DNA of 64,000 nucleotides from the IMG/VR virus record IMGVR_UViG_3300042861_001913; one strand, 5' to 3'. The stretch comes from a virus. The position numbers and the translations under genes are program-made. Position 1 is the stretch's first letter; every line of letters begins with the position of its first letter. Below, one piece after another: positions 1 to 64,000 of this stretch. The notes beneath the pieces were generated by a model that was not told where the DNA came from, made no database searches, and was given only the letters and a program-made list of their open reading frames with translations.

Positions 1-428
1 GTTATCAAGCTCAAGGTCAACAACAGAATTGGGGTATGCCTCCTAATGATCCTAACGCTCGTTATGCTAGTGGATTACCTATTGCAGCATTTAGTATGGC
101 TGAGATGGAAGCAGTTAATCGTGCTGAATTTGGGTTGATTGATGGTGCTAAGAATTTAGGTAAACGTGTTATTAATCGCGTTAGTAAAGATGCAGGTGAT
201 GTTAAACAATCATTTGTTAATAAAGTTGCACAACAGAAGCAAGTTAGAGCGGGAAGATTACGTAAATACGGATCTGCAACGTATCAAGCTGGTAAAACTG
301 CATTGAAGACTAAAACTGGTAAAGGTTTAGCTATCGGTACTGGTGCATTAGTTGGAACTGGTGCATTAGTTGGAGCATACCGTGGATTAAGTGGTAAGAA
401 ACAAACTGTAATAAATAACTATAACTAA
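1..428 (+). CDS. small Gly-zipper virion-associated family protein; 5' end probably outside the window
   Basis: The frame is open from nt 3, upstream of the ATG at 36. It has a PIAAFSMAEMEAVNRAEFG motif shared with the next ORF, and a C-terminal GxxxG-rich hydrophobic segment with a basic tail. Confidence 0.5.
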   Translation, partial: YQAQGQQQNWGMPPNDPNARYASGLPIAAFSMAEMEAVNRAEFGLIDGAKNLGKRVINRVSKDAGDVKQSFVNKVAQQKQVRAGRLRKYGSATYQAGKTALKTKTGKGLAIGTGALVGTGALVGAYRGLSGKKQTVINNYN

Positions 429-433
429 CGTCT

Positions 434-1069
434 ATGAATTATACAAATCGTCCTATTGCTGCCTATACGATGGCAGAATTTGAATCATTAACTAGTGACA
501 ATGCTGATTTCGCTAGAGGTAAAGATAAGAAGAAACGTAAATCTCGTGCTGGTTTATATGCAGGACTTGGTGCTGGTGCAGGATTAGCGGGAATTGGTAC
601 TAGATATGCTGGTGCTGAAATTAGTTCTCGTATGGGAAGTAAATACTTAGATAGACCTCAAGATAAAATGACAGCACAAGGTTATTTAAAAGCTCGGAAA
701 GCTGCAGAATCTGGTGGTGGTGGAGAATTATTTAATCGTGATATTAAAGCTGTTAAAGATTTAGGTGGGCGAGTTAAGAACTACGATTATAAAGGCGCAC
801 CAGGACGAGCATTTGATAGTGTTAAAGCAGGTGGTAATCGAGCTAAATCAGCATTTGAAACTATTGTAGGTAATGCTCAATCTTATGGTGCTGCTGAACG
901 TGGTTCTGCTACAGGTATGAAAGGATTTGGTAAAGCTGCTATTGGTGGACTTAAAGGTATAAGTGCTACTCGTGCTGGTAAGATTGGACTTGGTTTAGCT
1001 GCTGCTGGTACTGCTGCTGGTGCTGGTTATGGTATTTACAAAGCAATGAAGAAAGGTAAGAAAAAATAA
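434..1069 (+). CDS. leader-family protein (ADFARGKDKKKRK leader plus Gly/Ala-rich hydrophobic segments)
   Basis: N-terminus is PIAAYTMAEFE..NADFARGKDKKKRK followed by GLYAGLGAGAGLAGIG. C-terminus is AAAGTAAGAGYGIYKAMKKGKKK. Paralog of 1069, 6514, 7240, 7587, 12549 and 22062. Confidence 0.6.
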   Translation: MNYTNRPIAAYTMAEFESLTSDNADFARGKDKKKRKSRAGLYAGLGAGAGLAGIGTRYAGAEISSRMGSKYLDRPQDKMTAQGYLKARKAAESGGGGELFNRDIKAVKDLGGRVKNYDYKGAPGRAFDSVKAGGNRAKSAFETIVGNAQSYGAAERGSATGMKGFGKAAIGGLKGISATRAGKIGLGLAAAGTAAGAGYGIYKAMKKGKKK

Positions 1070-1350
1070 TGCAGTTATTATCTGACTACCGAATAGCTGA
1101 TTTCGCTAGGACTCCTGGTAGTAAGGATAAGAAACCTCGCAAGTTTAGCTTACGTAAATTAGGTAGAGCTACATTAACTAGTGAAGCTGCTAGTGGTGCA
1201 GCTAATGGAGCGCAAATCGGTGGAGTCTTAGGTTTAATATCTAGTAACCCTAAAAATACATTTCGTAGAACATTAAGAGGTAGTGCTGCTGGATTAGCCA
1301 TTGGTACAGGACTCGGTATAAGACACGCATATAAACAACAAAACAAATAA
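1069..1350 (+). CDS. leader-family protein
   Basis: MQLLSDYRIADFARTPGSKDKKPRK leader and C-terminal GSAAGLAIGTGLGIRHAYKQQNK. Its start overlaps the preceding stop (TAATG). Confidence 0.55.
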   Translation: MQLLSDYRIADFARTPGSKDKKPRKFSLRKLGRATLTSEAASGAANGAQIGGVLGLISSNPKNTFRRTLRGSAAGLAIGTGLGIRHAYKQQNK

Positions 1351-1362
1351 CTAAGACGTATT

Positions 1363-2274
1363 ATGAACGAAGCTATTGAATATCACAATCAACTATTTGC
1401 GGATTTAGTTGAGAATCTACAAAATGCAGTTGCCGCTGGTGTGATGTTGAAGGACGAATATAAGCAACACATGACTCAAGCATATCTCGACCTACAAGAA
1501 CGCATTGCTGCTGAATTAGAAATTGATGAAGAAGATATCTATGATGTAGTTGGTGAAGCTGCTTACTCTACTGGTGATGAAGTTGCCGAATTTAGTGTAG
1601 GTAGTGAATATGGTGCAGCGTTACTTGAACTTGGCGAAGCTGCTGGTTATGATGACATTGAGGAATATCTAATTGATCTCAGTGATGCTCTAGAATGTAA
1701 TCCTGATGTATTACTTGGTATCATTGAAGGTGAAATTGCTCCTACTGATAATCTCTCATTAGCACTATCTGAAGTTCTCGGACTTAATGAAGCTACTGAA
1801 AATCAACTATTAGTTATGGGTATTGAAAGTCGTGGTGAAGACATCAATGATTACTTAGATACGAATGAAGAATTAGATGAAGAAGACCAGGAAGCTGACT
1901 ATGCTACATACCAGAACAGTGAGTTCGCCGAATTTAAACGCAACACTGAGATTAAAGAAGCTCTAGCTGATGTAGCTGAACGTGCTTACGCTCTTGTAGA
2001 AGCTGGTAAGATGACTCCATTTGCAGTTCAATCTCTACTGGGTAACTTCAGTGCTAATGAACGTATCGCGGCATTTAGTACCGTGTGTGCTGAGAACGAA
2101 GTTGATCCTGCAACTCAACTCTATGCAATGAATACTGTACTTGAAATCTTCGACCGTATGCCAGCTATGGAAATGGGATTCTTCGCTGAGGAAGTTCTTG
2201 ATGAAGAAGAATTAGATGAAGAAGCTGATTTGAGTTCTATTGCTGCTAACTACATTAAAAAATATCGTTCATAA
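1363..2274 (+). CDS. acidic protein, putative scaffolding protein
   Basis: Very D/E-rich 303-aa ORF located upstream of the capsid gene. It contains EF-type motifs (NSEFAEFKRN, DEVAEFS) that resemble the family leader. Confidence 0.45.
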   Translation: MNEAIEYHNQLFADLVENLQNAVAAGVMLKDEYKQHMTQAYLDLQERIAAELEIDEEDIYDVVGEAAYSTGDEVAEFSVGSEYGAALLELGEAAGYDDIEEYLIDLSDALECNPDVLLGIIEGEIAPTDNLSLALSEVLGLNEATENQLLVMGIESRGEDINDYLDTNEELDEEDQEADYATYQNSEFAEFKRNTEIKEALADVAERAYALVEAGKMTPFAVQSLLGNFSANERIAAFSTVCAENEVDPATQLYAMNTVLEIFDRMPAMEMGFFAEEVLDEEELDEEADLSSIAANYIKKYRS

Positions 2275-2277
2275 ACT

Positions 2278-3132
2278 ATGCCTTATTTCAATCAATCTCA
2301 AACGTTTCTAGTTGATCCTGCCATTCTCGCATTCAGTGATGGTAATCATCCTAATGTGTCGGCAACTGTGCAGAATACTTACATTAGTCTTAATACTGAA
2401 GCTCGCAAACAAGTTCCTGCTGGACTATTTGTTGCTCAAGTAGGTAACGTACTGCGCTTCCTACCTCGTACTAAGTTAACTGCTGTAACTGCTACTGGTG
2501 CTGCAACTGTAACTGCATCTCCAACTAATATCTTTGTTGCTGGTGATGTATTAACTGTAGTTGAACCATATTCTACGCTAACTATCACTACTGTAACTGC
2601 TGCTCAAACTGTAACTGTTACTGTAGAAGGTTTAACTGCAACTGCAACTGCAACAACTAACAATACTACAACTACTGCTAGTGAAGTTGCTACTGCTATT
2701 AATGCTACTGCTGGATTATCTGATTTAGTTCGTGCAGCATCTATTACTAACAAGGTATTTATCTTTGCAGTTGATGGACTTACTAACCGCGCCATTACAA
2801 CTGCTGGTACTGTAACTAGTGCTGCATTATCTAGTGCAACTCTAGTTCCTAATGCAACTGCTGTTGGTACTATTGCATTTATTGATTACACAACTGGTGT
2901 TATTACATTAACTGGTAACGCAAGTGTAGCTCTACCTATTGGTACTAATATCGGTGTTAGAGTTAATGCAATTGTAGGACTTCATGTTCATGCAGTTGAT
3001 TATACTGTTGCAACAGCTAAGGATCTAGCTCTCTATACTATTGCTAATGGTGTTCGTATCCAGTATCTACCATACTTCGATGGTGATATTGCTAGACGAT
3101 TCCCTGGCATCAATTTCGCTTACAAATTCTAA
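2278..3132 (+). CDS. Thr/Val/Ala-rich head structural protein (decoration or capsid-associated)
   Basis: Lies between the scaffold-like and capsid genes. Has low-complexity TVTAT repeats. No recognisable enzymatic motif. Confidence 0.35.
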   Translation: MPYFNQSQTFLVDPAILAFSDGNHPNVSATVQNTYISLNTEARKQVPAGLFVAQVGNVLRFLPRTKLTAVTATGAATVTASPTNIFVAGDVLTVVEPYSTLTITTVTAAQTVTVTVEGLTATATATTNNTTTTASEVATAINATAGLSDLVRAASITNKVFIFAVDGLTNRAITTAGTVTSAALSSATLVPNATAVGTIAFIDYTTGVITLTGNASVALPIGTNIGVRVNAIVGLHVHAVDYTVATAKDLALYTIANGVRIQYLPYFDGDIARRFPGINFAYKF

Positions 3133-3142
3133 CTAACCGGGC

Positions 3143-3168
3143 GTTAATGACGTATGTTAATGATGTAT
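3143..3168 (+). repeat. 13-nt tandem repeat GTTAATGAYGTAT x2 inside a GC-clamped stem (GGGCG..CGCCC) upstream of the capsid gene
   Basis: Read directly: gttaatgacgtat gttaatgatgtat gtta. It is flanked by ccgggcg and cgcgccc. Confidence 0.6.
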
Positions 3169-4357
3169 GTTATCGCGCCCACTATCCTACTTTTTTCTTA
3201 CTATGGGTTCAGTTTCTAATTTTCTTACCGATAAGTTGCAAGCTAAAGTTGCCGAAACTCTAGTAGACGATACTATTGCTCGTCTGCGTCAGAGAACTAA
3301 ACTTATTGATCAATTCATGCCTATTAAGACGTATGAGGACGATGAGTTCCTAGCATACGTAAGTGAACGTCTCACACCAGTTGCGAACTTTATTGCTCCT
3401 GGTGCTGAACCTCCAGTTATCTCTCATGGTGGTTTCCGTCGAGTAATCGGTCAACTAGCTAAGTTAGGTAATAGCTATTCATTCGATGAAGTAACTCAGA
3501 AACAGATGCGTAAGGCAATGGAAGAAGCTGCCTATAAACGCGCTAGTGTTATGACCATGAAGTTAACTGATAACTCCGTCATTAAGGGTACTAACGATAT
3601 GCTCGTTAAGTATCTCTATGGTCACATTGAGGGGATCGTCCAATCTCATGCTGATAGACTTACTAGCATGGCTTGGCAAGTTGTTCAGACTGGTCAATTG
3701 AGTGTATCTGATGCAATTACTAAGGTTGCATGGACAATTGATTTCCGTCGTCCTGGTGCTAGTTATAACCACTTCCCTGATGCTCTTGTTGCTACTGGTA
3801 ACACTGCATCTCCTAAGTTGAACAAGTGGACTGACTACGCTAATGCTGATGGTATCGCTAACTTAGAAGATGCTGTAACTACTTATGTCAATACTAATGG
3901 TTACAAGCCTGATCTCATCGTAATGAGTAATACTGCATTGCGTGATCTTCAGAAACAAGCATCTACTATTGCTCGTGCTAGACAATCAGTTGGATTTGCA
4001 CAAGTAGGTTCTGTTAGCTTCCCAATGTTACAAGAGGTAATGGCTTCTAATAACCTACCTCCTATTAAGGATTATGATGAGTTCTATCAAGTAGATAATA
4101 CCTACTCTGGTAATACTAATACTATTGATAGCTACATCAGTAATGCTCGATTCCTTAATGAGAATTGCTTCGTATTCCTCAAGGATGGAATGGGTGAGCA
4201 AGCTATTGGTACTCCTGAAGAACAGAAAGTTGTTAAAGATGGTGTATTAACAGGTACTGAATCTCCTGTAATGGTACGTGTTTATGAGAAGACAACTGTG
4301 CCTATCAACGATGTTTTGCAAGCGATTGAAACTTTTTGTAGTCGCCTATTTAAGTAA
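3167..4357 (+). CDS. major capsid protein, HK97 fold, lambda gpE-like; probably exon 1 of an intron-interrupted gene
   Basis: Layout resembles lambda gpE (W.D....D.I, KPDLIVMS, C-terminal VP..D...). The likely true start is the ATG near 3203, because the 3167 ATG lies inside the upstream tandem repeat. The ORF stops 1-2 codons into group I intron-like sequence. Confidence 0.6.
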   Translation: MLSRPLSYFFLTMGSVSNFLTDKLQAKVAETLVDDTIARLRQRTKLIDQFMPIKTYEDDEFLAYVSERLTPVANFIAPGAEPPVISHGGFRRVIGQLAKLGNSYSFDEVTQKQMRKAMEEAAYKRASVMTMKLTDNSVIKGTNDMLVKYLYGHIEGIVQSHADRLTSMAWQVVQTGQLSVSDAITKVAWTIDFRRPGASYNHFPDALVATGNTASPKLNKWTDYANADGIANLEDAVTTYVNTNGYKPDLIVMSNTALRDLQKQASTIARARQSVGFAQVGSVSFPMLQEVMASNNLPPIKDYDEFYQVDNTYSGNTNTIDSYISNARFLNENCFVFLKDGMGEQAIGTPEEQKVVKDGVLTGTESPVMVRVYEKTTVPINDVLQAIETFCSRLFK

Positions 4358-4673
4358 TTAAGTAGTAAAAATTCGGTGAATTGCTGGAAACTCCAGAAGT
4401 GGACAATCAGCAGCCAAGCTTAACCAGGAATGGTTTTGAAGGTTCAACGACTAGGTTTCGAGTCCAGACCGGACAGTAACAAACCCACGAGTGCCGAACA
4501 TCCCAAGTGGATGATGATATAGTCTGAACAGTAGATATAACACATGAAACTACTGATACGTAGGATAAAGAGCTTACGTGGTAACAAAATGATCAATGGT
4601 TTTACCAGTAATTTATTCTCCCAAGAATCTGTATGCTCAAGTAGTTAGATAATAATTCCCTATTTCTAACTAG
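4352..4673 (+). mobile_element. group I intron (IA2-like, apparently ORF-less); boundaries tentative
   Basis: Conserved J8/7-P7 word GATATAGTC (4516-4524) pairs as P7 with GACTA in CAACGACTAG (4445-4454), as in the T4 td intron. P2-like hairpin CTGGAaacTCCAG (4384-4396). Several P9-type hairpins are present. Candidate IGS is GAATTG, with a P10 pairing TCGGT/ACCGA and a G at 4673. Confidence 0.6.
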
Positions 4674-4688
4674 ACCGAGTTTAAGTTG

Positions 4689-4697
4689 TGGTATAAT
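4689..4697 (+). promoter_or_regulatory. extended -10 promoter element TGgTATAAT for the homing endonuclease gene
   Basis: TGGTATAAT lies 27 nt upstream of the ATG at 4724. Confidence 0.4.
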
Positions 4698-4723
4698 GAT
4701 CTTATGACGTAAATGAGATTATT

Positions 4724-6025
4724 ATGCCACAATTTATTTATTTGGTGACAAACTCAATTAATGATAAAAAATATGTTGGACAAACAAATAGGACAATTGA
4801 AAAGCGTTGGTCAGAACATATTAGAGCCGGTAATTATGTTGGAACTAAAAGTTTATTATCAAAAGCAATTAAGAAATATGGTGTAGATAAATTTAAAATT
4901 GAAATTATTAAAACTTTAGAAACAACAGATCAGTCAGAAATTGATAAAACTGAAGTTTATTTTATTAAAGAATATAATGCTTTAACACCTAACGGTTATA
5001 ACGTATTAAATGGTGGTAAAGGTTGTTTTCTAACACCTGAAGGTAAAGAGTATTTAAAAAGAACGATGACGAGTCGTTGGCAGAATAAAAGTTATCGAGC
5101 TTCTATGTTAGGTAGCACTTTAATTTCTGCTAGATTAAAAAACAATACCTCTGAAGCTAAATTAAAACGAGGTAATAGTTTAGTTAGAAATCGTCGTTAC
5201 TTAATAACTACACCAGATGGAATTGAGTATTGTACTTACGGTGTAACTCACTTACAACAACTAGATTTAGATGTAAGTAGTTTAATTAAAGTTGCTCGTA
5301 ATAAGATGACTAATCATAAAGGTTATAAAGTTAAATCACTTAATGATGATTATGTAACTGTAGATAAAACATATTTAGATTACGTTAACAAATACGAATG
5401 TATTAGTTTAAATAAAGATAACTACAGTTTTTGTTCTTATGGTATTGATGCTATTAAAGAACAACTTAAATTAGATATATGTCAGAAGACAATATCACAT
5501 CACATTAATAACGCTAATTTAATTAACGGTTATCAAGTTAGAGATATTAATGCAGAACCAATTATTAAACAATATCTACCAGATGCTGAACGCTTCATAT
5601 TGACAACACCTGAAGGTGTTAGTTTCTGTCGTTACGGTATGGAAGATTTAACTGAAGAAACTGGATTAAATGCTAAAGCGGTGTACCCATTAATGAATCC
5701 AAATAGTCCTCGTTATGGTCGCAAAATTAACGGTTGGAGTTGTGTTAGAGCTAATGAATCAGAGGAAACAAGAGATAAGTTATTAGCTGATAAAGCTGCT
5801 AAGTTAGCTGAAGATAAGTTAATCAATGATGCTAAAAAGAGTTGGCAACAAGTAGTTAATAAACGTTACCTATTAACTAACTTAATAACTAATGAACAGT
5901 TATGTTGTTATGGATTAGTTCATCTCCGAGAATCACATGGTCTAGATGGTAGTTGTTTAATTAAAGTAATTAAGGGTAAAATTAAACATCACAAAAACTG
6001 GACGTGCATTAAGATAGAAAACTGA
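4724..6025 (+). CDS. GIY-YIG homing endonuclease with four C-terminal repeat modules
   Basis: N-terminus is FIYLVTNSINDKKYVGQT..R...H......YNVLNGG (GIY-YIG). The C-terminal half has four repeats of about 50 aa of the form Y(L/I)LTTP.G...C.YG.....L......L. Confidence 0.85.
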   Translation: MPQFIYLVTNSINDKKYVGQTNRTIEKRWSEHIRAGNYVGTKSLLSKAIKKYGVDKFKIEIIKTLETTDQSEIDKTEVYFIKEYNALTPNGYNVLNGGKGCFLTPEGKEYLKRTMTSRWQNKSYRASMLGSTLISARLKNNTSEAKLKRGNSLVRNRRYLITTPDGIEYCTYGVTHLQQLDLDVSSLIKVARNKMTNHKGYKVKSLNDDYVTVDKTYLDYVNKYECISLNKDNYSFCSYGIDAIKEQLKLDICQKTISHHINNANLINGYQVRDINAEPIIKQYLPDAERFILTTPEGVSFCRYGMEDLTEETGLNAKAVYPLMNPNSPRYGRKINGWSCVRANESEETRDKLLADKAAKLAEDKLINDAKKSWQQVVNKRYLLTNLITNEQLCCYGLVHLRESHGLDGSCLIKVIKGKIKHHKNWTCIKIEN

Positions 6026-6054
6026 CATTAACAGCGAAGCAAATAACACTTATA

Positions 6055-6084
6055 ATGATGGTAGTAATTATCATCATTTTTGTT
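6055..6084 (+). terminator. rho-independent terminator after the homing endonuclease gene
   Basis: 9-bp stem ATGATGGTA / TATCATCAT with loop gtaat, followed by TTTTGTT. Confidence 0.6.
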
Positions 6085-6512
6085 ATGGGTAGACGTATTG
6101 GTAGTAAAGATAAAGTTAAACGACGCAATCAATTTGGTTTAACTAGAAGTGATCTAATTAATGAACGTAAGAAACAAGGAACTACGCAATAGCGGGATCT
6201 GCGGTAGGTGGGACAATTGGATATGGTGTAAGTAGAAAATTAACTAAAAGATTTGATGCAAATATTAAGTTAGCTCAAAATAATTTAGATGATGCAATTG
6301 CACGTAAACCTACTTTAATGAATGACGTTAGACTTAGTGCAATGAATGATGATGTAATAAATCAATATAAGAATGCTATTAATAAAACTAGAAATGCAAC
6401 TAGATTACTTAAAGTTGCAACACCATTAGCAGGAGCAGCTATAGGAACTGGAATTACAATGGGTTACTTAGCTAATCAACGGGCAAAGAAACAACGTAAT
6501 AGGCTCAAATAA
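6085..6512 (+). pseudogene. leader-family gene split by a frameshift
   Basis: MGRRIGSKDKVKRRN.. (6085-6192) ends at a TAG. The Gly-zipper part (AIAGSAVGGTIGYG...ATPLAGAAIGTGITMGY) continues in the -1 frame from about 6171 to 6512. Confidence 0.4.
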
Positions 6513-6513
6513 C

Positions 6514-6825
6514 ATGGCACGTAAACTAGGTTCTAAAGACAAGAAGAAGCGTAAACTTAGATTAGTTAACATAGGTACAGTAGGTGGACTTGGTGCAATT
6601 GTAGGAAGTGGAGTTAATATGATTGGACTTAAATCATTAACTGAACAACGAAAACGTGAGTTAGGTGTAAGTAATTTAGACATAAGGGATAAACGACGTA
6701 AACTAACTGAACTTATTGCTAATGATTATCGTAATGATTTTAAATCAGGTAAACGTATTGTAGATGAAGCTAAGAAAGTAGCGGTACTTACATATCAAGC
6801 TAAACGAGATACGGGAGCTAAGTAA
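6514..6825 (+). CDS. leader-family protein
   Basis: MARKLGSKDKKKRK followed by VNIGTVGGLGAIVGSGVNMIG. Confidence 0.55.
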   Translation: MARKLGSKDKKKRKLRLVNIGTVGGLGAIVGSGVNMIGLKSLTEQRKRELGVSNLDIRDKRRKLTELIANDYRNDFKSGKRIVDEAKKVAVLTYQAKRDTGAK

Positions 6826-6848
6826 ACGATGATGAGTTACGTGAAGTT

Positions 6849-7079
6849 ATGGAACGTCCGAATAAGTTAATTGAGCAGTTTACTAAACAAGCTAAAGATA
6901 GAGGTAAATCGCAATCTAATGTTAGACGTACTATAACTAAACAACTTAAAAATGATGCTTATAACGCAAGTAATAAAATCATTAAATCACGTCTATTAGG
7001 AGGTGCTGCAATTGGAGCATTAGCAGCAGGTGGAAGTTATGCAGTTTATAAGAAGTTAACTAAACGTAAGAATAAATAA
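6849..7079 (+). CDS. small basic protein with C-terminal Gly-zipper
   Basis: LLGGAAIGALAAGGSYAVYKKLTKRKNK tail, like other family members. Confidence 0.45.
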   Translation: MERPNKLIEQFTKQAKDRGKSQSNVRRTITKQLKNDAYNASNKIIKSRLLGGAAIGALAAGGSYAVYKKLTKRKNK

Positions 7080-7239
7080 CTCTATTTAACTTGTTTATAT
7101 AACTTCTGCAATACTTTATCTCTACTAACATTTTTAACTTTAGATTCTCTAGTTCTAATTCTCTTTTGTAATGACTTACTTAACCTATACCATTTAGACT
7201 TAGGAATATACATGATAGATAACTTAAACAACTTTAACT

Positions 7240-7593
7240 ATGATAACTCTAATCAATGATCTGGCTAACTTCGCACGAGGTAAAGGTGATAAGGATAAAC
7301 GTAAGAGACAAGTTAAACGTGCTGGTAGATGGTGGACTCCTAATCAAGTAACTGCTGCAACTAGACCTGGTAAAAAGAATGCTGTATTAGCAAGTAAGAA
7401 AATAAATGGAGTTGTTAAATATAAACTACTTAACTTTGGTGACAGTACAATGAGTGATTGGACTAAACACAAGGATAAGAAGAGACGTTCAAATTACTTA
7501 TCTCGTAGTGGTGGTATTAGAAATAAGAGTGGTGAATTAACTAAAAACGATAAGTTCTCAGCTAATTACTGGAGTAGGAAAATTAATTGGTAA
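7240..7593 (+). CDS. leader-family protein with basic C-terminal domain
   Basis: MITLINDLANFARGKGDKDKRKRQ leader. No hydrophobic segment. W/K/R-rich C-terminus. Confidence 0.55.
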   Translation: MITLINDLANFARGKGDKDKRKRQVKRAGRWWTPNQVTAATRPGKKNAVLASKKINGVVKYKLLNFGDSTMSDWTKHKDKKRRSNYLSRSGGIRNKSGELTKNDKFSANYWSRKINW

Positions 7594-8441
7594 CTAATAT
7601 GTTTCTAATATCAGATGTAACTACATTTAGTAAGAAAAAAGGTAAACGTAATAACTTATTACTTGGTGGCGCAATTCTCGGTACTGGTCTATTAGGAGTT
7701 GTAGGAGTTAAATCTTATCTTCGTAATGGTAAATTAGTTAGACAATATAATCGTAATCAGGTTGTTAAAACTACCGTTAAATCAACTAATGTAAACGAGT
7801 TAAATAGTTATTTAAGTAATAGTAACTTTAGTTTTAATGAGTTGTTTAGTAAGTTTAATTTAAATAAAATAGACGATGAGTATGAAGGTAATCTATTTGG
7901 TGCAATTAAAGATAAATACGTTAAACAACATAACTTAAGTAAGTTAGAACAAACTACTTTAAATAAATATATTAAACATGATGGACATGACGATATTAAT
8001 AACTATCTTATAACTGGTGATGCTACAGATGAAGTTAAACAAACTGTAAATAACTTAAATAACTTATTTGATAGACTACCTAAGTTAAATAATAGTGAGA
8101 CTTATAGATATGTTAAAGATGTTAATCCAAATGATTTAATATCTAACTACAAAATCGGAAGTATAGTAACTGAACCTAGATTTACATCAGCTACAACTAA
8201 TGAAAGATTTAATGACGATTTCCTTAACTACTCTAAAGTGAGGTTTAAGATTAAATCTAAATCAAATAACTCTAATGCAGTTGATATACGTGGGTTTAAT
8301 CCTAAAGAAGAAGAGGTTATATTTAAGAGAGGAACTAGCTTTAAAATAAATAACATTAAACAACATGAGTTTACTTATGAAACTAGATCAAATAAAAATA
8401 AACTCTGGAAAGGTTATGAAATTGAAATTGAAGAAGTCTAA
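7587..8441 (+). CDS. leader-family protein with a Gly-zipper segment and C-terminal ADP-ribosyltransferase domain
   Basis: Probable start is the ATG at 7599 (MFLISDVTTFSKKKGKR). Hydrophobic LLLGGAILGTGLLGVVGV follows. The C-terminus has YIKHDGHDDINNYL, then an R-S-E triad: ETYRYV, RFTSATT, PKEEEVIF. Confidence 0.75.
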   Translation: MVTNMFLISDVTTFSKKKGKRNNLLLGGAILGTGLLGVVGVKSYLRNGKLVRQYNRNQVVKTTVKSTNVNELNSYLSNSNFSFNELFSKFNLNKIDDEYEGNLFGAIKDKYVKQHNLSKLEQTTLNKYIKHDGHDDINNYLITGDATDEVKQTVNNLNNLFDRLPKLNNSETYRYVKDVNPNDLISNYKIGSIVTEPRFTSATTNERFNDDFLNYSKVRFKIKSKSNNSNAVDIRGFNPKEEEVIFKRGTSFKINNIKQHEFTYETRSNKNKLWKGYEIEIEEV

Positions 8442-8478
8442 GTCTACTAGATTTGATTTTCCAATTGGGTTAATTAAA

Positions 8479-8499
8479 AGGAGTTAACTAATAACTCCT
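8479..8499 (-). terminator. hairpin between convergent genes (AGGAGTTA actaa TAACTCCT)
   Basis: 8-bp perfect stem, followed on the minus strand by TTTAATT. Confidence 0.4.
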
Positions 8500-8506
8500 A
8501 ACTCTA

Positions 8507-9343
8507 TTAACTATTAACTAACTTACGAAAACACATATCTAACATAGGAATCATTTCAACTTCATAAGCTGATGTATTAGGTCTATATCTACCTTTACCT
8601 AACTTAACGTTAATTTTAGTTGGATTATTACCTGTAGTTGTCTTATAAGTATCAGCAACTAAGTTAGCGAATCTGTGCATTGTAGATTTATCTGCAACAA
8701 AACCCTTACTCTTAATATAGTCACTTAAAATGACATATCCATTATGAGTTGTTAGTTCCGTAGTTACAGTTAACTCATTTAACATTACATCAAGATTAGG
8801 AAAGTTAGTTACTGTGGCATTTCTAAGTTGTTTATATTCTGTAGTTATATTACTTAACTCATCTACTTTATCGCTTAGTAACTTAAGTGAATTAAGAATA
8901 GCTTTATTATCATCATTAATAACAGCACCAGTTAAATCCTTAACCCAATTAACGAAACCATATTGTGCCAACTTACGATAAGTGTTGCGTGCGGTAACAT
9001 TAGCAGCTTTAGATTCAAATGCGTAATACTCGATAATTAAAGTTGCTGCTGTTGATGTAATAATTTTACAAGTTCCACCATCTTTATTTCCTTCTAGCTG
9101 TGGACTAAAAACGTTACCCAGTAAAGGTTCTAGCATTTTTAGCTGTGTACTAACACCAGTATTATCAGCTAATGGGTTTACTATTCTTTGAGACATTGTT
9201 TGTTGTGTAACTCCACATAATCGCGCCAATCCACTAATACTAACTCCAGCATCCCGTCCATCTGGAGTAATGTAAAACTCAACATCATTAATAACAGAGG
9301 GTTGTACAATAATTTTATCTGACGTGACTAATTCATCCTTAAT
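8507..9343 (-). CDS. Bro-like modular DNA-binding protein paralog (P1)
   Basis: The track ORF starts at a TTG at 9229. The conserved N-terminus VEFYITPDGRDAGVSISGLARL continues upstream in frame to an ATT at 9343. It shares its middle and C-terminal modules with 23917 and 46835. Confidence 0.6.
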   Translation of the reverse strand: MKDELVTSDKIIVQPSVINDVEFYITPDGRDAGVSISGLARLCGVTQQTMSQRIVNPLADNTGVSTQLKMLEPLLGNVFSPQLEGNKDGGTCKIITSTAATLIIEYYAFESKAANVTARNTYRKLAQYGFVNWVKDLTGAVINDDNKAILNSLKLLSDKVDELSNITTEYKQLRNATVTNFPNLDVMLNELTVTTELTTHNGYVILSDYIKSKGFVADKSTMHRFANLVADTYKTTTGNNPTKINVKLGKGRYRPNTSAYEVEMIPMLDMCFRKLVNS

Positions 9344-9488
9344 TAACTACACTTGACTTAGATACAAACTAACTAACTATCTAAGTCACCTCATTATAAC
9401 TGATAAATAGTTAAAATACATAACATTCTCCTTTTTTCTTACAAGTTAAACATTTCCAATTATAATTAAGTAAACTACATTAATTAAT

Positions 9489-9794
9489 ATGGCATTTAAA
9501 TTACCATCATTTAATCTACTTAGAAAAGCTGCTTCTAAACGTGTTCCTGGTGTTGCAGGATCTAAAGTTGGATCACTTGGTAATAATAGAACTGGAGTTA
9601 CTAAAACCTATGCAACTAGAGGTGCTGCACGTAAAGCTAATCAACTTGGACTATTAAGTAGACTTAAACCACGTCAACCTGTTAAACCACTTCAACCATC
9701 TCAACCTAAAGGACTTAGTAATCGAGCATTTGGAGCAAGTAGAACACCTAAAATTCGTGAATCATTTGGTAGTTACAACAAACGAGTTAAGTAA
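9489..9794 (+). CDS. very basic small protein
   Basis: 101 aa, rich in K/R/G/P. No hydrophobic core. Located in the virion module. Confidence 0.45.
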   Translation: MAFKLPSFNLLRKAASKRVPGVAGSKVGSLGNNRTGVTKTYATRGAARKANQLGLLSRLKPRQPVKPLQPSQPKGLSNRAFGASRTPKIRESFGSYNKRVK

Positions 9795-9795
9795 T

Positions 9796-10578
9796 ATGAC
9801 AATAACTAAGCAACAACTTATAGATAAATACAATGAAGTTTATGCAGCAGATAATGGTGTTAATAAGACCTTCGTTGAATTAACTAAAGATGAGAAGGTA
9901 GAAGCATTACTACAATTCGTAACTGCTATTAGTGGTGGATCTGGTGGTGACGCTAGTGCCACTAATCAAACAGCCGTTCAAGCTAATCCAGGAAGTGATG
10001 CAACAAAAGCAGTAGCAGTACAAGGTGTAACAGGGGGTAAATCTATTCCAGTTACAGGTACATTTTTCCAAAATATTCAACCTGTCAGCATGACTGCTGC
10101 ACCTGCGGGATTAGCTTACGCATCCTCAACCACAATTACTCGCGCTGCTAACACCACAACTTATACTGCTTCTGCACCAAACTTTGATGTTTATGGCGGT
10201 CTATTCCAACTTCAAAATATAGGCGAAGCTGGTAAAGGTATATTCCTTTCTTATTTTGAAATATCTCTCAATCTATCTTCTGTACCAGCAGGTATGACTT
10301 CTTTTGCGGTACACTTATACCCTACAGCACCTACAAATATTGCAGATAATAGTATCTGGACAATTGGTTCTGACCCTGTTCTAGACCCTGTAGGTTTCAA
10401 TGTACCTATGAGTTTAGCTAAAGGAGGGGGTAAGGTTGTTGGCGTTATTAGAGACTTAAATCAATTGTTTATTTTAACCAGTTCAAGTTTGTGGGGATAT
10501 CTGGTTACTAACGGTGCAATTGTCCCGGCTGCTAACTCAGAAACAGGGACTATACGCGCTAGGAGTTTTGCACCATGA
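9796..10578 (+). CDS. putative fiber or receptor-binding protein (AT-rich N-terminus, GC-richer C-terminus)
   Basis: The ATG at 9796 lies right after the stop of the previous ORF, whereas the track start at 9730 overlaps it. Composition shifts upward after about 9900. Confidence 0.35.
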   Translation: MTITKQQLIDKYNEVYAADNGVNKTFVELTKDEKVEALLQFVTAISGGSGGDASATNQTAVQANPGSDATKAVAVQGVTGGKSIPVTGTFFQNIQPVSMTAAPAGLAYASSTTITRAANTTTYTASAPNFDVYGGLFQLQNIGEAGKGIFLSYFEISLNLSSVPAGMTSFAVHLYPTAPTNIADNSIWTIGSDPVLDPVGFNVPMSLAKGGGKVVGVIRDLNQLFILTSSSLWGYLVTNGAIVPAANSETGTIRARSFAP

Positions 10579-11414
10579 GAACTTCTACTAGAATGGTGGT
10601 GTTGGGTCGTTTTAAAGGTGTTCTTGATTTAATTCTGGCTATCGCCTCTGTCGCTTATGGATTAAGACGGCTTTCCAGGTTTTGGACTGGCGCAGCTATA
10701 AGAGTAATGAGAACTAGTGATAACTCAGAATTAGATATAGGTTTTATTGGAGAGGATTTAGATGTAGTTACATTATTAGCATTTGTCGGTTCTGGCAGCG
10801 GCTTTGTTACCACTTGGTATGACCAATCAGGCAACGGGCGCAATGCCACGCAGACCACGGCAGGAAGCCAGCCGCAAATTGTGGTCAATGGGGTGGTGCA
10901 AACGCAAAACGAAAAGCCCGCAATCAGGTTGCAAACTTCACAGTTAGACATAACTGGGATTACGTCATTCACGAGCGGTTACGTTGGTGCTATCGCCTCT
11001 GTCGCGGCTGCTGATGATAACGCTCCCGTGGTTTTGTATTCAAGCGGCGCATTTCTTGGGTTTGGGAGTGGTGGTAGCCAGGTCAGATTTCGCAATCGAA
11101 ATCCAGACCCAGCCTTTACGACCCCGCCCAGTCCGTACGCCGTCAGTAATCCCATCAATACCAATACGTTGATGTCTTACACGACCGATGGCGTTGCTAA
11201 TATCAACAATTACCTTAACGGTGCGCTGGTATGGCAGGACACTTCGGCAGCGTCATTTAATCCTGTGATAGGCATTGGCGGAAATCATTCTGTTCAAACT
11301 ATCACAAACGGCAAGGTGCAAGAGGTTGTGATTTTCAACACCACATTCTCCACTACCGATCGCCAAACGCTTGAGCGCAATCAGGGATCTTATTACAACA
11401 TCACAGTAGCTTGA
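10575..11414 (+). CDS. LamG / concanavalin-A-like lectin-fold receptor-binding protein
   Basis: AYGLRRLS....AIRVMRTSDNSELDIGF...VTTWYDQSGNGRNATQTTAGSQPQIV is the pattern typical of phage fiber lectin modules. This is the most GC-rich gene in the window. Confidence 0.55.
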   Translation: MRTSTRMVVLGRFKGVLDLILAIASVAYGLRRLSRFWTGAAIRVMRTSDNSELDIGFIGEDLDVVTLLAFVGSGSGFVTTWYDQSGNGRNATQTTAGSQPQIVVNGVVQTQNEKPAIRLQTSQLDITGITSFTSGYVGAIASVAAADDNAPVVLYSSGAFLGFGSGGSQVRFRNRNPDPAFTTPPSPYAVSNPINTNTLMSYTTDGVANINNYLNGALVWQDTSAASFNPVIGIGGNHSVQTITNGKVQEVVIFNTTFSTTDRQTLERNQGSYYNITVA

Positions 11415-11445
11415 GGAAAATCATATTAGTGGATAATTAAAAACC

Positions 11446-11877
11446 ATGACAAAACAACAATGGCTGCTTTCTCAAATTGAACAATTCCCTGAACTATCTC
11501 CCAGGGAATTAACTTCATACCTCAACGATAAAGTATTAGTAGATAATCCAGTGCCAATAGGACAAGTATCTGTGACAACTACCTTAGAGGAAGTATCTGC
11601 GGTGGTTGCTGACAATGAAGTATTAGCTATAGCTGAGAGTCCAGTCTATTTAAGGATATTAGATGCTATTGTCCAAAAAAGACCTGATTGGATTATTGGA
11701 AATTTAACTACTTTAAAACGTGGGGGTAAACTAACCCAAGCTCACTTTGATGCCATCATAGCGTTACTTCAAAGGACTCAACCAGACCCTAGCTATCAAG
11801 AGCAAATATTGATAAGCCCTGCCGAGTTGGCAGGATATGGGGCTATTTTAGTTGGTGATGTTGAGGAATTAATTTAA
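11446..11877 (+). CDS. hypothetical protein in the GC-rich cassette
   Basis: 143-aa ORF with the same elevated G+C as the neighbouring lectin gene. Confidence 0.4.
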   Translation: MTKQQWLLSQIEQFPELSPRELTSYLNDKVLVDNPVPIGQVSVTTTLEEVSAVVADNEVLAIAESPVYLRILDAIVQKRPDWIIGNLTTLKRGGKLTQAHFDAIIALLQRTQPDPSYQEQILISPAELAGYGAILVGDVEELI

Positions 11878-11912
11878 TGTTATTATTAACTTAACCAATT
11901 ACCGTAACAACT

Positions 11913-12266
11913 ATGTCTATCTCATCTTCATTCAACCGTGAGAAACTAAATCCTACATTATCTAAAGCATTATCATTTACTGGTGCTATTGCTCAAGGTA
12001 CAGGTGAATTTATTGTTGATATTAACTTAACTATTACTAAGGATGATACAACTACAGTAGTTAAAACCGTTCAACGTATCGTTATTCCACTTAATATTCT
12101 CAATAACACATTAACTGTTATTCCTAAACAATATGTATTTCCAGGTAGTGCCACTACTTATTCTAGTGGTGGTACAACTCCATTATTAAGTGCTGGCACT
12201 ATTGGTAATATAATTGATTTAAATACATTCTTAACTCAAGCTGGTGATACACCAGAAAACTCATGA
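11913..12266 (+). CDS. hypothetical virion-module protein
   Basis: ORF and synteny only. Confidence 0.4.
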   Translation: MSISSSFNREKLNPTLSKALSFTGAIAQGTGEFIVDINLTITKDDTTTVVKTVQRIVIPLNILNNTLTVIPKQYVFPGSATTYSSGGTTPLLSAGTIGNIIDLNTFLTQAGDTPENS

Positions 12267-12547
12267 ACTTAACAACTAAAGTAACTTTAATTCAACAATA
12301 CATGGATCGTAATGGTAACATCTATCCAGCTAACTTACCTTATCTCTATGGTCAGTTACCAGAAGACATTAGAGATAATGGTGCTTATGTTAAATCACTT
12401 GAAACAGTTGAGATTACATTAGAACCATATCAAATGATTAACGTAGATGAAATAGATGCTGGTACTGCTAATCGTCCAGAGAGAGTTAAGAAGCAAGTAG
12501 TTAAACAACGTGACTTAATTGAGACAACTGAAATAACTAAGGTGTAA
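12263..12547 (+). CDS. hypothetical virion-module protein
   Basis: ORF with an ATGA overlap to the upstream gene. Confidence 0.4.
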   Translation: MNLTTKVTLIQQYMDRNGNIYPANLPYLYGQLPEDIRDNGAYVKSLETVEITLEPYQMINVDEIDAGTANRPERVKKQVVKQRDLIETTEITKV

Positions 12548-12548
12548 T

Positions 12549-12818
12549 ATGTTCCTAATGACAGATATCAATAGGAGTGCTGTCATTAGAACAGCTAACT
12601 TCAAACGCGGTCGAGATAAAGTTAAGCGTAAGAAAAAAAAGGGAATCAACTACAAAGAAACTAAAGATACAGTTAAAGTAGGTCAAAAGTTAGCATCAAC
12701 TGGGACTAATATAAGTCGTGAACTTCGTGGTTGGCTCAAATTAGTAAATCGCACGAAAGATGACCTTCGACGACTTAATTTCCTCAGAGCAGCTAGAAAA
12801 ATAGCTAAAGGTGAATAA
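12549..12818 (+). CDS. leader-family protein (short, basic)
   Basis: MFLMTDINRSAVIRTANFKRGRDKVKRKKKKG leader. Confidence 0.55.
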   Translation: MFLMTDINRSAVIRTANFKRGRDKVKRKKKKGINYKETKDTVKVGQKLASTGTNISRELRGWLKLVNRTKDDLRRLNFLRAARKIAKGE

Positions 12819-13409
12819 ATGACCTATACACCTATCTACTGCAATAAGGAATCAATCGGGCGCAAATTGAAGGCGCGACTTAATATCAAACCAAGTCAAT
12901 ATCAATCTGCACCATATAGTAGTCTACCTAGTAATGAAGTTGATGATGTTCTGGTTGATGAAGTTATCGAACAACAAGAGGAGTTCCTTAACTTAATACT
13001 CAATCAGATATATGAGTTACCGCTAATCAATAATCACTCAATACTAACTACTATTGTTGATGATCTAGTAATAGCGGAGTTACTGCGTATCCACTTCATA
13101 GGAACTGGAATGGCGCAACTAGGTGGTGATGTGGCGGGAACTAGTACAGATACTAAGTTACACGCATACAGTCTACTGGCGATGTTAACTACTGGTCATA
13201 ACATATACATTCCCGGTATGCCTCTAGTAGCAACTAATGTTGGAGTTGCACAACCTCAACCAATTAGATTAACAGGTGAAGTTAATAGAAGTAGTTATGA
13301 CGATACTATAACTCGACTTGAAGTGTACGTTACAACTAGACCTAAGTTAGCAGCACTTCGTGATGTTGAGTTTATTAATGAAACAGGTAAAGGAGATATA
13401 TACTGGTGA
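12819..13409 (+). CDS. putative head-tail connector protein
   Basis: Called from position between the head and tail genes only. Confidence 0.3.
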   Translation: MTYTPIYCNKESIGRKLKARLNIKPSQYQSAPYSSLPSNEVDDVLVDEVIEQQEEFLNLILNQIYELPLINNHSILTTIVDDLVIAELLRIHFIGTGMAQLGGDVAGTSTDTKLHAYSLLAMLTTGHNIYIPGMPLVATNVGVAQPQPIRLTGEVNRSSYDDTITRLEVYVTTRPKLAALRDVEFINETGKGDIYW

Positions 13410-13633
13410 AGATAAACAGTGATAAGTTAACTGAGTTAAGTAATCAATTTAAAACGATGAGAGATTACACAGTTGGAGATCGTGATATTGCGCCACTTAT
13501 ATTAGATGAAGTTAGTTATCCAATTAAACTTAGAGTTAATCAAGGTATTCCTAACGTAGCGAAGTTATCTAGACCTACTACTAAATACGAAGAGTTAATT
13601 AAGTCTATAGTTAAGGTGTTGCTGAAACCATGA
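13406..13633 (+). CDS. putative head-tail joining protein
   Basis: Overlapping start and stop codons with neighbours. Called from synteny only. Confidence 0.3.
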   Translation: MKINSDKLTELSNQFKTMRDYTVGDRDIAPLILDEVSYPIKLRVNQGIPNVAKLSRPTTKYEELIKSIVKVLLKP

Positions 13634-14079
13634 TTAATGAAGATTACTTAACTGGACATATAGCTAACTATCTTAAACGTGAACTTAATAGACGTGCTAA
13701 TGACGAAGGATTAACTGTACCTATTATTAATAGCTATCGTTTATATGATGCGTTTAATGTACCTGTGCAAGACTTCCCACTAATTAAAGTATTTAGAACT
13801 AGTTCACAATACACTGTTAGTAATAAACGACTTAGCTCTATTCAAGTTCACTATTCATTAGTGTTACCTAATCTAGAGGTATTATTACCTTATTTAAATT
13901 GGGTTGATTATAATATTAATGAGGTACTTAGTTTTGCATTACATGATATAACTGTATTTATAGAACCAACTTCTAAACGTTGCGAATACAGAACATTAAT
14001 GAATGAGTTAGGAACTCCTATTTATAGTTTCCTCCGTTTCTCCTTCAACGTAACAGAAGGTCAACCTACTATTTGTTAA
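13630..14079 (+). CDS. putative tail completion or terminator protein
   Basis: Called from synteny: it lies immediately upstream of the major tail gene. Confidence 0.3.
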   Translation: MINEDYLTGHIANYLKRELNRRANDEGLTVPIINSYRLYDAFNVPVQDFPLIKVFRTSSQYTVSNKRLSSIQVHYSLVLPNLEVLLPYLNWVDYNINEVLSFALHDITVFIEPTSKRCEYRTLMNELGTPIYSFLRFSFNVTEGQPTIC

Positions 14080-14089
14080 GGCTACAATT

Positions 14090-14881
14090 ATGACAATCGG
14101 TAAATTATACGACACTATTAAAGGCGTTGCTAATTTAAAGTTAACTCGTCTATCTGATGGTGCATTATTACATCTACCTACTCCAACTGGATTTGTAATT
14201 GATAACGGTATTGAAGAAAAGATTCAAACAACTCAAAATAACCAGGGTGAAATGACTCGTTCTGGTAGTTACATTACTGGACGTATGCCAGTTCTGCGAG
14301 TTGTCTATTCCTATATGCAACCAGAGATCCTGCAATTTAAAATTGGCAATCAATTTGATGCTAAGACTGGCACATTAGATGTAGTTAAGAGTTATCAAGT
14401 AACTCAGAATAACTATGCGGCAGTTACAACTGGTTTTCTAGGTTATGGTGTTGCACTTAACGCTCCTAGTAAAGCATCTGTTCAACGTAATAATCTCTCA
14501 GTTCAATTAACTCAAGTTAGTATTGCGAGTTTTAGTGCAACTACAGATGATACATTTGCAGTTGGAGCATCTCTCAATGTTAAGTTCTCTAATAATCTCG
14601 TTACCGCAAATGAAACAGTTAGTTTAACTACAACTGAAACATTTACTGGAACTGGTATTAGTGATAACGTAGTTGGCGCACATAAAGTTAGTGCATTACT
14701 AATTACGAAGGCTAATAAAGTAATTCACTTTAAATGTGATAACGTAACACCTAGTTACACGGGATCTACACTTGATCCGAAGGCAGATGCAATTGAAATA
14801 CCATTCTTCATTAATGATGTTCCAGGTGTCTGTTTCCCTTATGAATGGAATTATGTACCTATTCAAGTTGGTTGTAACTAA
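14090..14881 (+). CDS. putative major tail (tube) protein
   Basis: 263-aa ORF directly upstream of the chaperone/frameshift/tape-measure trio. It is followed by the hairpin ATAGTAGA..TCTACTAT (about 14893-14916). Confidence 0.45.
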   Translation: MTIGKLYDTIKGVANLKLTRLSDGALLHLPTPTGFVIDNGIEEKIQTTQNNQGEMTRSGSYITGRMPVLRVVYSYMQPEILQFKIGNQFDAKTGTLDVVKSYQVTQNNYAAVTTGFLGYGVALNAPSKASVQRNNLSVQLTQVSIASFSATTDDTFAVGASLNVKFSNNLVTANETVSLTTTETFTGTGISDNVVGAHKVSALLITKANKVIHFKCDNVTPSYTGSTLDPKADAIEIPFFINDVPGVCFPYEWNYVPIQVGCN

Positions 14882-14899
14882 TTAATGTAATAATAGTAG

Positions 14900-15370
14900 A
14901 TGAATAATCTACTATTTAAATCTATGAATAACTTTGATATAACATACAGTGACGGAACTATAGATACAGTTAAGCGTGTAACTCGCACTAAGTTAAAGGA
15001 CTTAATTGTACTACAACAGAAACTCCTCTACTTTTTTCTTACTCATAATGCTAATGTCGGGGCTTGTGTTGCTGATGATGCGTGTTGGAGTGTAATTGAA
15101 ACTACATCTAAATTACTAGCAGTAGTTGGAGATGGAGCAGTCAAGTTAGAGTTACTTGAGGATAATTTAGAACAGTTAAGTAATATATTCTTCACTACAT
15201 CTACACCTGAAGAAATAGCTCAATACACTAATATCGGTAAGATGATTGAAGCTGAAACATGGTACAAGCCATCTCTCATCAGTCAGTTACATCAACTTAA
15301 TTATCGAGGAGATAGTGGTGAAGCAATAAAAAAAATGACACAGGAACAACCAGAAGTTCCTACGCTATAG
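14900..15370 (+). CDS. tail assembly chaperone (G-like)
   Basis: Lies just before the tape measure and contains the slippery run A_AAA_AAA near its 3' end. An alternative start is the ATG near 14924. Confidence 0.6.
   Translation: MNNLLFKSMNNFDITYSDGTIDTVKRVTRTKLKDLIVLQQKLLYFFLTHNANVGACVADDACWSVIETTSKLLAVVGDGAVKLELLEDNLEQLSNIFFTTSTPEEIAQYTNIGKMIEAETWYKPSLISQLHQLNYRGDSGEAIKKMTQEQPEVPTL
15328..15334 (+). promoter_or_regulatory. -1 programmed ribosomal frameshift slippery heptamer A_AAA_AAA
   Basis: GCA ATA AAA AAA ATG in the zero frame. The -1 frame stays open for about 93 codons, to the tape-measure ATG. Confidence 0.6.
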
Positions 15371-15615
15371 ATTTAGCGGCATTAATTGAGATATATGGTG
15401 GTGTTGAGAATGCACTACTACTAGTTAACTCACTAGATGATCTGGAGATACATGATCTGATTAATCAGACAACTGAGTTACGTAAAGATCCATCAGTTCG
15501 AGATGCTGAGGAAGTAGAAAGAGATTGGAATGATTATGTTATTAATAATGATCTAGATCAGGAGATAATCGTAGACGGTAAGAAAACAAGTATAAATCAA
15601 TTAATGGGGTTCTAA
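15328..15615 (+). CDS. -1 frame extension of the tail chaperone (GT-like fusion product)
   Basis: The open -1 frame reads ..KKNDTGTTRSSYAIDLAALIEIYGG...VDGKKTSINQLMGF. Its stop overlaps the tape-measure start. Confidence 0.5.
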   Translation, partial: KKNDTGTTRSSYAIDLAALIEIYGGVENALLLVNSLDDLEIHDLINQTTELRKDPSVRDAEEVERDWNDYVINNDLDQEIIVDGKKTSINQLMGF

Positions 15616-18600
15616 TGGATCAATATAATCAAGACGTTAACATTAACTTCCAAGGTGAAGATAATATAAGTGGAGTTATTGATAAAGTTAATGAGAAAGT
15701 TGGTCTATTACAGAACTCCGTAATGGCGGCTAATTTCGGGTTAGGTGCATTTGGTAAACAGTTATTTACTAACTCTGATAACTTAGCTAAGTTTACTAAG
15801 GTTCTTGGTACAACTGATGTTCTATTAAATAAGACATTTGCAGTAACTGGAGTAGTTAAAGTATTCTCAATACTAGGAACTGGTATTAATGATGCGAAAG
15901 CTAACTTAGATGGATTTAATGATGGATTGAAAGCAATGCAAGCTAGTGGACTTGATATTGGCATTATTACGCAATTCACGCAATTACAAGATGCAGTATT
16001 AGGAAGTCGTAATGCTCTAGATTCATTTAGTTTAACTGCATTAACTACATTTAATAGATTCAATAAAGTTAAATCAGAAGTAGCTACATTGTTTCCTGAG
16101 AATGATCCATTTATTAAGAATCTATCTACTAGTATTCAGAAACTAGTTAATGAGGATCTTAAAAATGCAGTAACTAGTATTGACGCATTAAAAGCTAGTT
16201 ATGAAGCTGCGTCGTCTGGTTTTACTGAAGCTGCTGATAACCAAGCTGTAATGACAGCAGGACTTAAATTAGCTAAAGCTGGTGGTGCTGATACTGGAGC
16301 AACTATGAAGGTACTTGCTCAAACTATTAGTGCTTATAATCTGAGTGCTGGTGATGCAACTAAAGTTAGTGCAGTTCTAAATCAAACTGTACAATTAGGT
16401 ATAACTACAATACCAGAATTAAGTAATGGTTTTGCTCAAGCAGCAGTAACAGCTAACGCAGCTAAGATTAAATTGCAAGAGTTAGGTGCTGCTGTAGCAA
16501 CATTAACATTAAAAGGTTTTGACACAAACAGTGCATTAACAGGTATTGAATCATTATCGCGCGTAATTATCAGCAAAACTCCTCAAGCTGCTGCTGCATT
16601 GCGAGAATTACGTGATGAAGGTGGTAAACCAATTAGATTTGACGTTAGTGAAATAAAAGCTAAAGGTCTTACTAAAGCAATACAGGATTTAAATATAGCA
16701 GCTAAGGGTAACGTTGAAGTAATTCGTGAAATAATTGCAGATTCTACTTCTTATAATACTTTCTTAGCATTAGCAGCTAATAACTCTGAGAAATTGGGTG
16801 AATTTACTCAGAAGATGTTTGATGTTAGTAAAACAGGTGAAGTTGCACGTAAAGCATTAGATAGTGTATTTGGAATTAAATTAAATAACCAAGCTGAAAC
16901 ATTCGATGCAATTGTAAATAGAATAACTGAACAATTCATACAATTTGGTGAACAGTTAGCTCCATTCTTTGACACTGGAGTTAAAGCATTAGAAACGTTC
17001 ACTAAAACATTATCTGGAATTAGTCCAGAAATGAAGAAGACTATAGCATCAATATTGCTAGGTCAATTAGCATTTAATAAAGTAACTGATACTATTGGTA
17101 TTTTAGTTGGAACTATAACTAAAGCATTCTTAGCATATCAAGGTTTGCGAGTAACCTTGATGTTCATGAATGGAACTATAGGTGAACAGTTCAACTTAAT
17201 TAATGGATTAATTAAAACTAAAGCAGGATTAGTTCCCGTAATTAAACAGTTAATGGGATTTGATCAATCACATCTATTAATACAAACTAAATTAAATACA
17301 GTTACTAAAACTAGGGGTGAATTGCTTAAAGCTGTATTTACTGGAGAAGGTGATAGATTAACTAACCTTAAACAATTAGTTGGTTTAGAGAAACAATATG
17401 AACTTAATGTAGGTGAGTTAAACAAAACATTAGATGGTAGAAATAAGATACTTGATAATCAAGTAGATAAAGTTAATGGAGTTATTAAAGCAACGGCTAA
17501 AGTAAAGGATGCTGAAGCTACAGCTAACTCTATTAAACAAGAAGGTCTACAACTATTAGATGAGTTAGAGATATCTAATGCTAAACAACTTGATATTAAA
17601 ACTAAATTAATTAAGGTAGAAGATGATCTTAAATTAGGTGGTTCTAATACTGTTGCATTACAGAAGGAATCAATACTACTTAATAATCAATTAACTAATT
17701 CACTTGATGAACAACAACAACTACAAGAGTTAATTAACGTAAATAACGTTAAGTATGGTGATGCAACTAAAGCATTAGTAACATCAGAACTCGCACTTGA
17801 TTCAACTAGACTTGCAGCTAAGGAAAGACTTAGTGTTATAGTTACTAAACAATTAGCTATTGAACAACTGCAAGCTAACTTAACTATCTATAATGAGAAA
17901 GCAGTTAAGTTATCTACTGCTGCTGAGTTATTAAGAACTAAAGCTAAAGTTGATTCTGCCAACGCTTCTATTTTCTTACAACGTGCAGAGTTTCTACAAA
18001 CTAAATCAACTGAATATGCAACGTTAGCAACTACAACTCAAACTGCTATTATCGCTGGTAATGCAGAAGTTAGAAAACTTAAAATAGCAGCATCATTAGC
18101 AGAACAAGTTGCTGATGGTAATTTAATTAAAGTACAAGTAGGTTTAGGTACTAGTTACATTGCTAATAGTTTACTAACGAGAATACTGTTCTTCGATATT
18201 ACTAATTTAGCTGGAGCTACTAAAGCAGCTAGTGTTGCAGGAACTGGATTTGCAGGTGTAATTGGTGGTTTATGGACAACATCAATTGGTATAGCTAGTG
18301 CAACATTAAGATTCCTAGATGCTCAACTTACAACACTGTATCTTAAATTAGCTCCATTTACATTAGCGTTAGCTCCCATAGCAGTAGCATTAGGATTAAT
18401 TGGTACTATTGGTTATGAAGCATTCTTCGGAATGACAGGTCAATTAAATAACTTAAATAAAGAATTAAAAGAATTAGATAAACAAGGACAACTTAATTTA
18501 ATACGTGAATTAGATAAATTACAAATTAATAAACAACTTAATGAATCAGAACAGAAGAGATTACAACTATTGAAAGAATCAGTAAGTGTAGCTAAAGAAG

Positions 18601-21600
18601 CTGATGAAAGTTCTAAAGGTGTTATGGATCGTGTGGGCGATTTTAATAATACTATAGAAAAGTTTAATGCAACTAAAATTATATTTAATGGTATTATCAG
18701 TGGATTTGGTAAAGTTATTAATTTATTTAGAGCAGATGCTGTAGTAAAAGTTCTTGATGATATAGATGTTGCATCATTAAAAACTCGTGATTCTATTAAT
18801 GAATTAACTAAATCAACTAAGAAACTTCAATTGGGATTTACTGGAATTGAAGAAGTAGATAAATTAATTAAGCAAGGTAAAATACTTAGCGCAACAGACA
18901 TAGATAAAATTGCTAATGAAGCTAAAGTTGCAACTAAGAGAACTGAATTAGAAATATCAATTAATGAAAATAAAATTAAGGCAGTTAGTGAACAACTTAA
19001 AGATTTCGATAAGTTAAGTATTGAAGAACGTAAACAAGCTAGTGACCACGAAAAACAATTAGATACACATCGTACAATATTAGAAACTGCTAATGATAAA
19101 TTGAAAGACGTACTAAGTAAGAAAAAAGAGATAGATAAGGCGCGAATAGAATATCAAACTCAACAGAACATATTACTTAAGCGCGTATTAGATAATAATC
19201 TGGAAATAGAAAAAGGTAGCACTACTATAGAAGGTGATCAAGGAGCTAACGCACTTCAAACTAGAATGAAGAAGGGACTTAGATTGGCGCAAACTGATCT
19301 AGAACAATATCGTCGTCAAGTTAAAGCAACATTAGATGGAACTGGTGAATATCTTGATGCTAATAATAAGAAGGTTAAAATTGACGTAACTGATATGACT
19401 GATTACGTTAATAAATTTGACACTAATGTTAATGGAGTTATTAGTAGTATTGATCAGTTATATCAAGTTAATGGTACTAGTGCAACTGAAGCAGCTAAAA
19501 CACTTAAAGCTGTATTAGATACTAATAAACAAGAGATGAATATAACTGATTATATTAATGGAATTAACCAAGCTATAGGTTACATGAGAGATGGAAGTAA
19601 AGTAACAATAGACTTACTTAACTTAGAAGGTGAAACTCGACGGGCTATGTTAGATAGTGGAGTTACATCAACTAGAGAAACAAATGCTGCGATACGTAAG
19701 TTAAATGCAGCTAAGTTAGAAGAGGAAATTAATAATCAGAAACAACTAATTGAATTTACTAAAGCTACATCTGGTGCAGATCAGAAGAAGTTAGATGCTG
19801 CTAAGTTAAAGTTACTTGAACAACAACTAGCTGCACAACAACGTGATAATCTTAAAGCTGAATTAGATGAAAGATTTAAACAACAACAAGTAGCATTAGA
19901 TAGAGAACAAGAGCTAATTAAGTTAGATAAAGCTAAACGTCTTATTAGTGAAGAAGAATATAACAATAAGATAGCTGAGGATACTAAACGTAACTTAGAT
20001 TTAAAACGTAAACAACTACTACAGGAACTAGAGTTAAATAAAAATGATTTAGAGAAAACTAAGTCTATTAATAATCAATTACTAGGAATTGATGTACAAC
20101 AACAAGAGTTAATAACATCTAATTTAGAACGTGCAATTAATGTACGATCTAAAAAACGTGAATTAGAGTTAACTAGAGAACAAGCTTTAGTTGTTTTGAA
20201 TAGAAGTAAGTTCTTAACTACTGAAGAACAATCTATCAGAGATATAGATGTGGTAAGAAAAAAGGAGATATTAAATAAACAACTATCTCTTAATGAACAA
20301 CTTAAGTTAGTTGAACATGATAAAACTAAACAGACGGAAATACAGAATCAATTACTTAATCTACAGTTAGATTATCAGAAGATAATAACTGATAATTTAG
20401 AACGTGAGTTTACTAAACGTAGTAAACTCATTGAAAATGCCGCGAATAGAACTAAGTTAGTTTACCGTGAATTAACTAACACCATTGATAATAATGTAGC
20501 ATCACTTAACGAAGAGAATAAGATAATAGATAGTCGTAATAAGTTAACATCATCTACACTTGAAAATGAAAGTGCGCGATTAACTAACTCACTTAAAGTA
20601 ACTAACGATATTGAGAAACGTGCTGCTATTGAAACTAAGATAGCTCAACTGCGCGAATCTAATCGTGTAGTTACAGATGCTACTGAACAACGTAGTTTAA
20701 TTAATCAACAGAAGTTAATTGAATTATCATTGCAGAAACAACAAATAGAGTTAGATAGTCGGCGCAATGATGCTAATAATAACAGTAAGTTAATACAACT
20801 TGAGTTAGAGAAAGCTATTAAACAGAAGAGAAATAAAGAAGATATAGATGCAATTAAAATTAGATTAGATGCTAATAAACAAGAACAATTAGCTATCACT
20901 AAACAGAATGAGTTACTAGATGTAACTAAACGTAATCAAAGTGAGATTAATAGTAATGCAAGTAGAGAACTAGAGATTAGACAACGTATAGGTAGAGAAG
21001 GTGGATTGCTCGATCTAGAGATAACTAAACAAAATGAGAAAATAGCTAGGTATGAGAAGATTGCACAACTGGCAAATCTAGAAGCTACAATTGCAGAAAC
21101 TAATGCTAATAAAATGCAATTAGCTGGTGATCTACAAATTAAAAATTACCAAATGCGATTAGACCTTCTTAATAAACAAGCTGAATTAGAACAACAGCAT
21201 CAAGATAATACACAACGTATGTTTAAGATGGCTGAGGGATTAGCAGTAAGTGATTATCAGAAACGTAAGTTAGCAGAACAAGCTGCTAAACAAGAGTTAC
21301 TTAACCTTAATAAGAAACATCAAATAGAACGTGATATATTAGCTATTCAAATTAAGATGAATGAACTAGCTCTAATTAAAAGTGAGTTAGATCAAAAGAG
21401 TGCCGAAAAGAAATTAGCAGCAGAACTTAAAGTACAAGAAGCTGAAACAGCTAAAGTATTAAAGAGTAGAACTGCAACTGATGAAGAGAAGAAAGGATCA
21501 TTAGCAACATTAGATGCTAAGAAGTTTGCATATCAAGCTAAGTTAGAAGAACGTCCTATATTAGAACAGCAAGCAGAATTAAATAGATATACTAATACTA

Positions 21601-22040
21601 TTCAAAAGGCTGCATTAGATAATAAACAACGTAATGAAACTCAAGATAAGACCGTTGCAGTTGCTAAATCTACATTTACTACTGCTGATGATCGTGCCAT
21701 TTATCGGGCATTAATGAATAATCTAAGAGGAGATAGACGTGAGTTAGATAACACTCGTATTAATTTCAGTCAGGAGAAGTTATCCAACTTATTTTCTTAC
21801 CCTAATAGTAATGTCAACTTAGAAAGACCTAACTTTGATTCAAATAGTGGTAAGTCTAAATCAAGTAATAGTAAGTTAAATAAAGATGTAGTTATTAACT
21901 TTAATCCAACTACTAATATTGAAGTTAAAGGAAGTGCTGATGTTAAGGAGTTCTCTAAACAACTTAATAGTGAAAGTGATAAGTGGATTAAGGGACTTCA
22001 TGAAACACTTCGTAAAGTTAACACTGAATTAGGTAACTGA
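15615..22040 (+). CDS. tape measure protein (2141 aa)
   Basis: Giant coiled-coil Q/K/E/L-rich ORF with central hydrophobic segments (..LAPFTLALAPIAVALGLIGTIGYEAFFG..). It follows the frameshifting chaperones. Confidence 0.85.
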   Translation: MDQYNQDVNINFQGEDNISGVIDKVNEKVGLLQNSVMAANFGLGAFGKQLFTNSDNLAKFTKVLGTTDVLLNKTFAVTGVVKVFSILGTGINDAKANLDGFNDGLKAMQASGLDIGIITQFTQLQDAVLGSRNALDSFSLTALTTFNRFNKVKSEVATLFPENDPFIKNLSTSIQKLVNEDLKNAVTSIDALKASYEAASSGFTEAADNQAVMTAGLKLAKAGGADTGATMKVLAQTISAYNLSAGDATKVSAVLNQTVQLGITTIPELSNGFAQAAVTANAAKIKLQELGAAVATLTLKGFDTNSALTGIESLSRVIISKTPQAAAALRELRDEGGKPIRFDVSEIKAKGLTKAIQDLNIAAKGNVEVIREIIADSTSYNTFLALAANNSEKLGEFTQKMFDVSKTGEVARKALDSVFGIKLNNQAETFDAIVNRITEQFIQFGEQLAPFFDTGVKALETFTKTLSGISPEMKKTIASILLGQLAFNKVTDTIGILVGTITKAFLAYQGLRVTLMFMNGTIGEQFNLINGLIKTKAGLVPVIKQLMGFDQSHLLIQTKLNTVTKTRGELLKAVFTGEGDRLTNLKQLVGLEKQYELNVGELNKTLDGRNKILDNQVDKVNGVIKATAKVKDAEATANSIKQEGLQLLDELEISNAKQLDIKTKLIKVEDDLKLGGSNTVALQKESILLNNQLTNSLDEQQQLQELINVNNVKYGDATKALVTSELALDSTRLAAKERLSVIVTKQLAIEQLQANLTIYNEKAVKLSTAAELLRTKAKVDSANASIFLQRAEFLQTKSTEYATLATTTQTAIIAGNAEVRKLKIAASLAEQVADGNLIKVQVGLGTSYIANSLLTRILFFDITNLAGATKAASVAGTGFAGVIGGLWTTSIGIASATLRFLDAQLTTLYLKLAPFTLALAPIAVALGLIGTIGYEAFFGMTGQLNNLNKELKELDKQGQLNLIRELDKLQINKQLNESEQKRLQLLKESVSVAKEADESSKGVMDRVGDFNNTIEKFNATKIIFNGIISGFGKVINLFRADAVVKVLDDIDVASLKTRDSINELTKSTKKLQLGFTGIEEVDKLIKQGKILSATDIDKIANEAKVATKRTELEISINENKIKAVSEQLKDFDKLSIEERKQASDHEKQLDTHRTILETANDKLKDVLSKKKEIDKARIEYQTQQNILLKRVLDNNLEIEKGSTTIEGDQGANALQTRMKKGLRLAQTDLEQYRRQVKATLDGTGEYLDANNKKVKIDVTDMTDYVNKFDTNVNGVISSIDQLYQVNGTSATEAAKTLKAVLDTNKQEMNITDYINGINQAIGYMRDGSKVTIDLLNLEGETRRAMLDSGVTSTRETNAAIRKLNAAKLEEEINNQKQLIEFTKATSGADQKKLDAAKLKLLEQQLAAQQRDNLKAELDERFKQQQVALDREQELIKLDKAKRLISEEEYNNKIAEDTKRNLDLKRKQLLQELELNKNDLEKTKSINNQLLGIDVQQQELITSNLERAINVRSKKRELELTREQALVVLNRSKFLTTEEQSIRDIDVVRKKEILNKQLSLNEQLKLVEHDKTKQTEIQNQLLNLQLDYQKIITDNLEREFTKRSKLIENAANRTKLVYRELTNTIDNNVASLNEENKIIDSRNKLTSSTLENESARLTNSLKVTNDIEKRAAIETKIAQLRESNRVVTDATEQRSLINQQKLIELSLQKQQIELDSRRNDANNNSKLIQLELEKAIKQKRNKEDIDAIKIRLDANKQEQLAITKQNELLDVTKRNQSEINSNASRELEIRQRIGREGGLLDLEITKQNEKIARYEKIAQLANLEATIAETNANKMQLAGDLQIKNYQMRLDLLNKQAELEQQHQDNTQRMFKMAEGLAVSDYQKRKLAEQAAKQELLNLNKKHQIERDILAIQIKMNELALIKSELDQKSAEKKLAAELKVQEAETAKVLKSRTATDEEKKGSLATLDAKKFAYQAKLEERPILEQQAELNRYTNTIQKAALDNKQRNETQDKTVAVAKSTFTTADDRAIYRALMNNLRGDRRELDNTRINFSQEKLSNLFSYPNSNVNLERPNFDSNSGKSKSSNSKLNKDVVINFNPTTNIEVKGSADVKEFSKQLNSESDKWIKGLHETLRKVNTELGN

Positions 22041-22061
22041 TATAATGAAGGTAATTAATAA

Positions 22062-22847
22062 GTGATTAAAAATATGTTTATTCTAAATGATGTTAATTTA
22101 AGTAACTATGGTAGAGGTAGAGATCGTGTTAAACGTAAAAGTAGAGGTAACTTATTACGTAATGCTGCAATTGGAGTTGGTGGATTAGCAGTTGCAGGTG
22201 GATTAGGTTATATGGCATTAAAAGGTAAAGGTAAATCAGTAACTCAACCTAGTATAACTAAACCTAGTATAAGTTCTCCTGTAACTAGTAATACTGAAAT
22301 AGTAAAGAAAGCTTCAAAATCAGAAGCTAATTTAAGCGATGAACAAGAAAAATGGTTAAAAAATACTTTAGCTGAAATAGAAAGAAAAAGTAATATTCAA
22401 GCTAGAAAAACCTATCTCGGTTCAGTTGAACTAGCTGAGAATACTGGTAATATTAGTGCAATAGAAAGAATATTAAAAAACGAGGGATTAGAAGTTAATA
22501 GACGTGAATTAAATAACAACATGATTAGAGGTAGAAAGAGCGATTTAGGTTGGGGTTATGATGGTGATGATACTTATAATGGTATGACGGTAGGACAAAT
22601 AATGAGAGACAATGGAGGATTAAAAACAATAAAAGATAAGAAACTAAGAAAGAAAGTTGCGAAATATTTAGTTAATACTACTGTACCTAAACAGAGAGAT
22701 AAATATGAGAACTTACGTAGTTTATCTAGAAAACAAAGAATACTAGATATGATTGAAGGTAAAAAACCAGGAATCGGTAGAGAAAGATATGAAGTAGCTG
22801 AACAACGTGCTTGGTATAGGAGTCATAATAGAACAAACAACTTTTAA
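22062..22847 (+). CDS. leader-family protein with Gly-zipper segment and a C-terminal domain of about 190 aa
   Basis: Probable start is the ATG at 22074 (MFILNDVNLSNYGRGRDRVKRKSRG), followed by NAAIGVGGLAVAGGLGYMAL. Confidence 0.55.
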   Translation: MIKNMFILNDVNLSNYGRGRDRVKRKSRGNLLRNAAIGVGGLAVAGGLGYMALKGKGKSVTQPSITKPSISSPVTSNTEIVKKASKSEANLSDEQEKWLKNTLAEIERKSNIQARKTYLGSVELAENTGNISAIERILKNEGLEVNRRELNNNMIRGRKSDLGWGYDGDDTYNGMTVGQIMRDNGGLKTIKDKKLRKKVAKYLVNTTVPKQRDKYENLRSLSRKQRILDMIEGKKPGIGRERYEVAEQRAWYRSHNRTNNF

Positions 22848-22880
22848 TTTGACAACGTAAGAAAAATAGGATAACTAATC

Positions 22881-23504
22881 ATGTATCAATTTAGTATTTC
22901 AATTCCTCTAATTAAATGTTACGTTCGCAATGAATATCTATTTAACTTAGAATCTGGTTATGGTGAATTTACTCCAGTTGTTGTGTTCGGGTTAACTAGT
23001 TTAACTGGACGTGCAATTGGATTTCACATAATGACTAATGGTGGCGCACAAATAGCACGAGTTCCAATTAGTGCATTAGTTAGTAGAGTTGATGCAAATA
23101 ACTTAAATCTTGATTGGTTACAATTATGGGATTGTTTCAGTTATCAAACTCAAGTTGTTTCTTACGATTATCTGAAGGAAATGAAATGTAAGGTTCTACT
23201 TAAAGATAAGAACTGGTATCAAGGTGAATATGTATTTACTATTGATTGGATAGGTGGTGATTGGGCAGAAGAAGCTAGTGATTATAAATGTGGACATCTA
23301 ATTAAATTAGATAATGGATGTTATGCAATTCAACCTAATAATCGTATCTATTGGTTAGGTGATCCATCATTCATAACAGAACCATTAACTGAGTTTCCTG
23401 GTTATAAGATTAATACTCATAATTGGAAGTGCGAGAATCAAGATAAATGGGTAACTGAGAATACAGATAATTATTTTTATCATATTGACAAAGTTGAAGA
23501 ATAG
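22881..23504 (+). CDS. hypothetical protein
   Basis: 207-aa ORF with no recognised motif. Confidence 0.4.
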   Translation: MYQFSISIPLIKCYVRNEYLFNLESGYGEFTPVVVFGLTSLTGRAIGFHIMTNGGAQIARVPISALVSRVDANNLNLDWLQLWDCFSYQTQVVSYDYLKEMKCKVLLKDKNWYQGEYVFTIDWIGGDWAEEASDYKCGHLIKLDNGCYAIQPNNRIYWLGDPSFITEPLTEFPGYKINTHNWKCENQDKWVTENTDNYFYHIDKVEE

Positions 23505-23660
23505 AGTTATAGTAACTAATGTTAGACGTAGGTACTCCTTGATATACTAGCAGAATATCCGACCCTACGTTATGATATTACTAGGAGTTAATTACTAACT
23601 CAAAGAGTTATCAAGTTATCATAACTGTTAGTCGGTGAAACATTAAGGATAACTCTCCAA

Positions 23661-23734
23661 CCAAACCTGGGCTAATGGTAAGCCGCCTCTTTTGGGAAGA
23701 GGACATCATGAAAGTTCAATTCTTTCGGTTTGGA
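23661..23734 (+). tRNA. tRNA-Pro (anticodon UGG)
   Basis: Hand-folded cloverleaf. Acceptor CCAAACC/GGTTTGG. D stem GGCT/AGCC with loop AATGGTA. Anticodon stem CCTCT/AGAGG with loop TTTGGGA. T stem GAAAG/CTTTC with loop TTCAATT. C1:G72 and A73 are typical of bacterial tRNA-Pro. The variable region is 7 nt and no CCA is encoded. Confidence 0.6.
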
Positions 23735-23759
23735 TTGTTTGTGACATATATTGCCTCCT

Positions 23760-23792
23760 AACTCAAGTATTAGCGTACTTGAGTTTTTTATT
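23760..23792 (+). terminator. rho-independent terminator after the tRNA
   Basis: Stem ACTCAAGTA / TACTTGAGT with loop ttagcg, followed by TTTTTTATT. Confidence 0.65.
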
Positions 23793-23857
23793 ATCCAGTT
23801 ACATCAAGCTAATAACACTTTAATAGACCCGCAACTAAAAGTAGTTTTTATTAACTG

Positions 23858-23885
23858 TTGACAAACTAAATAAATATGTTATATT
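23858..23885 (+). promoter_or_regulatory. sigma70-type promoter TTGACA-16 nt-TGtTATATT
   Basis: Consensus -35 and an extended -10, 32 nt upstream of the ATG at 23917. Confidence 0.55.
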
Positions 23886-23916
23886 AGTAAGGTAGTTAAC
23901 AAACGAGACATCTAAT

Positions 23917-24747
23917 ATGTCAGTTATCGAAAAAGTAAAACCGATTGTTGTTGATGGTGTTGAATTTTATGTATCTAACGATGGTAAAGAATCTGGAATG
24001 AGTATTTCAGGATTAGCTAATTTTTTATCATTAGACCGAAAAGCTATTAGTTATATGGTTGATAAGCTGTTATCTGATGATGGGAACGGAGAGCTACCAA
24101 AATGCCTGAAACCCTTTACTGGTATGGGTTTCATGGTGGGAATAGTCGGAAATAATAATGCAAAAATTATTCCTGCTAGATTATGTGAAGGATTACTTTA
24201 CTATTATGCTTATGAATCAACAAATGTTTCTGATGAGGTAAGAAAAAAAGCTACTGATATACATAGACAAGCCGCACAAGTTGGTTTACATGAAACGTTT
24301 AAAAAAGTATCTGGTTATATTGAAGAGAATAATGAAACTAAGTTATTAGAACAATTTAAACAGTTATACTCAGAGCTTAAATCATTAAATGAATTTGCAA
24401 GTGAATATAAAGCAATTAAGAATACTACAACTACATTTATGCCAGGTTGTGCAGAACTATTAGATGACATAGTTACTAATGATGACAACTTATTATTACC
24501 AACTGAAACTGGAGCATTATCAATTGAAGGTTGGTTGCATAGCAAAGGTATTACATTAACTGCAACTAAGTTTAGACAACTTGCTCATATGACTTCTGCT
24601 ACATTTAAATCAATGGTTAAACAAGATCCTGGTAGAACTCACTTTAAATTAGCTAATGGTAAAACTAAATATAATGTTAGTGTTTATGAACCACAGCATT
24701 TTGCTATAATTCAAATGTGTTTAGGTAAAATATTACATGATGATTAA
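23917..24747 (+). CDS. Bro-like modular DNA-binding protein paralog (P2)
   Basis: N-terminus VEFYVSNDGKESGMSISGLANFL. Middle module ..EYKAIKNTTTTFMPG... C-terminus GWLHSKGITLTATKFRQLAHMTSATFKSMVKQDP. Aligns with 8507 and 46835. Confidence 0.6.
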   Translation: MSVIEKVKPIVVDGVEFYVSNDGKESGMSISGLANFLSLDRKAISYMVDKLLSDDGNGELPKCLKPFTGMGFMVGIVGNNNAKIIPARLCEGLLYYYAYESTNVSDEVRKKATDIHRQAAQVGLHETFKKVSGYIEENNETKLLEQFKQLYSELKSLNEFASEYKAIKNTTTTFMPGCAELLDDIVTNDDNLLLPTETGALSIEGWLHSKGITLTATKFRQLAHMTSATFKSMVKQDPGRTHFKLANGKTKYNVSVYEPQHFAIIQMCLGKILHDD

Positions 24748-24778
24748 TAACGACACTTTAAATAAATAGATAAAACTA

Positions 24779-24806
24779 AATCCACTAGCAATCAAGTTAG
24801 TGGATT
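24779..24806 (+). terminator. hairpin AATCCACTA..TAGTGGATT downstream of the Bro-like gene
   Basis: 9-bp stem with a 10-nt loop. The T-tract is weak. Confidence 0.35.
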
Positions 24807-24814
24807 ATTAGTAT

Positions 24815-24850
24815 GTTATTTACTTCGTTATTTACTTCGTTATTTACTTC
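24815..24850. repeat. tandem repeat GTTATTTACTTC x3 (plus partial GTT)
   Basis: Read directly. It lies in the gap between convergent genes. Confidence 0.8.
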
Positions 24851-24910
24851 GTTTAAGTCTTACTATTAACAGTAGATAAACTAATCTAGATATACCGTTA
24901 TATCTCATAT

Positions 24911-25099
24911 TTAGTGACTCATCCTAACTAAGTTACGTAAATCAAACAGTAGGTTAACTAACTCACTTAACTTAGTTACAGAATGGGTGCGGATCTCAGG
25001 ACTAATTAATAAACTAGTTACATTAGGAGTATTAGTAACTGTAGTTGCTGCAAATGTAGATAATCTTCTGTTAGCTAATGCTTCTTTAATCTTATTCAT
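24911..25099 (-). CDS. hypothetical small protein
   Basis: 62-aa ORF whose start overlaps the upstream gene's stop. Confidence 0.3.
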   Translation of the reverse strand: MNKIKEALANRRLSTFAATTVTNTPNVTSLLISPEIRTHSVTKLSELVNLLFDLRNLVRMSH

Positions 25100-25575
25100 C
25101 TATTGTCACCACTACCTTTTAATGTGTTGTTTACATCACGTTTAGTTAACTTAGCTACGTTAATCTCAATTAACTCTTCTATAGTTAAGTTAAGTTGTTT
25201 TAATTCATTTATTATAAAGTCATGATAACTAAGCAGTGTAAATACACAATCAGTTGTATTATTATCACCTCTATATAGTCGCTTTAAAAATCCCGCTAAC
25301 TGCAATGATAATTCACTAACTGATAATAAATTATCAAACTCAAATTTTAAAGCTGATTTTAATGGAGGAAATCCTACTTTATTTAATGCTAATACTAAAT
25401 AAGCTAGTAAATCACCTAACTCTTTTTTCTTACCTTCAACAGTATCTGCTAAATTATATTCATTAAGTTCTTCTATTAATCCTGCAATATAAACAGTCAA
25501 TTTGCTTCGCTCATCTGCAATTGCATATTTATCGCTAAAGTTAATTAACCAAGTTGAGTATTCATTTAGATTCAT
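25096..25575 (-). CDS. MazG-like nucleoside triphosphate pyrophosphohydrolase
   Basis: GLIEELNEY ... KKELGDLLAYLVLAL helical EExxE/D-type motifs. Confidence 0.55.
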   Translation of the reverse strand: MNLNEYSTWLINFSDKYAIADERSKLTVYIAGLIEELNEYNLADTVEGKKKELGDLLAYLVLALNKVGFPPLKSALKFEFDNLLSVSELSLQLAGFLKRLYRGDNNTTDCVFTLLSYHDFIINELKQLNLTIEELIEINVAKLTKRDVNNTLKGSGDNR

Positions 25576-26078
25576 ATAATTTCACTAATAAGTCCTAATT
25601 CTAAAGCTTGTTGTGCAGTTAAATATGTATCTTTCAACATCATATTGCTAGTTAACTTAGTGTCTTTATAACACTCCATACAATATGACTCTAATTTATC
25701 CCACCAATCAATTACATTCTTAGTTCCAGTTAAATCATGATTAATACTACCTCTTAATTCATGTACCATAAATGTTGTATAACTACTACACTTACTAGTA
25801 GCTGCACATAATAATAATGTACCACCACTAGCTACATAACCTTCTGCAATAATAGTTATATTAAGTGAACTACGTTTAATAACTTCATACATCTTAAGTG
25901 AACTAGTTACACATCCACCATAACAATCTAGATAAATAGTAATTGATTTATCAGCAGATGATTTTAAATTAGATTCTAATTCACGCAATAGATAAACAAA
26001 CTTAGTTGATGATAAGTTATTAATGTTTCCAGTAAAATATAAATCAGTACCTTTATAGAAGCATTCAAATTCGGACAT
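25572..26078 (-). CDS. ClpP-family (S14) serine protease-like protein
   Basis: IYLDCYGGCVTSSLKMYEVI, GYVASGGTLLLCAA (Ser) and FMVHELRG (His) align with ClpP active-site blocks. Confidence 0.7.
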   Translation of the reverse strand: MSEFECFYKGTDLYFTGNINNLSSTKFVYLLRELESNLKSSADKSITIYLDCYGGCVTSSLKMYEVIKRSSLNITIIAEGYVASGGTLLLCAATSKCSSYTTFMVHELRGSINHDLTGTKNVIDWWDKLESYCMECYKDTKLTSNMMLKDTYLTAQQALELGLISEII

Positions 26079-26162
26079 TATCTACCTCATTTATTAACTT
26101 AGTTAACTCATCTTCAGTTAGGACTACACTACTATCATCACCTACTTTAATCAACTGATATA

Positions 26163-26435
26163 TCATAGACGTAATAAAACAGGGAGATTGGCGAAATTAG
26201 GACAATAACACCATTCAATTACAGGTGTATTAATTAAACTTGCAGGTATTTGTTGATTTATGTAAAATTCTCGATCTTTAAAGTTATAATTTCCATTATT
26301 AATTACTAATTTACCAGCACGCCATATTACCTTAATTAATAAATTTTTACTATAAGGATAACTACTATAGTTATCATCAGGTAACATCTCATCTACACTA
26401 AACCATTCTAATTCTATTACTTGTTTCTTACTCAT
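26163..26435 (-). CDS. hypothetical protein
   Basis: 90-aa ORF (WFSVDEMLPDD..). Confidence 0.4.
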   Translation of the reverse strand: MSKKQVIELEWFSVDEMLPDDNYSSYPYSKNLLIKVIWRAGKLVINNGNYNFKDREFYINQQIPASLINTPVIEWCYCPNFANLPVLLRL

Positions 26436-26452
26436 ACTTGTTACACTTGTAA

Positions 26453-26965
26453 TTGACGGAGTTATACACTTTAATTAACATGACTTGCGAATTATCAACA
26501 ACTAGTTTAATCAAGAATCTATATATAGAATGTCAAACACCTATATTAGATCAATTCAGCATAACTAATAGAGCTACATTTAGTAGTGTTAGTTATTTAG
26601 TTATTCCAGTTATATCATCTAATTATACTAGATTATTAACCGAACGATCAGAATTAGTAGATACATTAAATACCGCATTTATTAGACCTAAACCTGTGCG
26701 AGTTGGATTTACTGTACGTATAGTTAACAATGATTGGAATGTACATCGTTGTCTAGAGTTTCTAGCTATTAGTAGTGTTACTAGTAGTTACAATAACTAT
26801 ATTCCAGTAACTGTAATTGATTATGTGCGACCTGAAGTAACTGATGCTACTGCTACAGTTCGTAAAGGTATGCTAACTTTATCTGCTGGTAATGGTAGAA
26901 CTGGTAACTATACTGAAGATTATGAGATTACATTTAATGAAATAACTAAACGAGTGATAATGTAA
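26453..26965 (+). CDS. putative distal tail protein
   Basis: Called from position only. It is the first plus-strand gene after the accessory island and precedes the 887-aa tail protein. Confidence 0.3.
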   Translation: MTELYTLINMTCELSTTSLIKNLYIECQTPILDQFSITNRATFSSVSYLVIPVISSNYTRLLTERSELVDTLNTAFIRPKPVRVGFTVRIVNNDWNVHRCLEFLAISSVTSSYNNYIPVTVIDYVRPEVTDATATVRKGMLTLSAGNGRTGNYTEDYEITFNEITKRVIM

Positions 26966-26982
26966 AGGACAAAGTCAACATT

Positions 26983-29646
26983 ATGTTTATTCTTACTAAT
27001 ACAGATTTACCGGAATTAGCAACTACATACTATAACAGTTGTATTAATAGCATTCTTAAACAATCAACTAGTTTAACTAATAGTGGTTTAATATCGAAGC
27101 TATTTAGTAATGTAACTACAACTATTACAACTGTAACTGCGGGAATTAATGGAACATACGAATTAACTACTGATACATTACCTGATTTAATAACAACTAC
27201 AAATGGAACATTCACATTAGCTAAGGATATTAATAACCCTGTTAATGGTGAGTTTATTTACATTAATAATAAAGTAGTTATTTATAGTGCAGTTAATTTA
27301 ATTAATGTAACTGTATTTAGTTCACCAATAGTTAATTCACTTAGAATACCTACTATAAATGGATTAGCAGGATTGCCAGTTCTATCTAACATAACTATTA
27401 GTGAATCATTTCAAGATCATCCAACTGCATCTATTAGTTTAGTTACTAGCGTTAATTACATTGCTCAAGTTAGAAGTCTATTTAGAGTAAGTAGTTTATT
27501 TAATCTCAGTAAATATCAGTTTGTAGTTAATAGTTATAATGAAGAGTTATCTAGTGATGATGATATATTAAGAGTTAATATTAACCTACGTGGTAAATGG
27601 GATAACTATGTTAATTATCCAATAGCACTTAATAATACAACTGATATTAACAATAACTTTCAAGATCCAGAATGTTCAATTGATGCAACTGAAATAGCTA
27701 AAACTAAGAAGTACGTAACTATTAATGAAGTTGCTGCTAAAAGTGGAGCTAGGATAACTGGCATTGAAGGAACTGTAATTGTAGATAAATCAGATAATAA
27801 TGCAACTGTAACATTAGGTAGTTTAATTAATGAATACCTTGATATTAATTCTGCATTTGTTGATTACAATAAACCTGATGTAATAGTATGTAGAAAACTT
27901 AATGCTGTTACTAGTTGGACATATAATAGTGATAAGATATTAAGTAACTTTAATACTACTATTAATCGTAATTTACCATTACCAATTAACGGTAGTTACG
28001 GATCAATCAATAACAACATCAGTTACACATCGTTAGTTCCAACAACTATAACTAATCGTGTAACATCACTAACTGCTGAAAATACATTTATCATTCCATA
28101 TCCAACTATCTACAATTACACAACTCCTGATAACTTTAATGACGCTGGTAATATAGTTATTGAGGAAGCAACTAAGAATATTCAATCTAAGTTTGAAAAT
28201 CGTAAACCAGTTAAACGTACTTATATTAAAGGTGATTTAGATGCAGCAACTTGTCCATCTAACATAACTAGACTTAAAACACTTGATCTTAATCATGATA
28301 AGAGTGGTGTAACTAAAACTATTATAGATATAACTGAAGAAGATAATAATCCAATAAGTGAAGTTACGCGACGTTATGGATTTGCATATACATCATGGGA
28401 TATCACATTAATTAGTGGTGGAAGTATTGAATTAGATAGTGCTGCTACTAATTGGTGGACACTAATTGAAGAAACTAAAACTACATATAACTATGATAAT
28501 AAAACTGGATATCTACTTGGTTATGATTTAACTGGACGTAAACTAATTCGCGCCAATATAGAAGGTGATGATAGATATACTCAAGAATATCAACTTGCAG
28601 TTAACGATGGTGAAACTCCATCTAGTGCGGATACTGCAACTTATAACACTTATCAATTTAAGTTTGTTCGTGTTACAGGAGCTAAGAGATATGAGTTAGC
28701 TCAACATAGAGATTACTATCGTCAATTTGGACAACAATCTAAGTTTATTAAACAATGCAATAAAGATGGTTCTAGTAGTTATGTAGCAGATCCAACTTAT
28801 ATTGAACCTATGTTTGTAATAGCTGAAGCAGAACAATATAGTTGTTTCTTAAGTGTTGATAATCCACTTAATTTAGAACGCGAATCAGGAGATCCAGTTG
28901 AACCACCATTAACTAGTGGTCAGGAGACATATAATAGAACATTCCTTAAAATACTACCATCTAAGAATAGTGCTAAACAACAGAACTTCCGTAGTGACTA
29001 TCAAGGTGAAGACACTTATATCTCATATACAAGTAACTTTACATCACAAGATCCTGGATTTCGTGCAGTTACTGAAGAAACAAGTAGTTCAACTAATACA
29101 GGAATACCACCTGTACATACTCGTAAACCACCTAAATATGAATTAATTGAACCTAAGAAAGAAGAAGATAAAGTTACTAATAATTATAGATATGTTTATT
29201 GGACAACCCCTTATACTGGTGGTTATCCTAGAACTGGTAGTTATAACTTCGATAAAGCTAAGAATATAAGTGAAGTAACTGCTGCTGTTAATAATCAACT
29301 TAGAATAGATGATATTAGAAATACATTAACATCAACTATGACTATTCCATATAACGGTAGTATTACAACTGGAGATAAAGTAACTGTTATATTTAATGGA
29401 CTTCAATGTTATAGAAGAGTAGTTAGTATAACTCATTCTATAATACAAGAGTTTACTAATGTTGGTATTGAAACTACAGCAGTAACTAATTTAACTATGG
29501 GTATTGATAGAGATATTAGTGTTAGTAGTAAAAAAGAAAAGATAGTTAAACCCGTTAAACCAACACCTAAAACCCCATCTGATGTTTATGCTGAAGGATT
29601 TAAATTAGGTTCATTATTACCAAATACACTAGGACGTGGATCATGA
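26983..29646 (+). CDS. putative tail tip / baseplate hub protein
   Basis: 887-aa ORF. Size and synteny are typical of tail-tip proteins. No enzymatic motif seen. Confidence 0.45.
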   Translation: MFILTNTDLPELATTYYNSCINSILKQSTSLTNSGLISKLFSNVTTTITTVTAGINGTYELTTDTLPDLITTTNGTFTLAKDINNPVNGEFIYINNKVVIYSAVNLINVTVFSSPIVNSLRIPTINGLAGLPVLSNITISESFQDHPTASISLVTSVNYIAQVRSLFRVSSLFNLSKYQFVVNSYNEELSSDDDILRVNINLRGKWDNYVNYPIALNNTTDINNNFQDPECSIDATEIAKTKKYVTINEVAAKSGARITGIEGTVIVDKSDNNATVTLGSLINEYLDINSAFVDYNKPDVIVCRKLNAVTSWTYNSDKILSNFNTTINRNLPLPINGSYGSINNNISYTSLVPTTITNRVTSLTAENTFIIPYPTIYNYTTPDNFNDAGNIVIEEATKNIQSKFENRKPVKRTYIKGDLDAATCPSNITRLKTLDLNHDKSGVTKTIIDITEEDNNPISEVTRRYGFAYTSWDITLISGGSIELDSAATNWWTLIEETKTTYNYDNKTGYLLGYDLTGRKLIRANIEGDDRYTQEYQLAVNDGETPSSADTATYNTYQFKFVRVTGAKRYELAQHRDYYRQFGQQSKFIKQCNKDGSSSYVADPTYIEPMFVIAEAEQYSCFLSVDNPLNLERESGDPVEPPLTSGQETYNRTFLKILPSKNSAKQQNFRSDYQGEDTYISYTSNFTSQDPGFRAVTEETSSSTNTGIPPVHTRKPPKYELIEPKKEEDKVTNNYRYVYWTTPYTGGYPRTGSYNFDKAKNISEVTAAVNNQLRIDDIRNTLTSTMTIPYNGSITTGDKVTVIFNGLQCYRRVVSITHSIIQEFTNVGIETTAVTNLTMGIDRDISVSSKKEKIVKPVKPTPKTPSDVYAEGFKLGSLLPNTLGRGS

Positions 29647-29814
29647 ACGACTATATGAAGTTACTAAAAGATGAGTTAAGAAGACTAGTTAAGAATAAGG
29701 TTACAGTTAATGTAGTTAATAGTAATTATGTTATTGATGTTAGAGGTAAACAAATAACTGTACCTCTAACAAATACAACAACCGTAAGAAAAAATAGTAT
29801 TAAGAGTAAGTAGC
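29644..29814 (+). CDS. possible small ORF (56 aa), translationally coupled
   Basis: ATGA overlap with the stop of 26983..29646. Not in the track because it is shorter than 60 aa. Confidence 0.3.
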
Positions 29815-30219
29815 GTCCTCGTATTTAAACCTACTATAATAACGTTCCTTTACTATATGTTTCTCACTATTTAATACACCATGTAATTTAATATTTCCCT
29901 CTTTAATTTGTTGATCTAATGCTAATTTAAGTAAAACTAAATCTATGTTATGTTTAGTAACTAGTTCATCTAAGGTATAACCTTTAGGTAAACTAGCTTC
30001 TTTTAACTGTAATTTAAATAGATCAAGTAATACTGGTTGCACATAATCACTATGGCGTAATAAATAGGCGCGATTAATTGATTGTTCTATTTCTAATTTA
30101 AGCGTCTCTTCTTTTTTCTTACATTCATAAAGTTCATTTAATTGAGTTAAATAAACTGGTTTATTATCAACTAACATTAGTTGAAGTAGTTCATTGATTG
30201 CTTTATCTAGATTATTCAT
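29800..30219 (-). CDS. hypothetical protein
   Basis: 139-aa ORF in a 3-gene minus-strand islet. Confidence 0.4.
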   Translation of the reverse strand: MNNLDKAINELLQLMLVDNKPVYLTQLNELYECKKKEETLKLEIEQSINRAYLLRHSDYVQPVLLDLFKLQLKEASLPKGYTLDELVTKHNIDLVLLKLALDQQIKEGNIKLHGVLNSEKHIVKERYYSRFKYEDATYS

Positions 30220-30467
30220 AGTGCGTTAAGTATGTCAAGGTAACTAACAAGTTTAATATCAGTAATAACATCTGGTAGATCACAGAATCTCACATTTAAA
30301 TAATCTTCAACTAATCCATAATAACGTACTGTATTATAACCATTAGCTTTTAAATAAATACCAATATTGTGTAGTGTAGCTGTTCTATCAGGTGATCCTT
30401 CTAATGGTGGTAATTTACCATTTAAAACATTATTAATAACGTCTCTAACTTGTTGTTTAGTTATCAT
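30216..30467 (-). CDS. hypothetical protein, paralog of 30464..30712
   Basis: C-terminus is VSYLDILNAL. It shares the DNA word atgtcaaggtaacta with its neighbour. Confidence 0.4.
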   Translation of the reverse strand: MITKQQVRDVINNVLNGKLPPLEGSPDRTATLHNIGIYLKANGYNTVRYYGLVEDYLNVRFCDLPDVITDIKLVSYLDILNAL

Positions 30468-30712
30468 AGTTTATCTAATATGTCAAGGTAACTAAGTTGT
30501 GGTAATTCTTTAACAGCAGATAGATTTATTATTTCTACATTACAAGTTTTCTCTAACCAAGCTATTGTAGTCATATTAAATGGGTTAGCTATAGCGGACA
30601 TTTGATTATAAGTACGTCCACTTAATCTAATTGATGTAGGTCTATTACCACTTTCTTTATAAAAACATCGAATTAAATTGCGGATATATGATTGAGCTTC
30701 TTGTAAGTTCAT
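30464..30712 (-). CDS. hypothetical protein, paralog of 30216..30467
   Basis: C-terminus is LSYLDILDKL. Confidence 0.4.
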   Translation of the reverse strand: MNLQEAQSYIRNLIRCFYKESGNRPTSIRLSGRTYNQMSAIANPFNMTTIAWLEKTCNVEIINLSAVKELPQLSYLDILDKL

Positions 30713-30748
30713 ATATTATAATTACTCATATACACTATTTTCTTACTC

Positions 30749-33700
30749 ATGACAACAACCTATAGTTCGGGTAAATTACAACTTACATTTAATTCAGGTA
30801 ATGTATCTGTAGTTAATGGTTCAGGTAACTTAGGAGTTACAGGAACTTACTATATCTCTATTCAAGGTCGGAATCTAATTGGACTTAATCTGAATAGTAC
30901 ATTAGTTCCAGTTACTTTAACTACAACATCTACATTAACTATAACATTACCATCATTAGCTAGTGGTGAAACTTGGTCTGACATAGTTATATCAGCATCA
31001 ACTACTAATAACGTATCTGCCTTAACTCAAGTAATGGTAGTTAATAGTGCTGATTTTAATTCGCCAGTTATATTAACTAGTGTTGAGTTGTTCAAGCTAA
31101 CTACACTTGCTCGTACTGTAGCTAACTCTGCTGCATTACCAGCAACACCAATTCAGGGACTTATAAGATACATAACTAACCTCAACTACTACTATGAATA
31201 CGATGAATACAGTACAGCAACTGTAGATAACTTAACTGTATTAACTGCAACTACTGGTAGATGGCTTAGAGTAGGTGCAATTAGTACGTATATAACTGAT
31301 ACTACAGCTACAGATGGATGTGATCAAGATGTTCGCACACCTAATCTAATTGTTAATGCACCATCATATACTTGTGATGGTAGTAAAGGTGATGGAGTTA
31401 CCTTCTGGTTACGTAATGAATTTAGCACTATTATTTCAAGTGGAACTAGAATTAGTTGTACTGTGCGATTATTTGAGGAAGATAAATCTCAATTGTTCGA
31501 TAGTCTCCTAATACTAGAACTACTTGGTTATGTTAATTTAATAACTGGAGTATTAGATGCTTCAGTTAGTAGTGGTGAAGTAACTTATCAACCTCGTAGT
31601 CAATGGTTAACATTACCAGAGGATCTCGACATTGGTTATGCTGCTGTAGTTAGAGTTAGTCCTAAATTCACCATTACTGATTTAGATAACAATGTTCCAT
31701 ATCTAGCTAACTTAACTACATACGTTACATTTGCTCCAACTAGCGGTATCTATACTCCTGGTGTATTCGGCAACTTAATTTACAACGAATATGATAAGTG
31801 GCGCATTTATTCTGATGTTGGACTTAGTGTAATTAAGAGTAAGGGTAGTGGAATAGTTAATAATTATGAACTTAATGATATATCCGCCGAAACTATAACA
31901 GGGTTAAGTTCTAATACCGCCAACCAGTATATTTTTCTTACTAGTAATGGTACTTCGTTCGCATCAACTACTAGTTCATTCGTTAGTGCAGTTAAGCGAT
32001 GTGTAGTTAGTACAGTTAATGGTATAGGAACTCCAGTTAGTTATGGTAGCTTCGCGTTAAATAACACTAAGAAGTTATCTGTAACTGTTAATTATCCAAC
32101 TAGTGTTAGAAGTAATTATCCTGATGCTCTTATTGCAGGTTCTAGTAAAGGTAAGTTTAATGCAACTAATGTTGTTATCTATATTAAGAATAGTAGTAAT
32201 GCCGTATTCGTAACTGAAGTTAACATAACTCCATCTGCTAGTAATGATGTTTATGTACTTAATTATAGTGACTTTACTAGTTCTACATTAGCAACACCAT
32301 CTAGTAATTATGGTTTATATACACCATTAAGTGTAACTACTTCAACTCCATCTAACAGTAGTACATTTCCTACTGGTAGTTATGAAGTGTTTGTTGCATT
32401 TAAATACACTGGAGTTGTTACAGTTATTGATCATAGTGTTAGTGAGTTATATGAGATAACAAGTAACCTGAGTGAGTTATTCTCAACTAGTGCAACAGTA
32501 TGGTATAGCGATAATGGTGTTCCTAGTAGTTTAATTGGTGAAGATGGTTCATATTATCTTAATTATGATAATGCTAATATTTATAAGAAGGTTAATGATA
32601 CTTGGAGTTTAGATGGAAATATTAGTGTTATTTCACCTTCATTTACTACTATTGCAGTTAGTGGACAAAGTAATGTAGTTGCAGATCAAACTAATGATAG
32701 TTTAACTCTAGTTGCAGGAACTGGTATTACATTAACTACTAATGCCACAACCGATGCTATTACTATTACTGGAACTAGCGTCACTAATACATTTAGTACA
32801 ATAACTGTAGCTGGACAATCTGATATAGTTGCTGATAATGGAACTGATACATTAACTATTGCTGCTGGTAGTGGTATTACCTTAACTACAAATTCTGCAA
32901 CTGATACATTAACTATCGCAGGAACTGCTGTTAGTAATACATTTAGTACAATTGCAGTTAGTGGTCAATCTGATGTAGTAGCTGATAGTGCTAGTGATAC
33001 TATTACGTTAGTTGCTGGAACTGGAATGACTATTACAACTAACACCACTACAGATACTATTACTTTTGAAAGTAGTGGTGTTAATGTTGATGTTACGCGA
33101 ACTTCTACAATGTCTAATAGTATTGGAACTGGTAGTAAGACGTTTACTTATACTGCTAGTTCTAACTTAGGATGGTTAGTTAGTACGAGATTGCGTGCTG
33201 CGTATGATGTTTCTAACTATATGGAAGGTGTAGTTACTGCTGTTAGTAGTACCTCAGTTACTATTACATCAGATAATGCAGTTGGTAGTGGAACTTATAC
33301 TAGTTGGAACATAACAATAGCTGGAGATAAAGGTTCTACTGGAAGTGCTGGTAGTTTAAATGCCGCATCTGGATTTATATTAACTCCTGTTGGAAGTCCC
33401 ATTACTACATCAACTAACGAAGTTGGTTTCTATGTCGATAGCACTGATAACTTATTTAAAACTAGAGACGTTAATAATGGTACAGTTAGAACATTAGCAT
33501 CATTAAATAGAGTTCAAGCATTTACTCAAACACAATATGCTACACCTGTTATTAATAATTCTGCTACTGGGACAGTAACTTTAGACGGTAGTGCTAGTAA
33601 TGTTTTCATACTAACTCTAACTGGAAACCTGACTCTGACCATGAACAACATTCAAGTTGGAGCAACTTATATCATCTACTTAATTCAAGATGAAACTGGT

Positions 33701-33850
33701 AGTAGAACTATTACACTTGATGCTATATTTAAACGATTAACTGGTGATACAACTACAGTTAATACAACAGCTAATAAAGTTAATATGTTAACTGGAGTAG
33801 CTAGATCATCTAGTGCAATTACATTAGCTCCTATATCAGTTGAGGTTTAA
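30749..33850 (+). CDS. tail fiber protein
   Basis: 1033 aa, S/T/N/V-rich, with three 50-aa fiber repeats (F.TI.V.GQS.VVAD...D.LT..AG.GIT.TTN..TD..TI). Confidence 0.7.
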   Translation: MTTTYSSGKLQLTFNSGNVSVVNGSGNLGVTGTYYISIQGRNLIGLNLNSTLVPVTLTTTSTLTITLPSLASGETWSDIVISASTTNNVSALTQVMVVNSADFNSPVILTSVELFKLTTLARTVANSAALPATPIQGLIRYITNLNYYYEYDEYSTATVDNLTVLTATTGRWLRVGAISTYITDTTATDGCDQDVRTPNLIVNAPSYTCDGSKGDGVTFWLRNEFSTIISSGTRISCTVRLFEEDKSQLFDSLLILELLGYVNLITGVLDASVSSGEVTYQPRSQWLTLPEDLDIGYAAVVRVSPKFTITDLDNNVPYLANLTTYVTFAPTSGIYTPGVFGNLIYNEYDKWRIYSDVGLSVIKSKGSGIVNNYELNDISAETITGLSSNTANQYIFLTSNGTSFASTTSSFVSAVKRCVVSTVNGIGTPVSYGSFALNNTKKLSVTVNYPTSVRSNYPDALIAGSSKGKFNATNVVIYIKNSSNAVFVTEVNITPSASNDVYVLNYSDFTSSTLATPSSNYGLYTPLSVTTSTPSNSSTFPTGSYEVFVAFKYTGVVTVIDHSVSELYEITSNLSELFSTSATVWYSDNGVPSSLIGEDGSYYLNYDNANIYKKVNDTWSLDGNISVISPSFTTIAVSGQSNVVADQTNDSLTLVAGTGITLTTNATTDAITITGTSVTNTFSTITVAGQSDIVADNGTDTLTIAAGSGITLTTNSATDTLTIAGTAVSNTFSTIAVSGQSDVVADSASDTITLVAGTGMTITTNTTTDTITFESSGVNVDVTRTSTMSNSIGTGSKTFTYTASSNLGWLVSTRLRAAYDVSNYMEGVVTAVSSTSVTITSDNAVGSGTYTSWNITIAGDKGSTGSAGSLNAASGFILTPVGSPITTSTNEVGFYVDSTDNLFKTRDVNNGTVRTLASLNRVQAFTQTQYATPVINNSATGTVTLDGSASNVFILTLTGNLTLTMNNIQVGATYIIYLIQDETGSRTITLDAIFKRLTGDTTTVNTTANKVNMLTGVARSSSAITLAPISVEV
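32642..33091 (+). repeat. three tandem 150-nt (50-aa) repeats within the tail fiber gene
   Basis: The unit FTTIAVSGQSNVVADQTNDSLTLVAGTGITLTTNATTDAITITGTSVTNT is repeated with about 60-70% identity. Confidence 0.75.
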
Positions 33851-33852
33851 TC

Positions 33853-34620
33853 ATGTTTACTTTTCCAGTTGGTTTTTTTAATCCTATTGTTAGTGGTGGT
33901 GTAGATCCTTTTGCCGCAAACGTAGCTCTATTTCTTAAAGGCAATGGCACTAATAATACGAATATTGTTGATAATTCTAGTTTTAATCATTCAATCATGA
34001 ACCAAAACGGAGTAATCAACACAATTAACCCTAAAAAGTATGGTCTTGGTAGTTTGTTTTTTTCGGGTGCTAACCACCTTATTCTAGGTTCTGATTTTGT
34101 GTCTAATTTTGAACCCTTTGCAGGGAGCAAAAAAACTATAGATTCTTTGATCAAAATAACAGAACCAGCGACATATTGGGTATCAGGCATAATCGGGAAT
34201 TATAGAGCTGTAGCGGCTAATGGTCGCTGGCGAATGGGTTATACTACTTCATCTTCATTAATAAATCCAAATCCCACGATATCCCTACACTTCACTTGGA
34301 CTACAAGCCAAGGTACTGAGACTGAAGTAGTTTTTACTCAACCTTATGTAAATGATTTCAATCATTTAGCCGCTTGCATAGATTCTACAATACCTCAAGC
34401 AACTATTATCTATCTTTGCATTAATGGAGTAGTTCAAGCTTTTAACAATAATAACTTTGCAAGTCAAACAACTTTATACAATGCCCATGCCCATACTATT
34501 GGCGGAGGCATGGATTACACAACTGCCATAAAAGCTCATGTAAATGTTTTGAGGCTTACAAAAAACGTCAGGTACACAGCCAACTTTAATGTTGAAACTG
34601 ACACTTACTTGAATGTTTAG
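33853..34620 (+). CDS. LamG-like jelly-roll (concanavalin-A-like) fiber-associated protein
   Basis: DPFAANVALFLKGNGTNNTNIVDNSSFNHSIMNQNGVI..KKYGLGSLFFSGANHLILG is a typical Laminin_G_3-type N-terminus. Confidence 0.55.
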   Translation: MFTFPVGFFNPIVSGGVDPFAANVALFLKGNGTNNTNIVDNSSFNHSIMNQNGVINTINPKKYGLGSLFFSGANHLILGSDFVSNFEPFAGSKKTIDSLIKITEPATYWVSGIIGNYRAVAANGRWRMGYTTSSSLINPNPTISLHFTWTTSQGTETEVVFTQPYVNDFNHLAACIDSTIPQATIIYLCINGVVQAFNNNNFASQTTLYNAHAHTIGGGMDYTTAIKAHVNVLRLTKNVRYTANFNVETDTYLNV

Positions 34621-34657
34621 TTATGAAATTTGCTCAACAACTACTATCTAACTTATT

Positions 34658-35497
34658 ATGAACGAACGTAAATTAATAGATGAAATTAAACGCTTAGTTA
34701 ACAATGATGTAATTATTGGTTACTATAATGGAACTACATTTACTGACGATAATGGTAAAACATACGCTTCCAGCTATTTAGTAACTAATAATTCTCCTAT
34801 TGGTAGAGGATTCATAGTTCCATATGAAGGTAAATGGTTAGTTGTAGTAGCTAATAATAATCAAGAGGTAAGAAAAAATATAATAACTAGTAGAAAGAAG
34901 ATAAGTATTGAAGATAAACCTAAATCTCTTACTATTGATTATTTACTAGCTCATACAAATCTATTTAGGCGGAGTAACACATTTTATACAATTAGAGATA
35001 ACAAATGGAAAAAGTATGAATTACCAGAAACAATACCATTAGAATACTTAAATTATTATATTGATAGTAACTATATTGTTATAAAAAGTGATCAAAAGGA
35101 TAAGAGATTTAATCAATTAACCGTTTTAAAAGATGACGTATTTACAACCTATACATATCCAGAAGAACTTCCTGTATTAAAAACATGGCGCAAAGATGTT
35201 TTTAATACTTATAATGTTATTAATAACAATTATGGTAAATTCTGGGCTACAGTGTATCAAAATAGATTTTACGAGATATTATATGAATTTTCACAATTAA
35301 ATTTCGTTATTGAAGCATTAAGTTTAGAACAATCTATTAATATATATATTGTTAAATGTCGTTTTACTGAGGGTAAAATTACTAGTTGTAGGAAAAAACC
35401 ATTTAAAGTGAAAAGTCCTAAATTAGATACTAATATTATCTCTCCTGAAGAAGTAAACAAACTACTTATTGTTAGCACTTATATTAAATTTCAATGA
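34658..35497 (+). CDS. hypothetical protein
   Basis: 279-aa ORF with no recognised motif. Confidence 0.4.
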   Translation: MNERKLIDEIKRLVNNDVIIGYYNGTTFTDDNGKTYASSYLVTNNSPIGRGFIVPYEGKWLVVVANNNQEVRKNIITSRKKISIEDKPKSLTIDYLLAHTNLFRRSNTFYTIRDNKWKKYELPETIPLEYLNYYIDSNYIVIKSDQKDKRFNQLTVLKDDVFTTYTYPEELPVLKTWRKDVFNTYNVINNNYGKFWATVYQNRFYEILYEFSQLNFVIEALSLEQSINIYIVKCRFTEGKITSCRKKPFKVKSPKLDTNIISPEEVNKLLIVSTYIKFQ

Positions 35498-36735
35498 ATA
35501 ACCATTATCTGTCATCTCAAATAACTGGATTAACTACTAACATTGTTCAAGAGTTAGTAAGTCCACATAAACACACAATCCGCGATTATGAATCCATACT
35601 TCGTAATCCCTGGGCTAAGGAATGCTGTAATATTAAATCACTCAGAGCAACTGTAACTATAGGTGATTATCAGAATAAGAATAAAGAACATCAGGACTTC
35701 ATACTTGATGCTATAGCTAATATGGATGGCACATTATCTGACATAGTAGGACGATTATGTAGTGCTATGCCATTTGGACATAGTAGTGCTGAAATAGCAT
35801 TTAAACCAATACGTTCATTTGGTAAGACTCGCTACACACTGAAGGGAATTAATCTACTCGATCCTAAGAGAGTGCGTTATGCTGGTGCTGCTGGTAAATT
35901 AACTCATATTCGATATAACGATGGGATTCGTGCATTATGGATTCCTTATAACAAGTGTCTTCATATTACTAACGGATTAGTTACTAACTATAACGAACGT
36001 ACTGCTTATGGTGATCCAGAGTGCGAAACAGCCTATCCATACGTCAAACTATACGAGATTATATTCAGTGAAATGGCGGTTAGTGCTAAGACACTTGCGG
36101 TAGGTATATTACTAGGTCGTGCTGATACTGAGAATACTGTTTACTTACAAAATAAAGATGGTAGTCAATACATAGACGTTAGAACTGGTAAACCTGTAGC
36201 TATTAGTGCTGTAGCTAACCTAGCTGAACAGTTTCAGAACCTTGAAACTCACAGTCATATAGTTACCGATAAACGTAATGAAGTTAGTGCCTTACAGATA
36301 CCAGCAGGTGAACAGTTCTGGAATCTCGCAGAATCTATGTTGCGTAAGAATATATTTGCTGCATTTGGTGTACCTAGTATGGTGCTTGACGAAGGTAGTG
36401 GCGGTATTGCAACTGCTACACTCAGTGTTAAACATTTGTCAATTCTAGATAGTACAGTTGAAGCAACAGTTAAGAAGATTAGAGATCAACTGATTGAGAA
36501 AGTTATACGTCCACTTATTATATGGAACTATGGTGTTCAAGATGATTATGGTAGCTTCGCAGTTACTAATGTTAATGATCCGACTCAGGAGAGCGCACAG
36601 ATACAAAACTTCATAACTGCATTTACTACACAAGTAATACCCATGACTGATCTAGAAGCAATGAATAAGTTTCGTGAGTTGATGAAATTATCACCAACTA
36701 CAGAAGTTAGTCAGCCGGAGACTCAAAGCTATTAA
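35494..36735 (+). CDS. putative portal protein (Mu gp29/DUF935-like pattern)
   Basis: The block NIFAAFGVPSMVLDEGSGGIATATLSVKHLSILDSTVEATVKKIRDQLIEKVIRPLIIWNYG resembles the conserved portal core. Recognition is from memory only. Confidence 0.45.
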   Translation: MNNHYLSSQITGLTTNIVQELVSPHKHTIRDYESILRNPWAKECCNIKSLRATVTIGDYQNKNKEHQDFILDAIANMDGTLSDIVGRLCSAMPFGHSSAEIAFKPIRSFGKTRYTLKGINLLDPKRVRYAGAAGKLTHIRYNDGIRALWIPYNKCLHITNGLVTNYNERTAYGDPECETAYPYVKLYEIIFSEMAVSAKTLAVGILLGRADTENTVYLQNKDGSQYIDVRTGKPVAISAVANLAEQFQNLETHSHIVTDKRNEVSALQIPAGEQFWNLAESMLRKNIFAAFGVPSMVLDEGSGGIATATLSVKHLSILDSTVEATVKKIRDQLIEKVIRPLIIWNYGVQDDYGSFAVTNVNDPTQESAQIQNFITAFTTQVIPMTDLEAMNKFRELMKLSPTTEVSQPETQSY

Positions 36736-36907
36736 CTAAACTTTGCTTCTTACTTAATTTATTATTTAATCGCTCATGTAGATCATTTATAGAATCTTTA
36801 TAAAATTTAAGTTCGTCCTTAAGTGAATCTACTGTATCCTGGGTATCCTGAATATTATACATACTTATAACCTTGTTTAATTGCATATTGAGCAGTTGCA
36901 TAACCAT
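36707..36907 (-). CDS. hypothetical small protein
   Basis: 66-aa ORF that converges on the portal gene's end. Confidence 0.3.
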   Translation of the reverse strand: MVMQLLNMQLNKVISMYNIQDTQDTVDSLKDELKFYKDSINDLHERLNNKLSKKQSLVNSFESPAD

Positions 36908-37042
36908 CTAATTCCTTCTATCATGAGTTCCATCTCCTATCAATATAACTCCTTATTCTTTCAAAACTCTGACCAACGTAGAATCTAAGTGCTTCACGTA
37001 ATTGATCAGGAGTTATATTAGGTATTGTTGATATAACCACAT

Positions 37043-37843
37043 TTATAAAATACCAAGAGCTACTAGTTCATTGTATAACACTTCTATATTACATTGATAA
37101 TAAGTATAGTGAGAACCACTTCCACCATAATAGTCATCTTCATGAATTTCACCCATTGAGCAGCTAATCGCATATAACTTCTTATAGGTAAGAAAACTAA
37201 TGGTCGGATCTATGCTAGTAATGAGATTATCAAATGCCTCAAAGTTAGCTAATGGTTCATCTCCATCATAGTATGTAATATCGTCATCCCAACAGTTACC
37301 CCTACTACCACCAGTAGACCAACTATCTGATTTGAGATATGGTTGATTGATAGTACAACCTAAATTATATTTATCAGAGAATACTAACCAATCTGGTTTA
37401 ACTGCAACTTTATGTAACTTCATAGTAGTATTCTCAAATAACAATTTAAGTTCATCTAAGTTAGGTACATCTAGAGTTAATGTCTTAATGCTAAACGCAC
37501 TAGAGATATCACGTCTATTAACATCATTAATTAAACACTGATTACGATTCTCTTCCCAGTAATGTATCTCTATCTCAGTTAACTCTTTATTCTTAACTAG
37601 TGCATTAATAACTAGAGTTAATTGTTCATTAGTGTGAATTAAACCATCAATGATAAATGTATTAGTTATATAACGAATATAGTTATCTAACCTAGTTAAC
37701 TTATTAACTGCATTCTTCTTATAACGTTTAAGTAGATCATCAAAATCAATATGTCTAATAAGTTTATTATTAGATGATTCTAGTTCCTTCGCAAATGTAG
37801 TTTTCCCACTACTCGGCAATCCCATCAATATTAATACTTTCAT
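37043..37843 (-). CDS. P-loop kinase-like protein with a C-terminal domain of unknown function
   Basis: Walker A MGLPSSGKTTFAKEL at the N-terminus. Confidence 0.5.
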   Translation of the reverse strand: MKVLILMGLPSSGKTTFAKELESSNNKLIRHIDFDDLLKRYKKNAVNKLTRLDNYIRYITNTFIIDGLIHTNEQLTLVINALVKNKELTEIEIHYWEENRNQCLINDVNRRDISSAFSIKTLTLDVPNLDELKLLFENTTMKLHKVAVKPDWLVFSDKYNLGCTINQPYLKSDSWSTGGSRGNCWDDDITYYDGDEPLANFEAFDNLITSIDPTISFLTYKKLYAISCSMGEIHEDDYYGGSGSHYTYYQCNIEVLYNELVALGIL

Positions 37844-38294
37844 CTTTAATGTATGTAATTACAATAGCTGTTGCATCTGCACTATGAGAACTCGTAAACT
37901 TAGTAGTAGTTCCTAGATACTCATTAACTGAGTTACTAATCATAGCTTTATCAGCTTTACCAGTTCCAGTTACTACTAACTTAATATGTTTAGGAGTGTA
38001 ACTATAAATAGACATGGATTTTAGTCTACTTAATACTTCAAATATACCAATGGCGCGATTTAGGCGTTCTCCATTGTTACCGCGACCTAGAAATACTGGT
38101 GCTTCGTATATCAGAGTATCTGGTGAATGCTCCGTCAATAACTTCTGATATTGGTGATAAATATGAACTAACTTATCGGAATCATCAGGTTGAGTTGCTG
38201 TTATTTCTCCAGTAGAGATAATCTTATTAACATCGGTATCGAATACACAATAACCGATGTTAACAATGCCGGGATCTATGCCAATTAATATCAT
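37809..38294 (-). CDS. ruvC: RuvC-like Holliday junction resolvase
   Basis: MILIGIDPGIVNIGYCVFD, YEAPVF and SHSADATAIV match the RuvC acidic catalytic blocks. Confidence 0.75.
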   Translation of the reverse strand: MILIGIDPGIVNIGYCVFDTDVNKIISTGEITATQPDDSDKLVHIYHQYQKLLTEHSPDTLIYEAPVFLGRGNNGERLNRAIGIFEVLSRLKSMSIYSYTPKHIKLVVTGTGKADKAMISNSVNEYLGTTTKFTSSHSADATAIVITYIKDESINIDGIAE

Positions 38295-38311
38295 GATTAT
38301 AGTTAACTTAA

Positions 38312-38803
38312 CTACATCAATAATAACTCTATATTAACTGGAGTGTAGTTAACGCATTCTACAGATACACATTTAAACAACTTAGAGTCGTGTGTAGTTA
38401 TTGAGTTATGAAGATGTCCATGTACATTGATGAAGTTAACTCTACTTACTGGTTTGTGAGTTAGAAGTACATTAGTTAAGTTAACCTCTAGTTCTAACTC
38501 ATTATAGACATCGAGGAAACCAACATTCTTAAACCATGTATTAGTGTGACCTTTATCATGATTGCCACGAATTAGATACTTACTGCCATTTAGTTGATCC
38601 ATTATTAACTTAGTGTCGCGGAATCCAGCAAACGTAACATCACCTAAGTTATATACTATGTCATCATCATTAACTACACTATTCCAATTGCTGATAATTA
38701 CATCGTGCATATCACCAGTAGTTAGAAATGGTCTATTGCAATACTCAATTACCTTATGATGAAATAGATGTAAATCACTAATTACGTAAATCATAATCTG
38801 CAA
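38312..38803 (-). CDS. calcineurin-like metallophosphoesterase
   Basis: ISDLHLFH, GDVTF, GNHD and HGHLH motifs in the canonical order. Confidence 0.7.
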   Translation of the reverse strand: MQIMIYVISDLHLFHHKVIEYCNRPFLTTGDMHDVIISNWNSVVNDDDIVYNLGDVTFAGFRDTKLIMDQLNGSKYLIRGNHDKGHTNTWFKNVGFLDVYNELELEVNLTNVLLTHKPVSRVNFINVHGHLHNSITTHDSKLFKCVSVECVNYTPVNIELLLM

Positions 38804-39257
38804 ACGTTATGTTATCTAATTTAACTTGATTAATTAATGTCCAGTTACTCCAATCCAAATTAAGATATCTATCACCATTAACTACATTATAAGTATGAGT
38901 AATAAATAACTTAGTTACATGAGGTAACAGCGTAGCATAGATACTAGATCCACCTATTATCCAGATAGGTTTGTTATATGATCTAGCTACACTGATTGCA
39001 GTATTAATATCACTGATGAAGAATGTCTCAGATTCGTTAGTAGTCAATCCCTTGTCGCGCGTAATGATGATATTAACGCGGTTAGGAAGCTTCCTAGAGC
39101 GTAGATCACCTCTGAAGGTATTAGCTCCCATTATGACTACTCCACCTGTTGTGAGTGCCTTAAAACGCTGCATATCGGCACAGTCATAATTAACTAATTT
39201 GCCGCCATTACCAATGCAGTTATTGAGAGATATATTAGCTATTAGATTCATAATCAA
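38778..39257 (-). CDS. folA: dihydrofolate reductase
   Basis: LIANISLNNCIG, VVIMGANTF, LPNRVNIIITR, IWIIGGSSIY and LFITH align with DHFR blocks. Confidence 0.75.
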   Translation of the reverse strand: MIMNLIANISLNNCIGNGGKLVNYDCADMQRFKALTTGGVVIMGANTFRGDLRSRKLPNRVNIIITRDKGLTTNESETFFISDINTAISVARSYNKPIWIIGGSSIYATLLPHVTKLFITHTYNVVNGDRYLNLDWSNWTLINQVKLDNITFADYDLRN

Positions 39258-40174
39258 TTCCTTTGTCTAGTTATCCACTGTAATATTGTATTAATTTTAG
39301 TATCAGGTTCTACAGCTTTAATTAAATCAGCAATATCTTTATTTGATAAACTTACATTTTCATCATAAATCTGTTTTCTTACCTCTGATTTATTTTTATA
39401 TTCATTAGGATCTACTTGCCATTCAATACTTCCATTTTCTAATTTAAAGATGTAATTTGTTTCATCTATTTGTTCAATGTTATTTTTAATTTGATATAAG
39501 CGTTTAATTTTCTTATTAGGAGATGGTTGATCTAATGCCCAAATAATTTCAGGATATTGAACTATACCACTAAAACCGCGTACCGATCTAGTAGTGTATT
39601 TATTATCCTTAATTTCACTCTTGTTAACTAATTGAGTAAATACAACTGCAATATTATATTTAAGAGCGATAGTAGCAAACCATTGTAGACAAGGTAGAAC
39701 TTGACACGTATTTTCATCAACAATATTAAATCCAGATAACGAATCAACTATTAATAGTTCAATGTTTTCTGATTCAATAATCTTTTCAATTAATTCAATA
39801 TCATCACTAACGTTATATGTAACTATCTCTAGTGGATTTTTAGGTGTAATGTAGTTGTTTCTACTACCACCTAATAAATCAATACGTTTAACGAATGATT
39901 TAATACGACCTTCTGTATCAATAATTAATACTCTACCTGTATCTTTAATTTCATAATCTTCTCTAGGTAAAAATGGTATATTACTAGTTATTGATAAACT
40001 AGCACCAACTAGACACCAACTTTTACCAATACCACCTTCAGCAACTACAGCACTAACACGACCTTTAGGAAATAAACCTCCTATATATTCAACTTCTACA
40101 TTTTCAACTTCAAGATTCATAACAGTGTGTCCTAAACTTGGAATATATAGACTTTCAACAAATACATCATTCAT
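39254..40174 (-). CDS. RecA-superfamily ATPase (AAA_25/KaiC-like)
   Basis: Walker A AEGGIGKSW and Walker B LLIVDSLSGF. Confidence 0.55.
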   Translation of the reverse strand: MNDVFVESLYIPSLGHTVMNLEVENVEVEYIGGLFPKGRVSAVVAEGGIGKSWCLVGASLSITSNIPFLPREDYEIKDTGRVLIIDTEGRIKSFVKRIDLLGGSRNNYITPKNPLEIVTYNVSDDIELIEKIIESENIELLIVDSLSGFNIVDENTCQVLPCLQWFATIALKYNIAVVFTQLVNKSEIKDNKYTTRSVRGFSGIVQYPEIIWALDQPSPNKKIKRLYQIKNNIEQIDETNYIFKLENGSIEWQVDPNEYKNKSEVRKQIYDENVSLSNKDIADLIKAVEPDTKINTILQWITRQRN

Positions 40175-40271
40175 CTTATTAAGGGTTTATATGTTGTATA
40201 TGATTAATTATAAACTACAACATTGTCAGGGGTGGATAGGAAATGTTGTAAATAAAATAATTAAGTATTAT

Positions 40272-40424
40272 TTAAGATTCATAATCCATAACAATACAGG
40301 TAAGTAAGAAAAAAGGTAGGGCGATTTCAACACTTGTATAATCTGATGCTAAGTATCTATCCGCCACTCCAAACATGAATCCGCCAGTTAGTAATGTGAA
40401 ACTAATCCATCTCAGTTGTTTCAT
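40272..40424 (-). CDS. possible small membrane protein (50 aa)
   Basis: Hand translation gives MKQLRWISFTLLTGGFMFGVADRYLASDYTSVEIALPFFLLTCIVMDYES. It fills an otherwise empty 360-nt gap. Confidence 0.35.
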   Translation of the reverse strand: MKQLRWISFTLLTGGFMFGVADRYLASDYTSVEIALPFFLLTCIVMDYES

Positions 40425-40532
40425 CTGATTAATGTATCCAATCTAATAATTCATTACAAGTAATAACACCGTTACATTGATAAACGTAGTTAAGTTATCT
40501 AAAGTACCACTTAACTTACATCAAGTTATCTA

Positions 40533-40943
40533 TCATAGTGCATTTAATATTGATTCATATGTAACAGGTGTATCATCATCGTCATCATAATCAATATCAC
40601 CAACAAAGTCATCTAATATTTTTTCTAATTCAGCATACATATTATGATATTGATCGTAATCTTTATTATGTTTAGCTGCTTTTAGTAAATCATAGAAACT
40701 AGTGTATTTAGAATTAATAACATAGTCTACATAATCATAAGCCTCACTATCATCATTTAACCATTCTCGTAATTCATCATAACTATAATTATAACTATCG
40801 TAAGTATCGTCATTAGCAATAATATCAAGCATTCTATCATCTGAATCATAGAATGATATATTACTAACTAATTGATAATATAACTCTTGTGCTTTATCAG
40901 TAGATCTACTAGATAAATATGCTGCAAATTCATAAATGTCCAT
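40533..40943 (-). CDS. highly acidic Tyr-rich protein
   Basis: My count is 26 D plus 8 E against 9 K/R, with 19 Y, in 136 aa. Contains a DYDDDDD run. The C-terminus is YESILNAL. Confidence 0.5.
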   Translation of the reverse strand: MDIYEFAAYLSSRSTDKAQELYYQLVSNISFYDSDDRMLDIIANDDTYDSYNYSYDELREWLNDDSEAYDYVDYVINSKYTSFYDLLKAAKHNKDYDQYHNMYAELEKILDDFVGDIDYDDDDDTPVTYESILNAL

Positions 40944-40955
40944 GTTATTACCTCT

Positions 40956-40992
40956 AATTAAAATAACCCTAGTTAATGTTAACTAAGGTTAT
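40956..40992 (-). terminator. long hairpin plus T-run downstream of thyA
   Basis: ATAACCCTAGTTAA tg TTAACTAAGGTTAT pairs at 13 of 14 positions. On the minus strand it is followed by TTTTAATT. Confidence 0.45.
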
Positions 40993-41044
40993 ATGATGTC
41001 TATTTAAGTGATGTTATTTAAGTCGTTCTGCTACGCGAAGTTGA

Positions 41045-42019
41045 TTAATATCCTCCTACCACTGTAATATCACCACGTAATGTTGGATGATGTTGATAAT
41101 CATTAATTACAAAGTCATCAATAACGAAGTCTTGCAAATACCGTTGACCTCTATCTCTAATAGTTAAAGTAGGTAACGTATAGGGAACTCTAGTTAATTG
41201 CTCATTAACTTGTTCAACATGGTCACTATAGATGTGATGATCAGCAGTTGCAATAACTAACTCACCTGGTTCATATCCAGTACATTTAGCATACATAGAT
41301 AGAAGTAGTGCATACTGAGCGATGTTATACGCGCCACCGAGGAATAAATCCCAACTGCGTAGGTATAACATTATACTTAACTTACCATTACTTACATTGA
41401 CTGAGTAGTGAGTATGACAAGCTGGAAGTATTACTGATTCATTACCACATTTATAAGCCATTGAATAAACAGTAGTTGGATTCCAATAACTTACAAGAAA
41501 AGACTTACGATCAGGTGTCTTTTTAATTCCATCAATTACAAATCTAGTTTGATCTAGTGTACTATATCTGTACTCAGAATCTATTTGGGTAGACCAATAA
41601 TGTGTATATTCCCAACTTGTACTATTACTATAATGAAGTGGAATAATTTCGCTAGTAATAACACCATCATCAACTAACTGTTGCCATTGTTTGGTTAACT
41701 CAACTGTATTATCAGCAGTTAACTTAACACCTTTATTACGCCAATACTGTTTAGCACCCCATTCATCCCAGATAGTACACTTAACATTATGTAACTTAAC
41801 TACATCATTGCTACCATCTATAAACCACAACATCTCATTGAATGCTGATTTATAAAATGTACGTTTAGTAGTTAATAGTGGAAATCCATCTGATAGATTA
41901 AATCTAACTAAACCACCAAATCTACTAATAATATATTTGTCATCATGACCATATATATTTTTTCTTACGCCATTATCAATTACATCTTGTAGCAGGTTCA
42001 AAAATTGTTGTTCTGACAT
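41045..42019 (-). CDS. thyA: thymidylate synthase (ThyA family, divergent, with insertions)
   Basis: FPLLTTKRT, EMLWFIDG, LPACHTHY (catalytic Cys), RSWDLFLGGAYNIAQYALL (Asn at the dUMP-specifying position) and ADHHIYSDH. Confidence 0.8.
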   Translation of the reverse strand: MSEQQFLNLLQDVIDNGVRKNIYGHDDKYIISRFGGLVRFNLSDGFPLLTTKRTFYKSAFNEMLWFIDGSNDVVKLHNVKCTIWDEWGAKQYWRNKGVKLTADNTVELTKQWQQLVDDGVITSEIIPLHYSNSTSWEYTHYWSTQIDSEYRYSTLDQTRFVIDGIKKTPDRKSFLVSYWNPTTVYSMAYKCGNESVILPACHTHYSVNVSNGKLSIMLYLRSWDLFLGGAYNIAQYALLLSMYAKCTGYEPGELVIATADHHIYSDHVEQVNEQLTRVPYTLPTLTIRDRGQRYLQDFVIDDFVINDYQHHPTLRGDITVVGGY

Positions 42020-42765
42020 AATCCAGCTTTCCTTACTTGAATATTATTGTTAATTAAATACTGTAATCCTTCTAACTTAGAGTGTTCATTGAAGTAAACA
42101 ACTCTTCTAATACCTTTATTTACAATTTCTCTAGCACAGTAAATACATGGAGAATAACTAATAAATAAATCATCTCCTGGTGTAGCTAATTGTAATCCTA
42201 TTTCTTCAGCATGATAATATTGACATCCAATAACTTCATTACAGTTAAGTTCAGTTCTTTTAACTACTCCATTACTACCTCGCCCAATAATATTACCATT
42301 ACTAACTAATACTGCACCAACTTGTAATTTACTACAAGCTGATTTAGATTCCGCAATTTTAAGTTGTTTAACTATATCACTAGTATGAACACCTGTAACT
42401 TCAGATAATAATAGTGCATTATTAACAACTCCTAACTTATTAAAGTTATAACTATCTTTAAATAACACAATGTATCTGTCACTATTTAAATACAAATTAA
42501 TGTCATTTAAATTAAAATGATTAACGTTATCTATAGTTACTAATAACTTCGGATATGTTAATTTAAACCATTCAATTAAATCATGTCTTCTCCAATCGTA
42601 AGAAAATAAGGGTCTGTTGATATCTTTATCTTCATTAAGTAATTCATCAGATTGCAATCTAAATATTACTTCAGTTGGATTAACTTCATTAATTGCTTTC
42701 ATTAAAAACAACTTATGATTATCATGTAATACATCAAATCCACCACCTGTTATAAGTGTAACCAT
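41998..42765 (-). CDS. cytidylyltransferase-like domain fused to dCMP deaminase
   Basis: N-terminus is TGGGFDVLHDNH (nucleotidyltransferase HxGH-type). C-terminus has HAEEIG ... PCIYCAREI (zinc deaminase). Confidence 0.7.
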   Translation of the reverse strand: MVTLITGGGFDVLHDNHKLFLMKAINEVNPTEVIFRLQSDELLNEDKDINRPLFSYDWRRHDLIEWFKLTYPKLLVTIDNVNHFNLNDINLYLNSDRYIVLFKDSYNFNKLGVVNNALLLSEVTGVHTSDIVKQLKIAESKSACSKLQVGAVLVSNGNIIGRGSNGVVKRTELNCNEVIGCQYYHAEEIGLQLATPGDDLFISYSPCIYCAREIVNKGIRRVVYFNEHSKLEGLQYLINNNIQVRKAGLCQNNNF

Positions 42766-42815
42766 ACTAACTCCTAAATAAAAGTGTTAGTTAATATTAA
42801 CTAACACTAAATATC

Positions 42816-43475
42816 TTATTTAATTAACTCTTGAAAGTCTACACTATCCCAGATTAATCTAGTAGTACCATAATAATAATCATAGTTATTACTATAGTAG
42901 TTAAACATCTTATTTAATAACTCACTATCTAACTCAGTTAAACCTAACTTAGTTAACGTAGAACGACATAACTTAGTTGCTCTAGTTACATCTTTCTGAT
43001 CATCTACAATTACTTCTACTTCACATAATCCACCGTAACCTGCATTAATATCAACACAGATATTAAACTTATCAGTCTTATATTCACGTCTACATCTACT
43101 CCATTTAGATTGATATGTTAAACCTAGACTTAATAGTATGTTATCTAACTCATGTAATGATTCACCTCTAATTAGTTCTTTCTCTACACGAACTACACCA
43201 TTATCAGCATCTTCAGTATTGTATTTGAAAATTAATAGTGTACCACCTTTATCGTCATATCTAGTTCTAATAGCTAACTTAGATGTAGTTAGTAATTCAT
43301 TCTTAAATGACAGATTTAGTTTATCTGCTAATTTAACAAGACTCTCCTCTGTGTAAGAAAAATAGTGGTTAAGTTGATTGCTATCTACAATATCTACATT
43401 TGGATATAACGTAATGATGCGAGATTTAAGATCATCAACATCACTAACTAATGCTTTAACTTCTACTTCAATCAT
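42816..43475 (-). CDS. CYTH-domain protein (class IV adenylate cyclase / triphosphatase fold)
   Basis: N-terminal MIEVEVKALV (ExExK signature). Size is 219 aa. Confidence 0.55.
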   Translation of the reverse strand: MIEVEVKALVSDVDDLKSRIITLYPNVDIVDSNQLNHYFSYTEESLVKLADKLNLSFKNELLTTSKLAIRTRYDDKGGTLLIFKYNTEDADNGVVRVEKELIRGESLHELDNILLSLGLTYQSKWSRCRREYKTDKFNICVDINAGYGGLCEVEVIVDDQKDVTRATKLCRSTLTKLGLTELDSELLNKMFNYYSNNYDYYYGTTRLIWDSVDFQELIK

Positions 43476-43478
43476 TTA

Positions 43479-44006
43479 TCAATTACCTATTACTTGTACT
43501 AAACCGCGATAACTTTGACGTGCATCATTAAGTGCATTATGAATTGGTAACTCATTCTCTAATCGCTCATAATAATCAGGTAAATTACGAGCTAATCTAA
43601 ATGAAGTTACATCTAATAATGGATATGGTGAAAATTCCATTATTGAGTCAAATTCAACCCATGTTTCCAGTGCTAATGTAATGAAGTTAGTTTCAACTGG
43701 AAATGGAACATCTGCAAATAACTTAATGTTAGGATATCTCTTATTTAAATCAATCCAATCATAGATAAAATCCCTAGTTAATTCTTCACTATTAGATTCA
43801 CCTAGATGTGGTGTTACATTAACTTCAATCCAATCTACATCTTTTTTCTTACCTACACGTTTAGCATACTTATAATTAGCTTCAGAATACTTGTATATTT
43901 CCTCAATTACATTACCATTACTATCTCCAATTACAATACCATAACTGAAGGCATCACCATATAAACCCATTGATTCAACATCTAATACCGCAACAATGTA
44001 ACTCAT
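43479..44006 (-). CDS. DEDDh 3'-5' exonuclease
   Basis: VLDVESMG (DxE) and HNALNDARQ (Hx4D). Confidence 0.65.
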   Translation of the reverse strand: MSYIVAVLDVESMGLYGDAFSYGIVIGDSNGNVIEEIYKYSEANYKYAKRVGKKKDVDWIEVNVTPHLGESNSEELTRDFIYDWIDLNKRYPNIKLFADVPFPVETNFITLALETWVEFDSIMEFSPYPLLDVTSFRLARNLPDYYERLENELPIHNALNDARQSYRGLVQVIGN

Positions 44007-44008
44007 GT

Positions 44009-44251
44009 TTATTTACCTATGTTATCTCTTAATTGTTTACATTGCTTAGTGTAATAGTTATCTGGAAATACACAATTTTCTAATTTAAGATTAACTGTAT
44101 TAACTCTAACTCGACTAAACGTTAATGTAGTAACTACACCTAATATAAATAAGATAACTAATAATAAGTTATTAGGTGTAGTAGGTTTATTAATACTAAG
44201 CTTCTTAATAAACTTAAATGTAGATTCTAAATCATCATCTATTTTACTCAT
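44009..44251 (-). CDS. small membrane protein
   Basis: A single hydrophobic segment, LLLVILFILGVVTTLTF. Confidence 0.4.
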   Translation of the reverse strand: MSKIDDDLESTFKFIKKLSINKPTTPNNLLLVILFILGVVTTLTFSRVRVNTVNLKLENCVFPDNYYTKQCKQLRDNIGK

Positions 44252-44807
44252 ACAAGTCCTCCACTATTTTTCTTACCTTATCACGTAATTCCTCTATTGT
44301 ACCACTATTATCAATATAATATTGAGTTGGTACGAATGACCAATCATCTAATTTAATGTCCAGGTCAGTTGATTTAGTTTCACCTCTCCCATCTATGTGA
44401 AGTAACACTAACTCATAATCTAGTAACTTCAATAACTCTAACTCCGTTTGGTTGCGACAATCAACTATAGCTACATTACCTATAATAGAGTTAATGACAT
44501 TCTTAGTTGCACCAGGAACTAGATAGTTACCACCTGGATAGAGTGACTTAAATACATGAAAGAAGTTGTACATTAAATCATTGTAGGTAAATGATTCTAA
44601 GTTACCTGTAACTGGATTAACTACAGGTTTAACTCTAAACTCCTTATCATCTAAACTACCTCTATCTAAACCTAACCAATCTTCTAATGGTGTTTTAAAT
44701 GCACGACTAAACTTAACTATAGTTAGAGGAACTAATTCACTCAGTAGTTCAGCTACTGTATCCTTACCTGCATCAGACTTATCAGACCAAACTATAAATA
44801 ACTTCAT
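44244..44807 (-). CDS. deoxynucleoside monophosphate kinase (T4 gp1-like)
   Basis: MKLFIVWSDKSDAGKDTVAELL resembles the T4 Dnk N-terminus MKLIFLSGVKRSGKDT. Confidence 0.55.
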   Translation of the reverse strand: MKLFIVWSDKSDAGKDTVAELLSELVPLTIVKFSRAFKTPLEDWLGLDRGSLDDKEFRVKPVVNPVTGNLESFTYNDLMYNFFHVFKSLYPGGNYLVPGATKNVINSIIGNVAIVDCRNQTELELLKLLDYELVLLHIDGRGETKSTDLDIKLDDWSFVPTQYYIDNSGTIEELRDKVRKIVEDLYE

Positions 44808-44808
44808 T

Positions 44809-45894
44809 ATGCCAACTTTATTAGGACGTATTTTAATTAATCGTCAATTACCAAGCAAAGGTCAATTACTACAGGCTACAGCAAACAGAGCTAAATCTTT
44901 CATTAAAAATCCAATTAATACATTAAAAGAGGGATTAAATACTCATAAAACTGCTAATAATATCGCAAATAATCAAAGCACTATTATTGGTAGAACTTTA
45001 ATCAATCGTCAATTACCCGGTAAACGTGAGATACTTCAATCTGCGGGTAATGCAATTAAATCCGTTGTTAAAAATCCAATTCAAGCAGTTAAATCTGGAT
45101 TAGCTAGAGATAAATTAGCTGTTCAAAAATGGGGATATCATACTGGACAAACTCGCGGACAAACAGCTATTAACCTTGGTAAACATATAGCTAGTGGAGT
45201 TTATAAAGGTGGAGGTAAGGATATGCTAGTTAATACTGGTGGATTAATTGGCAGTATTAAGGGTGCAGCAATCGGCGGTAAAATAGGTTCACTAGCTGGA
45301 GATTGGGCTGGTGCAGCTACAGCACGTAAAGGGTTAGACGATCTTGAAGCTACTCGTAACGCATTTAAGATTCGCAATAACCCTAACTTTCAGAAACAAC
45401 CACTTAACGTTAAAGCTCGCATACTAGCTAAACGCGCATCTGGTTATGCTAAGGCGAATAAGAAGGGATTTAATAGCGAACTTAAACAAGATACTATTGG
45501 TTGGGGTATTGGTAATAGTTCAGCAGATGCACTAGGTAATGTTGCACCAGCAGTACCATTTAAAGGTGCAGCAGTAGCAATGGGAACAACTAAACCTGTA
45601 TATAAGGGTTTTCGTGTTGCTAAGAGAATAGCTACTACTAATACACCTAAGATTGGTAGAGTTAAAGCTCTACGTACTGGCATTACTAAGGGTGCTACAT
45701 CTACTGGTAGAACTCTTCGACGTAATCTAAATCCTGCTAGAGCAGTTAAAACAGGACTTAATAGAGAGAAGACTATGTATAACAGTGTTAATAATAGTCT
45801 ATCTAAATTACCTCGTGTTCCAGCAAGAGTTAGTTTCAATAACTCTTATTTATTATGTGACTTTAATGTATCTACTATTAAATATAGGAGATAG
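44809..45894 (+). CDS. basic Gly/Ala/Lys-rich protein with an internal N-terminal duplication
   Basis: GRILINRQLPSKGQLLQ..KNPINTLKEGL is repeated as GRTLINRQLPGKREILQ..KNPIQAVKSGL. Contains the Gly-zipper GGLIGSIKGAAIGGKIGSLAG. It is the lone plus-strand gene in a minus-strand block. Confidence 0.5.
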   Translation: MPTLLGRILINRQLPSKGQLLQATANRAKSFIKNPINTLKEGLNTHKTANNIANNQSTIIGRTLINRQLPGKREILQSAGNAIKSVVKNPIQAVKSGLARDKLAVQKWGYHTGQTRGQTAINLGKHIASGVYKGGGKDMLVNTGGLIGSIKGAAIGGKIGSLAGDWAGAATARKGLDDLEATRNAFKIRNNPNFQKQPLNVKARILAKRASGYAKANKKGFNSELKQDTIGWGIGNSSADALGNVAPAVPFKGAAVAMGTTKPVYKGFRVAKRIATTNTPKIGRVKALRTGITKGATSTGRTLRRNLNPARAVKTGLNREKTMYNSVNNSLSKLPRVPARVSFNNSYLLCDFNVSTIKYRR

Positions 45895-45976
45895 ATGATG
45901 ATAGGTGCTGCAATTAAAAACGTTAATATTACTGCAACACTATCAATACCTGGAATGTCATTAATTAATAACTCAA

Positions 45977-46162
45977 TTAGTTGTCGTCGCATGGGAACAC
46001 ATCCTTACAATAAGTCCAATTAAGTACATTTTGTTCAATAACTTCTAAATCAGAGTCTATCCATCTGTAATCTATATATTTAGCTAATAGATATATTTTC
46101 TTACCGCTTTCATATTCTATTTGAACTAAACATTCATCAGTTGTATCAGGTAACTTATTCAT
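45977..46162 (-). CDS. hypothetical small protein
   Basis: 61-aa ORF that overlaps the upstream gene's stop. Confidence 0.35.
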   Translation of the reverse strand: MNKLPDTTDECLVQIEYESGKKIYLLAKYIDYRWIDSDLEVIEQNVLNWTYCKDVFPCDDN

Positions 46163-46748
46163 CTTGCACTAATCCTCTCTTAATTCCTTCAGTAATACAA
46201 TACTCAGTTATATAGCTGTATTCAGGTAACATCTCATCAATGTACACAGCTATCTTATTTCTAATTGATGAAGCACTAACTTGTTTCCACATCGGTGGAG
46301 CAGTACCATTAACTAGATGAGAATAGACCAGCATACTACCAGCTAATTTATCAATAGCTTTAGCATACTTAGCTTCAATAGTTAACTGGTTCTTAAATTC
46401 ATACCATAGATTAGAATACTCAGCTATGAGAGATGATTCAAGGTAAGAAAAAAGGTTGAGTGCCGCCAATTCCTCTTGAGTATCGTGTTCATCAGTATGG
46501 TCATCAAAGTTTACATCACCCGCATTTATTTCACCTAGATCGTGTACTAGACATAACTTAATGATGTGCAGTAGTTGATCATTAGTTACTCGGTCATCTA
46601 GCATAGTTACACACATCATAACCATAGTAAACGTATGTTCAGCTACATTCTCACGTCTACTACCAGTTACATTCATTATCTGACGTACTGTATCTACTGA
46701 TGCGGCGGATTTGAGGATGAAGTCAATTGTCATAAGTTCCTTTAACAT
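46155..46748 (-). CDS. HD-domain phosphohydrolase (YfbR-like 5'-deoxynucleotidase)
   Basis: EHTFTMVMM ... LVHDLGEINAGDV. Confidence 0.65.
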   Translation of the reverse strand: MLKELMTIDFILKSAASVDTVRQIMNVTGSRRENVAEHTFTMVMMCVTMLDDRVTNDQLLHIIKLCLVHDLGEINAGDVNFDDHTDEHDTQEELAALNLFSYLESSLIAEYSNLWYEFKNQLTIEAKYAKAIDKLAGSMLVYSHLVNGTAPPMWKQVSASSIRNKIAVYIDEMLPEYSYITEYCITEGIKRGLVQDE

Positions 46749-46751
46749 TAC

Positions 46752-46781
46752 TTGTTATTTCTAACTATTTATGTTTATAAT
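46752..46781 (+). promoter_or_regulatory. candidate promoter TTGTTA-18 nt-TATAAT for the Bro-like gene at 46835
   Basis: Hexamers read directly. A hairpin AAGACAG..CTGTCTT lies in the leader. Confidence 0.35.
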
Positions 46782-46834
46782 GAAAAAGACAGCGAGTAAA
46801 CTGTCTTATCATTTATATATTGAGTTGATTAACT

Positions 46835-47686
46835 ATGGACATTGTAACACCTGTTAAGTCTGATAATGGAATTACCTTTTATATTTCCAATGATGGTAAA
46901 CAAACAGGAATTAGTATATCAGGATTAGAACGGTTACTAGGGTTAAGTGAAAAGGGGAGTTTATTTTCTGGTAAGAATAAATTAATGGAAGATTGTCAAA
47001 ATGGGACTCCCCGCGAAACAATACCAGAATCTCTACAACCTATATGGGGTAAGGTTTTCAACACCTCCGCGCTAGGATCTGATAATGCAATGATTATCAC
47101 TGAAGAAGCTGCTGTAACAATTATTAGTTATTACGCAATTGAACGTAAAAATATAACAGCTACTAAGTCATTATTTCTTTTTGCTAAACAAGGTTTTAAT
47201 TGTTGGGTTAAAGAAATTACACATTTTACAGTAGAAGAACAAGACAATGAGATATTGCGTACTTTACGCAAACTAGATCAAAATTTAGAAATAGTTAAAA
47301 CTAAAGTAGAAAAACTAGAACGTCTTGATGGTATTACTGTAACTTTATATCCAGGAGCTAAACATATTAATGATGGATTAGCATCAACTAATCAATTAAT
47401 GCTAATAGATGATTGTCTTTATTCTGGTAAAGATTGGTTAACATCTAAAGGTGTTAAATTAACTAGAGGTGGTTATATTAGCTTTGGACATCTAGTAGCT
47501 CAAACCTATAAAACATTAACAGGTAAAAATCCTCAAATTAAATATGTTACTAAACCTCGCAAAAATAAACCTAATAAAACAGTTAAAGTTAAAGAAGGTT
47601 GGGGTTATCGTAATATTGACTTCTATATAATGGAAGCAGCTTATGAGAAGTTTAAAGATAAGATGTTTCCTAATATAGAAGATTAA
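46835..47686 (+). CDS. Bro-like modular DNA-binding protein paralog (P3)
   Basis: ITFYISNDGKQTGISISGLERLLGL, ..TVTLYPGAKH.. and DWLTSKGVKLTRGGYISFGHLVAQTYKTLTGKNP align with P1 and P2. Confidence 0.6.
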   Translation: MDIVTPVKSDNGITFYISNDGKQTGISISGLERLLGLSEKGSLFSGKNKLMEDCQNGTPRETIPESLQPIWGKVFNTSALGSDNAMIITEEAAVTIISYYAIERKNITATKSLFLFAKQGFNCWVKEITHFTVEEQDNEILRTLRKLDQNLEIVKTKVEKLERLDGITVTLYPGAKHINDGLASTNQLMLIDDCLYSGKDWLTSKGVKLTRGGYISFGHLVAQTYKTLTGKNPQIKYVTKPRKNKPNKTVKVKEGWGYRNIDFYIMEAAYEKFKDKMFPNIED

Positions 47687-47696
47687 ATAACTTATT

Positions 47697-47727
47697 AAGA
47701 GGTGTTAATTACACCTCTTTTTTATTG
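47697..47727 (+). terminator. rho-independent terminator (AAGAGGTGT taatt ACACCTCTT TTTTATTG)
   Basis: Perfect 9-bp stem followed by a T-run, between convergent genes. Confidence 0.7.
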
Positions 47728-48396
47728 TTAGTTATTAAATAAGTAAACACATCTATCAGTACCAATCGCAACTTCTAGAACTTTATTATCTTCATAATCA
47801 GTTCTATTAGATATTGAACATATCTCCATGTTAGTTGCCGCATGAATTACATCAACTGTTCTAGTTGAATAACTTGGTAATCTATCACTATCTTCAGTTC
47901 TAGTTTCACCAAGTAACTTAGTTAATATACGTTGTATTGATGGTATAACTAACGTTGAATAATCCATCTTAGTATTAGATGAATAGATAATTTGAAACTC
48001 AAGTTGATAGAACTCTTTAAGTCTCATATTACTAACTGTTTTATCTTGTTCAATTCTAAATGACTTACCATGTTGCCATACAACTAGAGGTAATCTAACC
48101 TTACGTTTATTATGTGGATTTAATAAGTGTTCTGCATAGACATAACTACCCATTGTAGTTTCTGGACGTAGAGTTAAGTCATCTAATTGAAATACATCAT
48201 CGCTAGTATAGTTAGCGTTAATTAAATTAGATGGAGTTAATAATGGTGCTTCAACTTGAATTAACTCAAATGCACTATTGGCGGATTTAAGTGTTGTAGT
48301 TAACTCACTTACAATTAGATTCTTAATACTATCGCGTAATAGTATCTCTTCTTGTGACCAGAACATTAAACCATTGACATTATATAGATTCTGCAT
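47728..48396 (-). CDS. minimal class II aminoacyl-tRNA synthetase-like catalytic core (no anticodon-binding domain)
   Basis: LTLRPETTMG and LPLVVWQHGKSFRIEQ..MRLKEFYQLEFQIIY form a motif 2 of Gly/His/Pro-type. VAIGTDRCVY is motif 3-like. Only 222 aa. Confidence 0.55.
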   Translation of the reverse strand: MQNLYNVNGLMFWSQEEILLRDSIKNLIVSELTTTLKSANSAFELIQVEAPLLTPSNLINANYTSDDVFQLDDLTLRPETTMGSYVYAEHLLNPHNKRKVRLPLVVWQHGKSFRIEQDKTVSNMRLKEFYQLEFQIIYSSNTKMDYSTLVIPSIQRILTKLLGETRTEDSDRLPSYSTRTVDVIHAATNMEICSISNRTDYEDNKVLEVAIGTDRCVYLFNN

Positions 48397-48397
48397 A

Positions 48398-48781
48398 TTA
48401 ATTCTGTATTAACTCTACTAATTGGTGGAAATATTCAACTTGCATAAATAATGTAACAGTTAATTCATAACACTTACCCCACAGTTGACGTGATTTAGTG
48501 TCATCTTCTAATCCATATTGAGTTAGTAGTTCAATATAAGCTAACTCTTCTTTATCAATTAATGTAGGTATATTAAATTCGCGCATTTCAAATACACTAG
48601 TTTTTCTTACCTGTTTATCTTTATCAAATAACCATTCAACACGAACAAACTCTTTATCTGCTATTAATACATCTGCTTCTACAACATTGTATTTTTCATA
48701 GCGAGTAATCTGTTCAGCGTTCAATTCAATTTGATATAGTTTACCTTCGTATTCAAATGTTAAGTTCATATAATTCTCCAA
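48398..48781 (-). CDS. hypothetical protein
   Basis: 127-aa ORF. Confidence 0.4.
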   Translation of the reverse strand: MENYMNLTFEYEGKLYQIELNAEQITRYEKYNVVEADVLIADKEFVRVEWLFDKDKQVRKTSVFEMREFNIPTLIDKEELAYIELLTQYGLEDDTKSRQLWGKCYELTVTLFMQVEYFHQLVELIQN

Positions 48782-48827
48782 TTGTGTAAGGTGGCAACAA
48801 CTATTATGTTATTAACCACCTGATTGT

Positions 48828-49481
48828 TTATTTGACTATTTGACCTTGCCAGTATTCTTGACTATCGTAATCACTAGATAACAGTGATTCCATTCTAGTA
48901 GTTAACCAGATAAATGTAGATAATCTATTAAGGAAACCGCCGTAAGCGTTAATTGCAATAATAACTTGTTGTGCATGAATTGGATCATCAACTAACAACT
49001 CCATTAAATTATTAACTACTAACTCATGATTACGCCACGTAGTGAATGCACGTTCTACATCACGTATTCTAATTCTAATTGCATCTAACTTAATGTATTT
49101 AATCTTATTGTGAATAATGAAATCAGATGCTTCTCCTATTTGTTTATCTAACTTAAGTTCATTAACTAACGATTCTAATTCATCATTAAATTCAATAGAT
49201 AAGTTGTGTTTAGTAGAATCACCTTTCATAAAACAGAAACTACTAATACTAAAGCTATTAACTTTAAGCCAGTTGAGTTGTTCAAATAGCTTATTGTATT
49301 TAATATCAAAGGTATTTAATACTTCAGTTATTAAATTATTAAGATGTTCAATTTCACTGTAGATTAAACAACTTGGATCATCTTTACGAACAATATGACC
49401 ATTCATTAAAGGAGATAAACCACGATCTCCATGTCCGTTTTTATATGTGGCAGTTATACGTTTATTCATCTTATCGGACAA
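48828..49481 (-). CDS. PduO-type ATP:cob(I)alamin adenosyltransferase-like protein
   Basis: TATYKNGHGDRGLSPLMNGHIVRKDDPSCLIYSEIEHLNNLI matches the PduO N-terminal pattern T.TGDkG.TsL..G.rV.KDD.....YG..DELN. It overlaps the RNR gene's end. Confidence 0.55.
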   Translation of the reverse strand: MSDKMNKRITATYKNGHGDRGLSPLMNGHIVRKDDPSCLIYSEIEHLNNLITEVLNTFDIKYNKLFEQLNWLKVNSFSISSFCFMKGDSTKHNLSIEFNDELESLVNELKLDKQIGEASDFIIHNKIKYIKLDAIRIRIRDVERAFTTWRNHELVVNNLMELLVDDPIHAQQVIIAINAYGGFLNRLSTFIWLTTRMESLLSSDYDSQEYWQGQIVK

Positions 49482-51670
49482 GCTCCTGTTGAACAGCTAC
49501 TATCTAACGATTGTTCTTCATACTTATTCTCAATTTTAGCTAATATTTCGATTAACTCTGTTTCAGTTAACTTAACATTAAATAGATTGTGATATTCGTA
49601 TTCTGTAATTGGTTCATACGGCATTAATGGATATGATGCTTTACCATCGCTAATTGGATCAAATCTAGGTAGAAATGAAACACCTATAATGTCATTCCAA
49701 TTATCATTTATCCAATTTGCGGCAATATCATATTCATCTGGAGCTAATGTAATAGTAGCTGATATGTTATGACCTCTATCAGCATAATTAACTTGAGCTA
49801 ACTTATATCGTTCTAATTGATCTATGGCAGATTCATCAATAGCTCTAATTGTGGTATTAGTTTTAATTGGGAATGTAAAAACCCAAGTAGTACATTCACT
49901 GGCAAATAAACTATCACCTTGATTGTTTTCAGGAACTGGAGTTAATCCTAGATTTAATAATACTCTAGCTAGTGGATCTGTTTTACTAAATCTAACTCGA
50001 CGTAAGTAATAAGGTGAATATGCTCTATGAATACCCGATGAAACAGTAGGTAATTGACTAATAGTACCTTCAGGTTTCATTAACGTAACTCTAGTGCTTC
50101 TATTAATACCAAGATAATTATGATATTCATTTGCAGCATTAATAGCTATTAGTTTAACCCATTTAAAATAGTATTCTTGTTGTTCTGTATCCCATTCTAG
50201 TAGATCAAAAGCATCCATTAAACCAGTCATAGATACACCAAGTAATCTATCTCTCTTCTGAAGTTCATCCCATCTTGGATGCCACTGTGTAGCAGTAGTT
50301 TGACGTGAACCAATTCTAGTAATAAGTTCAATTGTTTTCTTACCTAATTCCCAATTATATTCCCATTTCTTAGTTTTCTTATTAAAATATACGTGAGCTT
50401 TAACGTTCTTAGTTGTGAGATTACATGACTGTCCATCGTCTAAACCCGCTTCGGCACAAGGATTTGTTCCAGCGATAGGTGATTCTGCTAATAAGTTCGC
50501 ATTACCTATAATCCAGAATCCAGGTTCTCCATTTGATTTAATTGATGTCATTACATCTTTAATTTTATCTAATCCAGGATTCTCGTAAAACAATATAGAG
50601 TTGTTTGACATTGATCTAATAGCTCTATACTGAACTTTATCTGGATCATCATATAGGTTCAACTTAGCTGTAATAAAATTATTATCATTAGCATCACCTA
50701 ATCCAATTTCAGCAGTTCTACGAACGCCACCTGACACTACGTTTAATCCAATTGAATTAGCTATATCAAGTACACCAACTGAATCTAATACACCATTACA
50801 ACGTTTAATAATCATTAATATGTTATTAAACATCTCCAATAGAGCTTTATGTCCACTAGCTCTACCACCAAATGTTTTAATTAACGTTCCTTCAGGACGA
50901 ATTAAATTGTAATTAAACGTAATCGTCTTAATATTAGAATAAGTTAATAAGTGTAAGAAACAACGTAGAGCATTACACCAATCTTCTTTACTATCACCAA
51001 TAGTTAACTTAGCGTTAGTGTAAGTAGATAAATCTTCATTAATAAAGTTATCATCATCATTAATAATAGATTTAGGACTTAAATAAATGTAATTAGGATT
51101 AATATCATCTTTAGTTAATACTAAATGACTTCCATCTTCATCATCTTTTAAATAAAAGTAATCATCATGTTTAATTGTAATATCAGGATTAAACTTAGGT
51201 AATTTACTAATGTATTTATTTTCAACACTAAATCCAGTTCCTGCTCCAATTAATAACCAATAGAAGATTTCACTAAATGCACTTAAATTATCAATTACTT
51301 TAAATGTACAATTCCAACTACTACTAGGATCTTTAGTTGTTTGAGGTGTTCCCGCAGTCCATAATGATCTACCACTTGGAAACCCTCGCATATTAAACAT
51401 CATCTCAAATAAAGATTCTGCTTCTTTTTTCTTACTATCATCAGATGAAATATTATCTAATGATAATGAGTATTCAATATTACGAAGAATTGTTTCACAC
51501 CATTTCTCACGTCTATTTAATTCTTTAATAAATCTACTGTAAGTGCGTAAGAAAACAGGTAATCCTAGTTCACCAAAGGGAGGTTCTAATAAAATGTATT
51601 TAGAATAAAAATCCCAAGTAATATATTGGGGCGCAATCAAATTGTAGTAGTCTTTGGTATTAATTGTCAT
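49466..51670 (-). CDS. nrdJ: adenosylcobalamin-dependent (class II) ribonucleotide reductase, monomeric RTPR-like
   Basis: 734 aa. Contains GTNPCAEAGL (active-site Cys loop) and a C-terminal redox pair CSTGACPIR. Confidence 0.8.
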   Translation of the reverse strand: MTINTKDYYNLIAPQYITWDFYSKYILLEPPFGELGLPVFLRTYSRFIKELNRREKWCETILRNIEYSLSLDNISSDDSKKKEAESLFEMMFNMRGFPSGRSLWTAGTPQTTKDPSSSWNCTFKVIDNLSAFSEIFYWLLIGAGTGFSVENKYISKLPKFNPDITIKHDDYFYLKDDEDGSHLVLTKDDINPNYIYLSPKSIINDDDNFINEDLSTYTNAKLTIGDSKEDWCNALRCFLHLLTYSNIKTITFNYNLIRPEGTLIKTFGGRASGHKALLEMFNNILMIIKRCNGVLDSVGVLDIANSIGLNVVSGGVRRTAEIGLGDANDNNFITAKLNLYDDPDKVQYRAIRSMSNNSILFYENPGLDKIKDVMTSIKSNGEPGFWIIGNANLLAESPIAGTNPCAEAGLDDGQSCNLTTKNVKAHVYFNKKTKKWEYNWELGKKTIELITRIGSRQTTATQWHPRWDELQKRDRLLGVSMTGLMDAFDLLEWDTEQQEYYFKWVKLIAINAANEYHNYLGINRSTRVTLMKPEGTISQLPTVSSGIHRAYSPYYLRRVRFSKTDPLARVLLNLGLTPVPENNQGDSLFASECTTWVFTFPIKTNTTIRAIDESAIDQLERYKLAQVNYADRGHNISATITLAPDEYDIAANWINDNWNDIIGVSFLPRFDPISDGKASYPLMPYEPITEYEYHNLFNVKLTETELIEILAKIENKYEEQSLDSSCSTGACPIR

Positions 51671-51676
51671 AGTTAT

Positions 51677-51901
51677 TTAATCTTCAGTTGTTTCAATTAC
51701 AATAGCTTCTTTCAATTTAATTAATTCAGCAATCAATTTATCTTGAGATTCACATTCAATAAACTCTTCTTTCCAATTTCTTATACGTTTAATTACGAAG
51801 AAATCTTTACTAATAGCAATGATACTTATCCATCCATTAGTAATTAGTAAGTTAACTTCTTCTAGTAATTCTAATGCTTTATCTAACATGATTAATTCCA
51901 T
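51677..51901 (-). CDS. hypothetical small protein
   Basis: 74-aa ORF. Confidence 0.35.
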   Translation of the reverse strand: MELIMLDKALELLEEVNLLITNGWISIIAISKDFFVIKRIRNWKEEFIECESQDKLIAELIKLKEAIVIETTED

Positions 51902-52674
51902 CCAAATATGTATTCAATAGCTAACTTAATTAATGGTATGTGTTTAGCAGTATACAATGAATTACCATTAAGTTTAAATAGTGGTTGTTGTTGTGATAGA
52001 TTAAGCCACGCTGATACGAGTTGTCCCGCTCTTATACGTTGACCTTTATCTAAGTTAATTGCATGATCAAGTAAGTAATCCTTCAATATAAATGATTCTG
52101 TAGTTTCCTCAATTAACTGAAACTCTTGTAATGCTTTATCTAAACCAGGATATAGATTTAATACTTCCTGTAGCGCATTATGTTGATTATTTAATTGAGT
52201 TATTTGTTCATCTTTAACTACATTACTTTCAATTAGATATTTAACTTGATCAGAATAATCAGTTTTAATTTGAGTTACTGATTTAGTTAATTCAGCTATT
52301 GCAGATAATAACACATCTTTAGTATCTGAAACATAATACCCTTGTTTTCTTACACTAGGAAGAATCACCTCAGCTACATAATTTGTAAATGCTTCAGCTT
52401 CAGGTTTATTACTACGGAATGCAATTTTATAAACACCAGGTTCATTTATTAACCAAGTGTTATTAGGTATTTGTACTAGGTCAGGAGTTTCCTGAGATGA
52501 TACATCATCATACTGAGCCTTCCATACGTCACTAATTTTATCTAATGATTGAGAACCTGTCCATGCAATATCTAATGCCTTGAACACATCAGCAGCTACA
52601 AACCAAGGATTGCTATCAATCTCAACTACTCTAACTCGATTATCTTGAAAATTAAACAACTGTAATTCTGACAT
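51892..52674 (-). CDS. Bro-N domain protein (P4), sharing middle and C-terminal modules with P1-P3
   Basis: FNFQDNRVRVVEIDSNPWFVAADVFKALDI is a classic Bro-N sequence. ..LNLYPGLDKA.. and DYLLDHAINLDKGQRIRAGQLVSAW align with the paralogs. Confidence 0.75.
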   Translation of the reverse strand: MSELQLFNFQDNRVRVVEIDSNPWFVAADVFKALDIAWTGSQSLDKISDVWKAQYDDVSSQETPDLVQIPNNTWLINEPGVYKIAFRSNKPEAEAFTNYVAEVILPSVRKQGYYVSDTKDVLLSAIAELTKSVTQIKTDYSDQVKYLIESNVVKDEQITQLNNQHNALQEVLNLYPGLDKALQEFQLIEETTESFILKDYLLDHAINLDKGQRIRAGQLVSAWLNLSQQQPLFKLNGNSLYTAKHIPLIKLAIEYIFGWN

Positions 52675-52748
52675 AAATAAAATCTCTGTAAGGTAAGAAA
52701 AAAAGGATTTAGTATTTAAATTATTATTGATTTCATGTATAAAACATA

Positions 52749-53030
52749 TTATTCACTTAACTTCTTATCTAATTTATTTAACTTACTATCAATAACTACT
52801 TCTAAATCATCATTAGTTATTTCAAGCATCATCATTAACTGATTAAGCATTATCATTACATCAGCTAATTCATTTTTAACTTCATAAATGTCAGATTTAC
52901 CATAACGTAAATGTTGTACTTCTAATGATAACTCAGTTAACTCTTCTACTACTTTAATTAACTGTACATCATTACCCCATTTATCTAATGCTTGTTTACA
53001 TAGAGATAATATTCTTTCTTTAACATCCAT
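52749..53030 (-). CDS. small MazG-like pyrophosphohydrolase
   Basis: VEELTELSLEV ... ELADVMIMLNQL. Confidence 0.5.
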   Translation of the reverse strand: MDVKERILSLCKQALDKWGNDVQLIKVVEELTELSLEVQHLRYGKSDIYEVKNELADVMIMLNQLMMMLEITNDDLEVVIDSKLNKLDKKLSE

Positions 53031-53088
53031 AATTAATGAACTCCAATTAAGGTAATAGAGTCAGGATTTAACTGACTCTTAAACTAAG

Positions 53089-53385
53089 TTATTTAAACAA
53101 CACTAACTTAACTAAACTAAACCAGTTCAAGTAGTATCTATACTTAAACTTAGTATCTGTAGCATTAAGTAACTTAACTAAGTTAAATCCAGTTAAATGA
53201 AACTCAATTAACTCACGTCTAGTTAACTCATTAATAAGTAGATAACTTAACTTGAAGTTAACTAACTTATGTAATAACTCACTATTATTAGTTAATGAAT
53301 ATCTAACATTCCAATCAACGTTATTACCATCACTATCATAGAATAGTGTTGTTGAATTAATGGCGGGATTAAGTGTAACTATCAT
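53089..53385 (-). CDS. hypothetical protein
   Basis: 98-aa ORF. Confidence 0.35.
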   Translation of the reverse strand: MIVTLNPAINSTTLFYDSDGNNVDWNVRYSLTNNSELLHKLVNFKLSYLLINELTRRELIEFHLTGFNLVKLLNATDTKFKYRYYLNWFSLVKLVLFK

Positions 53386-53711
53386 ACGCTTGTAATATCT
53401 CCAGTTTCTAAATCAATGTAATGAAATTCACCGTTATACCAATACCAAGTTGATTCAACACAATCACTTTCTAGAAAATCATTTACTTCATTACCAATAT
53501 ACACATTATCTACATATATTTCTAGATAACCATCAGGTGTTGTATATTGATTGTAAATTAAACGATCAATAGATGGGGCTATCTTGTTAAAGTGTTCAAC
53601 TATATGTTCTTTAGTTAAATTACCTAATGTATTAGTATCTTTAAATAAAGATAAAAATGATGTGATAACTGAACCAAAATCATTATCGTGAAATCTAATT
53701 CCTATTTTCAT
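53382..53711 (-). CDS. hypothetical protein
   Basis: 109-aa ORF. Confidence 0.4.
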   Translation of the reverse strand: MKIGIRFHDNDFGSVITSFLSLFKDTNTLGNLTKEHIVEHFNKIAPSIDRLIYNQYTTPDGYLEIYVDNVYIGNEVNDFLESDCVESTWYWYNGEFHYIDLETGDITSV

Positions 53712-53745
53712 AATAATAGAGCTAGATAAACTAGCTCACTAAGTT

Positions 53746-54327
53746 CTACATTACTGATTTAATTGCAGCTACAATATAAGCTACATCATTATCAGCATAG
53801 CGATATCTTTTATCATAAACCTTATTACCTTTAATGGGTGATCTACCTTTGCTGACGCGATACACAGTTGCAGTACGTCTTGTAACTTGATTAACTTGTA
53901 ATTGAGTTAGCGCGAACCCATTATCACGAATATAGTCTTGTGCAGTTACTGGATCATGAGTTATGTTAGCATCAGTTATTTCAGTGATTCCAAGATGCTC
54001 ATAGCTTGCGCCATCATAACTAGTTAAAGGTAATTCACGTTTAACTCTAAATGATTCTACAATTAATGTATTAACTTCATTCTTATTCTGACGTTTAGTT
54101 AACCCAGTTAATAGTACAGCTTGTTGTTTATTGAATAAATAGTAGATGTTACCACCCTTACCTGTACTCTGTTTAGCTATAGTTACTTTACTTAATTCAC
54201 CATAGAACTCAAACTTAGTTAAGTTAACTCTAACTAACTTACGAACATGATCATGAGTAATATTAAGTGTGTTAGCTAGAACACGACTATCTACAGTTAG
54301 AATACCATTGTTATTAACTAGTTGCAT
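53746..54327 (-). CDS. Rha-like regulatory protein (P5) with the family C-terminal module
   Basis: MQLVNNNGILTVDSRVLANTLNITHDHVRKLV is Rha-type. The C-terminus DYIRDNGFALTQLQVNQVTRRTATVYRVSKGRSP aligns with P1-P4. Confidence 0.6.
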   Translation of the reverse strand: MQLVNNNGILTVDSRVLANTLNITHDHVRKLVRVNLTKFEFYGELSKVTIAKQSTGKGGNIYYLFNKQQAVLLTGLTKRQNKNEVNTLIVESFRVKRELPLTSYDGASYEHLGITEITDANITHDPVTAQDYIRDNGFALTQLQVNQVTRRTATVYRVSKGRSPIKGNKVYDKRYRYADNDVAYIVAAIKSVM

Positions 54328-54395
54328 AACTCTAAATTCCTTGATGTTAGTTGATGTGATGTTAAGTTAGTTTAGTAACATAACTTAGGTTAAGT

Positions 54396-54494
54396 TAATT
54401 AATCTTGAACTAATCTAATTGCGGCAATAATACTAGATATAAAAGCCTGATCATGATTCCCCTCAACGCCAATTAAAACATATTTCCGACTCAC
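54396..54494 (-). pseudogene. 32-codon remnant resembling the N-terminus of a Toprim/DUF4435-type nuclease partner
   Basis: GTGA overlap with the AAA ATPase stop. The hand translation VSRKYVLIGVEGNHDQAFISSIIAAIRLVQD has the beta-strand plus EG..D start typical of Toprim-like partners, then stops. Confidence 0.3.
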
Positions 54495-55627
54495 CAACGC
54501 ACCTCCTGACCTAATTCTTCTCTTAAACGTCTTAATCTATGTCCATCATGTCTAACTACTTTTGTTTTTCCTTCCTTTGGTTCTAAGCGATAAAGCACTA
54601 AATCTGAATCTGATTCAGTTACTTCTAATAAAGCATCAACAGCTTCCAAACTATGGGTAGTTGCAAATAATTGAACATCCATTTCTGTACACCATTTAAC
54701 TAACCATTGAAAAGAGCTTTGTAAGGCTTCTGTGTGAATCGTTGATTCCAATTCATCAATTAAAAGAATACCACCTTTGACGCTGGCAAGTTTAAGAGCT
54801 ATATGTAATAAGCGACGAATACCATCACCAAAGGTGCTAACCGGTGCAAGTCCTAGTTTTTTATGTTGAATATAAATATTGAATCGAGAACTCATAGATT
54901 CTGGAGGTAACAAAATTTCTATATCAGAAATATTGTTATCCATCTGTTGTAATAATTTCACTACATCTGCCTTAAAATATTGATGTGTTGCTTCTGAAAG
55001 TAATCGAAATTGACCAACTTCTGAACGATGAGATGATGGTGTTACTACAGATGTCCTTAGACTTGGTTCTCTCTTTCCAGATAATCTATAAAAACGTTCA
55101 TCCTCCCATAGCGGAAAATTTGTAGGTTCACCAAGTAAACTTAATTGATAATCATCTAGAGATACCTCTATTTTTAGATTAATTCCCTTCCTAGCTCTCG
55201 GTGTATCTTCATTTTCAATTTCTTCTTCGTTGCTAATATTTCTGATATTGCTTTCCTCCGATAACGATATTTGCTCCATTTCTTCATAGCTTGCTATTAA
55301 CTTCTTTACAGAAAATAAACCAGTGCTAGAAATAAGAATAATAGGTTTATCAGGTTCTACAATAGATGCAGAATTATGTGTAAATAACCACTTTATAGCA
55401 TCCAGTAGACGAATACGATATACTCCAATATCCTGCTCTCGTTGATTTGCTGTACTCAGCCACACTTTAATATCTAATGGATGACAGTAGACAGATAATG
55501 CTTCTAGAACACTAGTTTTCCCTGAGTTGTTAAGACCCACAAGCAGGTTAATCCGTCCGAGATCCTTTAGTTCTAAGTCTCGAAGTCCTCTAAATTGATG
55601 AATTGTGACGGTTTCTAAATTTCTCAT
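54491..55627 (-). CDS. AAA_15/AAA_21-type ABC-like ATPase (defence-module-like)
   Basis: FRGLRDLEL..INLLVGLNNSGKTSVLEAL (Walker A), ILLIDELESTIH (Walker B) and FATTHS. Composition and codon choice differ from the neighbours. Confidence 0.75.
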   Translation of the reverse strand: MRNLETVTIHQFRGLRDLELKDLGRINLLVGLNNSGKTSVLEALSVYCHPLDIKVWLSTANQREQDIGVYRIRLLDAIKWLFTHNSASIVEPDKPIILISSTGLFSVKKLIASYEEMEQISLSEESNIRNISNEEEIENEDTPRARKGINLKIEVSLDDYQLSLLGEPTNFPLWEDERFYRLSGKREPSLRTSVVTPSSHRSEVGQFRLLSEATHQYFKADVVKLLQQMDNNISDIEILLPPESMSSRFNIYIQHKKLGLAPVSTFGDGIRRLLHIALKLASVKGGILLIDELESTIHTEALQSSFQWLVKWCTEMDVQLFATTHSLEAVDALLEVTESDSDLVLYRLEPKEGKTKVVRHDGHRLRRLREELGQEVRW

Positions 55628-55674
55628 AGACTTATTTTAGCTCAAGCTGTATACCATAGATTATTTTTCTTACC

Positions 55675-57114
55675 TTATACGTTATCGTCATTAATTACTA
55701 CTTCATCTTCATCATCTATCAAGCTATCTAAATCTTCAGCAGCTTGTCCAGTAACTGTACTAAATACAGTTCCATCTGGTTCAACAATGTTAATAATCTT
55801 AATATCCATATCGTTAATTAATCCTATTTTAGTTATTTCACGTATTGTTCGATTGATGTAGTGATCATAATTAATGTTGTGGTCATCAGCATCATAATAA
55901 TCATTGAACAATGTTACTACATTACCACTAGCATATACAACTTCTTTCTCACCTTGATACTCGATTGTCTCATATACAGCAGGTATATTAACTCTATCGG
56001 ATACCTTAGTTGTGAAGTTCTTCATACGACCACTAGCGGGATTAATGCGTCGTTCTGTCTCATATACAGCAGGAATTATGATGCGTTCACTAACTAATCT
56101 CTTCTCCCTCTTAGTACCTATAGTGACCTTCTTGAGTATGATATCGCGTCCAGTAGGATTACTCACAAAGAATCTGAGTGTCTTCTGTAACTCAGTTCGT
56201 TCAGTTACTAATCCATCTTCAATTAGATAGGAGTAATTAGTAAACTGACTACCTACTTTCTGACTAATACAGAAGTCATATATGTCCTTGTGACCTCGAA
56301 TAAAGTCATTTGGATGTATTCCTTCTAAATAATATTTCTGCAAGGCTAGAGCTACAATTGGAGCATCAAAGCCCTTAAGAATACCGTTAATTGGAAGATA
56401 CTTACCATTACTGCTAGGTAAATCGTAAGAAAAAAGAGGTTCAAGTGTTGCTCCCTGTGGAACGAAACTACCCTTAATCTTAACTGTACCGTCAGTTTTA
56501 CGCGCTAAATAATTATTGACATCTCGGCGTACATATAAATCATACTCAGCATATTCAAAAGTAAACTTAGTTTCAGTTTCCCATTCCTCAATAATTGACT
56601 TAACTGAATCTACTTCTAACTTATGGATGTACAACAATATACCATCTGTATTAACAGATATGATATTGTGGTTAGCTAAATGTAACCGTTCTATTATCTG
56701 TAATAGAAATAGTTGATTGTTAACAGTTGTTTTGTAAGTACATAACAAATCACTTAAAAGGAAATTAGCGTATCCAAACAAACCAAAACACGAATTGAGC
56801 GATATCTTGAGTCCGTACTCTAATGCAGCATATATTACACTTTCTTTCTTACGTTTCTTATATGCCTTACGATCATTAAGTGCATCAAGTAATGTCTCAA
56901 TAAATAATTCTAAATCTAAGTGTTCTGGTGCAATACCGTAGTTAATAATAGCTGATGGGTAAAATGAGACGATATCCGCATCTAATAATACGTAGTCGTT
57001 TTCAGCTTTGAATATCCCTGGTTTATCAACACTATGTAAACCTCCAAGCCCAAGTTGGATTGTTAAATCACCTATTGTTACGGGTGGTAATTTAAGATCA
57101 AAGTTTTTACTCAT
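55675..57114 (-). CDS. family B DNA polymerase, polymerase-domain ORF
   Basis: DADIVSFYPSAI (motif A), KISLNSCFGLFGY (motif B) and SVNTDGILLY (motif C). Confidence 0.8.
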   Translation of the reverse strand: MSKNFDLKLPPVTIGDLTIQLGLGGLHSVDKPGIFKAENDYVLLDADIVSFYPSAIINYGIAPEHLDLELFIETLLDALNDRKAYKKRKKESVIYAALEYGLKISLNSCFGLFGYANFLLSDLLCTYKTTVNNQLFLLQIIERLHLANHNIISVNTDGILLYIHKLEVDSVKSIIEEWETETKFTFEYAEYDLYVRRDVNNYLARKTDGTVKIKGSFVPQGATLEPLFSYDLPSSNGKYLPINGILKGFDAPIVALALQKYYLEGIHPNDFIRGHKDIYDFCISQKVGSQFTNYSYLIEDGLVTERTELQKTLRFFVSNPTGRDIILKKVTIGTKREKRLVSERIIIPAVYETERRINPASGRMKNFTTKVSDRVNIPAVYETIEYQGEKEVVYASGNVVTLFNDYYDADDHNINYDHYINRTIREITKIGLINDMDIKIINIVEPDGTVFSTVTGQAAEDLDSLIDDEDEVVINDDNV

Positions 57115-57905
57115 GTTAGCTTTATCTCTTTTAATTGAGTTAGATATTCCTGAAGTTGCGGTGTCTTAAATGTAATAGCTGGATTAATTACATCCTTGAA
57201 ATCAATAGTCTTTCTAACTGTCCTACCATACTTAATCTTCTTAACATCAATATTAGGATTCTTAGCTTTAACTTTATCAACATATAACTTACGGAATAAT
57301 TCCTTACCTATTCCAGAATCACTTAAACTATTTAGATTAAGCTTATAACTCTCACTTAATAACTCACGCATCTCTAGTCGAGGTTTAAGATACTCAAGTA
57401 CCTTATAAGTTATATCAAGATCATTCTTGTTGTAATCAATAAGTAAGTTAAGTTGATCTGGTCTAACTTCATCTAGATAATGTATGGGTAAATCTTGTAT
57501 TCTATGATGTTTAAGATTAACTCCACACATCTTGAGCGACGTGGTGTTAAATCCAGCACGTAGAACTTCTAATACATCGTAAGAAACAAAGGGGAGGTCA
57601 TACCTATATGGATTGCGGTCGCCATTAATTAGAGTTTGTGCAAATTCCCACAATTCTAACTTACTGATATTAGGATGACGTAAAAGATGCACTAATACAG
57701 CATCGTCAAAGTTCCATCCATTGAAGCTAATTAATATAGAATTAGTTGCAATGAAGTTAGCTAAATCGCGCCTATCATCAGTATCGTCATACCATAGATA
57801 AGTCTTATATTCACTAGTTGCAAGTGAATAAGTAGTTAAGCAAAATAGGTTCTTGTATATCTCAATATCATATACATAACCATTGTCATATAATTTCTCT
57901 AACAT
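57111..57905 (-). CDS. family B DNA polymerase, 3'-5' exonuclease-domain ORF
   Basis: YDIEIY (Exo I), FNGWNFDDAVL (Exo II) and DYNKNDLDITY (Exo III). Its stop overlaps the next ORF's start as ATGA. Confidence 0.75.
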   Translation of the reverse strand: MLEKLYDNGYVYDIEIYKNLFCLTTYSLATSEYKTYLWYDDTDDRRDLANFIATNSILISFNGWNFDDAVLVHLLRHPNISKLELWEFAQTLINGDRNPYRYDLPFVSYDVLEVLRAGFNTTSLKMCGVNLKHHRIQDLPIHYLDEVRPDQLNLLIDYNKNDLDITYKVLEYLKPRLEMRELLSESYKLNLNSLSDSGIGKELFRKLYVDKVKAKNPNIDVKKIKYGRTVRKTIDFKDVINPAITFKTPQLQEYLTQLKEIKLT

Positions 57906-58008
57906 ACTAGTCCCATATTATAAAGTTCTTATCTTCGTGATCATAAACCTTACTAAACAACTTAAATTGCGGCGTATCATTAATTGCGCCATCTAATGAA
58001 GTTAAAAC

Positions 58009-58347
58009 TTATGAAGGTTCTACCAACCATATATTATCTACAACTATTGGTGTTTTTAAATGAATGGGAATGTCATCTTCGTCGTCCCATTCATAGTTAA
58101 TTAAAGTAATATTGATATTATCATTCTCAATTACTATGTCATAATATCCATCTAAATCATCATTAATTGAACACGTTAACTTACTATCAATAATGCTGCA
58201 ACAATTAAGTTTGATAAAACTATCATCATCTAACTGTAGTTTAAATAAATCACAGTGTAATTCAACTCTATTGATTGATGTAAGAAAAATAAGTAACTTA
58301 TCAACTACTTCTTTTAATTGTTTAATTATAGACATGGATATTTCCAA
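58009..58347 (-). CDS. hypothetical acidic protein
   Basis: 112-aa ORF. Confidence 0.4.
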   Translation of the reverse strand: MEISMSIIKQLKEVVDKLLIFLTSINRVELHCDLFKLQLDDDSFIKLNCCSIIDSKLTCSINDDLDGYYDIVIENDNINITLINYEWDDEDDIPIHLKTPIVVDNIWLVEPS

Positions 58348-58497
58348 TTCATGTACTTAACGTAATCATCTTTAGTAACTTCAGTTGTTAATACTAAGTC
58401 ACCTTCTGCAAATTCATTAATGTTATCTCCAGTAATAACACTAATACTATAACTACCATCTTCGTAATCGTATCTAACGTACATAAAGTTTCACCTA

Positions 58498-58523
58498 TGA
58501 AAAAGCCCGCGATTAACGGGCTA
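58498..58523 (-). terminator. rho-independent terminator (AGCCCG ttaatcg CGGGCT TTTT on the minus strand)
   Basis: A GC-rich 6-bp stem in AT-rich surroundings, 25 nt downstream of the stop of 58548..59066. Confidence 0.55.
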
Positions 58524-58547
58524 ACTAATTTATGTGATTGATGAGAA

Positions 58548-59066
58548 CTACATCTCTTTTTTCTTACGCAATATAGGTTTTTCAATTAATTGTGTTTCGT
58601 AAATTAAGCTACTATCAATAATCTCAAGTCGTTTACCATTAACAGTAGCATTAATATCATATAACTTTAATACTGCATTACCATCACTAACACGTCCATT
58701 GAGTTTAATAGTTTGATAATTTCTACCATACTGTAATCTAACAATTAGATAGTTATGATTGAGATTCTCAAATATTACCCTACCAATAATGTTAACTACA
58801 TCTAGTTCTACATTAGGTTGATCAATAACTCTACCAATTATAGTGAATGATAGATATGGAGTTTGTGTATCACTCTGATTATAGATAGCTACATTATTAG
58901 TATTAGGTACTAAAATTAGTTCATTGCTTTCAGCCAAGTCTAGTTCATCATTATCTACTAGATATTGTACTTTTTGACTCAGTGTACATGGATAAGTGCT
59001 GCCAAATGCAGTTAGTGTACCGTTACAATAAGTCGCTGTCGTGATTACTCGTGCTTTCTGTTTCAT
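58548..59066 (-). CDS. hypothetical protein (internal IIGRVI duplication)
   Basis: 172-aa ORF lying between the helicase and the polymerase. No confident motif. Confidence 0.4.
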   Translation of the reverse strand: MKQKARVITTATYCNGTLTAFGSTYPCTLSQKVQYLVDNDELDLAESNELILVPNTNNVAIYNQSDTQTPYLSFTIIGRVIDQPNVELDVVNIIGRVIFENLNHNYLIVRLQYGRNYQTIKLNGRVSDGNAVLKLYDINATVNGKRLEIIDSSLIYETQLIEKPILRKKKEM

Positions 59067-60810
59067 ATAGATTCAAGTGTTCCGGTTTAAATGTTCTATC
59101 GGGCATATTGTCTAGTGTAATCATGTGATAACTATTCTCCCTATCTACTTTTCTAAATTCAATGTTGATTACTTTATTTATAATAGCAGGTTCTTCTATA
59201 ACTTGTACAGTATCTCCTACTTTAAATTCACATGGGTTTAGTAATAACACAAGTTTATTACGTTCATCATTAGTTAACTTAGCTTGAACGTCTTTACGCT
59301 CGGTAATAGTAAGTGATTTAACCAGTTCTTTAACTGCATCAACTCCATCATCAATAGCTGCAACTAACTTAACTTTAATTACTTCTAACTCACTTTGATA
59401 TAACGCTGCTACACGTTCTTTCTCTTCAGCTTTATATTTCTTATCTGCCTCAGCTTCTAGATATACAGTCATCCATGATTCTCCACTACTATCAATAGCA
59501 TATATAAATGCTCTGTTATTACCGACATAACGTATGATACCTTCAGTAGATGTCATATCGTTGAGTCGCTTAACTACATCATTACGAGATGCGGCAGTTA
59601 GTTCGACTATATCATTAAGTGTTAACCCATAGACTTTAACCTCAGTATCCTCTACATCAACTTCATCACGCCATTGTTCCCATCGTTCAAATAATAATCG
59701 CAGTATTTGATTCTGTAATTCAATATTCTCAATTGATAATACTGATTCCTTAAGTACCTTAAAGTACCAATAGTTAGCTTCATCTTTCTCGAATAATAAA
59801 CTTAACTTAATAGGTTCACCATCACGAGGTATGGTGTGAACATTAACAGTACCATCATCAGCAGCAAACATACTCCATACACCATCATTAGCGCGAGTTA
59901 AGGCACTAGATCCTGCCACACCATTCATCATACCAGTACGATTATTAGCGTTAGCCATCTTAGTATTATGGTGCAGTAGAAGAATACTGAATCCATGTTC
60001 CTGAGCTAATGATTGTAACTTATAGAGCGCACTTGGTACTTCAGGACTATATTCTGTATAACCTGATACCTTGAGACTAGCCGCTAATGTATCAATAATA
60101 ATAAGATTGATATTCTTCTCTTTAACTATATCTAGTATCTTAGTTTGATCTAATACAATATCTACATTACGAGTTACTATTAACTTCTCACTATTAATGA
60201 GTTCCTTATATAACTCAGGTTCTTCTAACTCAAGTAACTGTAAACCGTGATCATAGATACGATTTATAGTAGTACCATCAATAGGTTCTTCGTTCTCAAT
60301 AAATAGAACATTGCCCGCAGTAGATTCTCTATTGAGAAATGGTGTACCTCTAGCTACAGCAACCGCCGCATGAGTAGCTAAATTAGTTTTCCCTACCTTT
60401 GGACTAGCAACTACCATTATGAGTTGACCAAATTTAAGTAGTCCCTTAAATATCCATTGAGTAGCTTTATCTTTACGTAAGTTAAGTAACTCAGCTAACG
60501 TATAGAGTTTGATCTCTTGTTGCTCTACGCTATATACTTGAATTAACTGTTCAATGTCTTTCTTATCTGTTACAAACTTAGACATCCATTCAGTTAATTG
60601 AGCTTTAATTCTCTTCTGTTTAAGTAATGATTCAGAACTTGTCATTACAGCAATACGTTTACGAAATTCACTTTCTAATAGTGTATTAAAATCAGTTTCT
60701 ATTTCATCTGGTGTTTTATCATAATCAGAACAATCTCGATGAATTACCTCGTCTCTAAGTTGCGGTGTTAGTTCCAACAACATCTGTAAATAAATGTTGT
60801 AATCTTGCAT
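59023..60810 (-). CDS. replicative helicase-like P-loop ATPase (AAA_25/RepA-DnaB-like)
   Basis: VVASPKVGKTNLATH (Walker A), LIIIDTLAASLK (Walker B) and LLLHHNTK. It lies next to the primase. Confidence 0.7.
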   Translation of the reverse strand: MQDYNIYLQMLLELTPQLRDEVIHRDCSDYDKTPDEIETDFNTLLESEFRKRIAVMTSSESLLKQKRIKAQLTEWMSKFVTDKKDIEQLIQVYSVEQQEIKLYTLAELLNLRKDKATQWIFKGLLKFGQLIMVVASPKVGKTNLATHAAVAVARGTPFLNRESTAGNVLFIENEEPIDGTTINRIYDHGLQLLELEEPELYKELINSEKLIVTRNVDIVLDQTKILDIVKEKNINLIIIDTLAASLKVSGYTEYSPEVPSALYKLQSLAQEHGFSILLLHHNTKMANANNRTGMMNGVAGSSALTRANDGVWSMFAADDGTVNVHTIPRDGEPIKLSLLFEKDEANYWYFKVLKESVLSIENIELQNQILRLLFERWEQWRDEVDVEDTEVKVYGLTLNDIVELTAASRNDVVKRLNDMTSTEGIIRYVGNNRAFIYAIDSSGESWMTVYLEAEADKKYKAEEKERVAALYQSELEVIKVKLVAAIDDGVDAVKELVKSLTITERKDVQAKLTNDERNKLVLLLNPCEFKVGDTVQVIEEPAIINKVINIEFRKVDRENSYHMITLDNMPDRTFKPEHLNLYETESTSNHDSDLL

Positions 60811-61588
60811 ATAGAAGTTCCTTTATATTATGTGTACCTACCAAATCAGCTATATCACCACCATCATCAGATGTAACATCATCAAGAGGTACAAGATAAA
60901 ATGGTTTACCAAGTGACCATGCTACATATTTAATTAAGTCAGATTTAACTTTACCGATTTTATCATTATCTGGAAGATAAATAATTCCAGTTATATGAGG
61001 ATTACTTAACTGTGCGAATAGATAATTATTACTCCATCCAAATGAAGGGGGTGATAGTGTTAACCATCCAGTAATTGAACTAACTATATCTGCACATTTC
61101 TCACCTTCAGCAATTAAAACACTACCATTAGTTATGTATCTTTGATTAAATAGACTTGTATTCTTACCTCTACCATATATCCATTGATTACCAACCTTAT
61201 ATTTAGGAAACAATTGCTTACTACCACCACTATCAACTCGTTCAACAATAAATTCATCAGAGTAAGAAAAATAAGTGATGCGGCGATCTCCTATTTGATA
61301 TTGTTTAGCTAACTGATAATGGGGCGGACTAACCATGAGTGCATCAAACTTAGTTATTGTAGGTTGTTTAATAACTAATGTTGATGGCGTAATTATGCCA
61401 CTAGAACTAGATAAACCAAGAGCTGTTCTAATTTGAGCAGTTGAACAATTCTCAGTTACACATAAGTATGCCCAATCTAGTTTCTTATACTTTAATTTGC
61501 CACCACAACTAGGACACTTATAACATATCTCAGTTGCTAATTCACTTAATATTTCTAACTTACAATCAGCTAGATTAAATTTAGGCAT
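60755..61588 (-). CDS. DNA primase (zinc finger plus Toprim)
   Basis: CYKCPSCGG...C..ENC zinc-binding motif, Toprim LIAEGEKCADIV, and YLPDNDKIGK. Confidence 0.65.
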   Translation of the reverse strand: MPKFNLADCKLEILSELATEICYKCPSCGGKLKYKKLDWAYLCVTENCSTAQIRTALGLSSSSGIITPSTLVIKQPTITKFDALMVSPPHYQLAKQYQIGDRRITYFSYSDEFIVERVDSGGSKQLFPKYKVGNQWIYGRGKNTSLFNQRYITNGSVLIAEGEKCADIVSSITGWLTLSPPSFGWSNNYLFAQLSNPHITGIIYLPDNDKIGKVKSDLIKYVAWSLGKPFYLVPLDDVTSDDGGDIADLVGTHNIKELLYARLQHLFTDVVGTNTAT

Positions 61589-61589
61589 A

Positions 61590-61796
61590 TTAAATTATGC
61601 AAATATTTAAGTCTATTATGTATTGAGTTAACTCATCAATAGTAAACTCATTAGCATCACCGTCTAATAGCCGTTGATAAACTACTGTCATTTGAGTTTT
61701 TAAATCATCTAGTTTCTCATTATCGTCAAATGAACATTCTGCAAACTCTAAACCAATTAACAATAACGCTTCTAATTGATCTTTACTTATGTGCAT
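61590..61796 (-). CDS. hypothetical small protein
   Basis: 68-aa ORF. Confidence 0.35.
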   Translation of the reverse strand: MHISKDQLEALLLIGLEFAECSFDDNEKLDDLKTQMTVVYQRLLDGDANEFTIDELTQYIIDLNICII

Positions 61797-62088
61797 GATG
61801 AACTACTCCATGTATTGTTAATCTATGTTCTATATCACCTTTATAATCAATTAGAGTTACTAGAACTTCATCTCCTTCAAGTACCATATCTATAATGTAG
61901 TTATTATATGATGAACTTAATTGAAATAAGTCATACGTCTCATCTTTAATTAACTTAACTAACTTATCTAAATGTTCTTCTAATTCAGGTGTTAATTGCA
62001 TAATACTTCTCAATGTAATTTCTATCTTTAGTAAACTCAGGTATTTCATTATCAATAATCCAACTACTTCTAGTTGTATCACCGACAT
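61783..62088 (-). CDS. hypothetical small protein
   Basis: The likely true start is the internal ATG near 61998 (MQLTPELEEHL), which reduces the overlap with the Thg1-like gene. Confidence 0.35.
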   Translation of the reverse strand: MSVIQLEVVGLLIMKYLSLLKIEITLRSIMQLTPELEEHLDKLVKLIKDETYDLFQLSSSYNNYIIDMVLEGDEVLVTLIDYKGDIEHRLTIHGVVHHAHK

Positions 62089-62713
62089 TATAATAACTTT
62101 TAACTACACATCTACCACGTTTATTTGAAGTAGATAAATCATTCCAGTTATAGCCTTGTTGAAAACATAACTCTTGTACTTCACTTGTTTTCTTACCTTG
62201 AAGTTGTTTATGTGGTATTAGAGATTGACCTAGTGTATTAATTGAATTTCTAACTTGATCTTTCTGTCTCCAGATAAAGTAATTACATACATCAGATTCA
62301 GGTATATTAAAACTTCTACTATCAAAATAAGCACGTTTAATATCACCATTCCAAATTAAGTTACTATTAACTGTAAATTCAACACTTGCAATAGCGGCAC
62401 TTATTGATTCTATTTTAGATTGATTATAGTTAAACCATGCTTCACTAGTTATCTCTTTATAGTCATGTAATAGTAAACTTATTTCATCTGATTGAATATA
62501 AGCAACTTGTACATCTTGAATTTCCTCACATAACTTAATAGCTGTTAAATTCATAACATTAATTAAGTTAGCATCAAACTTATTCTTCAATGGTTTAGTG
62601 TATGTATGAAACGCTTTACCATCGAGACGTATGATAACAGGTGTACGTCTAGTTAAATAGTGAGTACATCTACTCTCGTAATAACCTTTAATTCTATCTC
62701 CAAGTGAATCCAT
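61985..62713 (-). CDS. Thg1-like protein (tRNA-His guanylyltransferase family, 3'-5' nucleotidyltransferase)
   Basis: IIRLDGKAFHTY, VAYIQSDEISLL, FDSRSFNIPESDVCNYFIWRQKDQVRNSI and LQGKK line up with the Thg1 blocks VRLDGRNFHRF, AYGQSDEYSF and FDGRVV..YLSWRQ.DCHINN. Confidence 0.8.
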   Translation of the reverse strand: MDSLGDRIKGYYESRCTHYLTRRTPVIIRLDGKAFHTYTKPLKNKFDANLINVMNLTAIKLCEEIQDVQVAYIQSDEISLLLHDYKEITSEAWFNYNQSKIESISAAIASVEFTVNSNLIWNGDIKRAYFDSRSFNIPESDVCNYFIWRQKDQVRNSINTLGQSLIPHKQLQGKKTSEVQELCFQQGYNWNDLSTSNKRGRCVVKSYYNVGDTTRSSWIIDNEIPEFTKDRNYIEKYYAINT

Positions 62714-62750
62714 AATAGTACAGGGGTTAATTAACCCCTAGTTAAAGTGT

Positions 62751-63188
62751 TTAATTATTAAGTAACTTAGTTATCTCATCTAACTCTAATTGAGTTTTAA
62801 GATCCGCACTCATTAAGTTATTTAGACGTTTCTCTAATGTAGCCAACTCACTCTTCTTCGTACTGATACTTAATCTACTTAATCTAGTTTTAAGATCAAT
62901 TGTCCATTCATTTAATGTGTAACCTAGATAAGTAAACTTATTATCTAAACCTAATATTTCAGTTGCTCTAGTGTGCATAACTTCTTTATTAAGTAAGAAA
63001 ACAAGTATGTCTAGTATTTGTTGTTCATTTGCAGTTTGAATATTAACAATAGCATTAGCATCAACAAACCATTTAAATGCACAATTAGTAACCCAATTAG
63101 GTTTAACTTCAAGTGCCGCGATTTCAGCTTTCTTCTTATTTACGATATCGAGTAATTCTTGAACTTTAATATCAGACATATGTTTCAC
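62751..63188 (-). CDS. hypothetical protein
   Basis: 145-aa ORF, probably coiled-coil. Confidence 0.4.
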   Translation of the reverse strand: MKHMSDIKVQELLDIVNKKKAEIAALEVKPNWVTNCAFKWFVDANAIVNIQTANEQQILDILVFLLNKEVMHTRATEILGLDNKFTYLGYTLNEWTIDLKTRLSRLSISTKKSELATLEKRLNNLMSADLKTQLELDEITKLLNN

Positions 63189-63952
63189 TATCCTTGAATG
63201 TATTGTTTACCGTTAACTAAATGAACTACTAAATCAGAATAGTTCATTAATAAATCATCTTTAGTTACTGTTATGTATTTATCATGACAACTAACTTCAG
63301 TTGTGTTAACTGCATTGTTACTAACTGTAATTAACTTACAGTAACTTAACACAACGTAATCTGAAATTAATGGAAGATAACCCTGTAGATAATAACCATA
63401 GATATGACCATTAATCTCTTTATATACATAACGTTTATCATTAGTAGGAGTTAATTGAGTTAGAGATACATGACTTATAAGAGATATGTTTTTACTACAG
63501 TTCATTATCTCTAGTAAGTCAACATAGTTATCTACAGGTAACTCACTTAACCTAACTGATAAACTAGTTAATCCAGTTAGAGGAACTAACTTATTATTAT
63601 CATCAATAAACACATATCTCTTAACTAAGTCATAACTAGAATCACACCAGTTGTAATCATACCAATCATACTTACCAAGATAAGTTAAGTTAACTTGCTT
63701 TTTAGTTTGATAGATACATCCAGGTACTAAATCCCGCACACTTATTTTCTTACCTTGAAGAGATGTGAATTGATTGGCAGCTTTATATTCTTCACAGTTA
63801 GCTGGTAGTAATACTAATTTCTTACCATCCCAAGCATAGATAAACTCACCTTCTAACTCTCGCTTATTGCAGTTAGTATTCATTAATATGAATAGTAGAT
63901 TAGATGGTGTTATCTCAAATTCAAATCCTCTATCATCGTATACTCGAATCAT
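63188..63952 (-). CDS. hypothetical protein
   Basis: 254-aa ORF. Confidence 0.4.
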   Translation of the reverse strand: MIRVYDDRGFEFEITPSNLLFILMNTNCNKRELEGEFIYAWDGKKLVLLPANCEEYKAANQFTSLQGKKISVRDLVPGCIYQTKKQVNLTYLGKYDWYDYNWCDSSYDLVKRYVFIDDNNKLVPLTGLTSLSVRLSELPVDNYVDLLEIMNCSKNISLISHVSLTQLTPTNDKRYVYKEINGHIYGYYLQGYLPLISDYVVLSYCKLITVSNNAVNTTEVSCHDKYITVTKDDLLMNYSDLVVHLVNGKQYIQG

Positions 63953-64000
63953 TGATCTACCACTTGAATAGTGTGACCAACTATCTCTAGTTACATCCTT

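Follow-up and report, generated by a model that had tools for sequence, protein, structure and literature searches.

A portable N-terminal cassette on an ADP-ribosyltransferase encoded among phage head genes may represent a new route for loading host-modifying enzymes into virions

Head-carried, injected ADP-ribosyltransferases (ARTs) are already known from T4 Alt and are predicted for fusions to MuF and portal proteins, and the selection of such cargo has so far been understood only for the capsid targeting sequence (CTS) of T4 and for whole-domain fusions. The 64,000-nucleotide stretch of viral DNA analyzed here (IMGVR_UViG_3300042861_001913, hereafter the window) encodes an ART between its major head gene and its tail genes, a placement in the virion module that the first-pass annotation had recognized, and raises the question of how this enzyme would reach a host. 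The reading that we favor, with a probability of roughly 0.55, is that an active mono-ADP-ribosyltransferase of the R-S-ExE type, predicted from its motifs and modeled fold, is made along with the head proteins in an uncultured siphophage and is loaded by a portable delivery cassette of ~57 residues. Since head-packaged phage ARTs such as T4 Alt and the MuF-ART fusions have precedents, the delivery cassette is the new part.

The open reading frame is present on the plus strand together with every string quoted from it by the first-pass annotation, which had it begin at 7587. TTG 7587 is a possible start, but ATG 7599, 12 nt inside it, is the more likely one because MFLISD is invariant in all homologues while the one to four preceding codons vary (VTN, V, LNN). 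By this comparison the ART gene covers 7599–8441 (+), with 280 codons and a stop at 8439–8441; residues are numbered from the methionine at 7599. The gene is not an assembly artefact, as the full 280-residue protein is encoded at 99–100% identity by at least six contigs (L006–L011), drawn from different metagenome datasets. In three further contigs (L012, L013 and L014) an A6 run in the leader region is one base shorter, which causes a frameshift, and the gene may therefore be dispensable.

By fold and motifs, the domain is a genuine R-S-ExE ADP-ribosyltransferase. Pfam PF03496 (ADPrib_exo_Tox) matches residues 100–266 with 37.1 bits (E = 2.7e-9; gathering score 23.4 bits). The catalytic arginine R170 (codon 8106–8108, +) lies in ETYRYV on strand 167–173; S197 (8187–8189, +) opens the S-x-T (STS-type) motif, here S-A-T, within RFTSATT on strand 196–199; and E237-E238-E239 (8307–8315, +) supply the ExE in PKEEEVIF at the start of strand 239–242. 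The helix motif YIKHDGHDDINNYL occupies residues 124–137. Across 73 aligned relatives, S197 and E239 never vary, and R170, E237, Y124, N134 and L137 show at least 90% conservation. An AF2 model (pLDDT 85, pTM 0.76) places the catalytic residues on the expected strands, with pLDDT mostly above 90 over residues 63–280 and low confidence for residues 1–34. Foldseek matched CDTa, Ia, C2-I, VIP2, C3, Certhrax, Vis and Tre1 with probability 1.0 (E about 1e-10 for CDTa, Ia and C3bot; target-normalised TM 0.63–0.69 for single-domain ARTs) at sequence identities of 14–22%, and the best viral structural match was a head-morphogenesis (MuF-type) protein with a C-terminal ART. A profile of the 73 relatives searched against PDB sequences found Tre1, Vis, SpvB, Ia and VIP2 with E from 1e-37 to 1e-22, Tre1 (3.5e-37) and Vis (5e-37) being closest; with the single sequence the PDB search returned only a weak XopAI match (E = 0.025), and the sole NCBIfam match, again to XopAI, was partial and fell far short of the cut-off.

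These results bear out the C3/VIP2-type assignment made from the letters alone, the Pfam score lying above its cut-off, the R-S-ExE residues being intact, and fold prediction recovering an ART fold. The domain had been given as about 7944–8441; its C-terminal placement holds, but the folded domain runs over 7785–8438 (+, residues ~63–280), because the helical N-terminal subdomain that precedes the beta core belongs to the ART fold. That subdomain, the arginine on beta-1, the S-x-T on beta-2 and an ARTT-like loop with the ExE are all shared with C3, VIP2, iota Ia, CDTa, Vis and Tre1. Delivery of those enzymes is by binary toxin, Sec or T6SS routes, whereas the present gene belongs to a phage head module. 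The motif spacings had been called canonical. The motifs are there, but R170 and S197 are 27 residues apart, and this interval is longer in C3, iota and VIP2. The enzyme is probably arginine-specific, as its ExE predicts. A second ART allele in the family (P0005 type), which carries EKNE in place of ExE and has no precomputed Pfam hit, might together with the three frameshifted copies point to a domain that has degenerated, lost its catalytic activity and been retained for structure or binding. For the window allele we give this reading very little credence, as R170, S197, E237, E239 and the Y/N/L helix motif are all retained, are conserved among the 73 relatives, and adopt canonical geometry in a confident model.

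The first 57 residues form the cassette, which consists of a leader, a Gly-zipper hydrophobic segment and a hairpin motif. The leader peptide MFLISDVTTFS (7599–7631, +, residues 1–11; residues 1–17 read MFLISDVTTFSKKKGKR) ends in x-x-F-[S/A], a motif also present in other head-module proteins, and is followed by the basic patch KKKGKRNN (7632–7655, +), encoded partly by the A6 run. The transmembrane-like Gly-zipper segment LLLGGAILGTGLLGVVGV (7656–7709, +, residues 20–37) has a mean Kyte-Doolittle value of 2.14 over its 18 residues. A hydrophobic helix with flanking positive charge could equally be a membrane anchor inside the producing cell. The hairpin motif VKSYLRNGKLVRQYNRN (7707–7757, +, residues 37–53) has predicted strands at 39–42 and 45–48. 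Both a leader and a membrane-like segment had been proposed from the sequence and both are found, but the hairpin (VKSYLRNGKLV) had been overlooked. It is the best-conserved element across aligned cassette-bearing proteins, with V37, K38, Y40, R42 and G44 the top conserved columns across all carriers. The ~57-residue module had no significant match in Pfam, PHROGs or NCBIfam, and a word-indexed search with the cassette alignment found only two short fragments (P0155 and P0156).

The cassette is portable, modular and selectively conserved, and it evolves far more slowly than its cargo. Its identity stays at 93–100% while that of the ART domain behind it drops to ~30%; where 93%-identical cassettes precede ARTs that are 30% identical, the cassette differs by 8 silent versus 4 replacement changes, and in L019 an identical cassette stands before an ART domain that is only 29% identical. 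The same cassette precedes unrelated C-termini in P0044, P0139, L059 and L063, and in other viral contigs leader-hairpin-hydrophobic units stand ahead of serine-hydrolase-like domains. The contigs of P0044 and P0024 are too short to show an informative gene context. L041 carries two such units in tandem, so that the cassette is internal. The distant orthologue P0009 keeps the leader and hairpin and dispenses with the hydrophobic segment, which is thus unlikely to be the targeting element. Some family members have no leader and begin directly at the basic motif (MARKLGSKDK...), and the leader therefore cannot be a universal targeting signal. The GSKDKKKRK motif recalls AT-hooks of the HMGA type, a reading that we do not adopt.

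The composition of this N-terminus bears on whether the protein might be a C3-type secreted exotoxin, in which the N-terminus would serve as a long Sec signal peptide and the enzyme as a conversion toxin for other cells. Its fold and family are those of the secreted toxins C3, VIP2 and iota, and a charged n-region followed by a hydrophobic h-region would suit a signal peptide. Here, however, the h-region is followed not by an A-x-A cleavage site but by a conserved basic hairpin. Proteins that have no h-region conserve the 11-residue leader that precedes the charges, P0009 lacks an h-region as well, and the internal cassettes of the tandem-unit proteins fit a signal peptide poorly. The annotated part of the window contains replication genes (RNR, DNA polymerase, thymidylate synthase) but neither an integrase nor other lysogeny genes. 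A scan of 185,579 species genomes found no cassette relative, and hence no prophage is known; it returned generic ART domains only, at 26–31% identity in unrelated bacteria. We consider the exotoxin reading improbable, and the lineage appears to be lytic. Among GenBank phages, megablast of 6000–9500 and tblastn of the ART gave no matches, nor did tblastn of the L041 two-unit protein; the ART-bearing lineage is uncultured and recurs across many metagenome datasets.

Related leaders occur on at least six other genes of the window. The DUF5754 gene that adjoins the ART (7240–7593, +) starts MITLINDLANFARGKGDK, bears the leader MITLINDLANFARGKGDKDKRKR, and aligns with an internal stretch of phrog_220 ('minor head protein and DNA pilot'). 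Upstream of it lie two leader/Gly-zipper genes, MARKLGSKDKKKRK (6514–7079, +), divided into two ORFs in the window by a 1-nt deletion and intact in L002 (190 aa) and L020 (188 aa), and MGRRIGSKDKVKRR (6085–6512, +), split by a 1-nt deletion in an A run and intact in L002 (144 aa). The head operon contributes a protein containing NADFARGKDKKKRKSR with Gly-zippers at both ends (434–1069, +) and one beginning MQLLSDYRIADFARTPGSKDKKPRK with a C-terminal Gly-zipper (1069–1350, +). The gene directly after the tape measure (22074–22847, +) has the same style of leader, MFILNDVNLSNYGRGRDRVKRKSR, followed by a Gly-zipper. The shared leader can be seen by setting MFLISDVTTFS of the ART beside MITLINDLANFA of DUF5754, MFILNDVNLSNY of the post-tape-measure gene and MFYIKDVAKFS of the L023 DUF5754 protein.

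Because this similarity is too short for HMM significance, motif counts were compared with shuffles, and [DN]F[AS][RK] was found within the first 45 residues of 3 window ORFs versus 0.28 expected. An HMM of the N-terminal module found no significant second copy among the six-frame ORFs of the window, its best non-self matches being 22062–22844 (E = 0.2) and 7228–7590 (E = 0.36). The leader shared with neighbouring genes, part of the original proposal, is thus upheld by the adjacent gene and by the motif counts.

The ART gene lies among the head genes of a siphovirus whose portal (35494–36735) and protease are of Mu type and which also encodes a scaffold-like protein (1363–2274). An ART follows the capsid gene in three diverged lineages, those of the window, L023 and L033 (capsid 73% but ART 40% identical), and even distant relatives conserve members of the cassette family in the head operon, ahead of the capsid gene. 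That operon opens with a head-maturation protease/scaffold gene, of which the window contains only the 3' end (3–428, +; AEFG motif and a Gly-rich hydrophobic segment). Its full-length versions in L001 (1365–2576) and L023 match the protease family phrog_976 (E = 3.1e-7 and 1.6e-4, respectively), and the L001 protein is 32% identical to Pam2 gp14 over 261 aa (E = 3e-34), the PA-SR01 counterpart of which bears the annotation 'Mu-like prophage I protein'. Head-operon proteins show an enrichment of about 7-fold in A[NDE]F, with a count that 0 of 1000 shuffles attained, and carriers of the motif include the protease-scaffold, an acidic protein and the capsid protein (residue 63).

The cultured and only distantly related cyanophage Pam2 shares this head operon, and its gp15 and gp17 occupy the same slot and have A-x-F/Gly-zipper features. 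Mass spectrometry of purified Pam2 virions detected gp15 and gp17 and did not detect the protease and scaffold-like proteins (PMC9382816 Table S2). Similarity between the window Gly-zipper proteins and gp15/gp17 is not significant (E 1e-3 or worse) and only position and style are common to them, and the Pam2 data therefore serve as an analogy only. The PA-SR01 paper presents virion proteins by SDS-PAGE, without mass spectrometry. The literature treats ARTs as head-packaged and injected when they are fused to MuF or portal proteins or lie among head genes (PMC9503650; PMC5512222). The best reading of the present ART, as the first-pass annotation proposed, is that it would be packaged and injected in the manner of T4 Alt with a different delivery module, and this reading draws on synteny, the modularity of the cassette, the protease of the operon and the same-slot virion proteins of Pam2.

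The hydrophobic segment admits another explanation, namely that the ART is a non-packaged enzyme held in the membrane of the producing cell by a signal-anchor, with the ART and the Gly-zipper proteins inserted late and acting on membrane-proximal targets (division, lysis timing or superinfection exclusion). The hydrophobicity of the 18 residues suits such an anchor, as does the occurrence of similar segments in several neighbours, one of which, paralogous to that of the ART, has a sub-threshold Gly-zipper_Omp match (21.6 bits versus a cut-off of 25). Tre1, which the sequence profile places closest among solved relatives, modifies the division protein FtsZ by ADP-ribosylation. A promoter-like site at 6028–6056 (11 of 12 positions matching in a promoter scan) and the inverted repeat AGGAGTTA-ACTAA-TAACTCCT (8479–8499), which resembles a terminator and lies between the ART gene and a convergent gene (8507–9229), could make 6055–8441 a separate transcription unit. 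Promoter-like sites are, however, not enriched in the region (15 found versus 19 expected), so we do not rely on a separate unit. P0009 keeps the leader and hairpin in the absence of the segment, indicating that anchoring is not the conserved function, and proteins without hydrophobic character, the DUF5754 protein among them, carry the leader too. The conservation of family members in the head operon and the presence of Gly-zipper proteins in Pam2 virions likewise argue against retention in the producing cell, and we regard the membrane-anchor explanation as unlikely.

Head-associated ARTs have also been described as MuF (SPP1 gp7/Mu gp30) fusions and polyvalent proteins, for which injection is predicted (PMC5512222; PMC9503650; PMC5576092). 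Like the protein described here, these place an Alt/VIP2-family ART on a head-associated N-terminal module, and MuF toxins likewise carry variable C-terminal domains behind a constant module, represented here by two ART alleles of ~30% identity and by unrelated domains. The best viral structural match and a close relative, P0036, are themselves MuF-type ART fusions. In contrast to those systems, the ART has a ~57-residue N-terminal module, no adjacent immunity-like ORF and an apparently lytic lineage; Pfam found no MuF (PF04233), portal or other head domain in the protein, and its match to phrog_595 does not extend beyond the ART part (positions 311–505 of 513).

These comparisons also bear on the idea of a MuF-like polymorphic toxin for interbacterial competition, which would have a swappable C-terminus and need a cognate immunity protein. 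Exchange of the C-terminal domain behind a constant N-terminus, the resemblance to the interbacterial toxin Tre1 and the existence of MuF-ART fusions (P0036; PMC5576092) would all be in keeping with it. Such toxins have been described only in temperate phages (PMC5576092), whereas lysogeny genes are absent from the annotated part of the window and the genome scan gave no prophage relatives. The protein lacks a MuF domain, and no conserved small or immunity-like ORF was found directly downstream of the ART in the window or related loci, the next gene being convergent and 240 aa long. A role of this kind therefore seems highly improbable.

The packaged-effector reading has a close parallel in T4. 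Alt, too, is an ART made with the virion proteins and is thought to act at the start of infection; otherwise unrelated T4 internal proteins share only a short N-terminal peptide, the CTS, as the window proteins share theirs; and both phages encode a prohead protease. The Alt family itself differs, as the phrog_802 match joins ART residues 234–269 to positions 565–601 of 674 (E = 2.5e-6) and so covers 36 residues around the ExE rather than the full length. The leader sequence and the likely cleavage motif are different as well (L/I-x-E in T4, x-x-F|S/A in the window phage), the tag is longer than the CTS and has three parts that include a hydrophobic segment and a hairpin, and the ART phage, unlike T4, is a siphovirus with a Mu-type portal. 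Ejection proteins (P22 gp7/gp16/gp20, T7 gp14-16) are carried inside the virion, have hydrophobic segments, exit the capsid along with the DNA and contact the host envelope. They offer a second parallel, and the Gly-zipper proteins of the window fit their description. We detected no sequence similarity to ejection proteins, the known examples of which are mostly podoviral, whereas in the window phage the hydrophobic module is found on enzymes and in multigene arrays.

We propose that the cassette would bring the ART into the assembling head, where the head-maturation protease may remove the leader at an A/T-x-F|S/A site. The ART would then exit the virion together with the DNA and use NAD+ to ADP-ribosylate a host protein at the start of infection, perhaps held by its hydrophobic segment at the site of membrane entry. 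More tentatively, and at somewhat less than even odds, the three-part cassette (an F-ending leader, a VK-x-Y-x-R-x-GK-x-V basic/hairpin element and a Gly-zipper helix) may be a previously undescribed general tag that loads and delivers an effector repertoire across a large siphophage clade, uncultured and with heads of Mu type, with A-x-F as the recognition site of the head-maturation protease. That repertoire would comprise ARTs, serine hydrolases, DUF5754 and other, unknown domains, sometimes with eight genes in an array or with units in tandem within one polypeptide.

Exchanged between unrelated enzymes, the ~57-residue cassette appears to select cargo in this siphophage lineage, and a swapped, shared tag of this kind suggests a new route by which host-modifying enzymes could enter virus particles. 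If so, it would be a second sequence-defined packaging and ejection signal, injected effectors could be found in metagenomes by their tag rather than by their domain, and a compact tag would be available for loading foreign proteins into capsids. The ART would add a putative early-acting host-modifying enzyme to an uncultured phage group. The 3' flank of the gene varies among related loci, where other genes replace the convergent gene of the window; in L003–L005 its place is taken by a DUF5872 gene.

The open reading frame at 7587-8441 (+) is real, as the first-pass annotation had proposed, and its likely start is the ATG at 7599, because MFLISD is invariant in all homologues whereas the 1-4 codons that separate this ATG from the upstream TTG vary among loci. 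From this methionine, the predicted ADP-ribosyltransferase (ART) is 280 aa long and contains every string that had been quoted for it: the leader MFLISDVTTFSKKKGKR (residues 1-17), the hydrophobic segment LLLGGAILGTGLLGVVGV (residues 20-37), the helix motif YIKHDGHDDINNYL (residues 124-137), the R of ETYRYV (residue 170), the S of RFTSATT (residue 197), and the E-E-E of PKEEEVIF (residues 237-239). The gene is not an assembly artefact, since the full ART recurs at 99-100% identity on at least six contigs (L006-L011) that come from different metagenome datasets.

Residues 100-266 match PF03496 (ADPrib_exo_Tox) in Pfam with 37.1 bits against a gathering score of 23.4. Matches in PHROGs are confined to the ART portions of phage proteins, namely the C-terminal part of phrog_595, phrog_15144 (an ART family), and a short stretch of phrog_802 (the Alt family); as the last is a short stretch only, we rejected membership of the Alt family. 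Searched exhaustively with a profile, 1.84 billion representative proteins yielded 1053 relatives, nearly all matching via the ART domain, often within proteins of 800-4285 aa. When 73 shorter relatives are aligned, S197 and E239 never vary and conservation reaches at least 90% at R170, E237, Y124, N134, L137, and F248, which bears out the R-S-ExE signature at the residues first named for it. An AlphaFold2 model built on this alignment (mean pLDDT 85.3, pTM 0.76, residues 63-280 mostly above 90) recovers the ART fold, on which the earlier claim had been staked, and places R170, S197, and E239 on predicted strands 167-173, 196-199, and 239-242, respectively. Foldseek returned 142 PDB matches at E <= 0.001, led by CDTa, iota-Ia, C2-I, VIP2, C3bot, Certhrax, Vis, Plx2A, and Tre1 (probability 1.0, E ~1e-10), with TM-scores of 0.63-0.69 when normalised on single-domain targets. 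By sequence profile, the nearest PDB chains are Tre1 (3.5e-37) and Vis (5e-37), followed by SpvB, Ia, VIP2, XopAI, CDTa, HopU1, ExoS/T, and C3. Judged by profile and predicted structure, the C-terminal domain is an ADP-ribosyltransferase that belongs to PF03496 and to the R-S-E clade; from its ExE and general knowledge of the clade we presume it to be arginine-specific.

That the domain is catalytically dead is highly improbable for the window allele, whose catalytic residues are intact, whereas the P0005-type allele is non-canonical (EKNE). This second ART-like allele, about 30% identical, lies behind the same N-terminus in L003, L019, and L020 and has no precomputed Pfam match. With IEKNEYVY in the catalytic region, the first Glu of ExE is shifted in this allele, whose activity may differ or be absent.

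At the N-terminus, the leader and hydrophobic segment described in the first-pass annotation are present, but the best-conserved part, VKSYLRNGKLV, had been overlooked; AlphaFold2 predicts it as a beta-hairpin with moderate confidence. Together with a basic patch, these elements make up residues 1-57, the cassette. Only five close homologues of the ART were found among 5.8 billion proteins; the cassette is nearly invariant over all five, and the remainder drops to ~30% identity in P0005. Codon-level comparison with L003, with 8 silent and 4 replacement differences, shows the mark of purifying selection on the cassette. Silent sites differ by 0.15 in the cassette versus 0.43 in the ART domain, and the L019 cassette equals that of the window except for one silent change while its attached ART domain is only 29% identical, a pattern that shows, at the level of sequence, recent exchange of the cassette between ART domains. 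The part of L020 examined has a window-type cassette followed by P0005-type sequence, and the full cassette also stands on unrelated C-termini, in P0044 and P0139, both from the exhaustive search, and on two viral contigs (L059 and L063). Conservation over 13 cassette carriers peaks at V37, K38, Y40, R42, and G44, all within VKSYLRNGKLV. The more distant ARTs P0017 and P0024 begin directly with this motif and P0009 has leader and motif without the hydrophobic segment, which makes the hydrophobic helix optional.

When 2.9 million viral contigs were scanned at the DNA level with a degenerate form of the hairpin motif, 43 stretches were found, within this lineage and outside it. The N-terminus consists of the motif and then a Gly-rich hydrophobic segment in L038 and L064, and of leader and motif (MYYIGELTTFEKKEINVKQYIRKGKIVR) without a hydrophobic segment in L066. 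Proteins of 490-740 aa from the scan consist of units in which leader, hairpin, and hydrophobic segment precede a serine-hydrolase-like domain; two such units stand in tandem in one 742-aa protein (L041 384-2609), where SMDADFASEQQVEVKSYMRNGKLV introduces the second. Such hydrolase-like domains (ASGGG, GYSAGA) occur in L041 384-2609 and L035 1-1482 (-), and a comparable protein in L023 has a marginal serine-esterase match (DUF676, 20.4 bits vs a cut-off of 20.3). No relatives of any of these proteins were found in GenBank phages, and the cassette has no significant match in Pfam, PHROGs, or NCBIfam. A 268-aa protein starting with the hairpin motif (MKQDVKVKSYVRKGKLVKNYQRK) is encoded at L001 254-1060 (-), adjoining the HTH gene on the strand opposite to the head operon, with homologues in the same place in L035, L038, L041, L064, and L070. 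A Sec-exported exotoxin is improbable: the conserved leader does not fit, the hairpin comes after the h-region, the cassette has internal copies, and there are no prophage relatives in 185,579 species genomes.

The leader does belong to a family, as had been suggested, with a related N-terminal signature in seven window genes. Besides the ART gene (7599-8441), these are 434-1069 (...NADFARGKDKKKRKSR) and 1069-1350 (...IADFARTPGSKDKKPRK), both with a Gly-zipper; 6085-6512 (MGRRIGSKDKVKRR...); 6514-7079 (MARKLGSKDKKKRK...); 7240-7593 (LANFARGKGDKDKRKR), which carries a DUF5754 domain; and 22074-22847 (MFILNDVNLSNYGRGRDRVKRKSR, with a Gly-zipper), directly after the tape measure. Single-A deletions split 6085-6512 relative to the intact L002 gene (AAG-AAACAA vs AAGAAAACAA) and 6514-7079 relative to the intact L002 and L020 genes (GCTAAG-TAAAC vs GCTAAGATAAAC); such splits may reflect pseudogenisation, population variation, or assembly error. 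The gap at 7082-7231 (-), between two leader genes, holds a 49-aa basic ORF (MFKLSIMYIPKSKWYRLSKSLQKRIR...) conserved in L001, L002, L005, and L020. A 400-aa DUF5754 protein at L020 8797-9999 has the FAR-x-KG-x-KDK-x-KRK motif twice, once at the N-terminus ahead of a hydrophobic segment and once inside the protein (LATFARNKGSKDKRKRK), immediately preceding the DUF5754 domain, and looks like two fused units.

The pattern [DN]F[AS][RK] occurs within the first 45 residues of 3 ORFs, against 0.28 expected. A[NDE]F is ~7-fold enriched in head-operon proteins (8 in 2392 residues vs 8 in the other 16,910), a count of 8 reached in 0/1000 composition-preserving shuffles. Its sites include the protease-scaffold C-terminus, an acidic scaffold-like protein, and capsid protein residues 61-63 (TPVANF|IAPG; 3383-3391). 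Enrichment in protease, scaffold, and capsid would fit a maturation-protease or docking motif, and the capsid site may mark loss of a ~63-residue N-terminal propeptide.

Among cultured phages, the nearest relatives are the Pseudanabaena siphophages Pam2 and PA-SR01 (capsids 26% identical), which share the head-operon core of HTH gene, protease (E = 3e-34), acidic scaffold-like protein, ~300-aa protein (E = 2e-20), and capsid protein (E = 1.5e-37). Between protease and acidic protein, both encode Gly-zipper proteins with A-x-F peptides: Pam2 gp17 has four (I/M)RKSA[NS]F repeats (three N, one S) and a GKSANF variant, five sites in total, and in PA-SR01 one gene begins MRKSANFAS... and the one after it has the related start MKHFANF. 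Mass spectrometry of purified Pam2 virions detected gp15 and gp17, and did not detect protease gp14 or acidic gp18 (PMC9382816 Table S2); Pam2 virions thus do contain proteins of this style. The window's Gly-zipper proteins have no significant sequence similarity to gp15 or gp17, so the link rests on position and style only. The main rival to virion loading, a membrane-anchored ART acting in the producing cell, is unlikely in view of these virion data, of P0009 without a hydrophobic segment, and of the leader's presence on soluble proteins.

The window is a phage genome segment (32% GC) in which the ART is preceded by the major head gene (phrog_29) and followed by tail genes, among them a 2141-aa ORF whose homologues carry tape-measure domain PF10145. 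The first head-operon gene, complete in L001 and L023 and represented in the window by just its 3' end (3-428), matches a head-maturation protease family and is 32% identical to Pam2 gp14; in PA-SR01, the corresponding gene bears the annotation 'Mu-like prophage I protein'. The ART's position after the capsid gene is kept in three diverged lineages (window, L023, and L033), and its identity to the L033 counterpart is only 40%, versus 73% for the capsid; the ART thus changes far more rapidly than the structural core. Cassette-bearing genes of other contigs adjoin the same type of head operon, beside which L064 671-12420 has eight leader-bearing genes in a row (180-1248 aa). The DUF5754 domain of the ART's neighbour matches an internal part of phrog_220 ('minor head protein and DNA pilot'), and the ART's best viral structural match is a head-morphogenesis protein with a C-terminal ART. 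A close relative, P0036, is a MuF-ART fusion; a MuF-type polymorphic toxin with immunity is nonetheless a most improbable reading of the ART itself, and membership was rejected, as it falls on both the MuF domain and the immunity gene.

We favour, at a probability of about 0.55, an ART that is loaded into the head and ejected. The cassette would direct it there, the maturation protease might remove the leader, and after ejection from the virion the hydrophobic helix might localise the ART at the membrane entry site. Head packaging of an ART is established for T4 Alt and predicted for ARTs fused to MuF/portal or encoded among head genes (PMC5512222, PMC9503650, PMC5576092), and the T4 internal proteins are a precedent for diverse cargo with only an N-terminal targeting peptide in common (PMC3012670). 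New here is a compact three-part cassette, swapped between cargo domains and spread through a clade of uncultured phages. It is conceivable, though we lean slightly against it, that the cassette is a virion-cargo tag of general use that has not been described before, with A-x-F as its protease site.

Several smaller features were seen around the ART. The A6 run encoding the leader KKK (7632-7646) is one base shorter in 3 of 19 contigs with the window or P0005-type allele (L012, L013, and L014), cutting a 12-residue leader off from the remaining ART ORF; L014 has an additional G-to-A change that gives an A8 run. This run may be hypermutable, or the difference a homopolymer error. Downstream of the ART, a convergent 240-aa gene at 8507-9229 (-) weakly matches the BstA abortive-infection family (phrog_6287, E = 4.6e-4). 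Its L001 counterpart is longer, at 267 aa, and L003-L005 lack it and have a DUF5872 gene behind the ART instead. About 31 kb separate the Mu-type portal gene (35494-36735; Portal_Mu PF06074, E = 1.8e-10) from the head operon; the portal gene comes after tail and fibre genes, an unusual order for a tailed phage. The major head gene (3203-4652) is split, with residues 1-379 at 3203-4339 and the last 19 (SMVLPVIYSPKNLYAQVVR*) in another frame at 4593-4652 (exon 2); no interruption of the capsid gene was found in L002, L023, or L033. The gap matches group I intron RF00028 in Rfam (80.4 bits, gathering score 50; intron 4324-4544), and a free-standing GIY-YIG homing endonuclease gene lies just downstream at 4724-6025.
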